From Syntrophorhabdaceae bacterium (GTDB lineage: Bacteria > Desulfobacterota > Syntrophorhabdia > Syntrophorhabdales > Syntrophorhabdaceae), in NCBI GenBank assembly GCA_963666485.2, contig CAXXUO010000001.1, positions 736,001 to 800,000 of the forward strand: DNA of 64,000 nt. The letters run 5' to 3'. Of the stretch, positions 1 to 64,000 are shown piece by piece. Made by a program: the position numbers and the translations under genes. Below the pieces are notes generated by a model. The model was not told the DNA's origin. It saw only the letters and a list, made by a program, of their open reading frames with translations, and ran no database searches. Within the stretch, counting starts at the first letter, position 1. Each line of letters begins with the position of its first letter.

Positions 1-349
1 CGACGCCGCCGCCGACGCAGATGACCGTGCCGTATTTCTCGATGTGGCTCGGTTTGCCCAGGGGGCCGACGACGTCGAGAAGTGCCTGGCCGGCTTCAAA
101 CTTTGCGAGTTTCTGGGTGGATGTCCCGACTTCCTGGAAGATGATCGTGATCGTTCCTTTTTTCACATCATAATCCGCAACGGTAAGAGGGATGCGCTCG
201 GCCATATCGTCGCCGCGGACGACGACGAACTGCCCGGCCTTGACCTTCTTCGCGATGTCGGGAACGTACAGTTTGTACATGGTAATAGACGGAGCAAGAA
301 TCTTCTTCTCCATGATCTGGTTTACTTTTGCTGCTTTCTTGGTAGCCAT
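1..349 (-). CDS. nfnA: NfnA-like FAD/NAD-binding subunit (sulfide/dihydroorotate dehydrogenase-like), 3' end runs off the window
   Basis: Not in the ORF track. Manual translation from ATG at 349 (RBS AAGGAG): MATKKAAKVNQIMEKKILAPSITMYKLYVPDIAKKVKAGQFVVVRGDDMAERIPLTIADYD...DVVGPLGKPSHIEKYGTVICVGGGV. Shows the GQF, ERIPLTIAD, GPLG and VGGGV motifs. Confidence 0.85.
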   Translation of the reverse strand, partial: MATKKAAKVNQIMEKKILAPSITMYKLYVPDIAKKVKAGQFVVVRGDDMAERIPLTVADYDVKKGTITIIFQEVGTSTQKLAKFEAGQALLDVVGPLGKPSHIEKYGTVICVGGGV

Positions 350-389
350 AACGTCTCCTTTATTAAAAAGTTTAATTCTATCAAAAAGG

Positions 390-1889
390 TTACTTTTCGT
401 TCACCTGTTTCAAAGGTAGCCTCACGGTAAAGGTTGTTCCTTTCTCGACCTCACTGGCAGCCGATATTTCCCCGAAATGAGATTCCACGATCCTCTTGAC
501 GATCGACAGTCCCAGGCCGGTACCTGTCGTATACCGCGTGCTCGGTCCCGACACGCGATAGAATTCATCAAAAATGCAGGGAAGGGATTCTTCGTCGATA
601 CCGATGCCGGTATCGCTCACTTTTATGGAGAGATAAGGCCCGTCCGGGACCGCACTCACCATGACCTTGCCATTCTTCACGTTGTACTTCATGGCATTCG
701 ACACGAGATTGGTCAGAAGCTGCTCCATCTCGGCCCGGTCGGCCTCTATGAGGGGCAACTTCTCCGGGATGTCAACGCTGAAAGAGATATCCTTGGTCGA
801 GCCCTGGACCTTGAACAGGTCAACCGTGCTCTCGATTATCTCCGTCATGTCGAGAAATTCTTTCTTCCTTACCACTTTCTTCGATTCCAATTTTGCAAAG
901 AGCAGGAGATCATTGACGAGGTCCATAAGTGAATGGGACCTGAGCTTTGCCCGCTCCAGCATCTGCCTGTTGAATTGCGGGTCCGTCCCCGCGACGCCCG
1001 TGAGATACGCGTTGAGATATCCTTCGATGGCCCCCAGCGGAGCCCGTATCTCATGCGCCACCATCCTCACGAACTGGGATTTTACTTCTTCTACCTCCTT
1101 GAGTTCGGAGATATCGCGGAACGTGCAGACGACACCCAGGTTCTCGCCTTTTTCATCACGCACCCCCGCTACAATGACCATCAGGGTCTTCGACGTCTCT
1201 CCCGTGAGAACAACCTCCTCGGAGATTATCGTATACTGGGAAAAATCGGGTGAGAACGCCTTGTCGATCACTTCCACAAGGTCTTTTTGCCGCAGTGCCT
1301 TCCGGTAATCCATGCCGATGCCGGAATCAACCTTGCCCGTTACGTTGAACATTTTCAGGACGGCCGGGTTCCACAGGGCAAGCTGGCGTTCGCGGTTGAT
1401 GACGAGGATGCCGTCAGCCATCGAGTTGACGATCGTGTGGAGCTTCGATTTCTCGCTCGCCACCTCGAGAAGCCTCTGGTCTCTCTCTTCGCGAAGCTTT
1501 TCTTTCTCTATGGTCAGCCGTCTCTTGTCGAGGCCCCTGTTTATGACCGCCAGGAGCTGATCGGGGTTGAACGGTTTCGGTATGTAGTCGTAGGCGCCGT
1601 GCTTCATGGCGTCCACTGCTGTTTCGACGGTTGCGAAACCCGTGATCACGACGAGAACGATGTCCGCATCTATCTGCCTCACCTGTTCCATCATCTCAAG
1701 TCCGCCCATGACAGGCATCATGAGATCGACAAGGACGAGGTCGTAGGAATTCTCCTTTACCTTATCCAGCCCAAGTTTGCCATTTTCGGCTGTATCGACG
1801 GTATACCCTTCCGATGAAAGGATCCTGCGGCATCCCTCACGGATGCCTTTTTCGTCGTCAACAACCAGTATAGTGACGGGTTCCGCCAT
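390..1889 (-). CDS. Hybrid response regulator receiver-PAS-histidine kinase
   Basis: N-terminal REC (ILVVDDE, DLMMP, KPF), PAS-like segment, H-box VAHEIRAPL, N-box NLVSNAMKY, G-boxes DTGIGI and GTGLGL. Confidence 0.93.
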   Translation of the reverse strand: MAEPVTILVVDDEKGIREGCRRILSSEGYTVDTAENGKLGLDKVKENSYDLVLVDLMMPVMGGLEMMEQVRQIDADIVLVVITGFATVETAVDAMKHGAYDYIPKPFNPDQLLAVINRGLDKRRLTIEKEKLREERDQRLLEVASEKSKLHTIVNSMADGILVINRERQLALWNPAVLKMFNVTGKVDSGIGMDYRKALRQKDLVEVIDKAFSPDFSQYTIISEEVVLTGETSKTLMVIVAGVRDEKGENLGVVCTFRDISELKEVEEVKSQFVRMVAHEIRAPLGAIEGYLNAYLTGVAGTDPQFNRQMLERAKLRSHSLMDLVNDLLLFAKLESKKVVRKKEFLDMTEIIESTVDLFKVQGSTKDISFSVDIPEKLPLIEADRAEMEQLLTNLVSNAMKYNVKNGKVMVSAVPDGPYLSIKVSDTGIGIDEESLPCIFDEFYRVSGPSTRYTTGTGLGLSIVKRIVESHFGEISAASEVEKGTTFTVRLPLKQVNEK

Positions 1890-1913
1890 TGCCTTTCCGT
1901 GGATGTGTTCTTA

Positions 1914-2300
1914 CTACTTGTCGAGAAGCGCGTTTATCTTCTGCACGAGTACATCCGGCTCCACCGGTTTTGGAACGAAACCATCGGTTTTCATCCAGTA
2001 ACCGTCCTGATCCTGCGAAAATTCATATCCCGTCTCGCTTGCGACCGCGGAGATCATGAGGATCGGGATGTCTTTGTAGCGCGGGTCCGACTTTATCGAT
2101 TTCGCGAAGCTGAAACCGGTATCGTGTTTCTCCAGCATAAGGTCAAGAAGTATCAGGTTCGGCGCGTCGAACTGAACCTTGTCCATTCCCTCGCGGGCGG
2201 AGAATGCCGTTTCGACCTCGAAGCCGTTGTTTTCAAGGACTGCCTTGTTGAGATCAACGAAATCGACGTCATCATCAATGATTAGAATTCTTTTTGCCAT
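1914..2300 (-). CDS. Single-domain response regulator (receiver only)
   Basis: ILIIDDD, LLDLML and KP motifs; 128 aa with no output domain. Confidence 0.92.
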   Translation of the reverse strand: MAKRILIIDDDVDFVDLNKAVLENNGFEVETAFSAREGMDKVQFDAPNLILLDLMLEKHDTGFSFAKSIKSDPRYKDIPILMISAVASETGYEFSQDQDGYWMKTDGFVPKPVEPDVLVQKINALLDK

Positions 2301-4401
2301 AATTCCTTCTCCCTGTATTTATATTTTGATTTGCCGCTAATCCATTAGCCTGTGCCGTAATTCCAATCGCTTTACCATCAACGGGAAGACTTATGACGAA
2401 GGTGCTCCCCTTTCCTAATTCCGTTTCCACATCGATCTTGCCGGAATGCCTCTCGACGATGCCGTACGAGATGGCAAGGCCAAGGCCGGTGCCTTTCTCC
2501 TTCGTTGTGAAGAAGGGATTGAACAGCTTCCCGATATTTTCGGGCGGTATGCCCGGTCCTGTATCTTTAATCCTGACCGTCACGACACCCGCCTCATGGG
2601 ACGTCGTGATGGTGAGAGAACCTTTTCCCGCCATTGCCTGCGCTGCATTGAGAACGATATTGAGAAAGACCTGCTTCAGCTGGGTCGCATCGCCGAAGAG
2701 CACCGGCATGTCCGGCTGCAGGACCTTTTTGATCTTGATGTTCTGAAAAAGGACCTGGTTGACGATGAGGCCCATTGTCTCCTCGAGGAGATCGTTTATG
2801 TTCGTTTCACCCGGTTTGAGCTTGGTCTCGCGCGCAAAAGAGAGGAGTCCCTGGACTATTTCTTTCGTCCGTGCCGCCTCGCTGATGATGAGGTCGATAT
2901 CCTCTGCCCTCGGGTCGCCCGGCTCGAGAGAGCGCTTGAGGATATGCGCATAGATTGTTATCGTGCCGAGGGGATTGTTGATCTCATGTGCAACGCCCGC
3001 CGCAAGCTGACCAAGGGCGGCCAGTTTTTCCGTCCGTATCAGCTGAAACTGCGCCTGTTCAAGTTCCTGGAGCGACTGCTGGAGCTGCTTGTGCGATCTT
3101 TCGAGCTGCTGGTATATGCCCTTCGACTCCTCAAGGAGATACGGGAGGCAATACTCCGCTTCGGATATGCCCTGGACGACGGCAACCGCTTTTTCGCGGC
3201 ACGTCTTGTAGCCGCATGCGCGGCAGTCGAGGTTGTTGTGCGGAGGCAGCTTGTTTATCTTTTTCAGTACATTGCGGATCTCATTCTCCGTCGGGTCGGG
3301 AAGTTTTTCAACGCCGGCAGCATACACACGTGAAACCTTTACGTCCGCAAAATCTCTCTGGATCTTCTGCAGCATCCCGGCAGTCGTCGGGTGGAACCCG
3401 GCATTCGCGTAGCGCGACACGATCTGCCGCCTGCCGAGAACGCCCATTTCCCGCTCGATGAACGGGCCGTCAACACAGCCGTCACAGAACACAAGATCAA
3501 GGAACCTTGCCTGTATCGACCCTATGGCAAGCTGGTTCAATGCCCCGATAGCCCGCCTGCGCCCGTATGCAACGCTGACCTCGCCGACGAGGACGTCAAA
3601 GCTGTGGCCAAGACTTCGATTGAGGCCCCCGATAACAGGGGTGATCCTTCCAAGAGCAGATCCGGGCCCGTCGAACGTGGCTTCCGCGATGTTCCTCGGG
3701 TTGATCCCCGCCTCCGCGAACATGAGCCGGACATCACGGAAGGTAATGACATGGTCGATAGCGTCCGCTACGTCTTCGGAATCCAGCTCCCCCATGCGGG
3801 CAAGGCACGGCCCTATGTACACGACCTTGCACCCGGGGCCTTTTACCTTCTTTATCATCCTGCCCGCCGCTACCATGGGGGAGACGATCGGTGCGATGTT
3901 GCCGATGAGCTGCGGGAGATATTTCTCGATATACATGACGATAACGGGACAAAAAGACGATATGACGGGTTCTGTTATACCCCCGGCAAGAAGTTTCCGG
4001 TAGGGTCGCGCTATGAGCTCGGCACCCGCGGAGCCTTCCCAGACCTCTTTAAACCCTAAAGCCTTCAGGGCGTAACTGAAGCCGCCGGGAGACACAAGCT
4101 CCAGGAATGCCGGGAAAGACGGGTCGAGACAGGCCACGACTTCTTCATTGGAATCTATCAGTGCCCTGACGACCGCTGCATCGCTCTGGTATGTCATTGC
4201 CCGGTGCGGGCACCCGGTAATGCAGTTGCCGCACAGGATGCACCTTTCGGGGATGATCCGTATCGATTCCTTCTCGAGTTTGATCGCCTTCGCCGGGCAA
4301 AGCTGGACGCAGTAAAAGCACCTGCGGCATTTACGGTTGTTCACCTCTACCCGGGAACCGGCCCGGCATTTCTCTGTCATCAGTTCGCGGACGGTATTCA
4401 T
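2275..4401 (-). CDS. Sensory [FeFe]-hydrogenase-like protein fused to a histidine kinase (group C-type architecture)
   Basis: N-terminal 2x[4Fe-4S] (CRRCFYCVQLCP; CILCGNCITGCP), H-cluster-domain motifs SSFCP, GPCLARMGE and DLVFCDGCVDGP, FeS domain DCRACGYKTC...YCLP, coiled coil, H-box AHEINNPL, HATPase boxes. Confidence 0.85.
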   Translation of the reverse strand: MNTVRELMTEKCRAGSRVEVNNRKCRRCFYCVQLCPAKAIKLEKESIRIIPERCILCGNCITGCPHRAMTYQSDAAVVRALIDSNEEVVACLDPSFPAFLELVSPGGFSYALKALGFKEVWEGSAGAELIARPYRKLLAGGITEPVISSFCPVIVMYIEKYLPQLIGNIAPIVSPMVAAGRMIKKVKGPGCKVVYIGPCLARMGELDSEDVADAIDHVITFRDVRLMFAEAGINPRNIAEATFDGPGSALGRITPVIGGLNRSLGHSFDVLVGEVSVAYGRRRAIGALNQLAIGSIQARFLDLVFCDGCVDGPFIEREMGVLGRRQIVSRYANAGFHPTTAGMLQKIQRDFADVKVSRVYAAGVEKLPDPTENEIRNVLKKINKLPPHNNLDCRACGYKTCREKAVAVVQGISEAEYCLPYLLEESKGIYQQLERSHKQLQQSLQELEQAQFQLIRTEKLAALGQLAAGVAHEINNPLGTITIYAHILKRSLEPGDPRAEDIDLIISEAARTKEIVQGLLSFARETKLKPGETNINDLLEETMGLIVNQVLFQNIKIKKVLQPDMPVLFGDATQLKQVFLNIVLNAAQAMAGKGSLTITTSHEAGVVTVRIKDTGPGIPPENIGKLFNPFFTTKEKGTGLGLAISYGIVERHSGKIDVETELGKGSTFVISLPVDGKAIGITAQANGLAANQNINTGRRNYGKKNSNH

Positions 4402-4469
4402 TCAAATACACAGGAAATTTAATAAATTACCACAAATCTTACAGTAAAGTAAGTGCTTTGTCAATGAGC

Positions 4470-4487
4470 ATGTGAAAAGCTTTACAA
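4470..4487. promoter_or_regulatory. Rex-like operator upstream of the sensory hydrogenase operon
   Basis: ATGTGAAAAGCTTTACAA matches the Rex consensus TTGTGAA-N4-TTCACAA with 2 mismatches, about 70 nt upstream of the start at 4401. Confidence 0.5.
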
Positions 4488-4557
4488 GGAATTTTTCGCG
4501 TTTAATTCCCGCTACTAAGACGTCGCTGCATCTGTAGCAAATGCGTAAGAAAGCAAT

Positions 4558-4758
4558 TCTCTCGCCCGTTCGTCGCTTGCGCTCCTCTCTCGAGTTCACA
4601 GAGTTCGCGGAGAAAGATTGTTTTTTTCTTTTCCTCGGCGAAGCCGACGAAAGTGCCGGCTGGTCGTGGTCGGCTCCGCGACCAGCCGGCAAAGTCTTTT
4701 TCTCTTCGCAGTTCTCTGTGTTCTCTGCGAGCTCGAGCGAAGCGGGCGAGAGGATATC
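4558..4758. mobile_element. MITE-like palindromic element, copy 1
   Basis: Imperfect terminal inverted repeats CTCTCGCCCGTTCGTCGCTTGCGCTC / GAGCTCGAGCGAAGCGGGCGAGAG, internal hairpin TGCCGGCTGGTCG...CGACCAGCCGGCA, near-identical copy at 26756-26980. Confidence 0.7.
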
Positions 4759-4761
4759 TTT

Positions 4762-5466
4762 TTAAAAGTTCAGCGCCTGTTTGGGGCATCCTTTGACGCA
4801 CAGGCCGCATTTCAGGCAATCGCCCTTGTATTCCATTGCCGGCTCTTCTTTCAGTGCATTGGGGCTAAGCTGCATGGGGCAGTTTTTCGCGCAAAGCCCG
4901 CAGCTCACGCAGGACTCGCGATCCATCTTAAGCGGGCGGCGGTTCGCACCGACCCAGCTCGAGAGGCTGCCTATCGGGCAGATCGAGCACCAGGTCCGCT
5001 GGTGGAGGAAGAGGGCCAGAAATATCCCGATGACCGTCGTGATGGTGAGCAGAACAATGAAGAACCGGCCGATCGCATACCCGTCCGGCCAGAGGCGAAC
5101 GATCTGGAACGTGAGCATGGCCATGAGAAAGGCGATGACGCCGAGCCGGACCGGGACCGCACGCAAAGCCCGCGGGATATTCTTTCCGGGGCTTATTGCC
5201 TTCATATAGGTATCTGCGAAAGACCCGCGGGGACACATCCAGTTGCACCACGTGCGTCCGCGGAACGCCGCGAGCCCGACACCCGCCACCATGCACAGGG
5301 GGATAAAATAACCGATCAGGGAGTAGAACCACCCGGCTATGACAAGGGCAATGAATACTGAACCGAATATAGCCTGTTTTACGAACCGGGACCGGTGAGC
5401 ACTCTTAAGCTCCTCTTTTGCCGAGATCTGCACCGGCTTGATGATATTTTCTGCTGTTCCGTTCAT
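4762..5466 (-). CDS. Membrane 4Fe-4S binding protein (NapH/YccM-like)
   Basis: TM helices, two CxxxCP motifs (WCNWMCP, WCSICP), C-terminal 2x[4Fe-4S]; probable ATG at 5466 after GAGG. Confidence 0.88.
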   Translation of the reverse strand: MNGTAENIIKPVQISAKEELKSAHRSRFVKQAIFGSVFIALVIAGWFYSLIGYFIPLCMVAGVGLAAFRGRTWCNWMCPRGSFADTYMKAISPGKNIPRALRAVPVRLGVIAFLMAMLTFQIVRLWPDGYAIGRFFIVLLTITTVIGIFLALFLHQRTWCSICPIGSLSSWVGANRRPLKMDRESCVSCGLCAKNCPMQLSPNALKEEPAMEYKGDCLKCGLCVKGCPKQALNF

Positions 5467-5476
5467 ACATACCTCT

Positions 5477-5827
5477 TCAAGCGTTATCCGATGCATTGGC
5501 CCGCATGCGCTGTGCGATGCGTTCCTTTTCCTTAAGCGTCTCCCTGAGAACGTCGCGCATGATCGAGCATGCCTCGCTGATCCGCGGGCTTGCAAGCCTG
5601 TAATAGATCGTCGTCCCTTCGCGGCGGGTGAGGACGAGCCCCTTCTGTTTCAGCACGGAAAGGTGCTGCGACATGTTGGCCTTGTTTATAGCGATCGCAT
5701 CCAGCATAGACGACACCGATCTCTCGCCCTCCTTAAGAAGGTTCAGTATTTGGAGCCGCCTCGGGTTGGCAAGCGCGAGGCACACATCCGCCTGCATCTC
5801 AAAGATCTCCATTTCCTGATCAGCCAT
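5477..5827 (-). CDS. ArsR/SmtB family transcriptional regulator
   Basis: ALANPRRLQILNLL...SQHLSVLKQKGLV...RREG wHTH signature. Confidence 0.93.
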   Translation of the reverse strand: MADQEMEIFEMQADVCLALANPRRLQILNLLKEGERSVSSMLDAIAINKANMSQHLSVLKQKGLVLTRREGTTIYYRLASPRISEACSIMRDVLRETLKEKERIAQRMRANASDNA

Positions 5828-5982
5828 GTCTCACTCCTATTGTTTCGTGATTTCTTAGTTTCATTATCTCGCAATTATAAGATGGTAATCTGAAAATGTC
5901 AAGAGAATACGCGGAGGGCACTTTTCGAACGCCGCGATTTTTGTCTTAATTTTCGCCTCCGATTGTCGCAATCATCCAAGTC

Positions 5983-6103
5983 CGTCATCCCGGCCTCCGA
6001 GCCGGGACCCAAGGTTTTTCTTCTTGAACCATTTAAAAACTTTGACGCCAGAAACAATAATAAAAACCAAACCTTGGGTCCCGGGTCAAGCCCGGGATGA
6101 CGG
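5983..6103. repeat. Inverted pair of REP-like palindromes
   Basis: CGTCATCCCGGCCTCCGAGCCGGGACCCAAGGTTT and its inverted partner AAACCTTGGGTCCCGGGTCAAGCCCGGGATGACG. Confidence 0.75.
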
Positions 6104-6235
6104 CGGGGGTTTTGTACTGGCAGGCATAATATACCAGCTTGGATAGGGGCTGCGGGGGATTACGGCACAGTCTCTTCGCGGGAAATGACGGCGGGGCGGA
6201 CTGCAGGTTTCGCGCTTCAAATTCGCGACAGCCTT

Positions 6236-6742
6236 CTATCTCGTTAGACACCGGAATATTTCCCCGATATACATACGATGATAATCTTTCTTGGGATAAA
6301 AACCGTCTATGTCGGGGGAGAGGAAATTGGCCGGGGTTATGTCCTGGTAATATATCTTTCGGCACTCGAGGACGAGCCGGGCTTCGGCGAAGTAGATGGT
6401 GTCCTCGCCAAAGACGGGTGTTAGACGGGCCTCGGCGGCCTTGTTGACGTCCCGTCCCGAATGCGTTCCGCAGTATGTCAGGGCGTCACGGTATTCCTCC
6501 TCGAAGAAGCTCAATGAAAAATATTCCGCTTTTTCGATGAACTCATATGTATAGCGGTTCGGCCGGACGACGCACAGGGCGATGCGCCTGTCCCACATGA
6601 CCCCGAGACCGCCCCAGGCCCCCGTCATGGTATTGTAGGACTCTTTCGTGCCCGCGGTTATCAGCATCCAGTCGACGCCTATGAGTTTGAACGGGTTATA
6701 GCCGATCTCGTCGGGCTTCGTTTCGATAAATATACGTTCCAT
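6236..6742 (-). CDS. Flavin reductase-like (flavoredoxin) family protein
   Basis: WMLITAG..NTMT..WGG, VRPNRYT, CGTHSGRD, YHRMYIGEI; ATG at 6742 after AGGAGG. Confidence 0.88.
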   Translation of the reverse strand: MERIFIETKPDEIGYNPFKLIGVDWMLITAGTKESYNTMTGAWGGLGVMWDRRIALCVVRPNRYTYEFIEKAEYFSLSFFEEEYRDALTYCGTHSGRDVNKAAEARLTPVFGEDTIYFAEARLVLECRKIYYQDITPANFLSPDIDGFYPKKDYHRMYIGEIFRCLTR

Positions 6743-6825
6743 GACACCCTCCTTTACAATTATTTCATTCTTTACATTATACCGTGAAAGGGATAAATGG
6801 CGGGGCGAGAAAATCACAAAGACAC

Positions 6826-6852
6826 TGGATCCCGGCCTTCGCCGGGATGACG
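6826..6852. repeat. REP-like palindrome (same family as 5983-6103)
   Basis: CTGGATCCCGGCCTTCGCCGGGATGACG. Confidence 0.65.
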
Positions 6853-6880
6853 ACGAGAGCGAAAAAAAGGCGCTCGGTTT

Positions 6881-6915
6881 TTACGCCTCACGCCTTACGC
6901 TTTACGCCTTACGAT
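6881..6915. repeat. Heptamer tandem array (TTACGCC)n
   Basis: TTACGCC TCACGCC TTACGCT TTACGCC TTACGAT; same unit at 33432-33470. Confidence 0.75.
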
Positions 6916-6929
6916 CTTTCAGAACCGTC

Positions 6930-7006
6930 AAACCGCTTGAACGCGTAAACCTATTGCGTTATTTCAAGCCCCCCTTGATCGTACACAAACCACGTTCAAG
7001 CGGTTT
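6930..7006. repeat. 14-bp perfect inverted repeat just downstream of nfnB
   Basis: AAACCGCTTGAACG (6930-6943) and CGTTCAAGCGGTTT (6993-7006). Confidence 0.7.
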
Positions 7007-7020
7007 AAACGGCCAAAGCT

Positions 7021-8445
7021 TTACTGCTTGCCTGTGGTCAGGTATTCGTGGATCGCCGTCGCCGCTTTTCTCCCTGCACCCATTGCAAGAATAACGGTTG
7101 CGGCGCCTGTCACGATGTCACCCCCCGCCCATACTTTATCACGCGTTGTCTTGCCCGTTTCCTGGTCAGCGACAAGTGTTCCTCTCTTCGTTGTGTCGAG
7201 TCCGGGTGTCGTCGCCGGGACCAGCGGGTTCGGGCTGTTCCCGATCGCGACCACAACGGCATCTACCGGCATCCGGAAATTGGAACCGGGAATCTCGACC
7301 GGTGAGCGCCGCCCGGACGCATCCGGCTCACCAAGTTCCATTTTGAGGCATTCGATCTCCTTAACCCACCCATTCTCGTCACCAATGTATGCGAGAGGCA
7401 GGGTGAGCACGTCGAAGATCACGCCCTCTTCCTCGGCATTCTCCGCTTCCTCGGCACGTGCCGGCAGTTCCTTGTGGGAGCGCCTGTACACGATGTGCGA
7501 CTCGGCGGCACCCATGCGCACAGCAGTCCGCGCCGAATCCATCGCGACGTTCCCGCCGCCGACGACCGCAACCTTCACATGCCTTTTTACCGGCGTCGCT
7601 GCTTTCGGCGCCTGGTAGCCTTTCATCAGGTTCATACGGGTCAGGTATTCGTTGGCCGAATACACACCGTTTAAGTTTTCCCCGGGGATGTCCATGAACC
7701 AGGGAAGCCCCGCGCCTGTTCCAACGAAAACAGCGTCGAACTCTTCAAGGAGTTCGTCTATCGACCGGGTCTTCCCGACAACGAAGTCGGTAAACACCTT
7801 GACGCCAAGGGCCTTCAGATAATCCAGCTCCCGCGCGACGATCGCCTTCGGAAGCCTGAATTCCGGGATGCCGTACACGAGCACGCCTCCCGCCTTATGA
7901 AGCGCCTCGAAGATCGTCACCTCGTGGCCGAGCATGATGAGGTCGCCCGCGACTGTAAGTCCGGCTGGTCCCGACCCGACGATGGCAACCTTCTTTCCGG
8001 TCGGCGGCGCCTTCTCAGGAAGGTCGATCTTCCCCTGTGCCGCTTCCCAGTCGGCAAGAAAACGCTCGATACGGCCGATCGCTATCTCGCCGCCCTTGTT
8101 GAGCAGGATGCATTTTGACTCGCACTGTGACTCCTGCGGACACACCCTGCCGGAGATGGCTGGAAGACAGTTCTTTTCTTTGAGCTTTTTTATACCCGCC
8201 GAAAAATCTCCTTTCTTGACACAGGCGATGAAAGCGGGGATATCGATCCCGACAGGACACCCTGTCTGGCATCTCGGCTTTTTGCACTGCAGGCAGCGCG
8301 AGGCCTCCGCCTGCGCAAGTTCCTTGGTATAACCGAGCGCCACTTCCTCGAAATTATTTCGCCTGATCTTCGGAGACTGGTGGGGCATCGCTCTCCGGTT
8401 GAGATCTATCTTGCTTGCTTTTTCCTGAGTTTTCTCGTCATTCAT
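7021..8445 (-). CDS. nfnB: NfnB large subunit of NADH-dependent ferredoxin:NADP+ oxidoreductase (GltD/SudA-like)
   Basis: EASRCLQCKKPRCQTGCP, GRVCPQESQCESKC, GSGPAG, YGIPEFRL, GGGNVAMD, YRRS, AGGDIVTGAATVILAMGAG; directly downstream of nfnA. Confidence 0.9.
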   Translation of the reverse strand: MNDEKTQEKASKIDLNRRAMPHQSPKIRRNNFEEVALGYTKELAQAEASRCLQCKKPRCQTGCPVGIDIPAFIACVKKGDFSAGIKKLKEKNCLPAISGRVCPQESQCESKCILLNKGGEIAIGRIERFLADWEAAQGKIDLPEKAPPTGKKVAIVGSGPAGLTVAGDLIMLGHEVTIFEALHKAGGVLVYGIPEFRLPKAIVARELDYLKALGVKVFTDFVVGKTRSIDELLEEFDAVFVGTGAGLPWFMDIPGENLNGVYSANEYLTRMNLMKGYQAPKAATPVKRHVKVAVVGGGNVAMDSARTAVRMGAAESHIVYRRSHKELPARAEEAENAEEEGVIFDVLTLPLAYIGDENGWVKEIECLKMELGEPDASGRRSPVEIPGSNFRMPVDAVVVAIGNSPNPLVPATTPGLDTTKRGTLVADQETGKTTRDKVWAGGDIVTGAATVILAMGAGRKAATAIHEYLTTGKQ

Positions 8446-9298
8446 GCCAGGCACACTTCCCTTCTTTATGCGCGAAAGTGGCGTCGCTCTTGCGGAAGAA
8501 CAGTGTTTCCTCCCTCATATACGCCTTCCTGCGCGCGAGAAATTCCTTCCAGTCAATGTCGTGTCCGTTGAATTCCGGGCCGTCGACACAGGCGAATTTC
8601 ATCTTCCCGCCGACGGTTACCCGGCATACGCCGCACATTCCCGTGCCGTCGATCATGATCGGGTTCAAGTTGACCACGGTCGGTATGGCAAGGTCTTTTG
8701 TGACCTCCGACGTATGCGCCATAAGATATGTACACCCGTTGACGATGATCCTGTCGGGCTTCTCCCGCATGCCGTGGATAACATCCGGCAGGCGGCTTAT
8801 ATGGCCCTTCGTTCCCAGGCTGCCGTCACGGGTGATGGTGTATATCTTTTCCGCGATCGGAATATACTTATCGAGCCAGTAGATGAGGTACGAACTCCTG
8901 GCTTCGAGGACGATCGATACCTTGTTCCCTTTTGCCTTCAACGCCTTTGCGACGGGGTACAGACTTCCGATCCCGTAGCATCCGCCGACAAGCAGGACAT
9001 TCCCGAATGTATCAATGTGCGTTTCGTTCCCCAGCGGCCCGACGCATGTGAGCACCTCATCGCCCGCGTTGAGTCCCGCGAGCACCGATGTCGAGGCGCC
9101 GACCTCCATGAACACGATGGTGATCGTGCCTTTCTCGGGGTCATAGTCGGCTATCGAGAGCGGTATACGCTCACCTTCCTCGGCGCCCCGGACGATGACG
9201 AACTGCCCGGGCCTTACCTTGGTCGCGATCTCCGGCGCGTCCAGCACAAGGACATGCATATTGGGAACGATCATGGACCGTTCAATAACTTTATTCAC
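8438..9298 (-). CDS. nfnA: NfnA small subunit (FAD, 2Fe-2S), with a divergent NAD-binding region
   Basis: PGQFVIVR, ERIPLSIAD, GPLG, MIDGTGMCGVCRV...CVDGPEF. Confidence 0.88.
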   Translation of the reverse strand: MNKVIERSMIVPNMHVLVLDAPEIATKVRPGQFVIVRGAEEGERIPLSIADYDPEKGTITIVFMEVGASTSVLAGLNAGDEVLTCVGPLGNETHIDTFGNVLLVGGCYGIGSLYPVAKALKAKGNKVSIVLEARSSYLIYWLDKYIPIAEKIYTITRDGSLGTKGHISRLPDVIHGMREKPDRIIVNGCTYLMAHTSEVTKDLAIPTVVNLNPIMIDGTGMCGVCRVTVGGKMKFACVDGPEFNGHDIDWKEFLARRKAYMREETLFFRKSDATFAHKEGKCAWHE

Positions 9299-11487
9299 TT
9301 ATGCCTCCTTTCTTCTATCGCCTTCATACCGGCGACGTTATCGTGAAGGGGCACACCACGGAAAGACGCCGGGCCCTCTGCCGTAGCCTTGCGGGATGCG
9401 GGCTTCTCGGCGGCCTTGCCTTCCATGACTACCTTCTTCCTCGGGACCGTTTTGTCCTTTCCCGAAAAGCCGGGAACAGCCTTCTTGATCTCCGATTGTA
9501 TCGCTGCCAGCGAACCGAATTTGAATGCGCCTTTCTTGACCTTTCCCGCTATGCCGTTTACGATCCACCAGTCCGCCTTCGCATCGGCATATGGCTCCGA
9601 TGCCTTATTGTAGGAGAGTATCTTGCCCTCGAAGCTGATCGTCGTCCCCGGGGCCTCGGTGAAGAGTGCAGCAGGCAGGTTCAGGTTCGGCTTCACGCCT
9701 TCCGGCGCCGGAAGCGCATTCTGGTAAATGATGTAATCGCACTGAGGTAAGCCGCCACCCGGCGCCTCACCGATAAAATATCCGACCTTCCGTTTCGCTT
9801 TCAGGTCGACGACCGACGCCGGGTCTTTCATCTTCAACACCCCGTCGGATTTTATACTGCCGGGCATGAGCCCCGGGAATGCACCCATGGCGAGCATGCC
9901 AAGCAGGTTCGTGTAGGGATGGCAGACAATGACCTTCCACCCCAGGTCGTTTCTCATGGAAAGAACACGGTCTAATATCTCTTTGCGTTTTTTCGAAAAT
10001 ATCGCGCCGGGTCCGATGATCGCTATATTGCGTTCGCCTTTCTTGAAGAAGGACGCCGGCACCTTGGCCTTCTTGCCGTTGCCTGACATTGACTTCACTA
10101 TATTGTCAAGGAAGTCCGGCCAGCCCTCGGGATTCGATTGGAACCCGTGTTCCGCCAGGAAATCGAGGTTGCAATCCCCGCTGTCGATCGTGACGAGCGT
10201 CGCGTCTTTACGGGAGGCCTTCTTGACCGCAATACCGAGCGGTGTGAAACCGTAGGTCGTGTCAAGCCCGATCGAGAGGATGCCTTTCGCATTCTCCACG
10301 GAATCGATCGGTTCGGACGTAAGTGCAAGGTCCACGAAGGCCCTGAGGTCGCTTCCCAGGTCATACATGACCGAAGAGAGAATGGCCTCTGTCCCTACCA
10401 CCTCGCGTGCAAATTTCTGGGCCGCAAAAAGGTCCTCATTCGAGAGATCAGGGGAGACCACAACGCACGCTCCCTTTGACCCCGCTTCCTTGATCTTTTC
10501 TGCCGCCTTATCGAGGGCGCCGTTCCAGTCGATAAGATCGTATCCTTCCGGCCCGAGAACGGTCGGTGCCGCCAGCCTGTCCGGGCTCAGCACGTATTCC
10601 GGTATGGCGAAGCGCCCCTTGACGCATATCAGGCCGTGTTCTGTCGGTGAGTCGTAATCGGCGCTGACGTCGACGACCTCACCGTCCTTTACTTTCAGGT
10701 CGAGCGTACACCCGGTTGGGCAGTACGGACATGTCGACTCGATGATCTCGTCCGGCTTTCCCGACCATTTGCTTACCTTCGCGGAAAGTGCACCCGTGGG
10801 GCACACGGCAACGCAGGCGCCGCAAAACTCGCAGCCCGCCTCGAGATGTGTCCGTGCAAATGCGGGCCCGATCGTTGTCTGCTTGCCGCGCTGTTTAAAG
10901 CTCAATGTTCCATTGAGGCGAATTTCGTTGCATACCCGGACGCACCGCCCGCACAGTATGCAGAGGTTATAATCCCTGTCGTAGAACGGATCCTCTTTTT
11001 CGACGGGGAAATTCCTGTAATAGACGGGGTACGATGTCTCTGTGAGACCGACTTTTTGCGTTATATCCTGAAGCTCACAGAGCGCGTCGTTCGGGCAGTA
11101 GCGGCAGCCCGTCGTGACGCCGACCTTGCGGATCGTTCCCTGGAACTCCTTGCAGTCGTCCTGCTCCCCGCAGAAGAGGCAGCTTGCCGGATGCTCGCTC
11201 AAGAGGAGCTTCAAGACCTCCTGGCGGAGCGTCCTTACCTCCGCGGTGTCAGTCCTTATCACCATGCCTTCCTCTACCGGCGTCGTGCATGACGTCGGGA
11301 AGCCCCTGATGCCGTCGACCTCCACGACGCACAGCCTGCATGCGCCGTACGAAGGCAGGTGCTCCAGCGCGCACAGGGACGGTATGTCGACCCCGGCCTC
11401 GCGCGCCGCCTGGAGAATGGTCAAGCCAGCCTTCGCCTCCACTTTCCTGTTATCGATCGTTATGGAAACCTTTTTCTCCTTGGTCAT
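9295..11487 (-). CDS. NuoG/FdhA-like iron-sulfur subunit (2Fe-2S, several 4Fe-4S, degenerate molybdopterin-fold domain)
   Basis: IPSLC..GACRLCVVEV..TSC, HPASCLFC, CILCGRCVRVC, CEFCGACVAVCP, STCPYCPTGC..CVKGRF; no H-cluster motifs; ATG at 11487 overlaps the upstream stop. Confidence 0.85.
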   Translation of the reverse strand: MTKEKKVSITIDNRKVEAKAGLTILQAAREAGVDIPSLCALEHLPSYGACRLCVVEVDGIRGFPTSCTTPVEEGMVIRTDTAEVRTLRQEVLKLLLSEHPASCLFCGEQDDCKEFQGTIRKVGVTTGCRYCPNDALCELQDITQKVGLTETSYPVYYRNFPVEKEDPFYDRDYNLCILCGRCVRVCNEIRLNGTLSFKQRGKQTTIGPAFARTHLEAGCEFCGACVAVCPTGALSAKVSKWSGKPDEIIESTCPYCPTGCTLDLKVKDGEVVDVSADYDSPTEHGLICVKGRFAIPEYVLSPDRLAAPTVLGPEGYDLIDWNGALDKAAEKIKEAGSKGACVVVSPDLSNEDLFAAQKFAREVVGTEAILSSVMYDLGSDLRAFVDLALTSEPIDSVENAKGILSIGLDTTYGFTPLGIAVKKASRKDATLVTIDSGDCNLDFLAEHGFQSNPEGWPDFLDNIVKSMSGNGKKAKVPASFFKKGERNIAIIGPGAIFSKKRKEILDRVLSMRNDLGWKVIVCHPYTNLLGMLAMGAFPGLMPGSIKSDGVLKMKDPASVVDLKAKRKVGYFIGEAPGGGLPQCDYIIYQNALPAPEGVKPNLNLPAALFTEAPGTTISFEGKILSYNKASEPYADAKADWWIVNGIAGKVKKGAFKFGSLAAIQSEIKKAVPGFSGKDKTVPRKKVVMEGKAAEKPASRKATAEGPASFRGVPLHDNVAGMKAIEERRHK

Positions 11488-13364
11488 GATTGTTTCTCCG
11501 CTGTTCTGATCACGATGGCGTCGCCCGCGATAGCTTCGTAACGGCAAACCTCATAGCAAGATCGGCACTTTATGCATTTTGAGGCGTCGAGATTGTGAGG
11601 CTCGGACCTCGGACCGGTAATTGCCCCTGTCGGGCAGACCCGGACGCACGACTGGCACCCGGTGCATTTTTCCTTGATGACACGGTATTCGATGAGCGGT
11701 TTACATACCGTCGCCCGGCACCTGTGGTCCTTGATGTGCTCCAGGTACTCGTTCCGGAAATACCGCAACGTGGTCAGGACCGGGTTCGGCGCCGTCTGGC
11801 CGAGGCCGCACAGGGCGCCTTTCTTGATCGTGTCGCCTAAGGTTCTCAATGCAAGAAGATCGTCGGGAGTTCCTTCCCCGTCCGTGATCCTCTGGAGTAT
11901 CTCGAGAATGTGCCTCGTACCGACCCGGCAGGGCACGCATTTCCCGCAGGACTCTTTCTGCGTGAAATCGAGAAAATACTTCGCCAGGTCAACGATGCAC
12001 GTGTCCTCATCCATGACGATGAGGCCGCCCGAGCCCATGATCGAGCCCGCGCTTGCAAGTGATTCGTAATCGACCGTGAGGTCGAGGAATTCCTCTGAGA
12101 GGCAGCCCCCTGACGGTCCGCCCGTCTGGATGGCCTTGAATGGCTTCTGCACCCCGCCGCCGATGTCGAAGATGATCTCGCGCAGCGTCGTGCCGAGCTG
12201 GACCTCGATGAGCCCCGGCCGGCGGATCTTGCCGACGAGGGAGAATGTCTTTGTGCCGCGATTGCCTTCTTTACCGAAACGGTTGTACCATTCCGGGCCG
12301 TTCCTTAAGATGTTCGGGAGCGTGCCCAGTGTCTCGACGTTGTTGATGATCGTCGGCGACTGGAAAAGGCCCGATATAGCGGGGAATGGCGGGCGTGATT
12401 TCGGCATGCCGCGCTTGCCTTCTATGGAACCGATGAGCGCTGTTTCCTCACCGCAGACAAACGCGCCGGCGCCCTCCTTGATCTTGATCTCGAAACTGAA
12501 GTCGGAGCCAAGGATATTCTTGCCGAGGAGCCCGTACTCGCGCATCTGGCCGATCGCCCGTTTGAGCCGGTCGATCGCGAGCGGATACTCCGCGCGGATA
12601 TACACGATGCCCTTGCTCGCACCGATCGCGTACCCGGCGATGAGCATGCCTTCAAGGACGGCATGCGGGTCGGATTCGATGAGCGACCTGTTCATGAATG
12701 CACCGGGGTCACCTTCATCGGCGTTGCAGATGAGATATTTCTGTTCACCCGGCGATTCCCTGCAGACCGTCCATTTCCTGAAGGTCGGGAACCCGGCGCC
12801 GCCGCGGCCTCTCAGGCCGGCCTGCCGTACGACGGCGATGACGTCCTCGGGGGTTGTTTTTAGTGCTTTCATGAAACCCTGGTACCCGTCGACAGCGAGG
12901 TACTGGTCGATCTCTTCGGGATCGATAAAGCCGCAGTTGCGCAGCACGATGCGGACCTGGGGTTTCAGCATGGGGAGATCGAAGAATTTCGGGATGCCTT
13001 CAAAACCATCGCTGCCGAAATGCCCGAGGGCGAGTTTCTTGTGGGGCACGCCGTCGATGAAATGGGACTTCAGGATCATCCCCAGCATCTTGGCATTGAC
13101 GTTGTTGTAGCTGACGCGAGGCTGACCGGGCATCTTGATGTCAATGAGCGGTTCAAGATAGCACGGCCCGATGCACCCTACCTCGATAATGCGGGCGGTT
13201 TTCTTGTTTTCATCAAGAAAGGTCTTGACGCCTTCCTTGAGGTCGAGAGCCCCGGCAGCACGGCCGCAGGATGCGGCACCTACGTAAACGATGGGCTCCT
13301 TGTTGTCGTTGAGCTTCTCCCATTTACTCTTTGCCGAATCGATCTTCTTAGCGAGTTTATTCAT
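11484..13364 (-). CDS. NuoF/HydB-like FMN/NADH-binding subunit
   Basis: LRGRGGAGFP, CNADEGDPGAF, GAGAFVCGEETAL, ESCGKCVPCRVG, N-terminal thioredoxin-like 2Fe-2S domain, C-terminal 2x[4Fe-4S]. Confidence 0.93.
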   Translation of the reverse strand: MNKLAKKIDSAKSKWEKLNDNKEPIVYVGAASCGRAAGALDLKEGVKTFLDENKKTARIIEVGCIGPCYLEPLIDIKMPGQPRVSYNNVNAKMLGMILKSHFIDGVPHKKLALGHFGSDGFEGIPKFFDLPMLKPQVRIVLRNCGFIDPEEIDQYLAVDGYQGFMKALKTTPEDVIAVVRQAGLRGRGGAGFPTFRKWTVCRESPGEQKYLICNADEGDPGAFMNRSLIESDPHAVLEGMLIAGYAIGASKGIVYIRAEYPLAIDRLKRAIGQMREYGLLGKNILGSDFSFEIKIKEGAGAFVCGEETALIGSIEGKRGMPKSRPPFPAISGLFQSPTIINNVETLGTLPNILRNGPEWYNRFGKEGNRGTKTFSLVGKIRRPGLIEVQLGTTLREIIFDIGGGVQKPFKAIQTGGPSGGCLSEEFLDLTVDYESLASAGSIMGSGGLIVMDEDTCIVDLAKYFLDFTQKESCGKCVPCRVGTRHILEILQRITDGEGTPDDLLALRTLGDTIKKGALCGLGQTAPNPVLTTLRYFRNEYLEHIKDHRCRATVCKPLIEYRVIKEKCTGCQSCVRVCPTGAITGPRSEPHNLDASKCIKCRSCYEVCRYEAIAGDAIVIRTAEKQS

Positions 13365-13806
13365 AATTTTTCAATAACTCCGTCAGTTTATTGACCGTCA
13401 TCCTGCTGTAAATATCACGATCGATCTGCACGACGGGGGACAATGCACAGCACCCGAGGCATGCGACGCGATCGACGTCGAAACGCTGGTCCTCAGTTGT
13501 CTCCCCGCAGTGAATGCCCAGGCTGTGTTCAAGGCTGTCGAGCAGTGTGCCGCCGCCCCTGACATGGCACGCTGTCCCGAGACATACCTTGATGCCGTGG
13601 CGCCCCGGTTCCGTGAAACGGAACTGCGCATAGAATGATGAAACACCGTAGATCTGGTTTTCTGAAATGCGAAGGTACCGGGAAATAGCTTTTACGTTAT
13701 CTTCCCCGATATACCCGAAGACCGCCTGAACATCCTGTAGGATCGGGATCAACTCGTCGGGACCGCGGCCATGCTTCCCGAGAATCTTTGAAATTTGTTC
13801 GGGCAT
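13357..13806 (-). CDS. NuoE/HydC-like 2Fe-2S subunit
   Basis: LIPILQDVQ, VCLGTACHVRG, VACLGCCALSP. Confidence 0.93.
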   Translation of the reverse strand: MPEQISKILGKHGRGPDELIPILQDVQAVFGYIGEDNVKAISRYLRISENQIYGVSSFYAQFRFTEPGRHGIKVCLGTACHVRGGGTLLDSLEHSLGIHCGETTEDQRFDVDRVACLGCCALSPVVQIDRDIYSRMTVNKLTELLKNYE

Positions 13807-14085
13807 GGATCTCTCCTATGCCACTAATGTGGCGTTACGAATAAATCAGTCGCGCCGTGATCCGTTCGAGCAGGTATCGTGAAATTTTATCAGTTGTGAG
13901 ATGGCGGTAGTACTGGCTTCCAATCGTTCCCCGAAAAATGCCCCCATGTACACTCATTATTAAAGAAGGCACAAAGTACTGTCAAGAAAAAATTTGAAAA
14001 AAGTTGTATATCATGGAAACTATTGACGTTACACAGTAGGCAAGAGGGGCCGTACGGGACACTGTATACAGTATACTGAAAAGGC

Positions 14086-14229
14086 GGGTAAGGGGTAATG
14101 GGCAAGGGGTAATGGGAAACAGGGAAAAAGAAAAAGGTTTTTTGGGTTCACCGAATATTTAAGGTACAGGTTGATGGGTAATGGGTGATACGATTTTCAT
14201 CGTTTCTCCATTACCCATTACCCATTACC
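14086..14229. repeat. Inverted heptamer arrays (GGGTAAT)n...(ATTACCC)n
   Basis: GGGTAAG GGGTAAT GGGCAAG GGGTAAT at the left; CCATTACCCATTACCCATTACC at the right. Confidence 0.75.
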
Positions 14230-14500
14230 TGGCTTTTCTATTCAGTTCCAGCGTTACGAGGTTAGACGTGTCGGCGCATTGGACGCGGATCGTATCGCCG
14301 TCCCACCAGGGGAGGTTGCCGCCGAACTGAAAGGTCTGGAGGTCGGGGAAAATAGAGTGATAGAAGAAACCGCACAGACCTCCGGAATCGTGGCAGCTTA
14401 TCTCGAAGGCGTCACCCGCCTTATGCCCTGCGCTGCACGTTCCTCTCGATTCAACGACCGTGGCCGTGACCTTGTAGCCTATGCCCGGATCCAATGCCAT
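14225..14500 (-). CDS. Small Cys-containing protein (TIGR04076-like)
   Basis: GTCSAGHKAGD, LCGFFYHSIFP, VQCAD; RBS AGGAGG. Confidence 0.75.
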   Translation of the reverse strand: MALDPGIGYKVTATVVESRGTCSAGHKAGDAFEISCHDSGGLCGFFYHSIFPDLQTFQFGGNLPWWDGDTIRVQCADTSNLVTLELNRKAR

Positions 14501-14518
14501 AGTGTGCCTCCTTCAGGG

Positions 14519-14597
14519 TCGTAAAACGCGAGACGCGAAAAGTTAAAGATTTCTGATCCATCCGCATCTCACGTTTTACGTCTTGCGTCTTGCGAGC
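14519..14597. repeat. Short inverted heptamer arrays (CGYRARA-type)
   Basis: CGTAAAA CGCGAGA CGCGAAA ... TCTCACG TTTTACG TCTTGCG TCTTGCG. Confidence 0.65.
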
Positions 14598-14600
14598 CTT

Positions 14601-15644
14601 TTACGCGCCCGCCCGTATCGACATTATATCCCCGTCCTGCACGATATACGTCTTTCCTTCGAGGCGCCAGACGCCGGCCTTCTTGCATTCATTCATCCCG
14701 CCGTATTTCATAAAATCCGCGTAGGAAACCACCTCTGCCCGGATAAACCGGGCCGAGAGGTCCGTATGTATCGCACCGGCGGCCTCCTGCGCGGTGACGC
14801 CCCTGCGCACGGGCCATGCCCGGCATTCGTCGTCGCCGACCGTGAGGAACGAGATGAGGCCGAGCGTGTCGAAGGCGAGCCGGATCATTCTCCCCCTGAT
14901 GGATTCCTTCAGGCTGAACTCCTCCATGAACGCCGCGCGCTCATCGTCCGCCATCATCGCAAGCTCCTGCTCGAGGGTTGCGCAGACGTACAGCACGGGA
15001 TATCCGTCAAGCTCTTCGGCGCGCCCTTCATCTTCGGCGACCGTACCTTCCGGCCGGTTTACCGCGATCATCATCGGCTTCTGCGAGAGGAAGCGGAAAC
15101 CGCGCACCGCCTTCTCGTCGTTCGGGCCAAGCTCAAGCGTTTTGAGCGCTTTGCCGTCCCCGACATGCGCCAGCAGCCGGTCGAGAAGCTCGATCTCCTG
15201 CTGCAGCGCGGTATTCTCCTTCTTGCCGCCCTGCCTCCTGATCCTCTCGATCCGCCCCTCTATCTGGATCATATCGGCAAGGATAAATTCGTTCATCAGG
15301 TCCTGGAATTCACGCTTCACGTCAGCTCCTTCATCGCCGTCGAAATCATTGAGGACCAGTATGAAGGCGTCGCTCGAGCGCATCTTCTGGAGCGTCTTTG
15401 CATTTACTGTTGAGTCTTTTATGTTCCCTTCACCGATCGCCACCGTATCGGCAAGCTCGATCCGCGCGTACGTGGTTTTCTTTGGTTTGAATATTGCGGC
15501 AAGCTCGTCGACGCGCGGGTCCGGTACGTCGATCAATACGATATTGTCGCCGTCCGAGAAGCCCCGCGCACTTTCAACACCGCTCAATGCCTGAAAAAGC
15601 GTCGTCTTTCCCGACCGCGCCGGCCCGATAACTGAAATATACAT
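14601..15644 (-). CDS. YchF-like Obg-family ATPase (DUF933/TGS C-terminus)
   Basis: P-loop GPARSGKTT, VPDPRVDEL, LISFLTVG, AAGAIHTD, FIRAEV, RLEGKTYIVQDGD. Confidence 0.88.
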   Translation of the reverse strand: MYISVIGPARSGKTTLFQALSGVESARGFSDGDNIVLIDVPDPRVDELAAIFKPKKTTYARIELADTVAIGEGNIKDSTVNAKTLQKMRSSDAFILVLNDFDGDEGADVKREFQDLMNEFILADMIQIEGRIERIRRQGGKKENTALQQEIELLDRLLAHVGDGKALKTLELGPNDEKAVRGFRFLSQKPMMIAVNRPEGTVAEDEGRAEELDGYPVLYVCATLEQELAMMADDERAAFMEEFSLKESIRGRMIRLAFDTLGLISFLTVGDDECRAWPVRRGVTAQEAAGAIHTDLSARFIRAEVVSYADFMKYGGMNECKKAGVWRLEGKTYIVQDGDIMSIRAGA

Positions 15645-16003
15645 CGCATTCTCCCTTTATTGTACGAACAAAACCCGGATGGTTCGATATCCCGCCGGGC
15701 CATAATTATACCGTCTTTTGAGGGCTTGTGTCAGCTTTTTATCCGGCAACGCGCCTGACGTCTTGCACGATCGCCGTCCTTCGGACCGGGATGGGCCCCT
15801 GTTTCCGCCAAAATCCAAAAATATTATTTAGCCGCATGATCATGCCAGCCGCACAGCGTTTAATAGCAACGCACGACGCAGGACCCGACCGATCATCGCA
15901 CTATCGTACTTAAAATTTCTGTTATAATTTTATGAACACGAACGGGCATGTTAACCGGGCTTCGAGGTTGCAGCGCAAAGACAAATATCCCTGGTGCAAG
16001 GTG

Positions 16004-18037
16004 ATGATGACACAGAAAGATCGGTCTCAGGCACGGACATTATCTGCTGAACCTTTTATGAAGGCGTTCTACCAGAACTCGGCTGCGGCCATGATCATCG
16101 ACCGGGATACCATGTCAATTATCGACGTCAATGAAAGCTTCCTGAGGACATTCGGGTATACGCGCGAAGAGGTCATAGGCACCACGGCGTTAAAGTTAAA
16201 TCTGTACTATGATCCGGCAGATCGCTCGGCGGTCCTCGACATGCTGAACGAGCGCGGCACTATCAGGAATTACGAGTTTACCGGGCGGGCCAAATCCGGG
16301 AAACCGGTCAATCTGCTTCTCTCGGCGGATGATGTTTCGGTCCATGGCAGCCATTATACGATCGCCTCGGGGATGGATATTACCGACCGTAAGGCGGCCG
16401 AAGAAAAATTGCGGGAAAGTGAACAAAAATACCGGACCCTCGTGGAACAGGCCGATGACGGGATCATCCTGGTACAGGACGCGGTCATGGAGTATGTCAA
16501 CCCCCGCATGGCGGACCTGCTCGGCACTACGGTGGAAGAGATCACGGGGTCCTTTATAGCCGACTATATAGATTCCGCAGATGTCGAAAAGGTGACCGAA
16601 AGGCACCGAAGACGGCTGGCCGGAGAAAAGTTTCCATCGATATATGAAGCGCTCCTGAAACGCGGCGACGGGGCACCGGTGCAAACCGAACTCAACGTCG
16701 GCCTCATCACGTACCGGGGAAGACCTGCCACGCAGGTCATCGTGCGGGACATCACGGAGCGCAAACGGATGGAGGATGACCTGCGCCGGTCCCAATACGA
16801 ACTGGAACGGCGCGTCGAAGAACGGACCGAGGAATTGCAGAAGGCGTACAACCGGCTGCTGGCGGAGATCAAACAGCGGCACGTGGCCGAGGAACAGCTT
16901 CTCCAGACACAAAAGATGGAGGCAGTCGGGAACCTTGCCGGAGGTATCGCCCACGATTTCAATAATATGCTCGCAGTCATCATTGGAAATGCCGAACTTG
17001 CCCTCGACGACGTGACGGGGCCTCCCCGGCATTTCCTCAAGCAGATCCTCAAGGCATCCGAGCGGTCCCGGGACCTGGTGCGGCAGATACTCACATTTAC
17101 CCGGAAGAACGAGGAACCGAGGGAGATCATTCACATCATACCCCTTTTGAAGGATACCGTAAAAATGCTTCGGGGCTCTATGCCGAGCACTATTCGCATC
17201 ATCCTCACTATCCGTACCGATCGGGACGCGGCCGTCGCAAACCCGTCCCAGGTACAGCAGGTCGTTATGAACCTGGCCACCAATGCCGCGCATGCGATGG
17301 AGCACGGCGGTATACTGGCGATCCGGTTGACAGAAACTACCTTCGAGGACGGGGACCGCCTTCCTGAGAAAGACATGGAGGCCGGCAGATACCTGAAGAT
17401 AAGGATCGCCGACACGGGGACAGGGATCGGGGACGATGTTCGCCAGCGGATATTCGAACCATTCTTCACTACCAAGGGCCCGGGGAAAGGGACAGGAATG
17501 GGGCTTGCGGTCGCCTTCGGTATCGTCAAGGCCCACGAAGGTGCGATAACGGTGTCGAGCAGACCGGGTAAAGGGTCGGTTTTCAGCGTATTTCTGCCGG
17601 CGTCCCGGGGGGAAACGAAAGAGGAACCCGTTCAAAGCTGGACGCTCCCGCGGGGGAAAGAATCCATCCTCGTGGTGGATGATGAACCTCTCGTGGTGGA
17701 AGCCACGTCAGAAACCCTCAAACGGCTGGGATACACGGTAACCACTGCCGAAAGCGGACCTGACGGATGGAGAAAATTCAAGAACGATCCTCGCTGCTTC
17801 GACCTTGTCATTACGGACCATGTCATGCCGGACATCACAGGGATGAGACTGGCGGAGAAAATGCTCAGAATGAGGCGTGATCTCCCCGTCATACTCTGTA
17901 CGGGTTACAGCGAGATGGTCTCCCCGGAAAAGGCGAAAGCTGTCGGTATCCGCGAGTTCCTCATGAAACCGCTTATGGTGCAGGAACTGGCATATATCGT
18001 ACGCCGGGTGCTCGATACTCAAATGTACGGGGCTTAG
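16004..18037 (+). CDS. PAS-PAS hybrid sensor histidine kinase/response regulator
   Basis: Two PAS/PAC domains, H-box AHDFNNML, NLATNA, FEPFFTTK, GTGMGL, C-terminal REC; start uncertain (15932-16058). Confidence 0.92.
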   Translation: MMTQKDRSQARTLSAEPFMKAFYQNSAAAMIIDRDTMSIIDVNESFLRTFGYTREEVIGTTALKLNLYYDPADRSAVLDMLNERGTIRNYEFTGRAKSGKPVNLLLSADDVSVHGSHYTIASGMDITDRKAAEEKLRESEQKYRTLVEQADDGIILVQDAVMEYVNPRMADLLGTTVEEITGSFIADYIDSADVEKVTERHRRRLAGEKFPSIYEALLKRGDGAPVQTELNVGLITYRGRPATQVIVRDITERKRMEDDLRRSQYELERRVEERTEELQKAYNRLLAEIKQRHVAEEQLLQTQKMEAVGNLAGGIAHDFNNMLAVIIGNAELALDDVTGPPRHFLKQILKASERSRDLVRQILTFTRKNEEPREIIHIIPLLKDTVKMLRGSMPSTIRIILTIRTDRDAAVANPSQVQQVVMNLATNAAHAMEHGGILAIRLTETTFEDGDRLPEKDMEAGRYLKIRIADTGTGIGDDVRQRIFEPFFTTKGPGKGTGMGLAVAFGIVKAHEGAITVSSRPGKGSVFSVFLPASRGETKEEPVQSWTLPRGKESILVVDDEPLVVEATSETLKRLGYTVTTAESGPDGWRKFKNDPRCFDLVITDHVMPDITGMRLAEKMLRMRRDLPVILCTGYSEMVSPEKAKAVGIREFLMKPLMVQELAYIVRRVLDTQMYGA

Positions 18038-19563
18038 GCAAGACGCCTGTCGAGTGCGCGGTACCTGAGCGCCTCGGCGATGTGGTGCTGGTGTATCGCA
18101 ACGCTTCCCTCGAGATCGGATATGGTGCGGGCGACTTTCAGGACACGATGGTAGGCGCGCGGCGACAGGGCCCATTTTTCCACGGCGGCTATGAGCATCT
18201 TTTCTGCGCCGTCATCATGAGGACAATATTTACGGATGTCCCTCACGGACATCTGGGCGTTCGCGTATATCCTTCTCCCGGAGAAGCGCTTGCCTTGTAT
18301 ATCCCGGGCCCTTGTTATCCTTTCATTGATGATACGCGAAGGCTCCTCGTTCCCTGCGCCGGCAAGGTCGCGGATATCGACCGGCGGGACCTCGATGTGG
18401 ATATCGATCCTATCGAGCAGCGGCCCCGAGATGCGGGAGCGGTACTTGTAGATCTGCGCCGCGCCGCATGAACAGGCGTGCTTCGGATCGCCCAGGTAAC
18501 CGCACGGGCACGGGTTCATCGCAGCGACGAGCATGAACCGGGCAGGGAAATTTACCGCGTGGCTGACCCGGGATATCGTGACGTGGCCCTCTTCGATCGG
18601 CTGGCGCAGCGCATCGATCACGTGCCGCTGGAATTCGGGGAACTCGTCGAGGAAGAGGACGCCGTTATGGGCAAGGCTCACCTCGCCGGGCCTCGGTATG
18701 CTCCCGCCGCCGATAAGGCCGGCATCGGATATGCTGTGATGCGGGGCCCTGAAAGGGCGGTCCGCAATGAGCGACTGCCCGGGGCCCAAAAGGCCCGCGA
18801 TGCTGTGGATCTTTGTTGTCTCCACGGCCTCCGCATATCCCGGCCGCGGCAGAATGGACGGCAGCCGCCTCGCCAGCATCGTCTTTCCGGAACCGGGCGG
18901 CCCGACCATGATGATATTATGGGCGCCTGCCGCGGCGATCTCGAGCGCCCTTTTCGCCTGCTCCTGGCCTTTTATATCCGAAAAATCAAGGTCTTCCGCC
19001 CCGGGGTGCCCACATTCCCCGACCTCGCCGGCGGGAAATCTTTTTAAGTTTCCGTCACCCCGGAAATAGTGGAAAACCTCGAGCAGGTGGTCTGACCCCA
19101 GAACGTTTATGTCGCGTACTATCGAGGCCTCTCTGCCGTTTTCCGACGGAACGATTATGGACCCGATCTTTTCCTTCTGGCCCAGCATGGTCATGGGCAG
19201 TATCCCGCGGACGCCTTTTATGCGCCCGTCCAGGGAAAGCTCGCCGACCATGAGGTGATCGCCGAGCGGCCCGGCGCTGATCGCCCTCATCGCCGCAAGG
19301 ATGCCCACCGCTATGGGAAGGTCGAATGACGACCCTTCTTTCCGGACATCCGCCGGGGCCAGGTTGACCGTTATCCTGTCCCCCGGGAATTCGAAGCCGG
19401 CATTCCTGATCGCCGAGCGGACGCGTTCCTTGCTTTCCTTCACGGACGCCTCCGGCAGTCCTACCATGTTGAATGCAGGGAGACCATGAGCGATGTCCAC
19501 TTCGACATCGATCTTGATCCCGTCGATACCATACAGGGTGGCAGTAGGAATTCGCGCTATCAC
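18034..19563 (-). CDS. comM: YifB/ComM Mg-chelatase-like AAA+ ATPase
   Basis: VGLPEASVKES, ITVNLAPAD, GPPGSGKTMLA, PGEVSLAHNGVLFLDE, SGPLLDRID; probable GTG start at 19563. Confidence 0.93.
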   Translation of the reverse strand: MIARIPTATLYGIDGIKIDVEVDIAHGLPAFNMVGLPEASVKESKERVRSAIRNAGFEFPGDRITVNLAPADVRKEGSSFDLPIAVGILAAMRAISAGPLGDHLMVGELSLDGRIKGVRGILPMTMLGQKEKIGSIIVPSENGREASIVRDINVLGSDHLLEVFHYFRGDGNLKRFPAGEVGECGHPGAEDLDFSDIKGQEQAKRALEIAAAGAHNIIMVGPPGSGKTMLARRLPSILPRPGYAEAVETTKIHSIAGLLGPGQSLIADRPFRAPHHSISDAGLIGGGSIPRPGEVSLAHNGVLFLDEFPEFQRHVIDALRQPIEEGHVTISRVSHAVNFPARFMLVAAMNPCPCGYLGDPKHACSCGAAQIYKYRSRISGPLLDRIDIHIEVPPVDIRDLAGAGNEEPSRIINERITRARDIQGKRFSGRRIYANAQMSVRDIRKYCPHDDGAEKMLIAAVEKWALSPRAYHRVLKVARTISDLEGSVAIHQHHIAEALRYRALDRRLA

Positions 19564-19690
19564 AGGTAAACCTCTCCCCGATAATTTATGCTGATCCTTC
19601 ATATTACTTTTCGCGAGGCTAAAAAGTCCCGAAAGGGCACAGATCTTTTTCAGGTGGAAAGGGCGGAGCCTTACGCTGCCGGATATTGCG

Positions 19691-20803
19691 CTATTTTTCC
19701 CGGCTTTTTTCTGAAACTAACTGTTTGATGCGGCGGACGTCCTGGCCCCTTTTTCCATCACACACGAGGATGCCGTTGCGGCACGCCACGACGACGATAT
19801 CGGACAAGCCGATAACCGCGACCGGTGTGTCGCCGGAAATTATGACGGAGTTCGAGGTGTCGATAACCACGGCGCCGTCCTTCACGATGTTGCCGTCTCT
19901 GTCGGTTGGAAGGACCCTGCGAAGAGCACTGAAGGTCCCGATGTCATCCCATGAAAATGTGGCCGGCATGACAAGCACGTTGCCTGCTTTTTCCATCAGG
20001 CCGTAATCGATCGAGATCTTTTCGAGGCCGGCGAAAATAGCATGTGCCTTCCCGGGCATACCTGACCGGGCGGCTTTCCGGTAGGCCATGATCCCCTCGT
20101 GCAGGCCGGGCATATGGGCCTTAAGGGAATCAAGGAACACCCGGGCCCGCCAGACAAAGATCCCGGCATTCCAGTAATAGACGCCTTCCCTGATGTACCG
20201 CCGGGCCCTGGCGATCTTTGGCTTTTCGACGTACCGGTCGACCTCGAAACACTCCGTCCCGTGCGGCAGCGCAACGGGCGCACCTCTCTTGATATACCCG
20301 TATCCAGTCTCGGGCCTCGTGGGGGTTATGCCGATCGTGATGAGATCATCGCGGCTTTGGGCCGCTCGTATTGCCTTTTTCAGCAGGGCCAGGAAGTTCT
20401 TTTCATCGGGCACGAAATGATCGGACGGCAGAACGACCATGACGGCATCCGGGTTTTTGGACGTCACTATGGTCGCCGCCAGGCTGATGCACGGCGCGGT
20501 GTCGCGTTCGACCGGCTCGATTATGAAATTCTCCGGGGGTATATCAGGCAGGCAGGTACGGGCGACGGGGAGGTGCACCTTTCCCAGGACGATGAATATA
20601 TGGTCGATCGGGACCATCCTTTTTGCCCTTTCGACGGTCAATTCGATGAGGGTCTTCTTCCCGACGAGGCTGATGAAAGGCTTCGGGACGGCCTCGGTGC
20701 TGAGCGGCCAGAAACGTTCCCCCCGGCCTCCCGCCATGACGACGAAAAAAACATCGCCGGTTATCGCAGCTTTTTTTCGTGCGCCGTCCTGTGTGTTATT
20801 CAT
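19691..20803 (-). CDS. manC: Mannose-1-phosphate guanylyltransferase
   Basis: VMAGGRGERFWPLS..PKPF, EPVERDTAP, PSDH, PETGYGYI, WNAGIF, SIDYGLMEK, WDDIG. Confidence 0.92.
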   Translation of the reverse strand: MNNTQDGARKKAAITGDVFFVVMAGGRGERFWPLSTEAVPKPFISLVGKKTLIELTVERAKRMVPIDHIFIVLGKVHLPVARTCLPDIPPENFIIEPVERDTAPCISLAATIVTSKNPDAVMVVLPSDHFVPDEKNFLALLKKAIRAAQSRDDLITIGITPTRPETGYGYIKRGAPVALPHGTECFEVDRYVEKPKIARARRYIREGVYYWNAGIFVWRARVFLDSLKAHMPGLHEGIMAYRKAARSGMPGKAHAIFAGLEKISIDYGLMEKAGNVLVMPATFSWDDIGTFSALRRVLPTDRDGNIVKDGAVVIDTSNSVIISGDTPVAVIGLSDIVVVACRNGILVCDGKRGQDVRRIKQLVSEKSREK

Positions 20804-20841
20804 TTTCTAAAACCTTTCAGGCCCTTCCTTCATGAGATACC

Positions 20842-21576
20842 TTACAAGAATTGTAACACATGCGGCAGGATCTCCGATGCGGTCCCCTTGAGAAAATGAT
20901 CGGTGATCGAGGATGTAAAGGGCGTTTTTTCAACATTGATCTCTATTATGACCGCCCCGTTCGATTTTGCCTGGTAGGGTATGTCGGCCGCCGGGTAGAC
21001 CACGCCTGACGTGCCTATGATAAGCATTACCCTGCACCTGTCCGCCTCGTCATTCGCGCGCATCATTTCCGACATCGGGATCCCCTCGCCAAAAAATACC
21101 ACGTCGGGTTTCAGGGCCTTTCCGCATGTCTCACACCGGGGATAGGGATGCACTGCGGCCGATTCAGGAGTGAAGGGAAGCCTTTTCTGGCAATCCATGC
21201 ACACGAGCCAGCGGTGGTTCCCGTGATATTCGATCACGTTGGTGTTGCCGGCCTCCTGGTGCAGGCCGTCGACATTCTGCGTGATGACCGCCTTGAGGTA
21301 GCCCATTTTTTCGAGACTGGCAAGGGCCTTATGGGCCGGCGACGGCGCGGACGAAAAAACGACGGATGCCATGTCCCGCAGCATGATCCACACCTTTTCC
21401 GGATGCCGCATAAAGGCTGATATCTGGGCATACTCCATCGGGTCGTATTTTTCCCAGAGCCCCTGCCCGCCGCGAAAGGCCGGGATGCCGGCATCGACGG
21501 ATATCCCGGCACCCGTAAAAGCTACCAGGTATTTCTTTTCTTTTATTATATCGGCTATTTTCTTGTAATCTTCCAT
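20842..21576 (-). CDS. cobB: NAD-dependent protein deacylase (sirtuin)
   Basis: TGAGIS..GIPAFRG, ITQNVDGLH, HG, two CxxC, KPDVVFFGE, GTSGVVYPAA. Confidence 0.93.
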   Translation of the reverse strand: MEDYKKIADIIKEKKYLVAFTGAGISVDAGIPAFRGGQGLWEKYDPMEYAQISAFMRHPEKVWIMLRDMASVVFSSAPSPAHKALASLEKMGYLKAVITQNVDGLHQEAGNTNVIEYHGNHRWLVCMDCQKRLPFTPESAAVHPYPRCETCGKALKPDVVFFGEGIPMSEMMRANDEADRCRVMLIIGTSGVVYPAADIPYQAKSNGAVIIEINVEKTPFTSSITDHFLKGTASEILPHVLQFL

Positions 21577-21613
21577 TCCCTGCTCCATAAAACAATGATC
21601 CCCGTCCTGCTTC

Positions 21614-22591
21614 TTAACCGGCTTTCCAGCCTTTATGAATGTCCTTGAATGCCGGTACGAGGCCAAAACCATCGGCCTTTTTTATTGCCCTTTTGATCGC
21701 CTCGGCGACGACGAATTCGGCAAGTACCCCGACCTTGTTGATATCGGCTTCGATATCGCCGAGCGACAGGGCAAAAACAAGGTCCCCGTCAAACGTGGTG
21801 TGAACGGGACTGATCGTCTTTATAAGCCCGGCCTGGGCCATCTGGGCAACCTTCGTAATATCCCTCTTCGCGAATTTGGCATTTGTCGCCACCACGCCGA
21901 GGGTCGTATTGACGAGGGCAAACTTTTGCTTCACGATCCCCTGCTTGAGGGAATTGGCGGTATTCGCGAATTCCATGCTGTCCTCGGATTTTCTCAGGCC
22001 CGCGATTATCCTGCCCGTTATGTTGTCGATGATGTCCCCGAAGGCGTTGACGGTGACGAGGGCGCCGACCCGGAGCCCGTCGGGCATGGCGACGCTGCAC
22101 GTTCCCAGCCCGCCCTTCATCGCGCGTGACGTCTCGAAAAGTTTTCCGATGACCGCACCGACCCCGGCGCCGACGGAGCCTTCCGGTACTTCTTCCTGCG
22201 CGTTCAGGCATGCCGCATACCCCATCTGTGACGTAGGACGGACCGTGTGGTCCCCGAAAAGAAGGTCGAATATGACCGCGGTCGGTACTATGGGCACGCG
22301 CGTGATCCCCACGTCGAACCCGACCCCTTTTTCCTCGAGGTATTTCGATACCCCCGAGGCGGCGTCGAGGCCGAACGAACTGCCTCCCGACAGGACGATC
22401 GCGTGAATGCGGTCCACAATATGGCCCGGGCTCAAGGCATCGACCTGCCGCGTACCGGCCGCGCTTCCGCGCACGTCGATACCGGCAACGGCCCCTTCTT
22501 CGCAGAGTATGACCGTACAGCCGGTCATGCCGTTAAAGTCCGAGGCATGCCCGACCTTGATCCCCGGTACATCGGTTATTGCATTAAACAT
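21614..22591 (-). CDS. P1/S58 family peptidase (DmpA-like)
   Basis: ITDVPGIKVGH, GGSSFGL, KGGLG, VNAFGD, NTTLGVVATNA, HTTFDGD. Confidence 0.9.
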   Translation of the reverse strand: MFNAITDVPGIKVGHASDFNGMTGCTVILCEEGAVAGIDVRGSAAGTRQVDALSPGHIVDRIHAIVLSGGSSFGLDAASGVSKYLEEKGVGFDVGITRVPIVPTAVIFDLLFGDHTVRPTSQMGYAACLNAQEEVPEGSVGAGVGAVIGKLFETSRAMKGGLGTCSVAMPDGLRVGALVTVNAFGDIIDNITGRIIAGLRKSEDSMEFANTANSLKQGIVKQKFALVNTTLGVVATNAKFAKRDITKVAQMAQAGLIKTISPVHTTFDGDLVFALSLGDIEADINKVGVLAEFVVAEAIKRAIKKADGFGLVPAFKDIHKGWKAG

Positions 22592-22618
22592 GGAAGATCA
22601 CCTCGAATGATTGATTGA

Positions 22619-23119
22619 TCAGGTACCCAATTTTTTTCTCATGTTCGCCGACTTTTGTTCATTTTCCCGTTTGAGGTCTTTTTTCAGCCGTGCAAGGGAA
22701 GCCGCGATGTCCTCATACTTGATGGAAAGTATCTGGCTTGCAAGTATCGCGGCATTTTTTCCGGCGTCTATGCCGACGGACGCAACCGGTACCCCGGGGG
22801 GCATCTGCACTATCGAATAGAGCGCGTCCTTACCCTTGAGCATCCCGCTCGACGCAGGGACCCCGATGACCGGCAGCGTGGTATGGGATGCGATCACACC
22901 GGGAAGATGCGCCGCCATGCCGGCGACGGCGATAATGACCTCTATCCCCTGCCTGCGCGCATTTTTCGCATACCTGACGGTCTTTTCCGGGTTGCGGTGC
23001 GCGGACGATATATCGATCACGTACGGTATCTGTGCCTTTGCCAGGAATTTCAGGCCGTCTTCCATGATCTTGATATCGCTGTCGCTTCCGAGAAGCACCA
23101 GGACCTTCGGTTTCTGCAT
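22619..23119 (-). CDS. purE: N5-CAIR mutase
   Basis: GSDSD, SAHRNP, AGMAAHLPG, PVIGVP, QMPPGVPVA. Confidence 0.96.
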   Translation of the reverse strand: MQKPKVLVLLGSDSDIKIMEDGLKFLAKAQIPYVIDISSAHRNPEKTVRYAKNARRQGIEVIIAVAGMAAHLPGVIASHTTLPVIGVPASSGMLKGKDALYSIVQMPPGVPVASVGIDAGKNAAILASQILSIKYEDIAASLARLKKDLKRENEQKSANMRKKLGT

Positions 23120-23199
23120 ATTCACCCCTTAAGGGACCATATTTTCAACTCGTGTGAGTAAATTAATACCATATTTGCGCGCAATACTGAAGAAAGATA

Positions 23200-23297
23200 G
23201 TTCAAGGTTCAAAGTTCAAGGTTCAAAGAAAAAAAAGACCCCTCCGTTACTGCGGCCGTTTTTTGTCTTTTTCTTTGAACCTTGAACCTTGAACTTG
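23200..23297. repeat. Inverted heptamer arrays (GTTCAAG)n...(CTTGAAC)n
   Basis: Four copies of GTTCAAR at the left and CTTGAAC copies at the right, in the divergent purE/Crp intergenic region. Confidence 0.8.
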
Positions 23298-23332
23298 TTT
23301 TTTTAGTACCAATATGCAACTGATATAGAAGC

Positions 23333-24022
23333 ATGGCAAAAAAAGAAACACTGGCAATGGTCCCCCTGTTCCGGGGGCTGTCTGAGAAACAGCTTGACCT
23401 GATGGGCGAGGCCTTCCCCAGGAAGCTGTACTCTCCGTCCCAGATCATCTTTTCGGAAGGCGAACCGGCTTCCGGGTTCTACATCCTGCTCTCCGGGAGG
23501 CTCAAGATATATAAGCTCTCTCTGGAAGGCAAAGAGCAGATCCTCCACATTATCGAGCCGGGCGAACCTTTTGCGGAGGTGGCGCTCTTCTCCGAAACGA
23601 AATTTCCCGCATATGCCGAGGCGATCGAAAAAAGCGAGGTCATGTTCCTGTCCCGCAACGCCTTTCGCCAACTGATCGGCAACGACCCATCCATAGCGAT
23701 GAACATGCTGGCGATCCTCTCGCACCGGCTCAAATATTTTACCCGCCTCATAGAAGACCTGTCCCTGAAAGAGGTCCCCCAGAGACTGGCCGCGTACCTC
23801 CTGTTCCTGGCGAAGCATGACGGCTCTTCGACATATTCGCAGGTGGCCCTTGGCATTTCGAAAGGTCAGCTCGCCAGCCTTCTTGGCACGATACCCGAGA
23901 CACTGTCGAGGATCATGGCAAAGATGGCAGGCCAGGGCCTGATAGACGTGCACGGCAGGAAAATAACGCTGCTCGATCCCACCACCCTTGAACTCCTGGC
24001 GCACGGGAAACGCACGCTCTAA
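23333..24022 (+). CDS. Crp/Fnr family transcriptional regulator (HcpR-like)
   Basis: cNMP-binding fold (FSEGEP, GKEQIL, GEPFAEVA) and HTH LASLLGTIPETLSR; no FNR cysteines. Confidence 0.92.
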   Translation: MAKKETLAMVPLFRGLSEKQLDLMGEAFPRKLYSPSQIIFSEGEPASGFYILLSGRLKIYKLSLEGKEQILHIIEPGEPFAEVALFSETKFPAYAEAIEKSEVMFLSRNAFRQLIGNDPSIAMNMLAILSHRLKYFTRLIEDLSLKEVPQRLAAYLLFLAKHDGSSTYSQVALGISKGQLASLLGTIPETLSRIMAKMAGQGLIDVHGRKITLLDPTTLELLAHGKRTL

Positions 24023-24027
24023 AAGAC

Positions 24028-24212
24028 GGTTCAAGGTTCAAGGTTCAAGGTTCAGTGAAAAAAATAGAAACGGTTAAATTCAAAGAAAAGTGCCCGTTAA
24101 AATAGATTTTTCAAAGAACAATTTTTGTTAACTGAAGACGTTGTCTATAAAGATTCCCATCAATTTTTTTCTTTTGTTTTTCCCTTGAACTTTGAACCTT
24201 GAACCTTGAACT
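24028..24212. repeat. Inverted heptamer arrays (GGTTCAA)n...(TTGAACC)n around an AT-rich spacer
   Basis: GGTTCAAGGTTCAAGGTTCAAGGTTCA at 24028-24054; CTTGAACTTTGAACCTTGAACCTTGAAC at 24184-24211. Confidence 0.8.
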
Positions 24213-24225
24213 ATTTTTACCCCGG

Positions 24226-24253
24226 TTGACGCTTCTCAAACCGGTGTTATACT
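24226..24253 (+). promoter_or_regulatory. Sigma70-type promoter for the peptide/radical SAM locus
   Basis: TTGACG (24226-31), 16-nt spacer, extended -10 TGtTATACT (-10 at 24248-53). Confidence 0.65.
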
Positions 24254-24304
24254 TAAATTATATTTACGTGTACCGGCAGTATGCATATGAGGAGGTGATG
24301 ATCT

Positions 24305-24427
24305 ATGAAAAAAGTGGATGATGCAAGGATGCTGAAGAAGGAAGCCATGTTCTGGCGCGGCATCAAGGAAGCGCTTGCAAAGGACAGCACCAGGAAATGC
24401 CACAAATGAAAGTCCTGAAAGGGTTAG
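24305..24427 (+). CDS. Putative selenocysteine-containing RiPP precursor peptide, 40 aa: MKKVDDARMLKKEAMFWRGIKEALAKDSTRKCHKUKSUKG
   Basis: Strong RBS AGGAGGTGA at 24290-98 and ATG at 24305. TGC at 24398, in-frame TGA at 24407 and 24416 (C-x-x-U-x-x-U spacing), TAG at 24425-27. SECIS-like hairpin follows immediately, and a radical SAM/SPASM gene lies downstream. Confidence 0.75.
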
Positions 24428-24428
24428 A

Positions 24429-24446
24429 CGTTGCAGGTCTGCAACG
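24429..24446 (+). ncRNA. Bacterial SECIS-like hairpin
   Basis: CGTTGCA-GGTC-TGCAACG contains the same TTGCAGGTCTGCA core as the E. coli fdhF SECIS apex; it starts 10 nt after the second UGA. Confidence 0.72.
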
Positions 24447-24455
24447 CGAATTGAA

Positions 24456-24497
24456 AACAGGCAGCCTGTATCGATCTTACAGATCGGGCTGCCTGTT
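24456..24497 (+). terminator. Long hairpin between the peptide gene and the radical SAM gene (stabiliser or partial terminator)
   Basis: AACAGGCAGCCT...GATCT-TAC-AGATC-GGGCTGCCTGTT; weak U tail. Confidence 0.55.
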
Positions 24498-24554
24498 CAT
24501 TTGAGATCTTTCCCCCATGACCCGTACCGGGCGACACGCGAAAAGGATGCATTC

Positions 24555-25616
24555 ATGACCGAAGAATTGGAAAAGTTCGATTTTTTCATCCAGATGCACC
24601 TGACCGAGCGGTGCAACCTCTCTTGCGCCCACTGCTACCAGGAAGGCGCGGCGCCCCCGGAAATGTCGCTTACGGAAATTACCGGGGCGGTCAAGAACAT
24701 TGCGGATACGATAGACACGTGGTCCGGGATCTATGGCGTGCCATTCTCACCCAGTTTTAACGTGACCGGCGGTGAACCGCTTTTAAGGGCAGATCTCAAG
24801 GAGGTCCTTCACGTTATATCGGAACACGGCTTTGCGATCTTTCTTTTGACGAACGGGATCCTGATCGACAAAGATACATCGCGCATGCTTGCCTCGATTC
24901 CCGTCAAGGGGGTGCAGGTAAGCCTCGAAGGCCCCGAAGACATACACGACCTGATCCGCGGCAGGGGCAGTTTCGCGTCGGCCATCGACGGTGCGCGCCG
25001 CCTCCTTGATGCGGGCATCATTGTCACGTTCAATGTGACCCTCTCCCGGATCAATGCCGGGTATTTCCCGGACATGATAGCGCTCGCTGCTGCCACCGGC
25101 GTGCAGAGGCTCGGGTTTTCGCGGCTCGTCCCGTACGGGCGCGGATTGAACCTGGTCGACAAGATGCTGGGGCCGGAGGAGGTCCGGTCAATCTACGAGC
25201 AGGTCCTGTCCCGTCACATACCCGGTCTCGAGATCGTCACCGGGGACCCTCTCGCATCGCAGCTTAACGTCGGAAGCACAGTGACGGATCCCGGTGATTT
25301 TCCCTTAGGCGGATGCGCGGCCGGCATATCCGGCATCACGGTCCTTCCCGACGGGACATTGACGCCCTGCCGGAGGCTGGGCATACCAATCGGCAACCTC
25401 CTGAAGGATTCGCTTCGTGAGGTCTGGGCAAATTCGGATGTCCTCAATGCACTCCGCGACAAAACCGCATACAAGGGCAAGTGCTCAATGTGCAGCCGCT
25501 GGGCGGGATGCAGGGGATGCAGGGCGATCGCATACGCACATTCCCTGTGGCAGGGAAGAAGCGATTTCCTGGGGGAAGACCCGCAGTGTTTCATAGATGC
25601 GGGCGATGGGCAATAG
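24555..25616 (+). CDS. Radical SAM/SPASM domain protein, probable peptide maturase
   Basis: QMHLTERCNLSCAHCY (CxxxCxxC), TGGEPL, QVSLEG, SPASM CAAG..PDG..TPC..IGN...CSMCSRWAGCRGCRA...DPQC; ATG at 24555 after AAGGA. Confidence 0.92.
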   Translation: MTEELEKFDFFIQMHLTERCNLSCAHCYQEGAAPPEMSLTEITGAVKNIADTIDTWSGIYGVPFSPSFNVTGGEPLLRADLKEVLHVISEHGFAIFLLTNGILIDKDTSRMLASIPVKGVQVSLEGPEDIHDLIRGRGSFASAIDGARRLLDAGIIVTFNVTLSRINAGYFPDMIALAAATGVQRLGFSRLVPYGRGLNLVDKMLGPEEVRSIYEQVLSRHIPGLEIVTGDPLASQLNVGSTVTDPGDFPLGGCAAGISGITVLPDGTLTPCRRLGIPIGNLLKDSLREVWANSDVLNALRDKTAYKGKCSMCSRWAGCRGCRAIAYAHSLWQGRSDFLGEDPQCFIDAGDGQ

Positions 25617-25818
25617 GCGAGGGGCGAGGGGAAAATACTCAAAGAACTGGAAAAATAAGCCCCCCACTTATTTATAATATAACCCGAACCCTCCTATCGC
25701 CCATCGCCTATGACCGTACCGATTAATAAACTTTTTCCGATCGCCCCTTGCCTATCGGCCATCGCCGGACCGATTAATAAAGTTTTTCCTATCGCCTCTT
25801 GCCTATCGCCTATCGCCT
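25601..25818. repeat. Inverted heptamer arrays (AGGCGAT-like / ATCGCCT-like) with internal duplication
   Basis: GGGCGATGGGCAATAGGCGAGGGGCGA followed by three blocks of CCTATCG/CCCATCG/CCTCTTG, separated by a duplicated ACCGATTAATAAA. Confidence 0.75.
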
Positions 25819-25844
25819 GTTCCATAATACGCGTAGGCTGATCT

Positions 25845-26753
25845 ATGAAAGACGGGGATGATCTCAAAGGGCTCCTTGAATATCTCGCCAAAGCAGCGAA
25901 AGAGATAGCACGGGGCGATTACGAGGGGGCGGGCAAGTTATTCGAACTAACGAAGGCCGGAAAATACCCGGCGGACATAGCCGACCTTGCCGAGGCCTTC
26001 GGCATGATGATGGTCATGGTCGAGGCCCGCGAGGAAAGGCTCGAGACCCTCATCGATGACTTAAGACATCAGAAAGCATTGCTCGAGGAGGCCTCGAAGG
26101 CCTTAAAGCAGGCGAACATCGGCGTGCTCGAAGTTCTCGGCAGTGCCATAGCCAAAAGGGACCACGACACGATAGCGCACAATTACCGGGTGACCTTCTA
26201 TGCCTATAAACTGGGGCAGACCACGGGCCACCCGGAAAACTATCTCAGGAGCCTTGTAAAAGGCGCATTTCTTCATGACGTTGGCAAAATTGGCATAAGT
26301 GACAGGATCCTTCTCAAAGAAGGCCGGCTGACGGAAAGGGAGTTCCAGATCATGAAAGGCCATGTCCGGCACGGTTCCGATATCATCGGCGGTTACCCCT
26401 GGCTCAGTGATTGCCTCGACGTCGTGCTCCATCATCACGAAAAGTTCGATGGTACGGGATACGCGACAGGATTGAAAAAATACGACATCCCGATCAATGC
26501 CCGGATATTCGCGGTCGCAGATGTCTTTGACGCACTGACGAGCGTACGCCCCTATAAGCGCGCCCTCTCTTACGATGAGGCCATGGATATAATGCAAAAA
26601 GGCCGGGGCACCCATTTTGACCCTGACATGATCGACGGGCTGACCATGATCGGGCAGGACCTGTACCGCGAGATATACGGGTCCGATGATGACCGCCTCC
26701 GCGACATCCTGAAATCCCATATCGAAACACTGTTCAAAGACGACCAACCCTAG
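25845..26753 (+). CDS. HD-GYP domain phosphodiesterase
   Basis: HDVGKIGI, HHEKFDGTGY, VADVFDALTSVRPYK, HFDP. Confidence 0.92.
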   Translation: MKDGDDLKGLLEYLAKAAKEIARGDYEGAGKLFELTKAGKYPADIADLAEAFGMMMVMVEAREERLETLIDDLRHQKALLEEASKALKQANIGVLEVLGSAIAKRDHDTIAHNYRVTFYAYKLGQTTGHPENYLRSLVKGAFLHDVGKIGISDRILLKEGRLTEREFQIMKGHVRHGSDIIGGYPWLSDCLDVVLHHHEKFDGTGYATGLKKYDIPINARIFAVADVFDALTSVRPYKRALSYDEAMDIMQKGRGTHFDPDMIDGLTMIGQDLYREIYGSDDDRLRDILKSHIETLFKDDQP

Positions 26754-26755
26754 GA

Positions 26756-26980
26756 GATATCCTCTCGCCCGTTCGTCGCTTGCGCTCCTCTCTAGAGCCC
26801 GCAGAGTTCTCGGAGAAAGGCGGATTGTTAATTTCCTTGCATTGTTTTTTTTCTTTTCCTCGGCGAAGCCGACGAAAGTGCCGGCTGGTCGTGGTCGGCT
26901 CCGCGACCAGCCGGCAAAGTCTTTTCTCTTCGCAGTTCTCTGTGCTCTCTGTGAGCTCGAGCGAAGCGGGCGAGAGAGTT
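26756..26980. mobile_element. MITE-like palindromic element, copy 2
   Basis: Near-identical to 4558-4758 with a short internal insertion; lies between convergent genes. Confidence 0.7.
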
Positions 26981-26982
26981 TT

Positions 26983-28104
26983 TTATTCTTTTACGTCAAT
27001 CTTTTCGTGGGGTGATTGTTCCTGAGTGGCGCGGCTCCGTTCCGCCTCGGAATAACGGAATATCTCAAAGACGGACAGGAAAAGCGCAAGGATCAGGGGG
27101 CCGAGGATCAGGCCGATGAACCCGAAGGCCTGAATGCCCCCGAGAATGGCAAAAAAGATAGCTATCGTGGGCATCTTTATTTTGCCCCTGACGATCAGGG
27201 GCCTCAGGACGTTGTCGATCCCCGCTATTATGACAACTCCCACGATGAGAAGGATGACCGCTTTCAAATACTGCGTCTGGAACAGGAGGTAGATCGTCGC
27301 AGGGCCCCAGATGATAAATGTGCCGACCACGGGGACAAACGACGCGACAAACATGGCAAGGCCCCAGAACACCGGCGAGTGAATGCCGAGTATTGCGAAG
27401 GCGGTGCCCCCTATCAGGCCCTGCGCCATCCCGACGACGACGCCGCCGTAAATGGTAGACACGACAATATCTTTTGTTTGCTGGAGGAGCCTCTCCCGCT
27501 GCCTGCGCGAAAAAGGCATGAAGCTTTCAAGCTTCTCTATGAACACGGGGCCGTCTTCGAGAAAGAAAAAGATCGAGAACAGCATGAGCACAAAATGAAT
27601 CCCGACGGTAAGTACATTGCCAAAACCTGACCTGATCAACCCCGTTGATTCCTTCGCTACATTGATGAGGCTCGTTGAGATAGCTTTGTAGAGCTCCTGT
27701 TCCGTCATGTGGACGGCATTCAAGATCTTCTGGACCGTCGATTTGACGAGCGGATGCGATAAGAATGTCTGGACAAAGCCGATGTTCCCGTTCTGATCCT
27801 GAAAGTGGCTCACGAGGTTGATCAGTTCCTGGCTCAGAACATAGGCGAAATAGGAAAACGGGCCTATGAGAATGGCAACGATCATGAGAAGGGTCACAAG
27901 CGACGATATGACCTTGGACTTCACGTATTTCAGGATAAATGCGTATACGGGATAGAAGACAAGGGAAAGAACGATCGCCCACATGATCGGTGACAGGAAA
28001 GGGCGTATGATCTGATACGAGAAATATCCGAGTATGATCAGTATAACGATGAGAACAATGCTGTAAAACCTGTTTTCCCTGGCCAACTCCACCCCGATAA
28101 GCAC
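26983..28104 (-). CDS. AI-2E (PerM) family transporter
   Basis: Multiple TM helices, PVVGTFIIWGP, IDNVLRP, GGIQAFGFIGLILGP. Confidence 0.92.
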   Translation of the reverse strand: MLIGVELARENRFYSIVLIVILIILGYFSYQIIRPFLSPIMWAIVLSLVFYPVYAFILKYVKSKVISSLVTLLMIVAILIGPFSYFAYVLSQELINLVSHFQDQNGNIGFVQTFLSHPLVKSTVQKILNAVHMTEQELYKAISTSLINVAKESTGLIRSGFGNVLTVGIHFVLMLFSIFFFLEDGPVFIEKLESFMPFSRRQRERLLQQTKDIVVSTIYGGVVVGMAQGLIGGTAFAILGIHSPVFWGLAMFVASFVPVVGTFIIWGPATIYLLFQTQYLKAVILLIVGVVIIAGIDNVLRPLIVRGKIKMPTIAIFFAILGGIQAFGFIGLILGPLILALFLSVFEIFRYSEAERSRATQEQSPHEKIDVKE

Positions 28105-28168
28105 AGGGCTGCCTCCCGCCTCAGGGAGACAGCCCTCGTGAAAAAGTCAGAATAAGTTTCCTGTATTT

Positions 28169-28504
28169 CTAGCCCTGTTTTTCTCTATCGTATGCCTCTT
28201 TGCCCGCTTCAACCGCTCGCGAGATGATATTTTTCTCTTTATCCAGAAACTCTTTTCCCTTTTCCACGTACCCGGACGCCTTGTCCTTGACCTGGCCCAC
28301 ATACTCGGACGCCTTGTCCGTGACCTGGTGGACATAATCCTCTGCCTTATCCCGTGTGTCCTCGGCGAAATCCCTGATCATCTTCCGGGTTTCCGGGCCG
28401 GTCTTGGGTGTGGTGAGAAGGGCAACACCGGCGCCGATGATCCCGCCGATGAAAAAAGAAAGGAGAACTGCGCCTGCACCATAACCGCTATCCTGCTGTC
28501 CCAT
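28169..28504 (-). CDS. YtxH domain protein
   Basis: FFIGGIIGAGVALLTTPKTGPETR followed by a charged helical tail. Confidence 0.9.
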   Translation of the reverse strand: MGQQDSGYGAGAVLLSFFIGGIIGAGVALLTTPKTGPETRKMIRDFAEDTRDKAEDYVHQVTDKASEYVGQVKDKASGYVEKGKEFLDKEKNIISRAVEAGKEAYDREKQG

Positions 28505-28522
28505 TACGTTACCTCCTGTTTT

Positions 28523-28918
28523 TTATCGCTCTACGCCGCGCCCGGGCCAGGCATTCTTCACAAAATACTCAACGCCCGCCCTGATACCGGCTGTGATCCC
28601 CCGCGTTTCACTGATGGATGACGTGGCCGCACTCCTTACCGCCTGACTTGCCTGTTCTATGTTCTCGCCAACACGCTTGACCGAGCTTGAGACATCCTTG
28701 AGGCTGTCGGTTACCTCGCCCACATCGTCCGTTATCCTCCGGATGCTCTGCAGGGTCATCTGGACCTCCTGGAGGGTGGGTTTCAGAGTCTCCTCGGTCG
28801 ACGCTATGAACGCATTCACCGTCGCCAGTGTCCTCTTGAGCCCGACTATGAGATAGATGATGTAAATGACCAGTATCACTACTGCCAGGGTAATAATACC
28901 CAGCCATATCGTGTTCAT
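28523..28918 (-). CDS. DUF948 (YoxC-like) protein
   Basis: N-terminal TM helix plus coiled coil; usual partner of YtxH. Confidence 0.8.
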   Translation of the reverse strand: MNTIWLGIITLAVVILVIYIIYLIVGLKRTLATVNAFIASTEETLKPTLQEVQMTLQSIRRITDDVGEVTDSLKDVSSSVKRVGENIEQASQAVRSAATSSISETRGITAGIRAGVEYFVKNAWPGRGVER

Positions 28919-29188
28919 TCGATATCCCTCCCCTTGCCTTGCGACCCCCCGGTCTCCGAATGCCGGTGAAATACGGGCAATCCTGCCGGCGGAACTTACG
29001 ACATTATAACCATTGTATCACATCAACACAAGCCTTCAGACGGGGAGGGATGATATTATCCGGAGCGAATTGATACTACAGTGAAAGGTCCTCCCGGCAT
29101 AAAATGCCGGTCCTTAAGCCCGGAACATGGAACTCGGGCGTTTTTTTCGTTATAATGAGGCATCCACGATACTATGAGGAGGCTTAAC

Positions 29189-29734
29189 ATGAAGAATGCG
29201 GTGGTCCTTTTTGGAAGCCCGAGAAAGATGGGAAACACGGCGGAACTCGCCCGCACGGTGATCGCCACATTGAGAGACAAGGGCTGGGGCGTCAGGACGC
29301 TCTACCTCAATGACATGAACATCCGGCCGTGCCAGGGATGCTACGTCTGCCTGCCCGGCGGGGTCTGCAAGATCCAGGATGATATGAAGGATGTCCGCAA
29401 GTACATCATGGAATCCGATCTTATCGTTTATGCCACGCCCATATACTGGTTCGGCCCGTCGGGGCAGTTGAAGCTCGCCATGGACAGGTCGATCGCCTTC
29501 ATGGACGAGAATTTCGCGTCCCGCGTTAAAGGCAAGAAGGCCATAACCCTCACGACGTTCGGGGATGAGAACATTGATTCATGCCAGCCGGCGATCGACA
29601 TGTTCACGAAGACGTTCGACCTGCTCGGCATCGCATATGCCGGGGCGGTCAACGCCCCCGGATGCCAGCCTCAAGGCGGTGTCGCACATCAGTATATCGA
29701 GAAGGCGAAGGAGCTCGCGGAATCGGTCGCATGA
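29189..29734 (+). CDS. Flavodoxin-like iron-sulfur flavoprotein (NADPH-dependent FMN reductase family)
   Basis: GSPRKMGNT, CQGCYVC...CKIQDD, ATPIYW; RBS AGGAGG. Confidence 0.9.
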   Translation: MKNAVVLFGSPRKMGNTAELARTVIATLRDKGWGVRTLYLNDMNIRPCQGCYVCLPGGVCKIQDDMKDVRKYIMESDLIVYATPIYWFGPSGQLKLAMDRSIAFMDENFASRVKGKKAITLTTFGDENIDSCQPAIDMFTKTFDLLGIAYAGAVNAPGCQPQGGVAHQYIEKAKELAESVA

Positions 29735-30462
29735 ACATTCGCGGCCCGTTATATTTCATTACAAAAAAGACAGGCAAAGCCATCTGGGATTACAAGATGA
29801 TCGCAGACGGGGACAAGCTCATCATGGCGGTCTCCGGCGGAAAGGACAGCCTCTGTCTCTTGAGGATCATGCAGGAGCGCCTTAAATTCGTCCCTATCCG
29901 GTACGAGCTGATCGCCTGCCACGTGGACATGGGGTTTCCCTGGGTGAATACCGATACGCTCCGGTCGCACTTTGAAAAAGAAGGGGTCGCTTACACGATA
30001 GTCCCGCCCCCCGATGCCTGGCAGGAACAGAAAGACAATTTCGACTGTTTCTGGTGCAGCTGGAACCGCCGCAAGGCCATCTTTGACCTTGCGGGCAGGA
30101 TAAAAGCGAACAAGATCGTCTTCGCCCATCACATGGACGACATCATCGAAACCATGCTCCTGAATCTTTTCTTTCAGGGTGAGATCGGGACCATGATGCC
30201 CTATCAGGAGATGTTCGAAGGCGAACTCGCGATCATACGCCCCCTTGCGTATGTCGAAGAGCACGAGCTCGCACGCATCGCAAACCTCCTTCACCTGCCC
30301 GTCGCCGCATCCGCCTGCCCGCACGGGGACACATCGAAGCGCGCCCTTGTAAAAAGCATTGTCGGCGACCTGAGAAAGCACAACCGCAACGTAAAAAAGA
30401 ACATCTTCCGCAGCCTGACAAGAATAAGGCAAGATTATCTGCCGGAGATACCGCCGAACTGA
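29731..30462 (+). CDS. ttcA: TtcA-family tRNA 2-thiocytidine biosynthesis protein (PP-loop)
   Basis: SGGKDS, CFWC, HHMDD, IIRPL, CP; ATGA overlap with the upstream gene. Confidence 0.82.
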   Translation: MNIRGPLYFITKKTGKAIWDYKMIADGDKLIMAVSGGKDSLCLLRIMQERLKFVPIRYELIACHVDMGFPWVNTDTLRSHFEKEGVAYTIVPPPDAWQEQKDNFDCFWCSWNRRKAIFDLAGRIKANKIVFAHHMDDIIETMLLNLFFQGEIGTMMPYQEMFEGELAIIRPLAYVEEHELARIANLLHLPVAASACPHGDTSKRALVKSIVGDLRKHNRNVKKNIFRSLTRIRQDYLPEIPPN

Positions 30463-30465
30463 AAA

Positions 30466-30599
30466 GGTTCAAAGTTCAAGGTTCAAAGTTCAAGGCTAAA
30501 AACCCGTATTCTATAAAAACTCGGTACGTTAATACGGGTATCGCGCCGGTTAAGGGGGGTCTTGTCTTTACATTGAACTTTGAACCTTGAACCTTGAAC
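30466..30599. repeat. Inverted heptamer arrays (GTTCAAR)n...(TTGAACY)n between convergent genes
   Basis: GGTTCAAAGTTCAAGGTTCAAAGTTCAAG ... TTGAACTTTGAACCTTGAACCTTGAAC. Confidence 0.8.
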
Positions 30600-30604
30600 A
30601 TTTT

Positions 30605-31006
30605 TTAGTGCAGATGCGGGAGGAGGCGATCGAATACCCAGAACGTTATGACAAGAGACAGGGATGCCGCGTAGAAAACAGGCAGCGCATGCTCAAGCCG
30701 GGTGCGGACCGGTTTGAACCAACGCACGGGCACTATGCTGAGCGCCAGGACGAAGAGGAGAAAGAAACAGAAGGGGTTGTAAAGGAGCGCGTTGCCGGGG
30801 TTTCCTGTTATGAGGCTCGTCATGGCGCGGGTCATGCCGCACCCGGGACACTCAACGCCCGTAATCACTTTAAAGGGGCAAAAAACGGGAATGGCGCCCG
30901 CTAACCTGTCGATACGCACCATTCCCGTCGTGTTCACAACAATGAGAAGCAGGAAAACGGCGGCACATATAAGCGCCATCTTCCTGGGGATCAGGTAGTG
31001 CTGCAT
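30605..31006 (-). CDS. DUF2752 domain membrane protein
   Basis: CPFKVITGVECPGCGMTRA...YNP signature. Confidence 0.9.
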   Translation of the reverse strand: MQHYLIPRKMALICAAVFLLLIVVNTTGMVRIDRLAGAIPVFCPFKVITGVECPGCGMTRAMTSLITGNPGNALLYNPFCFFLLFVLALSIVPVRWFKPVRTRLEHALPVFYAASLSLVITFWVFDRLLPHLH

Positions 31007-31009
31007 ATG

Positions 31010-31600
31010 TTATTTTCCGAAGAACTTGTTTATTTCATTCTGTTGGAGCGCGTCCGCCACGACATTCAAGCCGATTATGGTCAGGATAAGGCTCAGCACG
31101 GGAAGGTCCTTCGATTTCGGCCTGCCGTGTTTTTCCTGTGCCTCCGCAATCCCCTGCGCGAGAAGATACTCATAATAAATATTGTAAAGGCCGCAGGTGA
31201 CAAGGGTAAGGATGAACCACATCCCGAACTTGTACCTGTCCTGCCCGAGGAGGTGGTTCACCGCCCTGAACTGCCGTGCCTGCCAGAAGAAATAATAAAT
31301 GCCGCAGGTGACCACGGAAAGAACGACGTCGAGCGCAATGTTCGAGGTGTAGGAACCGGCCTGCGGGTCGGACAGGGGAGGCAGCGGTTCATATCGTGCC
31401 CCGCCCTCGGTACCGACATCGCCTTCGGGTGCCCCGATCGATTTGCCGCAGTCCGGGCAGAACATCGTCCCCGGGGCTACCTCCGTGTTGCAGTGGGGAC
31501 AGTGGGCGTGCGCAGATTCCGGCGCCATTAATTCTTTCCCGCATTTTATGCAGAACTTTGATCCTTCGGGACTTTCGTTGCCACAATTTTCACAGCGCAT
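31010..31600 (-). CDS. Double zinc-ribbon plus DUF4234-like membrane protein
   Basis: Four CxxC knuckles; LSVVTCGIY and LTLVTCGLY repeats; LQQNEIN. Confidence 0.82.
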   Translation of the reverse strand: MRCENCGNESPEGSKFCIKCGKELMAPESAHAHCPHCNTEVAPGTMFCPDCGKSIGAPEGDVGTEGGARYEPLPPLSDPQAGSYTSNIALDVVLSVVTCGIYYFFWQARQFRAVNHLLGQDRYKFGMWFILTLVTCGLYNIYYEYLLAQGIAEAQEKHGRPKSKDLPVLSLILTIIGLNVVADALQQNEINKFFGK

Positions 31601-31813
31601 GAAGCACCCCCTGGCGATTTTTTTTCGATTGTACCAATGCGCCGGGAAAATTGTAAAGGAAAACCCGCCGGTAAATTCCCGCGTTGCCCGGCATATTCAC
31701 GAACGTGACAGGTACTTTCAAGACCTGAAAATTGACCTTTTGAAACGAGCAGTTGCAACTAGCTGATATTATTAGCTCAATGTGAGCGAATCTTTATTTT
31801 TGCTCAAAACATC

Positions 31814-31842
31814 TTGACATAGAGATCACATCCTACGATAAT
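31814..31842 (+). promoter_or_regulatory. Sigma70-type promoter upstream of the triple RNA motif
   Basis: TTGACA, 17-nt spacer, GATAAT. Confidence 0.7.
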
Positions 31843-31868
31843 TAGTTTAGATGTAGTGCTAGTTTTTT

Positions 31869-31962
31869 GGGTTCAGGGACACATGTAGGTCCCTGGAGGC
31901 GATGTTAGGATGGTCGGGCCGCCACCTGGAGTGAGTTCTCCGGGATGCGGCTTTTTTGTTGG
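31869..31962 (+). ncRNA. Riboswitch-like unit 1 with intrinsic terminator (resembles the DUF1646/Na+ riboswitch)
   Basis: GGGTT-CAGGGAC/GTCCCTG stem, GGCG...CGCC stem enclosing ATGTTAGGATGGTCGGGC, overlapping terminator GCCGC..CCTGGAG/CTCCGGG..GCGGC-TTTTTT. Family assignment is from memory of the motif. Confidence 0.6.
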
Positions 31963-32004
31963 TGATTTTTTAAAGGCTGTTCATTACAACTGAATATGTA
32001 AAAC

Positions 32005-32098
32005 GGGTTCAGGGACACATGCAGGTCCCTGGAGGCGATGTTAGGATGGTCGGGCCGCCACCTGGAGTGAGTTCTCCGGGGTGCGGCTTTTTTGTTGG
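32005..32098 (+). ncRNA. Riboswitch-like unit 2
   Basis: 94-nt copy differing from unit 1 at 2 positions. Confidence 0.6.
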
Positions 32099-32141
32099 GA
32101 GGACCTTGAGAAACGGCGCATTACAACTGAATATGTAAAAC

Positions 32142-32235
32142 GGGTTCAGGGACACATGCAGGTCCCTGGAGGCGATGTTAGGATGGTCGGGCCGCCACCT
32201 GGAGTGAGTTCTCCGGGGTGCGGCTTTTTTGTTGG
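32142..32235 (+). ncRNA. Riboswitch-like unit 3
   Basis: Identical to unit 2; ends about 30 nt before the ATG at 32265. Confidence 0.6.
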
Positions 32236-32264
32236 GGTATCTAAAAAAAGGGGAGGGAAAGACG

Positions 32265-32678
32265 ATGGAAAGAAAAACACATTGGGCCATGATCGGACTT
32301 GTTGTTGCGGTATGTTTCCTCGCGGTCGCGACGTTTTCGTACGGTTTTGACGAAAAACAGCTCAAGACATTCAAAGCGAGCAACGCCTGTAAGAAGTGTG
32401 ACCTGTCGGGGGCGAATCTGACAGGCGCGGACTTGACCTATGCCGACCTGTCGGGGGCGAATCTTTCAGGGGCGAATCTTTCAGGGGCGATCCTGCAGAG
32501 CGCCAACCTGTCGGGGGCCAATCTTTCAGGGGCCAATTGCAGCGGAGCGAACTTCAACGAGGCCAACTTTAAAGGAGCAAACGTCACGAAAGCAAACTTT
32601 GCAAAAGCGTATTTCGACCAGGCCAAATGGACCGACGGCAAAATGTGCGCCGTCGGGTCGCTGGGTCAATGCAAATAA
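32265..32678 (+). CDS. Secreted pentapeptide repeat protein
   Basis: Signal peptide, CKKC, A(N/D)LSG repeats, C-terminal W..G..C.....GQC; RBS GGGAGG. Confidence 0.9.
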   Translation: MERKTHWAMIGLVVAVCFLAVATFSYGFDEKQLKTFKASNACKKCDLSGANLTGADLTYADLSGANLSGANLSGAILQSANLSGANLSGANCSGANFNEANFKGANVTKANFAKAYFDQAKWTDGKMCAVGSLGQCK

Positions 32679-32739
32679 AGGACGGGCATAAGGCCCGGGA
32701 CGGGCTTTATCGATACACAAAAAAACAGGAGGAGTTGTA

Positions 32740-33321
32740 ATGAAAAGGTGTTTGGTAATGTCAGGAATCATTTTCGTATTCGTGATGGTAATGCTTTCGT
32801 ACGCGTCGGCGGCGGACCTTACAGCGGACATGATCACAAAAGAAGGAAAGATCACGAGCAAGGGAAAGCTTTACATGAACGGCAACAAGGTTCGTGCGGA
32901 CAAAGGAAATACGCCTATCTACAATATCGTGAGGGGAGATAAGGGTGTATTATGGCAGGTAAATGGCGCCGAAAACACATATGTTGAAGCGAAGATCACG
33001 CCGGCCGTAAACCTCTGGACCACAGAGAAGATACCGGGCGAGGTAAGCAGGAAAGAGCTGGGTGCCGAGAAGATCGACGGCTATGCCGTTAAAAAATACG
33101 AGGTTTCGGTCAAACAGGGAAAGAACACGAGCACATACTACCAGTGGGTAGCGACCGATCTTCGTTTCCCGATAAAGGTGGCAAATGCCAACGGGAAATG
33201 GAGCATCGAATACAAGAATATAAAGAAAGGCACGCCTGCCGATTCCGTCTTCAACCTGCCGAAAGGTGCCTCGATCGATACAATGTCAGTACCGGATGTA
33301 TTGAGCGGCGGCGGACACTAA
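32740..33321 (+). CDS. Exported protein (DUF4412-like, LolA-like fold)
   Basis: Signal peptide (ASA-A), GAEKIDGY, WVATDLRFPIK, EYKNIK, FNLP. Confidence 0.72.
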   Translation: MKRCLVMSGIIFVFVMVMLSYASAADLTADMITKEGKITSKGKLYMNGNKVRADKGNTPIYNIVRGDKGVLWQVNGAENTYVEAKITPAVNLWTTEKIPGEVSRKELGAEKIDGYAVKKYEVSVKQGKNTSTYYQWVATDLRFPIKVANANGKWSIEYKNIKKGTPADSVFNLPKGASIDTMSVPDVLSGGGH

Positions 33322-33327
33322 AATGAA

Positions 33328-33470
33328 CGCGTAAGGCGTAAGGCGTTAGAAACTCGAATAACCAAAAATAAAAGCCGGGAGGAATCCCGGCTTTTTTATA
33401 TCGTGTTGTGATGAGTTTATTTTCTGTTACTTTTTGACGCCTTACGCCCTCACGCCTTACGCCTTACGAT
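33328..33470. repeat. Inverted heptamer arrays (CGTAAGG)n...(CCTTACG)n enclosing a terminator
   Basis: CGCGTAAGGCGTAAGGCGTTAG ... TGACGCCTTACGCCCTCACGCCTTACGCCTTACG. Confidence 0.78.
33370..33397. terminator. Bidirectional intrinsic terminator
   Basis: AAAAGCCGGGA-GGAA-TCCCGGCTTTTTT between convergent genes. Confidence 0.85.
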
Positions 33471-33472
33471 TT

Positions 33473-33967
33473 TTACTTCACCGAATATCCCCTTCCCTCC
33501 ATGCAGGCGGTAAAGGCTTTGTTGAACGTCTGTTTCTGACCGGCTGCTGCGCTTTGCTGCTGCTGCGCCTGCGCTTTACGGCTTTGCTGTTTTCCTCTTA
33601 CCGCGCCGGCTGCTGCGCCGACACCGGCACCTTTGCCCGCGTCGTCGTTCGCGACCTCACCCACCACGGCGCCCCGCATGGCGCCCCGGGCAGCACCCTT
33701 CACGCGCGAGCCGTCAGGGCCTGCCGGCTGCTGCTGTTTCGGCGGTGCCGCCGGATCGGCTATGCCTGTCTGCTGCTGGGACCATTTGTAGCAGTCCGTT
33801 TCGTCCTTCGCCTGGACATCTCCTGACTGCCCTTTCGCGGGGTACACCATGACCCCGAGGTTCTTTGAGATGACCTGGGCTTGTACCGGCAGTACGCATC
33901 CCAGGACCAGGACGAAACATCCGGTCAGTGCGGGTAAAAACAATGCTATTCTCGCTGTGTGACTCAT
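33473..33967 (-). CDS. Exported YMGG-like glycine-zipper protein
   Basis: Signal peptide, YPAKGQS..Q..D...C, GAARGAMRGAVVG, ACMEGRGY. Confidence 0.82.
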   Translation of the reverse strand: MSHTARIALFLPALTGCFVLVLGCVLPVQAQVISKNLGVMVYPAKGQSGDVQAKDETDCYKWSQQQTGIADPAAPPKQQQPAGPDGSRVKGAARGAMRGAVVGEVANDDAGKGAGVGAAAGAVRGKQQSRKAQAQQQQSAAAGQKQTFNKAFTACMEGRGYSVK

Positions 33968-34104
33968 TTCCGCGCCTCCTTTTTATGCCGGGCCAAAGAA
34001 CCGGGCGTTGTACATTTCAAACTACGTTCCTTCACGATCCGTGTCAACTGTTTTTCTTTCGGCTGCAGCCGGGCATTTCCGTCATCCCCGAAGACCGGGC
34101 GGCT

Positions 34105-36495
34105 TTATGATTTGAGGTATGGCTCGAGCCCCTCGGCGCTGCGGATGTGGATATCCTGCTGGGGATAGGCCATTTCGATATTATTTTCCCTGAACGCCTT
34201 CTCCACTTCGAAGCGGATGGCTGACGCTGTTTTGTCCCTCATCTGAACAGGCCGCCGTATCCAGTACCGCAGGCGGAACGCGAGGGCGTTGTCCCCGAAA
34301 TCCCAGAAAAGGACATAGGGCTCGGGATCTTTCAGGACGGCGGGGTTTGAATCGGCACACCGGATCAGGATATCCCTCACCAGTTCCGTATTTGAACCGT
34401 ATGCCACCGCCACGGCGATCTCGGCCCGGCCCTTGGGGTCCCTGTACGTCCAGTTGACGATGTTCTTATTTATCAGGTCCGAGTTCGGGATGAATATGGT
34501 GGAATCGTCGTTCGTCTGCATGATCGTGTTGCGGATATTTACCCTGATGACCGTACCGCGGATATTTTCAAGCTGAATTTCATCGCCCGGATGGATGGAC
34601 CTTCCGAAAAGCAGTATGAGCCCGCTGAAAAAGTTCTTGATAAGCTCCTGCAGGCCGAACCCGGCACCGATCGATAATCCGCCGGCGACAATGGCGAGAT
34701 GCGTTACGCTGACCCCGATAAGCTTCAATGAGACCAGTATCGAAAGGGACCAGGTAACGTACGACGCAATGGCGTGAAGGGATTTGATGACGCCTTCCTG
34801 GAGGAGCCCGCCCGAGCCGAGCCGTGCTGCGATGAAGGTTATCAATGCGTTTACTGCAATGACCAGGGACCGGGTGATGACGACGATCGCGATGATGACG
34901 ACCAGCATCGGGACGTTCAGGGAGAGGTAACCTATATTCAGGTGCCAGCGCATGATATCGTCACGAAGAGGGGTGCCCCCGATGTAGAGGATGATCCACA
35001 CGACAGAGACTGAAAAGAGACCAAGGAAGATCATGGGGAAAACAACGCCGATGGCAAGCCTGCGGGCCGTTGTCATATTTTCCTTGCCGGCCTCGATCAG
35101 TTTCCTCATCCATCCGGCAAGGCCCGACCATAGCTCGACATTGACGGCGACAGCAAACCAGGCAGTTGCCGCCAGCAATGCAATGGCGCACCATCCCAGA
35201 AGGGCGAGGGCGATGAATACGATCGAAAACCAGAAATTGACCAGGAACAGGCTTTTGTCCAGGTCATTCTGCTCGCCTTTTTTCATGAAGAAAGACCAGG
35301 CGCCGGAGATCATGAATATAAGAACCATGGGAAGCGAATAAATGATGGTGGGCGTATGGCAGACCTCAACCGTTGTACCCGCTGCAAACATCAACCATAC
35401 GGGCCACAGCGGGTTGTGCCGGTATATCGGGCCGGCGGCGAAAATTCTCCGGAGATTCCAGCCGAGACTGACGAGCCCCGCGGCAAGTACTATCTCGGCG
35501 ATAAAACTGACCGGGGCCAGGATCCCCATGCCTGTCGTTGTGCCGAGCACCATAAGCGGCAGGCCGATGGACGTATAGATCCCGAAAACGAGGAACCTCC
35601 GGGCCGGGACCGAGGGATATTTTCGCCGGATGCGGAAGAAGATCGCCAGGAAAAGCCCGATCATCCCGGCCGCATACAGGGAGGTCCTCCCCAGGGTCCT
35701 GCCGATAACGCCGCCGTTCTGGATATACGGGATCAGCCAGTAGTCCCAGAAACCGGACATATTCACCACGACCTCCCGCAGGGTCTTCCATGTGTTTGAT
35801 GCAAAAAAAGTGGAGGTCTGCGGAAAAAGATAATATTTTTTCCAGGCGGCCCTGAGGTCGTTCTCCACTGATTTCTTTTTCGATTCCAGCCTGACGCTGA
35901 ACTCTTCGACGGCATTGGGAATTATGTCGATAATTTCTGCGGCGGTGCTCAAAAGTGCGACCGCCTTTTTAATATCGGCCGCATGATCGGCGGCGGCCTT
36001 GCGGGCTTCCTGCAGGGAATCCTGCCGGGACAGGTTTTCATACTCGACCTGATGTCCCGCCAATGTTTTTTTGAGGTCCATGATCGCCTTGTGCTCTTCG
36101 TTTATCGGGGAGACCATGGTCGTTGCCTGTTCCTCCAGTATTATCATCTGGCGCAGGGTATCGCGCATCTCTACCGGGTTGGCCTCGACCATATTGTACA
36201 TGATGGACAATCTCAGCAATTCCTGGTTGAGCTGCTGCGTCTTCTCGTGTATCTTGCCCATTCGTTCGGGCTGTGCGGCGATATATGTCTTTACATTGGT
36301 GGAAAGGGAATTGATGGCGATCTTTTCCCTTTTTATCATCTCCTCCCAGGACGCCGCGTCGGACTGCATCGTCTGGGCACGGCCTGCGGCGGGCGTCATG
36401 AGAGGGATGAAGATGGCGATCACCACACACAGGATCAATGTTCGATAAGGAGCAAGAGGATAATTGTCTTTCATGTGCATTCCGGTAATTAACAA
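34105..36495 (-). CDS. Large mechanosensitive channel of the MscS family (MscK-like)
   Basis: Periplasmic coiled coil, many TM helices, GLSIGAGFGLQELIKNFFSG, IPNS, VAYGS, AYPQQDIH; start uncertain. Confidence 0.9.
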   Translation of the reverse strand: MLITGMHMKDNYPLAPYRTLILCVVIAIFIPLMTPAAGRAQTMQSDAASWEEMIKREKIAINSLSTNVKTYIAAQPERMGKIHEKTQQLNQELLRLSIMYNMVEANPVEMRDTLRQMIILEEQATTMVSPINEEHKAIMDLKKTLAGHQVEYENLSRQDSLQEARKAAADHAADIKKAVALLSTAAEIIDIIPNAVEEFSVRLESKKKSVENDLRAAWKKYYLFPQTSTFFASNTWKTLREVVVNMSGFWDYWLIPYIQNGGVIGRTLGRTSLYAAGMIGLFLAIFFRIRRKYPSVPARRFLVFGIYTSIGLPLMVLGTTTGMGILAPVSFIAEIVLAAGLVSLGWNLRRIFAAGPIYRHNPLWPVWLMFAAGTTVEVCHTPTIIYSLPMVLIFMISGAWSFFMKKGEQNDLDKSLFLVNFWFSIVFIALALLGWCAIALLAATAWFAVAVNVELWSGLAGWMRKLIEAGKENMTTARRLAIGVVFPMIFLGLFSVSVVWIILYIGGTPLRDDIMRWHLNIGYLSLNVPMLVVIIAIVVITRSLVIAVNALITFIAARLGSGGLLQEGVIKSLHAIASYVTWSLSILVSLKLIGVSVTHLAIVAGGLSIGAGFGLQELIKNFFSGLILLFGRSIHPGDEIQLENIRGTVIRVNIRNTIMQTNDDSTIFIPNSDLINKNIVNWTYRDPKGRAEIAVAVAYGSNTELVRDILIRCADSNPAVLKDPEPYVLFWDFGDNALAFRLRYWIRRPVQMRDKTASAIRFEVEKAFRENNIEMAYPQQDIHIRSAEGLEPYLKS

Positions 36496-36655
36496 TTACA
36501 TGGCGCCGTCATTTTTTGCAAGGCTAAAACGGGGGTCTCACAATTGGGAAAGATGGCCTGTCGCCTTCCGGCGGCGCGGGCAGCAGTCTCTTCCAGGGCA
36601 TAACGGCCTTGACTTTATACATTCCCTGTGCAAAAAATGCGGGAGGGGTGCTCTT

Positions 36656-37144
36656 ATGGGACTTATCTACAGCATCATAGCGGGCGGGATCACGGCGTTA
36701 TTGACGTACTTTTTCGGCTATCCCGCCTGGGTGTTCATTATCCTCGGGGTCCTGTGGCTCGCGGCACTCGTGATATCGTTCGGTACCGGGCATCACGGTT
36801 TCGGGGGAGGGGGCAATACCGATCTCATGATCGTGATCGCGGCCCTTTTTCTGACCGGCGCGATCGTGTTCCCGAAATACGTTCAGCAGACACCCTGCAA
36901 CCGGATGAAGGCGACCCTTCAGAACCTGGACCGATACCAGAAGGAATACCGCGCCCGCAATTCCCTGTATGCGTCGCAGCTCGCTATAAGTGATTTCAAG
37001 CATGACCCCGATGTCGAGGTGATCGTGGCCTTTGCAAACCCGGAGTTCTTCATTGCCCATGCTTCGTCCCCCGACTGCAAGAATAAGGATGGTACGGTAA
37101 GGGTCCTGACGTGGGATTCGGCAAAAGGAGGGTTGCAGAACTAA
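36656..37144 (+). CDS. Membrane protein with a pilin-like C-terminal domain
   Basis: Two TM helices, Gly-rich linker, DLMIVIAA...IVFPKY hydrophobic helix, then LQNL..YQKEY...Y; RBS GGAGG. Confidence 0.6.
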   Translation: MGLIYSIIAGGITALLTYFFGYPAWVFIILGVLWLAALVISFGTGHHGFGGGGNTDLMIVIAALFLTGAIVFPKYVQQTPCNRMKATLQNLDRYQKEYRARNSLYASQLAISDFKHDPDVEVIVAFANPEFFIAHASSPDCKNKDGTVRVLTWDSAKGGLQN

Positions 37145-37164
37145 ACCCGGCAAGCGGGTTTAGT

Positions 37165-37189
37165 TCTTTCAAGGTTCAAGGTTCAAGGC
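37165..37189. repeat. Short heptamer array (TTCAAGG)3
   Basis: TTCAAGGTTCAAGGTTCAAGG; single arm only. Confidence 0.65.
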
Positions 37190-37247
37190 AAAAACAGCGT
37201 CCTTGAATTATGTGCAAGCAATTTACCGTTGTGATATCATTCCCGGC

Positions 37248-37979
37248 ATGAGGCAACAAGAAATCAGGCTCTTTGAACGGCTGCTCATTCTTCTGCTTCT
37301 CATCATGGGCCCGTCCGTTGTTTTTGCGCAGGTACCGTCGAGCGCGCGGTCGGTCAAGGCCGTCAATGAGGTGAGGCCGGGGCTTGAATCGCAATTGAAG
37401 GAAAAGGGCCTGACATACGGGTCACCTGTTTTTATAAGGATCTTGAAAGAATCGAAAGAGCTCGAGGTCTGGGTGAAGAAAGGAAGGTCATTTCACCTTT
37501 TCAAGATATACCCGGTCTGCACGTACGGGATTGGCGGGCTCGGCCCCAAGACAAAGGAAGGTGACTGGAAGGCGCCCGAAGGGTTCTATGCCGTTACGCC
37601 CGAGAGGTTGAACCCGGTAAGCAAATATCATCTTGCTCTCAACATCGGCTACCCGAACGCGTACGACAGGGCCCATGGCCGGACGGGGAGCGCGATCATG
37701 ATACATGGCGACTGTGTATCCGTCGGATGCTTCGCCATGACCGACCCTGCTATAGAAGAGATATACGCGCTCGCCGACGGGGCGTTCAGGAACGGGCAGG
37801 GATCCATCATGGTGCATATATTTCCCTTCCGCATGACAGGCGAAAAACTCAAGAAGACGGCGAAAAGCGAGTGGAGGGAATTCTGGGGCGATCTCAAGCA
37901 GGGCTACGATCTTTTTGAGAAGAGGCGCGTCCCGCCGCAAACGTCCGTCGAGAACAGGCGCTACGTTTTCCGGCAATGA
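37248..37979 (+). CDS. Murein L,D-transpeptidase family protein (YafK/DpaA-like)
   Basis: VFIRILKE, GPKTKEGDWKAPEGFY, IGYPN, IMIHGDCVSVGCFAM, IFPFRM. Confidence 0.9.
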   Translation: MRQQEIRLFERLLILLLLIMGPSVVFAQVPSSARSVKAVNEVRPGLESQLKEKGLTYGSPVFIRILKESKELEVWVKKGRSFHLFKIYPVCTYGIGGLGPKTKEGDWKAPEGFYAVTPERLNPVSKYHLALNIGYPNAYDRAHGRTGSAIMIHGDCVSVGCFAMTDPAIEEIYALADGAFRNGQGSIMVHIFPFRMTGEKLKKTAKSEWREFWGDLKQGYDLFEKRRVPPQTSVENRRYVFRQ

Positions 37980-37994
37980 TGCATGAAATGATCT

Positions 37995-38432
37995 TCAGGG
38001 TGCTCCCGGTACCGTATCTTCTATGAATTCCCGTACTTTTTCTTTTATGGCATCACGGACCCGGCGCGTCTTTGCGAGTTTTTCCTCATCTGTACCCGTG
38101 AACGACCCGGGGTCTTCAAAATGCCAGTGCAGGGTTTCCGTCCTGAGGCCGGGGAATAACGGACAGGTCTCGGCTTCGGCACAGACGGTGATGACATACG
38201 AGAACAGTTCGCCGTCCCGGTATTTTTCAAAAACGCTTTTCGTCGTGTTCCGGGATATGTCTATCCCCGCCTCGTTCATCACCTCGACCGCGAGAGGATT
38301 AAGGACGCCGGGTTCCATTCCCGCGCTTTCGGCCTGAAAGCGGTCACCGGCTATATGATTGAGGAACGCCTCGGCCATCTGGCTCCTGGCGCTGTTGTGG
38401 ACGCATACGAATAATACTTTTATTTTATTCAT
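37995..38432 (-). CDS. arsC: Arsenate reductase (LMW-PTP fold)
   Basis: [13 protein letters not shown]-loop, ITVC...CP, HWHFEDP. Confidence 0.88.
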
Positions 38433-38439
38433 TTGCCGT

Positions 38440-39108
38440 TTATGTGGGCTCGTCCCGTTCTTCAAAATGATGTTTGATCACCCTGCCTTCAACCATAAAT
38501 ATAACGTCTTCGCAGATATTCGTCGAGAGGTCCGCGATCCTTTCCAGGTTATTGGCTATCCTGATGAGGTGCAACGACCGCTCGATGGTTGTCGCGTCGG
38601 ATGTCATGAAGGTGACCAGTTCCCGGAAGATCTGGTCGTGGAGCGCATCGATAATGTGGTCCTTCTCGCACACCTCCTGGGCCAGGCGCGCATCTTCGTC
38701 GATGAAGGACGTAATGGCATCATTGACGCTCCGGATAGTTTCCGACGCCATGCGGGGGATGTCCACGAGAGGCTTCACCGGGGCGTGGGAAACGAGGAAG
38801 AGCCCGCTGTCGGCAATATTGGCAATATGGTCCCCCATGCGCTCGAGATCGCTGTTCATTTTGAACACCATGAGCACGATCCTCAGGGCCCGTGCCCGCG
38901 GCTCGAACTGGGCTATCGTCGTTGTGCACAGTTCGTCCAGCCTGATCTCACGGTCGTTCGTGGCCGGCTCCAGAACGTCTATGACCTCCTTGAGCGGCTC
39001 TTGTTCCCGTGCCCACAGGCCCGCGATGCTCTTCATGATCATTTCTTCGATCAGTACGCCGTATTCGACGATCTCTTTCTTGAGCTCTTTTATCCTGTCC
39101 TGCAGCAT
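38440..39108 (-). CDS. phoU: Phosphate signalling complex protein PhoU
   Basis: DLERMGD and [13 protein letters not shown]; downstream of pstB. Confidence 0.95.
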
Positions 39109-39116
39109 CCTTCCTC

Positions 39117-39875
39117 CTAACCAAATTTACCTGTCAGGTATTCTTCTGTGCGTTTATCTTTCGGTACGGTGAACATCTTCTCCGTCGTCCCGAATTCCAC
39201 AAGCTCTCCCAGGTATATAAAGGCGGTTACGTCCGACACACGGGCGGCCTGTGCGATGTTGTGGGTAACGAGGAGCATGGTCACGGTCTTCTTGAGCTCG
39301 ACAAAGAGGTCTTCGATCTGCGCGGTCGATTTCGGGTCAAGTGCAGACGTGGGTTCGTCGAACAGGATTATCTCCGGGTTCATGGCGAGCGCCCGCGCAA
39401 TACAGAGGCGCTGCTGCTGACCCCCGGAAAGGAAGGTTCCCTTGCGGTGGAGGTTGTCCTTGACCTCGCCCCAGAGCGCCGCATTCTTGAGCGATCTCTC
39501 GACAATCCCGTCCATCTCCGATTTGGGAAGCTTGATGCCGTTCAGCTTATACCCCGCAACGACATTGTCATAGATGCTCATCGTCGGGAACGGGTTCGGT
39601 TTCTGGAACACCATGCCGACCTTCCGCCTGAGGATTATAGGCTGCATGTCATAGATGTCCTCGTTCATGAGGAACATTTTTCCCGACACCGCAGCGCCGG
39701 GAATGAGCTCGTGCATCCTGTTGACGCATCGTATGAGCGTCGTCTTGCCGCAGCCCGAAGGACCCATTAGTGCCGCGACGATATTCTTTTCGATCGTCAG
39801 GTTAATGTTATGGAGAATTTGATGGTCCCCAAAACTTGCACTGAAATCCTTGACGGTCAGTACTGTATTTTCCAT
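39117..39875 (-). CDS. pstB: Phosphate ABC transporter ATP-binding protein
   Basis: GPSGCGKT, VFQKPNPFP, LSGGQQQRLCIARA, DEPTSALDP, YLTGKFG. Confidence 0.96.
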   Translation of the reverse strand: MENTVLTVKDFSASFGDHQILHNINLTIEKNIVAALMGPSGCGKTTLIRCVNRMHELIPGAAVSGKMFLMNEDIYDMQPIILRRKVGMVFQKPNPFPTMSIYDNVVAGYKLNGIKLPKSEMDGIVERSLKNAALWGEVKDNLHRKGTFLSGGQQQRLCIARALAMNPEIILFDEPTSALDPKSTAQIEDLFVELKKTVTMLLVTHNIAQAARVSDVTAFIYLGELVEFGTTEKMFTVPKDKRTEEYLTGKFG

Positions 39876-40702
39876 TTTGCAGATATACCTCGCGCAACCA
39901 TATTTAAAGAAAGCGTCAGAACAACCAGGATGAATGAAGCACCCCAGGCAAAAGAATGCCATTCGGGGTACGGACTCATTGCGTAATAGAAGATCCGGTA
40001 CGGGAGCGAATCGATCGGCTTGAAGATATTCATGTTCATGAACTGGTTGCCGAAGGCCGTAAAGAGGAGCGGCGCCGTCTCTCCCGTGATCCTGGCTACG
40101 CTCAGCAGGATGCCGGTCAGGATGCCGCTCATGCCGGACGGGAGTATGACCTTGAGCATTGTCCTGTAATAGGGCACCCCGAGCGCCAGGGAGGCTTCCT
40201 TCAAGTGGTACGGGACGAGCTTCAAGGTCTCTTCCGTCGTCTTGACAATGACGGGGAGCATCATGACGGCAAGGGCGATGCCGCCCGAGAAGGCCGAGAA
40301 TGTCTTGAGCGGGCCGACGATCCACAGGTACGCGATGATCCCTATGACTATCGACGGCGTCCCCTGGAGGACGACGACACTCAGGCGTATCGCATTGCCG
40401 AGCTTGCCGGCCTGGTGCTCGGCAAGGTAAATGCCGGCCGCTATGCCGCAGGGTATCGACAGGGCGCTCGACAGGACAATGAGCATCAGCGTCCCCACGA
40501 TCGCGTTGAAGATGCCCCCGCCCGTCTCTCCCGTCGGGCGCGGCAGGCTTGTCAGGAATTCCCAGTTGATGACCGCGATCCCGTTCCTTGTTATGTAATA
40601 GAGGATAAGAAACAGGGGCAGCAGCGACAAGAAGGCAAAAAGGCAGACGAGGCCCTTGAATATCTTTTCTTTTGCGAGGCGCGCCCGGACGTTGTCACGC
40701 AT
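39857..40702 (-). CDS. pstA: Phosphate ABC transporter permease
   Basis: GGIFNAIVGT, TPSIVIG, EASLALG, GETAPLLFT. Confidence 0.95.
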   Translation of the reverse strand: MRDNVRARLAKEKIFKGLVCLFAFLSLLPLFLILYYITRNGIAVINWEFLTSLPRPTGETGGGIFNAIVGTLMLIVLSSALSIPCGIAAGIYLAEHQAGKLGNAIRLSVVVLQGTPSIVIGIIAYLWIVGPLKTFSAFSGGIALAVMMLPVIVKTTEETLKLVPYHLKEASLALGVPYYRTMLKVILPSGMSGILTGILLSVARITGETAPLLFTAFGNQFMNMNIFKPIDSLPYRIFYYAMSPYPEWHSFAWGASFILVVLTLSLNMVARGISAKWKIQY

Positions 40703-41607
40703 CAGGTCACCTCGCGCGATGATTCGACGGTAAGCTTCTGGATCACCCATGTCCCGGCCATGTTGACGATCATCGTGACAAAGAACAGGACCAGGGCCAG
40801 GTATATCAGTGACGCCGACGTTATCCCTGTCGCCTCGGCAAATTCGTTCGCTATGACGCTTGCCATTGTGTTGGCGGGGCTGAATATGCTTGTCGGGAGA
40901 AAATTGCTGTTTCCGATGAGCATCGTGACCGCCATCGTCTCTCCTATGGCCCGTCCCAGCGAAAGAAGGATCCCGGCAATGATCCCCGACCGTGCATAGG
41001 GAACGACGATATTCTTCACCACTTCGAAACGCGTCGCCCCAAGCGAATAGGCCGCCTCCTTGAGATCGGCCGGAACGAACGTGATGACCTCCCTGCCGAT
41101 CGAGGCAGCAAACGGGATGATCATGATCGCAAGGATGAGCGACGATGTCAGAATCCCGACGCCCTGGGGTGCGACGCCAAGTTTTGTCTCGATATACCGT
41201 ACGGCCGGCATAAGCAGGAATAGCCCCCATAACCCGTATATGACCGACGGGATGCCCGCCAGCACCTCGACGGCACTCCGCAGAAAGGCCGAAACGGCGC
41301 CGTTCCTGTAATACTCGCCGAGAAAGAGCGCTATAGCCAGCGAGAACGGCACGGATATCAAGAGCGCCAGGAATGACGTCAGGAGCGTCCCGGCGAGGAA
41401 CGGAAGCGCACCGAACGTCTCCGTTGCCGCGTTCCATGTCTTCCCAATAAAGAAACCGGCGCCGAATTCACGGATCGCAGGAATGGAGTTGAAAAAAAGC
41501 GTCACCATTATCCCGATAAGGAGAAGCACGATAAGGCCGCCGCTTATTGCGAGGACGACGGTGAACGTTCTTTCGGAGCGGTCTATATGGGGTGTCGGTC
41601 GTGTCAT
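40702..41607 (-). CDS. pstC: Phosphate ABC transporter permease
   Basis: LAGIPSVIYGLWG, EAAYSLGAT, GRAIGETMAV, IANEF. Confidence 0.95.
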   Translation of the reverse strand: MTRPTPHIDRSERTFTVVLAISGGLIVLLLIGIMVTLFFNSIPAIREFGAGFFIGKTWNAATETFGALPFLAGTLLTSFLALLISVPFSLAIALFLGEYYRNGAVSAFLRSAVEVLAGIPSVIYGLWGLFLLMPAVRYIETKLGVAPQGVGILTSSLILAIMIIPFAASIGREVITFVPADLKEAAYSLGATRFEVVKNIVVPYARSGIIAGILLSLGRAIGETMAVTMLIGNSNFLPTSIFSPANTMASVIANEFAEATGITSASLIYLALVLFFVTMIVNMAGTWVIQKLTVESSREVT

Positions 41608-41668
41608 ATGCCCTGAATAATGAAGGGGGACCGGGAAAGTTTTCCGTTCCCCCGCGGCCTGGTGCATT

Positions 41669-42724
41669 CTATTTCAACAGCGGCGCGCCGTTATAGGTCA
41701 TCGAGCGGATAAGCTTCACGGATTTTTCCGAGGCTTCCTTCGACAGCGGGGCGTACTGGAGCGGTTCGAGGTATCTCTGGCCGTTCCCCACCATCCACAT
41801 AAGGAGCTTTGCGAGTGCTTCCGCGCGCTCTTTCGTCTTGCCGCCGTAATTCTGTTCCTTGTAAAAGATAAGCCAGGTAAAACTGCTGATCGGGTACCCG
41901 GCCGCGGCATCCGTGTTCGTAAGGGACTTGTTCGTATCATCCGGTATCGCGACGTTCGCCGCTGCCGTTACAGACTTGAGGCTGGGCTCGATGAATTTTC
42001 CCGCCTTGTTCTTGACATTGCCGTACGGCATCTTGTTCTGGACCGCGTAGAGGAGCTCGACATAGCCGATCGCCCCCGGGGTCTGCTTGACGTACCCGGC
42101 CACACCCGGGTTCCCCTTCTGGCCGATAGAGCCCGCCGGCCAGTTCACCGATTTCCCGAGGCCCATCTTTTCTTTCCACGGATCGCTCGTTTTGGCGAGG
42201 TACTCGGTGAAGATGAACGTGGTGCCGCTCGAATCCGCCCTGTGGACGGGGCTTATGGCGAGGTTGGGAAGAGCGGTCTTCGGGTTTACCGCTGTGATCT
42301 TCGGGTCGTTCCATTTCGTTATCGTCCCGAGAAAGATCCCTGCAATTATGTCCGAAGTGAGGTTGAGCCGCGGATTGCCGGGAAGGTTGTACGCCAGGAC
42401 AACCGCGCCGAGGCATGTCGGGATGTGCAGAACGGGTGCGCCGGCGGACTGAAGCTCTTTCTCTGTCATGTACGCATCTGTCCCGCCAAAATCTACGGTT
42501 TTCTTTATGAGCTGGTTGATGCCGCCACCGGAGCCGATGCCCTGGTAGTTGACCTTTACCTTGTACTGCTGGTAATACGCGTCGAACATCTTGGAATACA
42601 GCGGCTGGGGAAATGTGGCGCCCGCACCGAGGAGCTCCATATCGGCAGCCCGTACATAGCCTGTAAGAGCAAAGATAATGATAGCAAAAATTGTTACGAT
42701 ATTTCGCAATAGCCTGAAATTCAT
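41669..42724 (-). CDS. pstS: Phosphate ABC transporter substrate-binding protein
   Basis: GAGATFPQPLY, GSGGG, DFGGTD, RADSSGTT, IGYVE, YPIS. Confidence 0.96.
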   Translation of the reverse strand: MNFRLLRNIVTIFAIIIFALTGYVRAADMELLGAGATFPQPLYSKMFDAYYQQYKVKVNYQGIGSGGGINQLIKKTVDFGGTDAYMTEKELQSAGAPVLHIPTCLGAVVLAYNLPGNPRLNLTSDIIAGIFLGTITKWNDPKITAVNPKTALPNLAISPVHRADSSGTTFIFTEYLAKTSDPWKEKMGLGKSVNWPAGSIGQKGNPGVAGYVKQTPGAIGYVELLYAVQNKMPYGNVKNKAGKFIEPSLKSVTAAANVAIPDDTNKSLTNTDAAAGYPISSFTWLIFYKEQNYGGKTKERAEALAKLLMWMVGNGQRYLEPLQYAPLSKEASEKSVKLIRSMTYNGAPLLK

Positions 42725-42770
42725 GATTTCCTCCTTAACAGGACCTTACTGCAATATAATTACTGACACC

Positions 42771-42809
42771 TGTTAAATTTGAAGGATTATTCCGTTAAGA
42801 AATGATTAA
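42771..42809 (-). promoter_or_regulatory. Pho-box-like direct repeats upstream of pstS
   Basis: Minus strand TTAATC-N5-TTAACG, with a further TTAACA 22 nt on (11-bp phase). Confidence 0.6.
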
Positions 42810-44548
42810 GATTGCGAATCAGGGCGTGCAGCAGGCAGCGACACGATAAAAGTGGACCCCTTGCCGAGGGTACTCTCGACATTGACCGTTCCCTCATGTA
42901 AAAGGACAATATGCTTGACGATAGAGAGCCCGAGACCGGTCCCGCCCATTTTTTTGGTCCGTGATTTATCGACCACGTAGAAACGCTCGAAGATGCGAGG
43001 CAAATGCCCGGCGGGTATGCCCGGACCGGTGTCTCTCACCGCGACGATCACATTGTCCCGCACGGCATTGATCTCGATCGTGATCTCCCCTGCTTCCGTG
43101 TATTTGATCGCGTTGTCCAGGAGGTTGATAAAAACCTGTTCGAGTTTGAAGGCGTCACCCATAACAGGCGGCACATCCTCCCCGGCCTTGACCTTTATGG
43201 AGAATCCTTTTTCCCGGGCCTGGTTGTCAAAGATCCGGAGGACCCTCTCGAGAAGCTGCGCCATGTCGACGGGTTCCGTAGTAGCCAGAAATTCTTTTTC
43301 CTCAAGCTTCGCAAGCGTCAAAAGGTCGCCGACAATATTGATAAGCCGGTCCGTATTGCGTTTTATGACCTCCAGGTAACGCCTGTTCTCATCGGTGATC
43401 GAGCTTTCATCTATGGTTTCGGCATATCCTTTTATAGATGTCAGGGGCGTGCGAAGCTCGTGCGAGACATTGAGGACAAAATCGCTCTTGATCTTTTCGA
43501 GCCGCCTTGTTTCGGTGATATCGTGAAAAACAAGGACGATACCGGCTTTTGCCCTGAGGAAGGATGCGCTGCACAGGAAGACCCTGTCATTTACAGCAAT
43601 CTCCCGATTCACATTGTGCTGTTCGCTGCGTACCGCTTTTATCAGGTCGTTGATCGCGGGCTCCCGGACCTCTTCCCAGAATGTCTTCCCTGTATCGATC
43701 GCGCGGCCGACAACGTTCACCAGGCTTTTATTCGTCAGGACAACCCGCTCCTCGCTATCAAGGACGAGCAGGCCTTCCTGCAGCGACGATATGATGCTGT
43801 TGAGCTCCTCTGTTTGGCGGGTAAGTTCGGCAAAAAGGCCCTGCATCTCATCCGTCATCGCGTTAAAACTGTCCGCGACCTGTTTAAGCTCATCCCTCGT
43901 CTTTAAGAGGACCCGGGTACTGAAATCGTGTCCGGCAACGCGCCGGATGGCGTCAGTCAATTCCTTCACCGGCCGGGATATGGTCCGGGCGAACAAAAAC
44001 GCCGCGATAAGAGCGATGGCGAGGACGATTACGGCCGTCAGCGCGATCCTTGTGTTGAGCCTTCCCGAAACAACCTTGATATCTCTGAGGAATTTGCTGG
44101 TCCGGATAACATAGTGGACCGTATTGCCTTTGTATACGGGTATAGCGATATACAGCATCTCCCGCCCGAGGGTATCGCTCAGGCGCAGGTATTTTCCCGT
44201 TTGTCCCTCGAGGGCCTGCGCGATCTCCGTCCGCGTCCGGTGATTCTCCATCCGTTTCGGGTCTTCCCGGGAATCGGCGATAACCCTGCCGTCGGGGTCG
44301 ACGACCGTGATCCGGGTAGTGACCTGTCTGCCAAGGGCCTTGATCGTTTCGTCGATCGGCCTGTCGGTAGGGGCCTCATTCAGAAGGCCCTTGATGACCG
44401 AGGCGGTCTCCTCTAATTCCTGGCCGGTGTATTCCATCTGGTAGTGCCGTATGAGGTAGGACGAGAAGAGGACCGTAAGACCGGAAAGGGCGACGATCAG
44501 CAGGACATAGCTTCCGAATATCTTAAGGAATATCGACCGTTTCATCAT
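42806..44548 (-). CDS. phoR: Phosphate regulon sensor histidine kinase
   Basis: TM-sensor (MENHRTR.EI)-HAMP-PAS-HisKA (SHELRTPLTSIKG)-HATPase; adjacent to the pst genes. Confidence 0.9.
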   Translation of the reverse strand: MMKRSIFLKIFGSYVLLIVALSGLTVLFSSYLIRHYQMEYTGQELEETASVIKGLLNEAPTDRPIDETIKALGRQVTTRITVVDPDGRVIADSREDPKRMENHRTRTEIAQALEGQTGKYLRLSDTLGREMLYIAIPVYKGNTVHYVIRTSKFLRDIKVVSGRLNTRIALTAVIVLAIALIAAFLFARTISRPVKELTDAIRRVAGHDFSTRVLLKTRDELKQVADSFNAMTDEMQGLFAELTRQTEELNSIISSLQEGLLVLDSEERVVLTNKSLVNVVGRAIDTGKTFWEEVREPAINDLIKAVRSEQHNVNREIAVNDRVFLCSASFLRAKAGIVLVFHDITETRRLEKIKSDFVLNVSHELRTPLTSIKGYAETIDESSITDENRRYLEVIKRNTDRLINIVGDLLTLAKLEEKEFLATTEPVDMAQLLERVLRIFDNQAREKGFSIKVKAGEDVPPVMGDAFKLEQVFINLLDNAIKYTEAGEITIEINAVRDNVIVAVRDTGPGIPAGHLPRIFERFYVVDKSRTKKMGGTGLGLSIVKHIVLLHEGTVNVESTLGKGSTFIVSLPAARPDSQS

Positions 44549-45224
44549 CTATCCTGTAACCTGCCCCGCGGACATTCTTTATTATATGAGAGGCCTCTCC
44601 GAGCTTCTCGCGCAGGTGCCTGATGTGGACGTCCACCGTCCGGTCGATCACGAACTTTTCGTCGCCCCAGAGATAATTCAATATCTGGTCCCGGGTCTGA
44701 ATGCGCCCCTGCCTCGTCGCCAGCAAATGCAGTATCTTGAACTCCGAGGGTGTAAGGTCGACCGGCCTTCCTTTCACGCGGACCTCGCGCCTTTCGATGT
44801 CTATGGCGACATCGCCGACCATTAATCTCCCGGCGTCCACATCAGCCCGGATACGTCGCCGCAACACTGCCCGGACACGGGCGACCAGTTCCCGCGTCGA
44901 GAAAGGCTTCGTCACATAATCGTCCGCTCCCAGTTCAAGACCGATCACCTTGTCGATCTCCTCCGCTTTCGCGGTCAGCATAATGATGGGGATCGATGCG
45001 AACCTTTCGTTCCCCCGAAGGTATTTGCATACCTGCAGGCCGTCAATGTCGGGCAGCATGAGGTCGAGTATGACGAGGTCGGGTGCCTCTTTTCCCAGGG
45101 ACCGATAGAAAGATTCCGCTTCGGTAAATCCGCGGACACGGAAATTGGCTTTCTTGAGGTGTATCGAAACGAGCTCCAGTATATCCGGCTCATCGTCGAC
45201 AACAGCGATCAGTTCATGGGGCAT
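44523..45224 (-). CDS. phoB: OmpR/PhoB family response regulator
   Basis: REC (VVDDE, LDLMLP, GADDYVTKPF) plus wHTH (RTVDVHIRHLREKL, VRGAGY). Confidence 0.88.
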   Translation of the reverse strand: MPHELIAVVDDEPDILELVSIHLKKANFRVRGFTEAESFYRSLGKEAPDLVILDLMLPDIDGLQVCKYLRGNERFASIPIIMLTAKAEEIDKVIGLELGADDYVTKPFSTRELVARVRAVLRRRIRADVDAGRLMVGDVAIDIERREVRVKGRPVDLTPSEFKILHLLATRQGRIQTRDQILNYLWGDEKFVIDRTVDVHIRHLREKLGEASHIIKNVRGAGYRIDDETVDIP

Positions 45225-45301
45225 ACTGTGATATTACCTCATCCGCACAATTTGTAAAACCGGGATCCGCCCTGCCTTTCCCGGTAATTGTAAAATGGTA
45301 A

Positions 45302-45318
45302 TGTTAATTTTTGATTAA
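45302..45318 (-). promoter_or_regulatory. Pho-box-like repeat upstream of phoB
   Basis: Minus strand TTAATC-N5-TTAACA, the same motif as upstream of pstS. Confidence 0.55.
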
Positions 45319-45538
45319 TTTGTCCGGCACCTGTCATTATCAAGGGCTTATATCCGGCTTCCTGCGCCCTATGAATTTTTATCTTGAAATTCCCGACTGT
45401 TATACAGGACAATATTCCCGCGGTATAACGAAAAAGCTTCATTGCCACAGACGACCGGAACTGCCAGGAGTATTACTCCCCTTTTTGTCTTTAGCAGGAG
45501 ATAGACGTTCTTCACCGTGGCGAAGAGATCTGAGAGTT

Positions 45539-47590
45539 ATGGTCACGACACAGATCAGCAATGTTTTGAAGGAAAGCAGGGAATCCATCACCCGTGAATG
45601 GACGGGCGTGCTTGAGGCCGAAAAGAACGGTACTTTTTCCGCCCTGTTCAAAGAAAATGCTTCCTATACCATCGAACAGGCGGCCGACGCCTTCCTCGCA
45701 TTCATTATCAACGACGACGCCCCGGTGATCGATCCGCTCATCCGCGAACTGGCAAAGACGGGTTTCCGGTCACAACTTCCCGCATCGGATGCCTACAGGG
45801 CCTTCGAGATGTTCCGCTCGCTCGTCATGCCGCTCATGGTCGCCCGGCTCGAGAAGGATATCGCTATTCAGGCCATAGAGCGCCTGAATTCCGCATTGAG
45901 CCGCGTATGCCGGGCATACAGCGATTATCGCCAACTCCTGCAGGAAACAGATCTGTCGGTATACGCGAGGAGGCTCGAGCACAACGCCGCGGAACGGGAG
46001 GAACAGTTCCGCGAATCGGAAAGCAAGTTCCGCGACCTTGCCGAGAAGGCGACGGTGGGCATCTACCTGATACAGGACGACGTCTTCCCGTACGTGAACC
46101 GGAGGTTCGCCCAGATCGCGGGTTACACCGTGGAGCAGATGGCGGGGAAGATCGGGCCGAGGGACATCGTCCTTCCCGAGGACTGGCCGCTCGTGGACGA
46201 GAACATGCGCCGCCGGCTGTCGGGCGAGCTGGACTGCACGTATGCTGAATTCCGGCTTGTCGCCAGAGGGGGGCACGTAAGGAACGTCGAGGTGTACAGT
46301 GCCCAGACGACATACCAGGGACGGTCCGCGATCATCGGGACCCTGATCGATGTCAGTGAGCGCAAGGCGTTCCGGGACGCCCTCGAAAGGTCGGAGAAGA
46401 AATACCGGGGGCTGTTCGAAAAACTGCCCGACGGATTCACCCTCGTCGGCATGGACAAGAAGTTCATAGACATCAACCCCGCGTTTTGCGCGATGTCGGG
46501 CTATACGCGGGAGGAGCTCCTCGAGTTGAAATACCCGGACATAACGCCGAAAAAATGGCACGCGCGCCAGGACCGGGTCATAGAGAGCCAGGTCTTGAGC
46601 CGGGGATATTCCGACGTGTTCGAAAAGGAGTATATCAAAAAGGACGGCACGGTATTCCCCATCGAGGTACGGGCCCACCTCGACCGCGACGAAAAGGGGA
46701 AACCGCTGCAGATGTGGGGTTTCGTCCGTGACATATCACAGCGCAAGGAAGCGGAAAAGGCCCTCAAGTGGGAGGAGTTGAAGTACAAGATACTTTTCGA
46801 ATCGTCAAACGATGCCATCCTGCTGATGAAAGACGATTCCTGCATCGATTGCAATACGAAGGCCTGGGAGATGTTCGGCCGGACAAAGAAGCAGATGATC
46901 GGCCAGAAGCTTTTCATGTTCTCGCCGCGCACGCAGGGCGACGGGTCCGACTCCCAGGAGTCTGCGGCGCAAAAGATAAACGCGGCGCTGAACGGCAATT
47001 TTCAGTTCTTCGAATGGCGTTTTTACCGCTCCGAAGGCACTTTTTTCGATGCGGAGGTGAGCCTCAACGGTTTCGACCTCGCCGGGGAGCACCTGATCCA
47101 ATGCATCATCCGCGACATTACGGTCAGGAAGCTTTTCGAGGAAGAGGCACGAAAGAAATCGAAAGACCTCGAGGATGTCAACGCGGCCCTGAGGGTCCTG
47201 CTCAAGCAAAGGGAAAAGGACCGGGAGGAACTGGAAGAGCTTGTACTCCAGAATGTCCGCGAGCTCATACTGCCGTACGTGGACAAGCTCAAGCGGCACA
47301 AGCTCGACCCGCAGCAAAGATCCTATATGAATGTGCTCGAAACCAACCTGAGGAACATCATTTCGCCTTTTACACGGAAGATGACGTCTATCGACGTTTA
47401 TTTCACCCCTACCGAACTCAGGGTCGCCCATCTCATACGGGAGGGCAAGACCGCCAAGGAGATCGCGCAGCTGCTCGGCGTCTCTGAAAGCGCGATCAAT
47501 CTCCACAGGCAGAAGATCAGGAACAAGCTGGGGCTGAATAATATGAAGGTCAACCTGAGCGCATACCTCATCTCCTCCTTCGACAGCTGA
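45539..47590 (+). CDS. Multi-PAS LuxR-type HTH transcriptional regulator
   Basis: Helical N-domain, three PAS/PAC domains, C-terminal FTPTELRVAHLIREGKTAKEIA..L...INLHRQKIRNKLG. Confidence 0.88.
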   Translation: MVTTQISNVLKESRESITREWTGVLEAEKNGTFSALFKENASYTIEQAADAFLAFIINDDAPVIDPLIRELAKTGFRSQLPASDAYRAFEMFRSLVMPLMVARLEKDIAIQAIERLNSALSRVCRAYSDYRQLLQETDLSVYARRLEHNAAEREEQFRESESKFRDLAEKATVGIYLIQDDVFPYVNRRFAQIAGYTVEQMAGKIGPRDIVLPEDWPLVDENMRRRLSGELDCTYAEFRLVARGGHVRNVEVYSAQTTYQGRSAIIGTLIDVSERKAFRDALERSEKKYRGLFEKLPDGFTLVGMDKKFIDINPAFCAMSGYTREELLELKYPDITPKKWHARQDRVIESQVLSRGYSDVFEKEYIKKDGTVFPIEVRAHLDRDEKGKPLQMWGFVRDISQRKEAEKALKWEELKYKILFESSNDAILLMKDDSCIDCNTKAWEMFGRTKKQMIGQKLFMFSPRTQGDGSDSQESAAQKINAALNGNFQFFEWRFYRSEGTFFDAEVSLNGFDLAGEHLIQCIIRDITVRKLFEEEARKKSKDLEDVNAALRVLLKQREKDREELEELVLQNVRELILPYVDKLKRHKLDPQQRSYMNVLETNLRNIISPFTRKMTSIDVYFTPTELRVAHLIREGKTAKEIAQLLGVSESAINLHRQKIRNKLGLNNMKVNLSAYLISSFDS

Positions 47591-47891
47591 TAATAAACAT
47601 CTGATACTTCAATATTTACATCACCTTTGCCCGCCCGTTGTCCTTGAGGTCAGGGCTTTCCTCCCGGGAGAGAAGCTACCAGTACGCTATTAGTTGCTAT
47701 CATTTTTATACCAGCTCATTCTGTCAGTCATCTATAATTTTTCTGTTAGCAAAGCCAGCCTGTTTTCGGGGTATTTAGGTAGTATGTTTCCGCTTATGCG
47801 CCACATTGGGTGTGGCGCGGCCGCCTTCGAATCACCGGGATGGACGGCACATGAGCGGGCTAAAAAATATTCGGGATCACAGGGGGTTATT

Positions 47892-49133
47892 ATGCATTAC
47901 GCGTGGATCATTGCGCTTACCGGAACACTTGTTGTCTTGCTTGCCCATGGCTTCGGAAGGATGTCGTATTCCGTACTGCTTCCCGCCATGAGGGACGGCC
48001 TTCACTTCAGCTACACACAGCTTGGCCTCATCGGGACGGGGAATTTTATCGGGTACCTGTCGCTTTCCATTGTCGGCGGGTTCCTTGCAGCCCGCTTCGG
48101 CGTACGAAGGGTGGTCTTCGCATCACTCATCATACTCGGTATCAGCATCTTCCTCACGGGATTTACGAATTCATTTGTCTATGCCTTTGCGACCCGGCTT
48201 ATCACCGGCCTCGGGAACGGCGGCGCCTTCGTCCCCATCATGGCCCTGCCCGCCGCGTGGTTCGCCGCCAAGAAAAGGGGCCTCGCAACGGGCATCGTCA
48301 CGATGGGGGTCGGAATGGGCCTTTCCCTCTCCGGCATTATCCTTCCCTTCTTTCTCGGAAAGTACGGGGTCCAGGGATGGAGATACGCATGGTTCCTCAT
48401 GGGCGCAATCGCGACGGTCCTCTCCCTCGCCTGTTATTTTCTCCTGCGCGACCACCCGCGTGAAAAAGGGCTTGCCTTATACGGCGCGCCCATCATGGAC
48501 GGCGGCGAAGAGGAGGCCAAAAAAGAACCCGCCCCGAACATGTTCTCCGCATTCAAGAATGTCGTCGGGAACTCGGAGCTCTGGAAGCTCGGCACCGTTT
48601 ACATGATGTACGGGTTTTCTTACATTATTTACCTGACGTTCATTGTCGCCTATCTCAATAAAGAGATCGGCATCGGGGCGGCGCGGGCGGGCCAGATATT
48701 CGCGTTCCTCGGTTTCGTCAGCATCTTCTGCGGCGTCTTCTGGGGCGGCATCTCCGATTTCGTGGGGCGGCGCTACGGCTCGTTCCTCGCCTATATGACA
48801 CTCACGGCAGCCTACTTCATCATCGTCTTCTCCCGGGGCAGCGTTGGTTTTTACGTCTCGGCGTCGCTGTTCGGCATCACCGCCTTTGCCGTCCCGGTGA
48901 TCATGGCGGCTGCGGCCGGGGATGCGGTCGGCGGCAAGCTTGCACCTGCCGCCCTGGGCTTTATCACCCTCTTCTTCGGCATCGGCCAGGCATTCGGCCC
49001 GGCTGTCGGCGGATGGATCAAGGACCTCACCGGATCGTTCACGAACGCATTCCTGCTCTGTGCGGTCGTTTCGGCGATAGGCACTTTCAGCTCTCTCATG
49101 CTTCGGAAAAAATACCAGGCAGTCCGCACGTAA
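47892..49133 (+). CDS. MFS transporter (YbfB/YjiJ-like)
   Basis: GFGRMSYSVLLP, 12 TM helices, WGGISDFVGRR. Confidence 0.9.
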   Translation: MHYAWIIALTGTLVVLLAHGFGRMSYSVLLPAMRDGLHFSYTQLGLIGTGNFIGYLSLSIVGGFLAARFGVRRVVFASLIILGISIFLTGFTNSFVYAFATRLITGLGNGGAFVPIMALPAAWFAAKKRGLATGIVTMGVGMGLSLSGIILPFFLGKYGVQGWRYAWFLMGAIATVLSLACYFLLRDHPREKGLALYGAPIMDGGEEEAKKEPAPNMFSAFKNVVGNSELWKLGTVYMMYGFSYIIYLTFIVAYLNKEIGIGAARAGQIFAFLGFVSIFCGVFWGGISDFVGRRYGSFLAYMTLTAAYFIIVFSRGSVGFYVSASLFGITAFAVPVIMAAAAGDAVGGKLAPAALGFITLFFGIGQAFGPAVGGWIKDLTGSFTNAFLLCAVVSAIGTFSSLMLRKKYQAVRT

Positions 49134-49145
49134 GGCAGGTGAAAT

Positions 49146-49700
49146 ATGGAAACGGCTATGACAGCAAACGGCCTCCTGTTAACCGGGGGCCAGATCTTCG
49201 AAGAGACCGAAGAAGACACAATAGCACAGGGAGGGGCCATATCCGATGCACTGCGCTGGGCTGTGTTCACGCCCACCGCCCTCGGGTTGCTCGGCCATTT
49301 CCGGACCGAGAAAGAAGGAAAGAATGCCGGCCGGTTCAACATAAAGACCCACGGGCTCGATCCCCTGATCGCATCCGTACGCGCCTTTGCGGCATCGAAA
49401 GGCATCGCGGAGCATGACGCCTTGAAATGCATATTCCTGCTCAGGATGAGGCGGTTCATATCGGCCGAGATGGAAAGCGCGCTGGCGGAGGCCTATGAAT
49501 CCCTGATGGACCACCTGCTGGCCCATTACGGCAGGTCCGGCGACACCGGCGGATGGGTCCGCCCGTCGCTCCTTGACCGGCATACGCACATGCAGATACG
49601 TGATGCCATGGAGACCGTGGAATGCTTCCAGAAATACATTTATGACGACGGGATCGGGGAACTGATCACAGACGCCGGCCTGCCGCTGAAGACCCTGTAA
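49146..49700 (+). CDS. Putative nucleotidyltransferase substrate-binding domain protein (DUF294_C-like), stand-alone
   Basis: LGLLGHFRTEK...GRFNIKTHGLDPL...R, EAYESL, WVRPSLL. Confidence 0.65.
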   Translation: METAMTANGLLLTGGQIFEETEEDTIAQGGAISDALRWAVFTPTALGLLGHFRTEKEGKNAGRFNIKTHGLDPLIASVRAFAASKGIAEHDALKCIFLLRMRRFISAEMESALAEAYESLMDHLLAHYGRSGDTGGWVRPSLLDRHTHMQIRDAMETVECFQKYIYDDGIGELITDAGLPLKTL

Positions 49701-49707
49701 ACAGGAT

Positions 49708-50322
49708 CTAAAGCATGATGTTGAGGGACGGGGCCAGCCGGGGGTCGTCCTCTGAAATCTCCAAGAGGGGCTTTGAGAGGCGCGATAGCGTCGCCCGACA
49801 ACTATCGCAAAGCTCAAAGCCCTTTTTGTCCGTATCATCGATCGTGCGGGAAAAGGACATGACGCACCCGGGATCGAAGCAATGTTTCATTCGGTATGAA
49901 TGGACAGCCTCGTGCACGGCCTCTGTCAGCACCCGCCTGGTAAAAAGGCCCCTGTCCGCATCGAGACCGTAAAATTCCTGTCTTAAACGCGTGATCGAGA
50001 CGAGCGCAGCCCTTCCGAGCGCCGCCCCGAAGACAAAGGTCAGATCGGGAATATAGAGGTCGAAGTCGATAACGCCGAGGACATGTTCCCGGGGGTCCGC
50101 TTCCTGTTCCGCAAGGGCATTCAGTATGGCCTCGGCGGAATATTGGGCGCGCCCGGCATCAAAGGCTTCACGGGGCGGCTCGATGACATCGCCCGACCGG
50201 ACATCGGCCGGGAGGGCCTGACCGATATCCCGTTTTAATATTTCGATGATACCCGGCTCTACAGGCCCGACCGGGATGATCCGCAACTTGATATCGGGCC
50301 CCTCTTCAATTCCCGTTTCCAT
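49708..50322 (-). CDS. Archaemetzincin-like Zn metalloprotease
   Basis: RAQY, DLY, FVFG, EAVHEAVHSYRMKHC...CVMSFS...D.K...LC..C. Confidence 0.82.
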   Translation of the reverse strand: METGIEEGPDIKLRIIPVGPVEPGIIEILKRDIGQALPADVRSGDVIEPPREAFDAGRAQYSAEAILNALAEQEADPREHVLGVIDFDLYIPDLTFVFGAALGRAALVSITRLRQEFYGLDADRGLFTRRVLTEAVHEAVHSYRMKHCFDPGCVMSFSRTIDDTDKKGFELCDSCRATLSRLSKPLLEISEDDPRLAPSLNIML

Positions 50323-50378
50323 GTATACCTTTCAAACGGCATTCCGTTATATCCCGCTTTATTTCCCGCGAACATTCT

Positions 50379-51407
50379 TCAGGAGGTGACAACCGCCCCG
50401 CGGTGATCGTCCCGGATGATGCCGCATATCTTTTCCGCCTTCTCCGAGTAAAGCCGGATGCCTTCCCAGTTGGGCCTGACGGCGACCTTCTGCATCAGGA
50501 GGCCATCCGTGCCGAACCACCGGGGCAGGACGCCCCCGAAGAAATATCCCCGGCCCCTGAGATACTCGGTCAATTGCCCGATCCACGGCCAGGCAAGGTT
50601 GAGCCACACCTGGATGACGATCATGCCCTTGCCGAGGGCCTCTTCCTCGTGATGTTCGAATATATCCGCAAAATCCGTCCCGGCGTTAAAGACGGTAAGG
50701 CGCGCCACCGAGGCAAATTCAAAGAGGTGGCTTTCGATGGAAGTTCCCGCGCTTCCCGGAGATGCACTTTCTGCCTGTGCCACAGTCGCGCCGCTATCGA
50801 AACCGTCATACATGAACCGGATCGCTTCTTCATACCGTTCGGGTGCATAGACAATGTGGTCCAGGGGACGGTACATCCGGGTCATGTGCAGGGACGCCAC
50901 CCGGCCCGTGGCGCTGCCTTCCCTGGCGTAGGCCTCAGCCGGCATGAGGTCGATCTCGAGGGCCGTCTCGATCGCCCCCTCGTTGGACCAGGCCTTCTGC
51001 ATGTAGGGGTGATTGCAGACCGCCTCGCCAAAGACGGCGTCCGCGTCATACTGCGGCGCGGCTACTTCCGCGAAATAACGGTTCATTACCTGTGCGATCC
51101 CGTGATTGCGGTAGTCGGCGCGCACGAGTCCCTGCCCGCCCTCGTAGACCTTTTTACTCGGCGCAGACCTGAAGAGGCTCACGTATCCCACGATCCCTCC
51201 CTTCGAGGAGCGGGCGACGGTGGGTACGTTCTCCCCGTTCCTGAAGGCCTCCACGAGTTCCTCCGGTTCATACACCAGCTTGACAGGATAGTCATCGCCG
51301 TAGACGCTGCGAAAAAGCTCCCCGACGTCCGCGGCGTCGCCCGGCTGAAAAATGCCGACGGTTATCCGCTCGTCGGGTTTGATATCAACGATATAGGGGT
51401 CCACCAT
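50379..51407 (-). CDS. GNAT-fold (acyl-CoA N-acyltransferase-like) protein
   Basis: LFRSVYGDDYP, GLVRADYRNHGIA acetyl-CoA-binding-like motif, GEAVCNH. Confidence 0.62.
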   Translation of the reverse strand: MVDPYIVDIKPDERITVGIFQPGDAADVGELFRSVYGDDYPVKLVYEPEELVEAFRNGENVPTVARSSKGGIVGYVSLFRSAPSKKVYEGGQGLVRADYRNHGIAQVMNRYFAEVAAPQYDADAVFGEAVCNHPYMQKAWSNEGAIETALEIDLMPAEAYAREGSATGRVASLHMTRMYRPLDHIVYAPERYEEAIRFMYDGFDSGATVAQAESASPGSAGTSIESHLFEFASVARLTVFNAGTDFADIFEHHEEEALGKGMIVIQVWLNLAWPWIGQLTEYLRGRGYFFGGVLPRWFGTDGLLMQKVAVRPNWEGIRLYSEKAEKICGIIRDDHRGAVVTS

Positions 51408-51453
51408 TTTCCCTCCTTACCCACTTTCTTGTACATCACGGGCACAGATCCCG

Positions 51454-52629
51454 TCAATGGGAAATGGCCCGAAAACGGGGCGGCAGGGCCAGCATGACCG
51501 CCCCGAAGGCGTTGAGCAAACCGCAGAAAATAAAGAGCGGCCCGTATCCCCACCGGGCGAGGATGAATCCGCCCGCGAGGGGGCCCACGAAGAAGCCGGC
51601 CTGCATCATGACCAGCGACAGATTCAGGTTAAGCCCCCTGAAGCGGGGTTCAGAGATATCGAAGACGAGGGCAAACAAGAGCGGTATGCCCACGCCCCAG
51701 AGGACCCCGAACGCGGCCGCCAGGCACAGGAATGCAGCCGGGCCCCGTGAAACAAGGATGGCGGCGTGACATATTGCCAGGATACCCATTGAGAACGCAC
51801 AGACCCGTGCCTTGTTCATCCTGTCGAAATACCGGCTTCCGGCAAGCCTGACGATGATCATGGCCACCATGGCGACCGTGAAGAAATAGCCCGGGTTCCG
51901 CATACCGCGCTGCGTGCCGAAGTCTTTGAAGAAAAAGAATAATAACGTGTATGCGCTGTAGAATATGACGTTGACGGCAAGAAGCTTCATCACGGGGCCG
52001 GACCTTACGTCCTCCGCCAACCCCTTCAGCCCTGCGCCTTTTTCGGGCCCTCCCCTGTCTTCGGGCAGCGGCCGCACAAAGAGAAGCGGCACCAGGAAAA
52101 GGATCACGATGCCGGCCACGATGGTGCATATGGATGCAAACCCGAAAGACCCCCCGGTCAGGTAGACGACGGCAGGCGGGATGAGGGCGTACGGAATGAG
52201 CCTCGTGATGGAGATGATGCCGATCGACTCGCCGCTCTTCTCGGGCGGGATATGCGAGGCAAAAAGGGCCATCACGGCGGCGATGAGGACGACAAAGCCC
52301 GTTCCATGGATAATGCGGACACAGGCGATGGTAAGGGGAGTCATGGCGAAACTGTAGAGCAAAAGCGATACCGCCATCACCGAGATGCCGGCGGCGCACG
52401 CCTTTTTCGCATTTCCCCCGTGAAGATAGGGGCTCAGGAACGGCTGCAGCACAATGCCCGTGATCGAATCGGCACCGAGAAGGAATCCGTACCACCGCGG
52501 ATCGATGCCGAGCATGCGAAGGTGATCGTGGAACTGGAAGAAAAGGGCCATGACCGCCGCGGCTGAGCCGAGGACTACATTAAGGAGGATAAACTCACGG
52601 GTATAGATGGAAGGGCCCCGGTCCGTCAC
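51454..52629 (-). CDS. MFS transporter
   Basis: 12 predicted TM helices, RIIHGTG, GPLAGG. Confidence 0.9.
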   Translation of the reverse strand: MTDRGPSIYTREFILLNVVLGSAAAVMALFFQFHDHLRMLGIDPRWYGFLLGADSITGIVLQPFLSPYLHGGNAKKACAAGISVMAVSLLLYSFAMTPLTIACVRIIHGTGFVVLIAAVMALFASHIPPEKSGESIGIISITRLIPYALIPPAVVYLTGGSFGFASICTIVAGIVILFLVPLLFVRPLPEDRGGPEKGAGLKGLAEDVRSGPVMKLLAVNVIFYSAYTLLFFFFKDFGTQRGMRNPGYFFTVAMVAMIIVRLAGSRYFDRMNKARVCAFSMGILAICHAAILVSRGPAAFLCLAAAFGVLWGVGIPLLFALVFDISEPRFRGLNLNLSLVMMQAGFFVGPLAGGFILARWGYGPLFIFCGLLNAFGAVMLALPPRFRAISH

Positions 52630-53477
52630 CGGATGGCCTTGAGCGTGTTTTCGAGGCGCATGAGGAGATTGCCCGCCACCATCCTCCGGTACTCTTTCGA
52701 CGCCCTCACGTCGCTGATCGGCAGGACGCCGTCGCGAACGAGTGCCGCCGCCCCGGTCAAGGTCGGCCCGTCGATAGGCCTGCCGGCAAAATGATCGTCG
52801 AGTGCCTTCAGGGTGAAGACCGTTGGTGCAACACTTCCAAACGCACAGCGGGCTTTTTTGACGGTCCCGTCTTCGTGAAAGGCCGCAGCGAAGGCGAAGC
52901 TCGCAACGCTGATGGCCATTGCCCTTCGCTGTCCCGCTTTTTCAAAATGGCTCACCGTGAAACCGTGACCTTTCCGTATGCAGACGGCACTGAGCACCTC
53001 TCCCGTATCCAGCATCGTCAGGCCGGGGCCCCGTATGAAACTGCCCACGGGCAGGCGGCGCACGAGGTCGCCTTTACGCAATTCAACCTCCGCATCATAG
53101 ATATACAGCGGCGGCAGCGTATCTCCCGCAGGCGATGCCGTGCATATGTTCCCGCCTATCGTCCCCATGTTCCGGATGGCCGGGGAACCCACGTGAGCAG
53201 CCGCACGTTTCAGAAGAGGGAAATATTCACCGATGAGCCGGTTCGAGATAATTTCGGCGTGTGTCGTGCATGCCCCGATCCGGACCTCGTCGCCGGGATC
53301 ACCGACACCCTTTAATTCTGCTATCCTTTCGAGACAAACGAGCGGCCTGTCATTGATCTTCCCCGGGGGGGATTTCGCCAAAATATCGGTACCCCCTGCA
53401 TAGAGGGCGGCCCGGGGTTCATCCGACAGTGCGTCAAAAACCTCATGCAGTGATGCCGGAAGAAAGACCTTACCCAT
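52626..53477 (-). CDS. Xanthine dehydrogenase family FAD-binding subunit (CoxM/XdhB-like)
   Basis: AGGTD, IRNMGTIGGNICTASPAGD, PISDVRAS.EYR. Confidence 0.93.
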   Translation of the reverse strand: MGKVFLPASLHEVFDALSDEPRAALYAGGTDILAKSPPGKINDRPLVCLERIAELKGVGDPGDEVRIGACTTHAEIISNRLIGEYFPLLKRAAAHVGSPAIRNMGTIGGNICTASPAGDTLPPLYIYDAEVELRKGDLVRRLPVGSFIRGPGLTMLDTGEVLSAVCIRKGHGFTVSHFEKAGQRRAMAISVASFAFAAAFHEDGTVKKARCAFGSVAPTVFTLKALDDHFAGRPIDGPTLTGAAALVRDGVLPISDVRASKEYRRMVAGNLLMRLENTLKAIR

Positions 53478-53955
53478 CCTCTCCCCCTTCCCGCATCTTC
53501 TTCGCAGCTCCTTCCACGGCGTCGACGATCTTCTGATACCCGGTACAGCGGCACAGGTTGCCGCTTAACGCCTCGCGGACCTGTTCACGCGTCGGTGCAG
53601 GGTTGCCATCGAGGAAATTGACCGCGCTGACGACCATGCCCGGGGTGCAGAAACCGCACTGCACGGCCCCGTACTCGATGAATGCCTGTTGAACGGGATG
53701 GAGCACGCCGCCCGCGGCGATACCCTCGATGGTGACGGCCTGCCTTCCCTCGAGCTGCGCCGCTGTCATCAGGCATGACAGCTTCACGACGCCGTCCACG
53801 ATGATCGAACACGCGCCGCACTCGCCCTGTCCGCAGCCTTCCTTCGTGCCCGTCAGGCCGATATCTTCCCGCAGCACATCGAGGACCCTGCGCGCCGGGT
53901 CTGTCTCGATCTGCGCCGGAGACCCGTTAAGGACAAAGGATATCTTCTGTTTCAT
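53470..53955 (-). CDS. Xanthine dehydrogenase family 2Fe-2S subunit (CoxS/XdhC-like)
   Basis: GTKEGCGQGECGAC, QCGFCTPG, GNLCRCTGY. Confidence 0.95.
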   Translation of the reverse strand: MKQKISFVLNGSPAQIETDPARRVLDVLREDIGLTGTKEGCGQGECGACSIIVDGVVKLSCLMTAAQLEGRQAVTIEGIAAGGVLHPVQQAFIEYGAVQCGFCTPGMVVSAVNFLDGNPAPTREQVREALSGNLCRCTGYQKIVDAVEGAAKKMREGGEDG

Positions 53956-56237
53956 CCCCCGCCCCCTTTACCCGCGATCAGGGACAGCACCCTTTCCGGT
54001 GTCAACGGGGCCCGTGCGGCCCGCACACCGCAGGCATCATGCAAAGCGTTGGATATGGCGGGAAGGCAGCCGCTTATCACGACCTCACCGATCCCCTTCA
54101 TGCCAAAGGGCCCGGTCTCCTCGTAGGGTTCGACCGGCACGGACGTGACGTCGGGCAGGTCGAGCGACGTCGGAGTGATGTACGTGGAGAGGCTTTGGGC
54201 CGCGTGCATGCCGCCCGGCGCCGTGTACTCCTCTGTCAGTGCATAACCTATACCCTGGGCCACCGAGCCCTGCACCTGCTGGTCGTAGACCGCCCGGTCG
54301 ATGACCGTCCCCGCATCCGTGACGGCAATGTAATCCCTGACCTCGACAGCCCCCGTCAGGGTGTCGACCTCGATCCTCGCCAGGTGTGCGCCGTAGGAGA
54401 ACAGGACGTGGGCACCGAGATAGAATTTTTCGATCGTGCTCTCATCATACGGGGTCCTGAAGAAACCTTTGCAGGAGCGCTCATCGTTACCGAGGAGCCG
54501 GGCTATATCGGAAAGCGGTACTTCCCTCCCCGATGCCGCATCCCGCACCCTTCCCGGAAGAAGAACAAGTTCACCGGCCCCGGCTGGGCCGAAAATCCCG
54601 GCGGCGCACCGGAGGATCGTTTCCTTGAGGCCCTCGGCTGCATTGATGACAGCGTTCCCGAAGGTATAGGTCGTGCGGCTCGCAGATGATGAACCTGACG
54701 GGAGACCGTGATCGGTATCAGGCTGCACGAGTTCCATCGAGCCGGGGTCCTGGTCGAGTATGCCGGAGGCGATCCTGAGATAGGTGCTCGCGTTCCCCTG
54801 TCCCATGTCGGGCAGGCTCGAATAAAGGCGAACGCATCCGTCCGTCTTCAGCTCCAGCATGGCGTTGGCCTGGTCGGGAACGAACGCGGGATAGCCGATG
54901 GCGTGGCCCATGCATCCCACGCCGGTCCCGCGCTTCTTCCCCTTTGGTGCCGCGTTCTTCCATGCGTGCCTTTCCTTCCAGAAGGGATGCTCTATGAGCT
55001 TGCCGATGCACTCGCCTATTCCCGTGGAATACTTGAGCTCGACGCCCAGGCAGTTCACGTCCCCGGCCTTGAGCGCGTTCCTGCGGCGGACCTCGAGCGG
55101 GTCCAGGGAAAGCTTTTCGGCGATCATGTCCACGGCCTGTTCCATCGCAAAGGTCACCTGCGGCACGCCGAAGCCGCGGAACGGCCCGCCGAGAGGGTTG
55201 TTCGTGTAAACGCAGCGCCCTTCGACACTGACATTCGGGATACGGTAGGCCGACCCTGCGTGTTCCGTCCCCATGGCCATGATCTCGCCGCTCAACCCCG
55301 CATACGCGCCCGCGTCATAATAGAGCCTGCTGGCAAGGCCGTGCAGCGTGCCGTCCTTTTTTGCTCCCAGCCGGTAGTACATCCGGGCGGGCAGCCTCTT
55401 GACGCTGGCGAGGAAGCTTTCGGACCTCTCCCACCACATTTTGACGGGTACACCTCCCGCGTTGAGGGCGGCGACCCCCAGCAGGCACTGCACCGTAATA
55501 CCGTCCTTGCCGCCGAACGCCCCGCCGAGGTACGGGGCCTTGACCCGGACCTTCTCCATTTCGAGCCCCAGCGCGTGTGCTATCTCGATCCTGTCCCTGT
55601 ACGGCGTCTGTGTCGACGCGATGATGGTGAGCACCCCGCGGTCGTCGACACAGGCCCACCCGGCCTCCGTCTCGAGATAGGCGTGCTCCTGGCGGGGGGT
55701 CTCGAAAACCCCCTCGACAACCACGTCGCTTTCACGCAACGCCGTATCGGCGTCTCCTGCCCTTATCGTGACATACCGTAAGAGGTTCCCCTCCTCGCTG
55801 TCTTCGTGGACCTTTGGCGCGTCGCTTCTCAGCGCCTCTTCGACATCGAAGACCCCGGGGAGCGGTTCGTGGTCGAACGTGATCCGTTCGAGGGCGGCGG
55901 CGAGGGCCGCCCTGTCTTCGGCAAGAACGAGCGCGACGGCATCGCCCGCGTGGCGCACCGTGCCGTCGACAAGGACCGGCTGGTCGTTCTTTATGAGCCC
56001 GACCCTGTTCTTCCCGGTGACGTCCCGGTACGTGAGCACGCGTTTGACACCCGGGACGGCAAGGGCGGCTTCGGTATGGACCGCCCCGAGGCGGGCATGC
56101 GGAACAAGGGCCCGTTTCGCGCCGGCCCAGAGGAAATTCGCGGAATAATGATCAGCGGCGTATTTTTCCCTGCCTGTCACCTTTGACATGGCGTCAAAAC
56201 GGGGCCCGCCGGGCAATTTTTTTCCGCTATCTTTCAC
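53952..56237 (-). CDS. Xanthine dehydrogenase/aldehyde oxidoreductase family molybdopterin-binding subunit
   Basis: QEHAYLE, GGAFGGK, FRGFG.PQ, DMGQG, SSASR, QGIG.AL.EE, GMKGIGE. Confidence 0.93.
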   Translation of the reverse strand: MKDSGKKLPGGPRFDAMSKVTGREKYAADHYSANFLWAGAKRALVPHARLGAVHTEAALAVPGVKRVLTYRDVTGKNRVGLIKNDQPVLVDGTVRHAGDAVALVLAEDRAALAAALERITFDHEPLPGVFDVEEALRSDAPKVHEDSEEGNLLRYVTIRAGDADTALRESDVVVEGVFETPRQEHAYLETEAGWACVDDRGVLTIIASTQTPYRDRIEIAHALGLEMEKVRVKAPYLGGAFGGKDGITVQCLLGVAALNAGGVPVKMWWERSESFLASVKRLPARMYYRLGAKKDGTLHGLASRLYYDAGAYAGLSGEIMAMGTEHAGSAYRIPNVSVEGRCVYTNNPLGGPFRGFGVPQVTFAMEQAVDMIAEKLSLDPLEVRRRNALKAGDVNCLGVELKYSTGIGECIGKLIEHPFWKERHAWKNAAPKGKKRGTGVGCMGHAIGYPAFVPDQANAMLELKTDGCVRLYSSLPDMGQGNASTYLRIASGILDQDPGSMELVQPDTDHGLPSGSSSASRTTYTFGNAVINAAEGLKETILRCAAGIFGPAGAGELVLLPGRVRDAASGREVPLSDIARLLGNDERSCKGFFRTPYDESTIEKFYLGAHVLFSYGAHLARIEVDTLTGAVEVRDYIAVTDAGTVIDRAVYDQQVQGSVAQGIGYALTEEYTAPGGMHAAQSLSTYITPTSLDLPDVTSVPVEPYEETGPFGMKGIGEVVISGCLPAISNALHDACGVRAARAPLTPERVLSLIAGKGGGG

Positions 56238-56239
56238 CC

Positions 56240-57361
56240 TTAAGCCGTCCCCCGCTCACGCACTATCCCCGCAAGGCCGTCTATGAATGCCTCCATCGCC
56301 TCGTGGACACCGACGCTCACGCGTATCCAGTTGGGGAACCTGAAACCCGTCATCGTCCGGATCATCACCCCTTGCGACATGAGCTGCCTGTATGCCAGTG
56401 TGTCGCTGAAAGGAAGCTTCACCATGACGTAGCAGCCCTCTCCCGCCTGCGTCTCGAGTCCGAGGCTGCCGAGTTCCCGCACGAGGTACGCCTTTTCGTC
56501 TTTCACGTGCCGGCGCGTCCTCGAGACGTGCTCGTCGTCCCCGATGGCCGCGAGCGCGGCGTCCTGGGCAACGGTGTTCACCGAGTAGACGATGCAGGTG
56601 CGCCGTATGACGTCGACGACGTCCCGGCTCCCTGCAAGGTAGCCTATGCGAAGCCCCGCAAGGCCGTACATCTTCGAGAACGTCCTGAATGTCACGAGGT
56701 TGGGGTATTCCTTGAGGAGCTTCATGCCGTCCGGGTAGTCGGGCGCCTCCACGAACTCGCAGTAGGCCTCATCGACGACCACGATCTGCCGCCCCGCGAC
56801 GGTGTCGAGAAATCTCCTCAGTCTTTTTTCGTCCCAGTAGGTCCCCGTGGGGTTGTTGGGGTTGCAGACAAAGAGTATCTTTGTCCGCTCGTCCCTTAAG
56901 CCCAGCATCCCGTCGTCGTCGAAACCGAAATCCTTGAGCGGCACGAGCCTCGCCTCGAAACCGGAGAACTCGGCAACCCACTCGTAAACGGCAAAGGTCT
57001 TGTCCGCAGTGACGATGTTGTCCCCCTCCTGGCAGAAGGCCTTGATCACGAAGGCGATCGCCTCGTTCGCCCCGTTGCCGAATATGATCTGGTCCGGGTC
57101 GAGGCCGAACCTCTCGGCGAGCTTCATGCGCAGGTAGTAGGAGTCGCCGCTGGGATAGAGGCTTGCCCTGCCCGGCGGGAACCTCTCGATGATCTTCGCC
57201 GAGCCGTGAGGGGGGCCGAGCGGGTTCTCGTTGTTGTTCAGCCGCCAGAGGTGGCCGACATTGTAGAGCTTCATGAGTTCGGGGTCGGGTTTACTGGGTA
57301 TGTACGGTTCGAATTTCTTTATATATTCCGGGACGAGCCTGTTTAAAGGGACATCGAACAC
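56240..57361 (-). CDS. PLP-dependent class I/II aminotransferase (HisC-like)
   Basis: LNNNENPLG, GNGANE, CNPNNPTG, VDEAY, RTFSKMYGLAGLRIGY. Confidence 0.9.
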   Translation of the reverse strand: MFDVPLNRLVPEYIKKFEPYIPSKPDPELMKLYNVGHLWRLNNNENPLGPPHGSAKIIERFPPGRASLYPSGDSYYLRMKLAERFGLDPDQIIFGNGANEAIAFVIKAFCQEGDNIVTADKTFAVYEWVAEFSGFEARLVPLKDFGFDDDGMLGLRDERTKILFVCNPNNPTGTYWDEKRLRRFLDTVAGRQIVVVDEAYCEFVEAPDYPDGMKLLKEYPNLVTFRTFSKMYGLAGLRIGYLAGSRDVVDVIRRTCIVYSVNTVAQDAALAAIGDDEHVSRTRRHVKDEKAYLVRELGSLGLETQAGEGCYVMVKLPFSDTLAYRQLMSQGVMIRTMTGFRFPNWIRVSVGVHEAMEAFIDGLAGIVRERGTA

Positions 57362-57368
57362 GGCGTGC

Positions 57369-58670
57369 CTAACCTCTCAGCGTGAAAAAGACCACGTCGG
57401 CCTTGCCCCGATACGGCATGAGAAGCGACGCCTTGAAACCGGCGGCTTCGATGACCGGGTACAGCCGCGCCTGCCAGCCGTGGCCGAGGTCAATTGTCAG
57501 CACAATATTTTCTATGCCCTCGGCGCGCAGGACGTCGACGTGCCGCCTGAGGTTCTCCCCGGCATCCGCACCGTCCCACAGGGGTGAGAGCATAACGAGG
57601 TCCTGGTTGGACAGGAAGGTCGTTCCGAAAACGGAGTGGGGATTTTGCCGCTCCCCCTCGTTGCGCACGGGGATGATCTCGCGGGCAAGAAAGTGCCGCC
57701 TGTACTCGGCCCTCAGGAACTCTTCCATTCCTGCATGCGCGTACACCTTGCATCCCGGGTCTTCCTTGAGCTGGCGGAAAAGAAAGCGCCACGGCCTCTT
57801 TTCGCCGTTGTGGACAAAATCGACAGTGCCGAGCTCTTCAAAATAGCCGTCAGGGAGGTCTTCCGTGGCGTACCGGTTCATGAGGAAGACCGCCTCCGAC
57901 CGGGCGACCGCGGAGATAACACCGGCAACGAGCCGCTCGCCGACATCCTTCCTGCCGTCCTCGACAAAGACGTAGGGGCCATAGCACTCGATCATCGATG
58001 TTTCCGCATAACGCCAGAGCATCCCCCCGGCGATCCTTTCCCTTTTGTCCATTGCGGTTATAGCGCTGAACTCCCCGCTTGCCACCATGTCCACGACCTT
58101 GCCGGGATAGCGGAAATCCGGCAGGTACACGAAAGGATCGTATCGGCCGGCGATGGACCGTGCCAGCAGCTTTAAGTCCTCCGGGCCGGGCACGCCGTAT
58201 GTCAGGCCGCCCGAAACCGGCTCGTCCGGGCCCTCCCATGGCTCCCCCTCCGGGTAGGTCTTTTCCTTGATCAGTATAAACCCGGTGCCCTCGATGGGAT
58301 TGTGGAAGATAGACATGCTGTCCACAGACCGCGCGGCGATGACGAGCCCCATCTCCTCCATCCCCTCTTCGTCGGGTGACACGTCGGCGGTGAGATTGAA
58401 GGCGCGCGGATCGAAATCGATCCCCTCAAAAGCGATCTCGAGCCGGGCATAGTAATATCCGCCCGTCATGGTGAGCCTGACCGGTGCCGGCTCCCCGGTC
58501 ATCCTGCAGAGATATGCGAACAGCTCTTCGGATGCGAGGCTGAGCTTCAGCGCATCCTTTTCATCGAGGCCGAATATACGGCCGGACGACTCGGCAAAGG
58601 AAACGGCAAGGGGAAGGAATTTGACATCCGTCTTGAGGGTAAGTGAAATATCTGACTGGCCGTTTTTCAT
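57369..58670 (-). CDS. Hypothetical protein: anti-sigma/HATPase-like N-terminus plus GNAT-like domain
   Basis: LSLASEELF...MGLVIA..SVD resembles an RsbW-type fold; the C-terminal part resembles 50379-51407. Start at 58670 is a guess. Confidence 0.55.
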   Translation of the reverse strand: MKNGQSDISLTLKTDVKFLPLAVSFAESSGRIFGLDEKDALKLSLASEELFAYLCRMTGEPAPVRLTMTGGYYYARLEIAFEGIDFDPRAFNLTADVSPDEEGMEEMGLVIAARSVDSMSIFHNPIEGTGFILIKEKTYPEGEPWEGPDEPVSGGLTYGVPGPEDLKLLARSIAGRYDPFVYLPDFRYPGKVVDMVASGEFSAITAMDKRERIAGGMLWRYAETSMIECYGPYVFVEDGRKDVGERLVAGVISAVARSEAVFLMNRYATEDLPDGYFEELGTVDFVHNGEKRPWRFLFRQLKEDPGCKVYAHAGMEEFLRAEYRRHFLAREIIPVRNEGERQNPHSVFGTTFLSNQDLVMLSPLWDGADAGENLRRHVDVLRAEGIENIVLTIDLGHGWQARLYPVIEAAGFKASLLMPYRGKADVVFFTLRG

Positions 58671-58901
58671 GGTCGACCCCGCAGGCGTCCGTACGTTAAG
58701 CTGACCGCCATGGTGTTTATCGTATATATCAGGAAAACGATTTCCTTTGCAACTGCTTGTTCGCCCTAAGGTATCCGGGCCCCGTTGCGATAATAGGTCT
58801 ATAAGGGCCTTTGTTGGCCCGAAGGCACGATATGGTTTGTGCCCTGCGGCGTCGCCGCGTATAATGTCTTTGGGTCCTGGCATGGCGAAACGGAGATTTT
58901 T

Positions 58902-59843
58902 GTGAGAATACTTGCGGCTGAAGACGATCTGACGTCCCGGTTGATGCTGGTTGCCGTGTTAAAGAAAATGGGGCATGACGTGGTCGAGGCGCCGGGCGGC
59001 AAGGAAGCATGGGACGAACTGCAAAAGCCCGATGCGCCGCGGCTCGTCGTCCTTGACTGGATGATGCCGGACATTGAAGGGATCGAGATCTGCCGGCGCG
59101 TGCGGCAGATACCGACGACCGATCCGCCCTACGTGATATTGCTGACCGCGAAAGACGACGTGGACAGCATTGTCACCGGGCTGAACGCCGGCGCCAACGA
59201 TTACCTGATAAAACCATACAGGATCGCCGAACTGGAGGCGCGCATCGGCGTGGCGCAGAGGATGCTGGACCTCCAGGAGGAACTCAACAGGATGAGGGAG
59301 GTGCTTGCCCACGAGGCCACGCATGACAGCCTGACGGGCGCGCTCAACCGCCGGGCCATATATGAAGCACTCTCGCATGAATTCTCCCGCGGCCAGCGCA
59401 AAACGTCCTCGTTCAGTGTCTGCCTCTGCGACATCGATCTCTTCAAACAAATAAACGACGAACACGGCCACCTGGCCGGTGACGACGTGCTGAAGGAACT
59501 GGTCCGGACCCTGCAATCCAATGTACGCGACTACGATATGGTCGGACGCTATGGCGGGGAGGAATTCCTGATAGTCGCCCCGGACCCGGGCGGGATCGAG
59601 GACAATCACCTGTTCGAGCGTTTGAGGTCGGTCATCGCCGGCACCCAATTCAAGACACAGGCGGGAAGCATTTCCGTGACGATAAGCATGGGGGTCGCGC
59701 GATTCACTGAAGAGCGTTCAATAGACGAACTGATCGCGGCCGCAGACGAAGCACTCTACCGGGCCAAGGCCGGGGGCCGCAACCGTGTCGTGTACGCCGC
59801 CGGGAAAGAGAAGGTAACACTGGCCTCACCAGATCTTCCGTGA
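58902..59843 (+). CDS. Response regulator diguanylate cyclase (REC-GGDEF)
   Basis: REC (AEDD, LDWMMP, KP), HDSLTG, DIDLFKQIND, I-site RDYD, GRYGGEEF; probable GTG start after GGAG. Confidence 0.93.
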   Translation: MRILAAEDDLTSRLMLVAVLKKMGHDVVEAPGGKEAWDELQKPDAPRLVVLDWMMPDIEGIEICRRVRQIPTTDPPYVILLTAKDDVDSIVTGLNAGANDYLIKPYRIAELEARIGVAQRMLDLQEELNRMREVLAHEATHDSLTGALNRRAIYEALSHEFSRGQRKTSSFSVCLCDIDLFKQINDEHGHLAGDDVLKELVRTLQSNVRDYDMVGRYGGEEFLIVAPDPGGIEDNHLFERLRSVIAGTQFKTQAGSISVTISMGVARFTEERSIDELIAAADEALYRAKAGGRNRVVYAAGKEKVTLASPDLP

Positions 59844-59907
59844 TTGACAATCGAAAATGAACTATAAGTACATTTTGACCGGTATAGATGAACTGCATAC
59901 CACGGTT

Positions 59908-62187
59908 TCATGACACTTCTTCGGGACGCGCGCGGCGGATACCCGCGTAAGCGATCACTGCGGCAATTGCGAGCGGCAGTACCCCGAGGAAGATGAAGAT
60001 GAGGTCCGCGGGCATTCGGAGCCACTCGAGGAAATGGATAACGGGCTGTTCCTGGAACGCCGCGCTCCGTGCGTGCCAGTACCCGTTGTCGAGGACGTCG
60101 AGAAACTGGATCACGCCCTCGGGAAAGAGGTTCATGATGACCATGAGGGCAAGGCCGATGTTCAAGCCGAAAAACGATACCCTGATGTACTTTTCCACAC
60201 GCTCCCACAGCGCATCCGTCGAAACCTGCCTGAGCGCGAAGACGATGAACGAGACGCCGAGCATGCCGAAAACGCCCATAAGGGCCGTGTGGGCATGGTT
60301 CGGCGTCAGCACCGTGCCCACCTCGAAGTAGCTTATGACAGGCAGGTTGATGAGAAAACCGAATATCCCCGCGCCGACGAAATTCCAGAAGCCGACCGAC
60401 ATCAGGAAATAGAAGGTCCAGCGGTGCGGTATCCGGATCTCCCTCCCGCAGATCTCGCACTTCCCCCGGCTCAATTTTACAAAGTCCCATGCATCGAGCG
60501 TCATGAGAGTGAGCGGTACGACCTCCCCTGCCGAGAACATCGCGGAAAGCGCGAGGTTGAAATTCGTCTGCCCGGTCCAGTACCAGTGGTGCCCCGTCCC
60601 GACGATGCCTGCGCCCAGAAAAAGGATCGCGTCGAGGTAGATGATCCTGAGCGCCGTCTGGCGCGCGATCATGTCGAGCCGGTAGAACAGGACGGCGACC
60701 ATCGTTGTGGCGGACAGCTCGAAAAAGCCTTCCACCCACAGGTGTATGATCCAGAAACGCCAGTTGTCGACGACCGTGAAATTGCTCCTGCCGGTGAAGA
60801 AAAGGGCGGGCAGGTAAAAAAGAGGGATAGCCGCCGTCGTCAGGAGGAAGAGCCGGGTGATCTCTTTATTTTCCGGGTCTTTCAAAGATCCCGCGGCCTC
60901 CCTGATGATCAGGGCTATCCAGAGAACGAGGCCCGCTATGAGCAGCACCTGCCATCCCCGGCCGAGGTCGAGGTATTCCCAGCCCTGGTGGCCGAACCAG
61001 TACCAAGCCCGCCCGAGCATGTTCCGGATGCCGGCCATTTCACCCAGGAGGCTGCCGAGGACAACAAGCACGAGAGCCCAGAAGAGAATGTCGATACCCA
61101 ATTTTTGCCTTTTCAGGGTGCCCGTCCCCAAGGAAGAGGCGAGAAAGAGGCCTCCCGCGACCCACGCCGTCGTGATCCACAGGACGGCAAGCTGTATGTG
61201 CCACGTCCGGGTCAGGTTGCTCGGGAAAAGGGCAGAGAGGTCGAGGCCATAAAAGCTCGCGGGATCGGCGCGGAAATGGGCCGTTGCGGCGCCGACGTTC
61301 ACCTGCACGAAAAAGAGCAGTGCGGCGACCGCGAAGTATTTTATCGTGGCCAGCTGCGTACCGGTCGGCGCGCCGGGAAGCATCCTCGGATGTATATGTT
61401 CTTTTCTGCCTTTCCAGCCGAGATACCCGAACTTTCCGAACGTGAACAGGACCGCCGCCGTCCCCGCCAGAAGGGTAATAAGGCTGAGCGCGCTCCACAG
61501 GATGGTCTCGGCGGTCGGCCTGTTGCCCGCCATGGGTTCGTAGGGAAAATTATTCGTATACGAGTAATTCGTGCCGGGCCGGTTCGCGACGGACACCCAG
61601 GCGGTCCATGCAAAAAACGCGGTGAGCTTCCCGATCTCGCCGGGGTCCGCCACGGCCTCGTGCGCAAGGCCCCTGTTTTGCAGTTTTGCCGTGAAATAAT
61701 TCTTCCATTTTACCTTCTGGTTTTCGTAGGAAAACGCCTCGGCCGGGGTGAACAGGAGCGTCCCCGTTTTTGCATCGTAACGGTTTTCTTTGAGCAGACG
61801 GGCCGTGAGAGCAATGACGGCCGCGCGTTCATCGTCCCGAAGCTCAGAAAAGCCGCGGCCGAATCTCTGCCGCGATATGCCGTCTGCTGCAGCCATCGAA
61901 AGCGTGTGGAGATAATCCGCGGAAAAATCCGGTCCGAGGTAGGCGCCGTGGCCCCAGATGCTGCCGTTCTGCATGAGGGCGTTCTTGAGAAAGACCTCCT
62001 GCCCGGAAAGGATGGTATCGCCCGTGAAGAGGACCTGCCCGGATGCGTCGATCACCTTTTCGGGGATCGGGGGCTCATTCGTATATGACCGCGTCGTGAC
62101 CCATATCAGGACCGCGAAGCAAACGGCCACCGTGAGCAGGACCGATCGTTTCCACCATACCGAAAGCTGTTCAGGGGATTCATCCAT
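59908..62187 (-). CDS. norZ: Quinol-dependent nitric oxide reductase (qNOR)
   Basis: GSIWGHGAYLGPDFSADYLH, SYTNNFP, RTWHIQ, HLWVEGFFE, GTGHHWYW, HAHTALMG, WLRMPAD. Confidence 0.92.
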   Translation of the reverse strand: MDESPEQLSVWWKRSVLLTVAVCFAVLIWVTTRSYTNEPPIPEKVIDASGQVLFTGDTILSGQEVFLKNALMQNGSIWGHGAYLGPDFSADYLHTLSMAAADGISRQRFGRGFSELRDDERAAVIALTARLLKENRYDAKTGTLLFTPAEAFSYENQKVKWKNYFTAKLQNRGLAHEAVADPGEIGKLTAFFAWTAWVSVANRPGTNYSYTNNFPYEPMAGNRPTAETILWSALSLITLLAGTAAVLFTFGKFGYLGWKGRKEHIHPRMLPGAPTGTQLATIKYFAVAALLFFVQVNVGAATAHFRADPASFYGLDLSALFPSNLTRTWHIQLAVLWITTAWVAGGLFLASSLGTGTLKRQKLGIDILFWALVLVVLGSLLGEMAGIRNMLGRAWYWFGHQGWEYLDLGRGWQVLLIAGLVLWIALIIREAAGSLKDPENKEITRLFLLTTAAIPLFYLPALFFTGRSNFTVVDNWRFWIIHLWVEGFFELSATTMVAVLFYRLDMIARQTALRIIYLDAILFLGAGIVGTGHHWYWTGQTNFNLALSAMFSAGEVVPLTLMTLDAWDFVKLSRGKCEICGREIRIPHRWTFYFLMSVGFWNFVGAGIFGFLINLPVISYFEVGTVLTPNHAHTALMGVFGMLGVSFIVFALRQVSTDALWERVEKYIRVSFFGLNIGLALMVIMNLFPEGVIQFLDVLDNGYWHARSAAFQEQPVIHFLEWLRMPADLIFIFLGVLPLAIAAVIAYAGIRRARPEEVS

Positions 62188-62998
62188 GGCTGTATCCCAT
62201 CTTTGTCTGCCCTTCACTGTAAGAACCGTGAGCGAGAGAACCGGCAGCGTCCCGGTCGGCGATCACAAGGAGTTGGCCATGGGTCGGTCGTACATGTGAT
62301 GCGGGCAGTGCCCTGTCTCTGTCATCCACTATCTTTCTGAGGATCGCCGCTTTGTTGTGACCCAGGACGAGGATGAAAATATGCCGCGCGTTATTTATCA
62401 CCGGCATGGTCAACGTGACCCGATCGTAACCATGACCTTTTGCGAAAACCGGCCACACCCTGTTCCCGGCATCATCCGCGACGGGACTTCCCGGAAAGAT
62501 CGACGCGGTGTGTCCGTCTTCCCCAAGGCCGAGCATCACGATGTCGAACCGGGGCAATTCCCCCTTTTTCAAGTTAAAATGCTGCGAAAGCTTTTTTTCG
62601 TAGTCTTGGGCGGCTCTGTCCGGCCCTTTGAGTTTCGTTTCGATCGGGTGGATATTCACCGCCGGGATCGGCACATGATCGAGGAGGGCCTTGAGGGCCA
62701 TGCCGAAATTGCTGTCCTCATCATCGTGGGGGACGAAGCGTTCGTCGACCATGAAGATATGCACCTTACCCCAGGGCAGATCCTTCTGCTTTGCAAGCGC
62801 CCTGTAGACCCCGACGGGCGATCTCCCTCCGGAAAGGGCAACATTCACGAACGGCCTGGCCTCAAGTGTTTCCTTACATATTTCGCGCCAGAGGGAGACA
62901 ACAAAATCCGCACATCGCCCTTCCGTCTCGAAAACGATGATCTGCCGCTCATTCGCCTTGGGGCCCGCCAGGATCGCCCGCGCCGAAGGTCCCGTCAT
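62180..62998 (-). CDS. pgl: 6-phosphogluconolactonase
   Basis: ALSGGRSP, VDERFVP, SNF, LGLGEDGHTASIFP, RVTLT; ATGA overlap with the zwf stop. Confidence 0.93.
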   Translation of the reverse strand: MTGPSARAILAGPKANERQIIVFETEGRCADFVVSLWREICKETLEARPFVNVALSGGRSPVGVYRALAKQKDLPWGKVHIFMVDERFVPHDDEDSNFGMALKALLDHVPIPAVNIHPIETKLKGPDRAAQDYEKKLSQHFNLKKGELPRFDIVMLGLGEDGHTASIFPGSPVADDAGNRVWPVFAKGHGYDRVTLTMPVINNARHIFILVLGHNKAAILRKIVDDRDRALPASHVRPTHGQLLVIADRDAAGSLAHGSYSEGQTKMGYSHG

Positions 62999-64000
62999 GC
63001 CGTGTTCCAGGTACAGCCCTCTCTTTCGAGGAGGGTTGCGGCAGCGGGCGGGCCCCATGTCCCTGCCGCGTAGTTCGGGAAATCGGGCGGCTTTTGCGTT
63101 TCCCATCGCCTGATGATGGGATCGACGACCGTCCACATCGCCTCGATCTCATCCTCCCGTACGAAAAGCGTGAGATCGCCCTTCAGGACATCGACGAGAA
63201 GCCGCTCATAGGGCTCGCGCAGCTTGACCTTGAAGGTGTCGGCATAACTGAAGACCATATTCACGTAATAGATCTGGTTGGTCGCAAACGGGTATTTCAC
63301 GCCGAAGCCCAGGGAGATCTTCTCGTCCGGCTGTATCGTCAACCTCAGGACGTTCGGCGTGAGTGCGTCGCACGTCCGGCCGAAGAGCCGCAAGGGAAGG
63401 CGTTTCAGCTCGATGCATATCTCGGTCGCCAGGGTCGGCATCCGCTTGCCGGTCCTGATAAAGAAAGGTACGCCCGCCCAGCGCAGGTTGTCGATGTAAA
63501 GCTTCGCCGCAAAAAATGTCGCCTGGTCGGAACTCCCCGAGACGTCCGCCTCCTGCCTGTAGCCCGGCACGGGCTCCCCCGCGACGACACCGGGCCCGTA
63601 CTGGCCCTTTACCGTGAAATTGTCGATGTACGACTCGTCCATCGGCCGGATGGAGCGCATGACCTTGAGCTTCTCGTCCCGGATGAAATTGGCGTCGAAG
63701 CCGATGGGAGGGTCCATGGCGATGAGCCCGAGAAGCTGCATCATATGGTTTTGAATGATGTCGCGCACGACGCCGGCATGCTCGTAGAAGACGCCCCTGT
63801 GGCCGATGCCAATGTCTTCGGCGACCGTTATCTGCACGTTGTCGACAAAGTGACGGTTCCACACCTCTTCGAAGATGGTGTTCGAAAAATGGAAGAAAAT
63901 GATGTTCTGGACCGGGTCCCGGGCAAGGTAGTGGTCGATCCTGTAGATCTGGCGTTCATCAAAGGCGTCGGTAAGGACCTTGTTGAGTTCCGCGGCCGAA
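62995..64000 (-). CDS. zwf: Glucose-6-phosphate 1-dehydrogenase, 5' part outside the window
   Basis: YRIDHYLA, RDIIQNHMMQ, RWAGVPFFIRTGK, IQPDE, PYERLL, YAAGTWGP. Confidence 0.95.
   Translation of the reverse strand, partial: SAAELNKVLTDAFDERQIYRIDHYLARDPVQNIIFFHFSNTIFEEVWNRHFVDNVQITVAEDIGIGHRGVFYEHAGVVRDIIQNHMMQLLGLIAMDPPIGFDANFIRDEKLKVMRSIRPMDESYIDNFTVKGQYGPGVVAGEPVPGYRQEADVSGSSDQATFFAAKLYIDNLRWAGVPFFIRTGKRMPTLATEICIELKRLPLRLFGRTCDALTPNVLRLTIQPDEKISLGFGVKYPFATNQIYYVNMVFSYADTFKVKLREPYERLLVDVLKGDLTLFVREDEIEAMWTVVDPIIRRWETQKPPDFPNYAAGTWGPPAAATLLEREGCTWNTA

Follow-up and report, generated by a model that had tools for sequence, protein, structure and literature searches.

The locus consists of a short peptide gene followed by a radical SAM/SPASM enzyme gene, both on the forward (+) strand. 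Within the window, the whole 64,000-nucleotide stretch of DNA analysed, the peptide gene occupies positions 24305..24427. It opens with an ATG at 24305, runs for 40 codons, and closes with a TAG at 24425-24427. A ribosome-binding site (RBS), AGGAGGTGA, lies 6 nt 5' of the ATG (24290..24298, +), and almost every one of the 45 peptide genes has an (A)AGGAGGTGA-like site ahead of its start. Further upstream is a promoter-like site, a consensus match only, with 10 of 12 positions matching (24226..24253, +; TTGACG-16 nt-TATACT, with a TG before the -10 hexamer). The peptide frame reads MKKVDDARMLKKEAMFWRGIKEALAKDSTRKCHK-TGA(24407)-K-S-TGA(24416)-K-G-TAG, its 3' end being TGC-CAC-AAA-TGA-AAG-TCC-TGA-AAG-GGT-TAG. 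Two in-frame UGAs, at 24407..24409 (U35) and 24416..24418 (U38), are predicted to encode selenocysteine (Sec), and each is TGA in 45/45 distinct sequences. The last nine residues form the core, C32-H-K-U35-K-S-U38-K-G, in which C32, U35, and U38 fall in register; the leader carries a KEAxFW motif. The list of open reading frames (ORFs) holds only a 34-aa form that stops at the first TGA (24305-24409). Thus, the short ORF of the original prediction, with its strong RBS, its ATG at 24305, and its C32/U35/U38 register, is present at 24290-24427 and had indeed been missed by the ORF track. Most likely, this tiny gene, truncated by gene callers at the first TGA, encodes a 40-residue peptide with two selenocysteines.

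The downstream gene encodes a 353-aa enzyme of the radical SAM/SPASM class. It begins with an ATG at 24555, 127 nt after the peptide TAG, and extends to 25616 (24555..25616, +). Both the Radical_SAM (68.2 bits) and SPASM (37.7 bits) Pfam domains score above gathering. The CxxxCxxC motif (C20, C24, and C27) and seven SPASM cysteines (C254, C272, C310, C313, C319, C322, and C345) are invariant in 34 orthologues, the latter number matching two auxiliary clusters. These domains and cysteines bear out the expectation of a full SPASM enzyme downstream of the peptide. The enzyme is without an N-terminal RRE domain, its CxxxCxxC beginning at residue 20. Its predicted structure (pLDDT 88.8) has SuiB, SkfB, PqqE, anSME, ChlB, and CteB as best folds, and its best PDB sequence matches are SkfB, PqqE, and CteB. 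The modelled fold therefore resembles that of peptide-modifying SPASM enzymes. In all 25 NCBIfam families shown, the enzyme scores below cut-off; these include AhbD (154 bits against a cut-off of 500), GeoRSP (150.1/400), ACGX (145.7/400), NirJ2 (137.2/500), and MftC (130.1/265).

The peptide and the enzyme are linked across genomes. Of 52 orthologous enzyme loci, 46 have the peptide upstream, with enzyme identities of 43-77%. This recurrence is more than chance would give, and agrees with the earlier proposal that homologous enzymes would be preceded by such a peptide. The other six loci comprise four that are cut by contig ends and two in which no peptide was found. The latter belong to genomes G026 (96% complete) and G045 (84% complete), which keep the enzyme and yielded no peptide by profile search. 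A weak match to the peptide profile in G026 was discarded as chance, since it lies in a polyferredoxin-like ORF of 508 aa. A search with the enzyme in a collection of genome contigs returned one true orthologue, the same as L016. As had been noted, no RRE, protease, or exporter gene is adjacent to the pair, and beyond the genus the peptide-enzyme pair is conserved with no other partner gene.

Databases hold this peptide almost exclusively in truncated form. The peptide profile matched 236 database proteins at E <= 0.01 and, in a separate search, 119 cluster representatives. Nearly all of these representatives end exactly at the first TGA, as do 36/36 sequences fetched from the 236 matches. One database form had been called with TGA read as W. 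Those peptide matches inspected that bear a name are labelled "hypothetical protein", and no NCBIfam family matched the peptide at E <= 1. A search of the literature, confined to the main text of papers open without subscription, found no published account of a CxxUxxU peptide paired to a radical SAM enzyme. Together with its enzyme, the peptide appears to represent a family of modified, selenium-containing peptides that has not been catalogued.

The genome carries the machinery for Sec insertion. We detected selA (618 and 565 bits), selB (402 and 338 bits), selD (372 bits), and tRNA-Sec (73.7 bits; gathering score 47), the full set that the original prediction required. The selD gene has an in-frame TGA and is thus itself a selenoprotein gene, and the genome also has a Sec-containing fdhA. 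Among genomes that bear the module, 46/48 have selA, compared with 371/401 genomes of the phylum sample. Since selA is nearly ubiquitous in that sample, its presence in module genomes says nothing specific.

A SECIS-type hairpin lies directly behind the peptide gene. It starts 1 nt after the stop codon (24429..24446, +) and consists of a 7-bp stem, CGTTGCA/TGCAACG, with the loop GGTC (GGUC). The stem is supported by covariation: five of the seven pairs have changed on both sides, and 97.4% of 313 cells are paired. None of 500 shuffles paired as highly, and slid controls paired at 18-59%. RNAalifold independently predicts the same seven pairs, and one locus (L059) has an entirely different stem sequence. 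The second G of the loop is invariant (45/45 sequences), and the loop in the window starts GG-U. Counted from the U of the second UGA, the loop G is at +22 in 27/45 sequences and at +21 in 12/45, with a range of +20 to +28; counted from the U of the first UGA, it is at +29 to +37 in the 45 sequences. The UGA-to-loop spacing in the window is 17 nt for the second UGA and 26 nt for the first.

These features agree with the published model of bacterial SECIS elements (bSECIS). In the model, an upper stem of 4-16 bp carries a 3-9 nt apical loop (PMC13188914, Fig. 2 legend). It also gives a G at loop position 1 or 2, often followed by G or U, a UGA-loop window of 16-37 nt, and a minimum free energy of <= -7.5 kcal/mol (PMC13188914). 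With its 4-nt loop, 7-bp stem, loop G, distance, and energy, the hairpin falls within all four published criteria for both UGAs. The fold of 24404-24452 has an energy of -10.5 kcal/mol (centroid -9.2), most of it contributed by the hairpin, which by itself is not unusually stable (z = -1.04). An Rfam scan of 24200-24600 at E <= 10 gave chance snoRNA-type matches only and no SECIS family. The SECIS of the genome's own fdhA has a GGUC-type loop with GG at +22 and +23. Its loop distance equals that from U38, while its stem differs; the spacing from the U35 UGA to the loop exceeds that of fdhA by 9 nt. A motif scan of the genome for the exact hairpin type returned this site and one unrelated match. 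Because no other true site was found, the hairpin sequence is not common to other selenoprotein genes. The SECIS-like hairpin was thus correctly anticipated, at the right distance, and a single hairpin appears to serve both UGAs.

The pattern of variation indicates translation through both UGAs. Invariant residues of the peptide occur on both sides of the first TGA (E13, W17, C32, U35, K36, U38, and K39). Conservation past this TGA had been set as a check on the prediction: K36, U38, and K39 are invariant and the position of the stop is kept. An in-frame stop follows U38 after two codons in 40, three codons in four, and four codons in one of the 45 distinct sequences, and three different codons are used (TAA 20, TAG 14, and TGA 11). 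Among 41 unique peptide sequences, TGA-AA is invariant at both sites, and the third positions of the Lys codons that follow vary between A and G only (33/8 and 26/15). From the Cys codon to K39, changes occur mainly at third codon positions of the peptide frame; in the Sec and Lys codons, variation occurs there and nowhere else. This 3-base periodicity runs on across both TGAs.

In two metagenomic relatives, the first Sec seems from their sequences to be replaced by Cys. One of these, L157, was seen as DNA and reads ...C-L-K-TGC-K-S-TGA-K-S-K-TGA, with the same hairpin and enzyme. The other, P0166, is a predicted protein only, and ends ...CLKCKS, with C in the place of U35. A metagenome pattern scan for Cys forms gave at least 115 stretches, 80 of which were fetched; one of 81 pattern matches, L157, belonged to the family. 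Among the sequences collected, these two relatives alone have Cys at U35. At U38, no Cys form was found among the 46 loci, the 120 listed of the 236 protein matches, or the 119 cluster representatives. Alignment of TGA with a Cys codon, which the original prediction regarded as decisive, is seen at the first site in L157 (TGC), with C at this place in the predicted protein P0166, and has no counterpart at the second site among these sequences.

A second, stronger stem-loop separates the peptide and enzyme genes. This terminator-like element (24456..24497, +) is followed by TGTTCATTT and has an energy of -26.6 kcal/mol (z = -6.07), with none of 200 shuffles equally stable. A GGCAG/GGCGG...CTGCC/CCGCC hairpin occurs at the same place in 35/45 loci, and at least four T are present in the next 9 nt in 32/35. 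A simple terminator scan did not call the stem-loop on the + strand. It is possible that it acts as a partial terminator or as an RNA-stabilising element.

The peptide core is also overlapped by a conserved ATG in the +2 frame (24397..24399, +), formed by the A before the Cys codon and the TG of TGC. This ATG is present in 41/45 sequences, and its A is kept in 38/41 unique sequences despite being a third codon position. In compact loci, its equivalent is in frame with the enzyme ORF. The TGA stop of the peptide overlaps the enzyme ATG as ATGA in three of these compact loci (L062, L064, and L157). A fourth, L061, has the ATGA overlap at an in-frame ATG, but its enzyme frame is open from further upstream. 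Anti-termination by the overlapping ORF was considered and ruled out, as the position of the ORF stop is not conserved.

We consider it probable that the locus encodes a real CxxUxxU selenopeptide that is modified by the radical SAM/SPASM enzyme, in a family separate from SbtA/SbtM. Under this reading, SelB and tRNA-Sec would read both UGAs of the 40-residue peptide as selenocysteine. The single SECIS after the stop would direct both events; its spacing is canonical for the second UGA and 9 nt longer for the first. We infer actual Sec insertion at both sites from these features of the DNA. The stem-loop that follows the SECIS would probably cause peptide mRNA to outnumber enzyme mRNA. The enzyme, for which the peptide is the presumed substrate, would bind the conserved leader (KEAxFW) and modify the Cys/Sec core. 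In the most likely route, a Sec or Cys would ligate the open iron of an auxiliary cluster, and the 5'-deoxyadenosyl radical would abstract a hydrogen. The modification would presumably be either crosslinking through a seleno- or thioether or oxidation of Sec in the manner of SbtM; selenoether crosslinks in particular are a guess. Because the pair travels without an exporter or protease, the product may be intracellular, for example a cofactor or a metal- or redox-active peptide.

A bolder version of this reading can be offered only tentatively, and we think it somewhat doubtful. Here the product of the module would be a selenium cofactor derived from the peptide and used inside the cell, or else a micro-peptide bridged by selenoether. 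Its two-Sec nonapeptide core, produced by one 3' SECIS recoding two UGAs 9 nt apart, would be stitched or oxidised by an RRE-less SPASM enzyme. In compact loci, the start codon of this enzyme would overlap the codon for the peptide Cys, and the SECIS hairpin would double as coding sequence for the enzyme. Such a module would represent a second, chemically distinct class of natural selenium RiPP, widespread in sulfate-reducing and syntrophic anaerobes.

It is also conceivable, though unlikely, that the peptide is a small two-Sec selenoprotein that partners the enzyme and is not its substrate. It could act as the enzyme's redox partner, ligate a metal or cluster, or carry Se or S, or could instead be an independent metal-binding peptide that shares the operon. 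The C-x2-U-x2-U motif, often with His, does look like a metal or cluster site. Both the lack of a linked protease or exporter and the two genomes that have the enzyme without a detectable peptide are in keeping with such a role. However, the gene has the architecture of a RiPP precursor, with a conserved, helical-looking leader and a short C-terminal Cys/Sec core. It also lies immediately 5' of a SPASM enzyme, with a stem-loop between. In CteB, an open iron site binds the substrate Cys. By analogy with CteB, the seven SPASM cysteines counted from the alignment may likewise leave an open iron site, which would favor a substrate role for the peptide.

Regulation offers another improbable account, in which the ORF is a selenium-sensing leader peptide and the enzyme acts on some other substrate. 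Its two Sec codons would report the supply of Sec-tRNA, in the way that trpL senses Trp through its two Trp codons, and reading to the stop beside the hairpins or the ATGA overlap would turn on the enzyme gene. Two rare codons close together, in a short ORF just 5' of the regulated gene, suit this account, as does the terminator-like stem-loop conserved between ORF and enzyme in 35/45 loci. The ATGA overlap (L062, L064, and L157, and at the in-frame ATG of L061) would tie enzyme translation to reaching the stop, and the conserved aromatic W17, far from the stop, may recall arrest peptides by analogy. Nevertheless, the whole peptide is under protein-level selection (E13, W17, C32, K36, K39, and synonymous Lys changes), which a codon sensor would not need. 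A ribosome terminating at the stop codon, some 25 nt short of the terminator stem, would leave that stem unmelted. In five compact loci, the enzyme ORF has an in-frame start upstream of the UGAs, and thus the enzyme does not need Sec decoding. Furthermore, the U35-to-Cys swap in L157 preserves the chemistry of the residue and not the codon. The modelled fold of the enzyme, which would place it among peptide modifiers, also speaks against a sensor.

We regard it as very unlikely that the UGAs are plain stops. Translation would then yield a 34-aa peptide ending CHK, and conservation past that point would reflect an RNA element, for example a protein-binding repeat with a hairpin. Consistent with this, databases contain just the 34-aa form, and TGAAAG-NNN-TGAAAG is a near-repeat at the nucleotide level. 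Against it stand the 3-base periodicity across both TGAs, the in-frame stop held at a fixed place by three different stop codons, and the sense Cys codon at the first site of L157, where K-S-TGA-K is retained. Plain stops would likewise not predict a hairpin that fits the SECIS criteria and is similar to the SECIS of fdhA in the same genome.

Finally, the proposal that the stretch codes in the other frame (from ATG 24397, MPQMKVLKGL...), either for a small protein of its own or for an N-terminal segment of the enzyme, draws on the ATG in 41/45 loci and on a frame that runs straight into the enzyme in L039, L040, L043, L060, and L061, but is rejected as highly implausible because invariance falls on its third positions (G of NTG and A of AAA) and variation on its first positions, the reverse of what coding would produce, and because its stop is not fixed: a 1-nt indel shifts the frame after 10 codons in several loci, the stop falls anywhere from -4 to +287 in spacer-type loci, much like the third frame, and L021, L022, L029, and L044 stop after two codons.

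If the reading of a modified selenopeptide is correct, the module would be the second Sec-containing radical SAM RiPP family, unrelated to SbtA/SbtM, and would involve new radical SAM chemistry on selenocysteine. It also provides a natural case of one bacterial SECIS that apparently serves two UGAs from outside the ORF. The truncated database forms suggest that gene callers systematically overlook C-terminal Sec cores in small peptides. As a compact two-gene system, the module is easily tested by co-expression.

The closest known parallel is the SbtA/SbtM thio(seleno)oxazole system, described as the first case of a radical SAM enzyme installing a Sec-containing RiPP (PMC9204691). The literature search outlined above turned up no other. 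This "selenobiotic" or "selenobacteriocin" system (TIGR04081 peptide, TIGR04082 maturase) shares with the present module a UGA-Sec precursor and a SECIS beside a radical SAM/SPASM enzyme, and both occur in anaerobic Geobacter/Desulfo-type bacteria (as presented in PMC9204691 and PMC13188914). In contrast, the peptide described here has no TIGR04081 match and carries C-x2-U-K-x-U-K at its extreme C-terminus, where SbtA has GGUG/SGUG. The enzyme scores 112.6 bits against TIGR04082, for which the cut-off is 350. Its match spans profile positions 199-515 of 516, and it therefore lacks the N-terminal ~190 residues of SbtM. Both partners thus fail the models of the known system, in line with the original suggestion of a separate family.

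C-terminal selenoproteins of the UXX-star and KCU-star families similarly place Sec a few residues from the stop codon (PMC13188914), a position that puts the SECIS at or beyond the end of the ORF. The "-star" families differ in their motifs (UxxT, GxGU, and CU), and none is described in the available portion of PMC13188914 as a radical SAM-linked CxxUxxU peptide. Unlike in these selenoproteins, a single hairpin is present here for two UGAs.

SCIFF/ranthipeptide and sactipeptide systems (CteA/CteB, Tte1186, PapB, AlbA, and SkfB) also have precursors of ~40-45 residues in which a conserved leader precedes a C-terminal core rich in Cys. These precursors adjoin a SPASM (or twitch) radical SAM enzyme that forms thioether bridges, and our enzyme has CteB (5wgg/5why) and SkfB (6efn) among its best matches in structure and sequence. 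Here, however, two of the three chalcogen residues are predicted Sec, the enzyme has no RRE, and its scores against thioether-maturase models are well under the cut-offs (StsB 75.6/625, SkfB 68.7/300, and AlbA 65.5/850 bits).

PqqA/PqqE and MftA/MftC require a PqqD/MftB chaperone and further cluster enzymes, none of which is linked to the present pair. The enzyme matches their models partially, at 130.1 bits for MftC and 80.9 bits for PqqE (cut-offs 265 and 381), and PqqE (6c8v) is one of its top fold matches. As at this locus, a small precursor gene lies directly 5' of the SPASM radical SAM enzyme in both systems, and their products act inside the cell.

The peptide gene (24305-24427, + strand) carries two in-frame UGAs within the core C32-H-K-U35-K-S-U38-K-G and is very probably a real selenopeptide gene. 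A ribosome-binding site (AGGAGGTGA; 24290-24298, +) and a start codon (ATG at 24305, +) can be read in the sequence, and the ORF continues as MKKVDDARMLKKEAMFWRGIKEALAKDSTRKCHK, TGA (24407), AAG, TCC, TGA (24416), AAG, GGT and TAG (24425-24427). The mechanical ORF list of the window contains only a 34-aa form of the peptide. Upstream, a promoter-like TTGACG-16-TATACT (24226-24253, +) agrees with the consensus at 10 of 12 positions; downstream, an ORF of 353 residues (ATG at 24555, ending at 25616, +) has Pfam Radical_SAM and SPASM domains. The sequence agrees with the original prediction in its ribosome-binding site, ATG, two in-frame TGAs, hairpin and radical SAM ORF. The best reading, which we consider likely, is that the gene encodes a genuine two-selenocysteine peptide and that this peptide serves the adjacent enzyme as substrate.

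The pairing of peptide and enzyme recurs across genomes. Among 61 related genomes and 401 genomes sampled across the phylum, we found 52 orthologous enzyme loci (L015-L066; identity 43-77%). Homologous enzymes had been expected to have an upstream peptide, and a homologous small ORF lies 5' of the enzyme at 46 of the 52 (45 by script, plus genome G351); the loci are kin, not independent, and counts across them overstate support. Four of the remaining six are truncated at contig ends, and in two of these (L024 and L063) a C-terminal KUKSUK is still visible at the edge. The other two, in G026 (L028/L102; 96% complete) and G045 (L042/L103; 84% complete), have an intact enzyme orthologue, and the peptide profile found no peptide gene upstream of it or elsewhere in either genome; the peptide may have been lost, have diverged or be unassembled. 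The peptide consensus is M-KK...L-x-KEA-x-FW-x3-K...C-[HRLY]-[KNS]-U-K-[SKGE]-U-K-x(1-3)-stop, with E13, W17, C32, U35, K36, U38 and K39 invariant among 27 aligned peptides, and a AAGGAGGTGA-like ribosome-binding site precedes nearly all copies. In the window, the neighbours include a Crp/Fnr-type regulator, an HD_5 (HD-domain) protein and an AI-2E transporter. Clustering of flanking ORFs at 21 loci showed nothing common beyond the genus except the enzyme itself; thus, the conserved unit is the peptide-enzyme pair.

Several repeats were also observed. The heptamer TTGAACY is repeated 3-4 times in intergenic arrays (12 motif matches versus 0 expected), which form inverted pairs (-/+) at 23200-23226/23275-23294, 24029-24055/24185-24211 and 30467-30493/30573-30599, with a further array at 37167-37186 (-). 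The Crp-family gene and the peptide promoter have one such pair between them, and a similar array lies 3' of selD on another contig; the arrays appear to be a dispersed repeat of REP-like or terminator-like type. Immediately 3' of the radical SAM gene there is a 51-nt tandem repeat (2.3 copies; 25699-25817), and the gene's stop codon is overlapped by a run of four GGGCGAG units (25601-25631).

The enzyme resembles peptide-modifying SPASM proteins. None of the best 25 NCBIfam models reached its cut-off (score/cut-off: AhbD 154/500, GeoRSP 150/400, ACGX 146/400, MftC 130/265, SbtM 113/350), and the SbtM match covers only the C-terminal two thirds of that model. In 34 orthologues, the CxxxCxxC motif (C20, C24, C27) is kept, as are the SPASM cysteines, exactly seven in number. 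Because these seven have two clusters to serve, one iron or more should be left free; CteB binds a substrate cysteine at a site of this kind. The best fold matches of the AlphaFold model (pLDDT 88.8) are SuiB, SkfB, PqqE, anSME, ChlB and CteB, all of them SPASM or twitch enzymes that modify peptides or proteins. The enzyme lacks an RRE domain. Its Atlas cluster comprises 129 radical SAM/SPASM proteins, all unnamed; phylum is known for 34 of them, most often Thermodesulfobacteriota. A second radical SAM/SPASM paralogue (34% identity; G000:C2:137146-138135) has no linked peptide and is also present in most relatives. From linkage, architecture and fold class, we infer that the peptide is modified by the enzyme. 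We regard as unlikely the alternative in which the peptide is a small selenoprotein partner of the enzyme but not its substrate.

A SECIS-type hairpin follows the peptide gene (24429-24446, +; stem CGTTGCA, loop GGTC, stem TGCAACG). Pairing holds in 97.4% of 313 cells, with both sides changed in five of seven pairs; 0/500 shuffles reach this value, slid controls pair at 18-59%, and RNAalifold recovers the same helix. At L059 the stem is wholly different (GCCGCC/GGCGGC). One G of the loop never varies; counted from the second UGA, it sits at +22 in 27/45 sequences and at +21 in 12/45, and the first UGA is always 9 nt farther from the loop. In the genome's own selenocysteine-containing fdhA, the loop is GGUCU and its GG occupies +22 and +23. 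The bacterial SECIS model given in PMC13188914 sets four criteria, including 16-37 nt spacing and an energy below -7.5 kcal/mol. The hairpin agrees with all four: it has a 4-nt loop on a 7-bp stem, G as first loop base, an energy under the threshold, and spacings within range for both UGAs (26 nt for the first, 17 nt for the second).

Farther 3', a second stem-loop (24456-24497, +) is much stronger, at -26.6 kcal/mol (z = -6.07). A stem-loop of the form GGCAG/GGCGG...CTGCC/CCGCC is found 3' of the SECIS in 35/45 loci, followed in 32 of the 35 by a T-rich run. In RiPP operons, a precursor gene is usually followed by a leaky terminator of this kind. The rival reading of a selenium-sensing leader peptide is rather improbable.

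Five lines of evidence, the covarying hairpin among them, favour translation of both UGAs. Neither TGA varies across 41 unique sequences, nor does the AA that follows each one; in the peptide frame, the sites that do vary are third codon positions, and the two Lys codons after the TGAs change only between A and G (33/8 and 26/15). Conservation was predicted to extend past the first TGA, and it does: K36, U38 and K39 are invariant, and an in-frame stop follows the second TGA in 45/45 distinct sequences, after two codons (40), three (4) or four (1), spelled TAA (20), TAG (14) or TGA (11). The genome encodes selA, selB, a selenocysteine-containing selD and selC as tRNA-Sec, as had been anticipated. 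Because selA is near-universal in the phylum sample (371/401 genomes), its co-occurrence with the module carries no weight. For selA and selB alike, the window's genome gives two matches over cut-off (C3:19436-24445; C1:229833-231191; C4:168611-170485); one selA, in a 795-aa open frame, and one selB adjoin on contig C3. Other module-bearing genomes show one selA each, except G054 with two halves of one split gene; thus, the extra copy is unconnected with the module.

Searching 1.84 billion representatives with the peptide profile yielded 119 matches, nearly all ending at the first TGA position. Alignment of TGA with Cys codons, put forward as decisive, was borne out at U35: P0166, a predicted protein among the 119, ends ...GPGKQCLKCKS, and the metagenomic relative L157, found by pattern scan and having the hairpin and the enzyme 3' of the peptide gene, reads ...AAA TGC CTG AAG TGC AAG AGT TGA AAA AGT AAA TGA, so this position is Cys in at least its sub-lineage. 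At U38, no Cys form was seen among the 46 loci, the 119 representatives and the metagenome pattern matches listed. A JGI metagenome protein, P0131, also among the 119, was called with TGA=W (…CHKWKSWKSW…); its contig was evidently assigned genetic code 4 or 25 by the pipeline. That the UGAs are plain stops beside an RNA element is very unlikely. Coding in the overlapping +2 frame (ATG 24397, MPQMKVLK...) deserves hardly any weight, since its third positions are invariant and its first positions variable in the 41 sequences, and coding selection is therefore not acting on this frame.

The A before the Cys32 codon occurs in 38/41 unique sequences despite its third codon position, where it imposes rare codons (TTA and GTA, for example). 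It makes the +2-frame ATG (24397-24399, +), present in 41/45 loci and probably the enzyme start in compact loci. These comprise 7/45 distinct loci (L039, L040, L043, L060-L062, L064) and L157. The peptide TGA stop and enzyme ATG overlap as ATGA in L062, L064 and L157; in L061 the peptide stop overlaps an in-frame ATG, with the enzyme frame open from farther upstream. In L039, L043 and L060 the only plausible enzyme starts lie inside the peptide core, in the +2 frame, and thus the SECIS hairpin is also enzyme-coding. At spacer-type loci, including the window, the ORF from this ATG has no conserved end.

Full-text searches gave no description of a radical SAM-associated CxxUxxU peptide; the pairing is absent from the available portion of Haft's 2022 preprint and from the selenoprotein table rows of the 2026 review. 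The nearest described system is the selenopeptide SbtA with its radical SAM maturase SbtM (TIGR04081/TIGR04082; PMC9204691), which PMC13188914 lists as 'Selenobacteriocin, TIGR04081, SGUG, 2 Sec'. Membership failed here for both peptide and enzyme, which upholds the suggestion of a family separate from SbtA. The chemistry could be a seleno/thioether bridge or an SbtM/anSME-like selenocysteine oxidation; a bridged putative product would resemble sacti- and ranthipeptides. The module would work like SbtA/SbtM but is not a member of that system.
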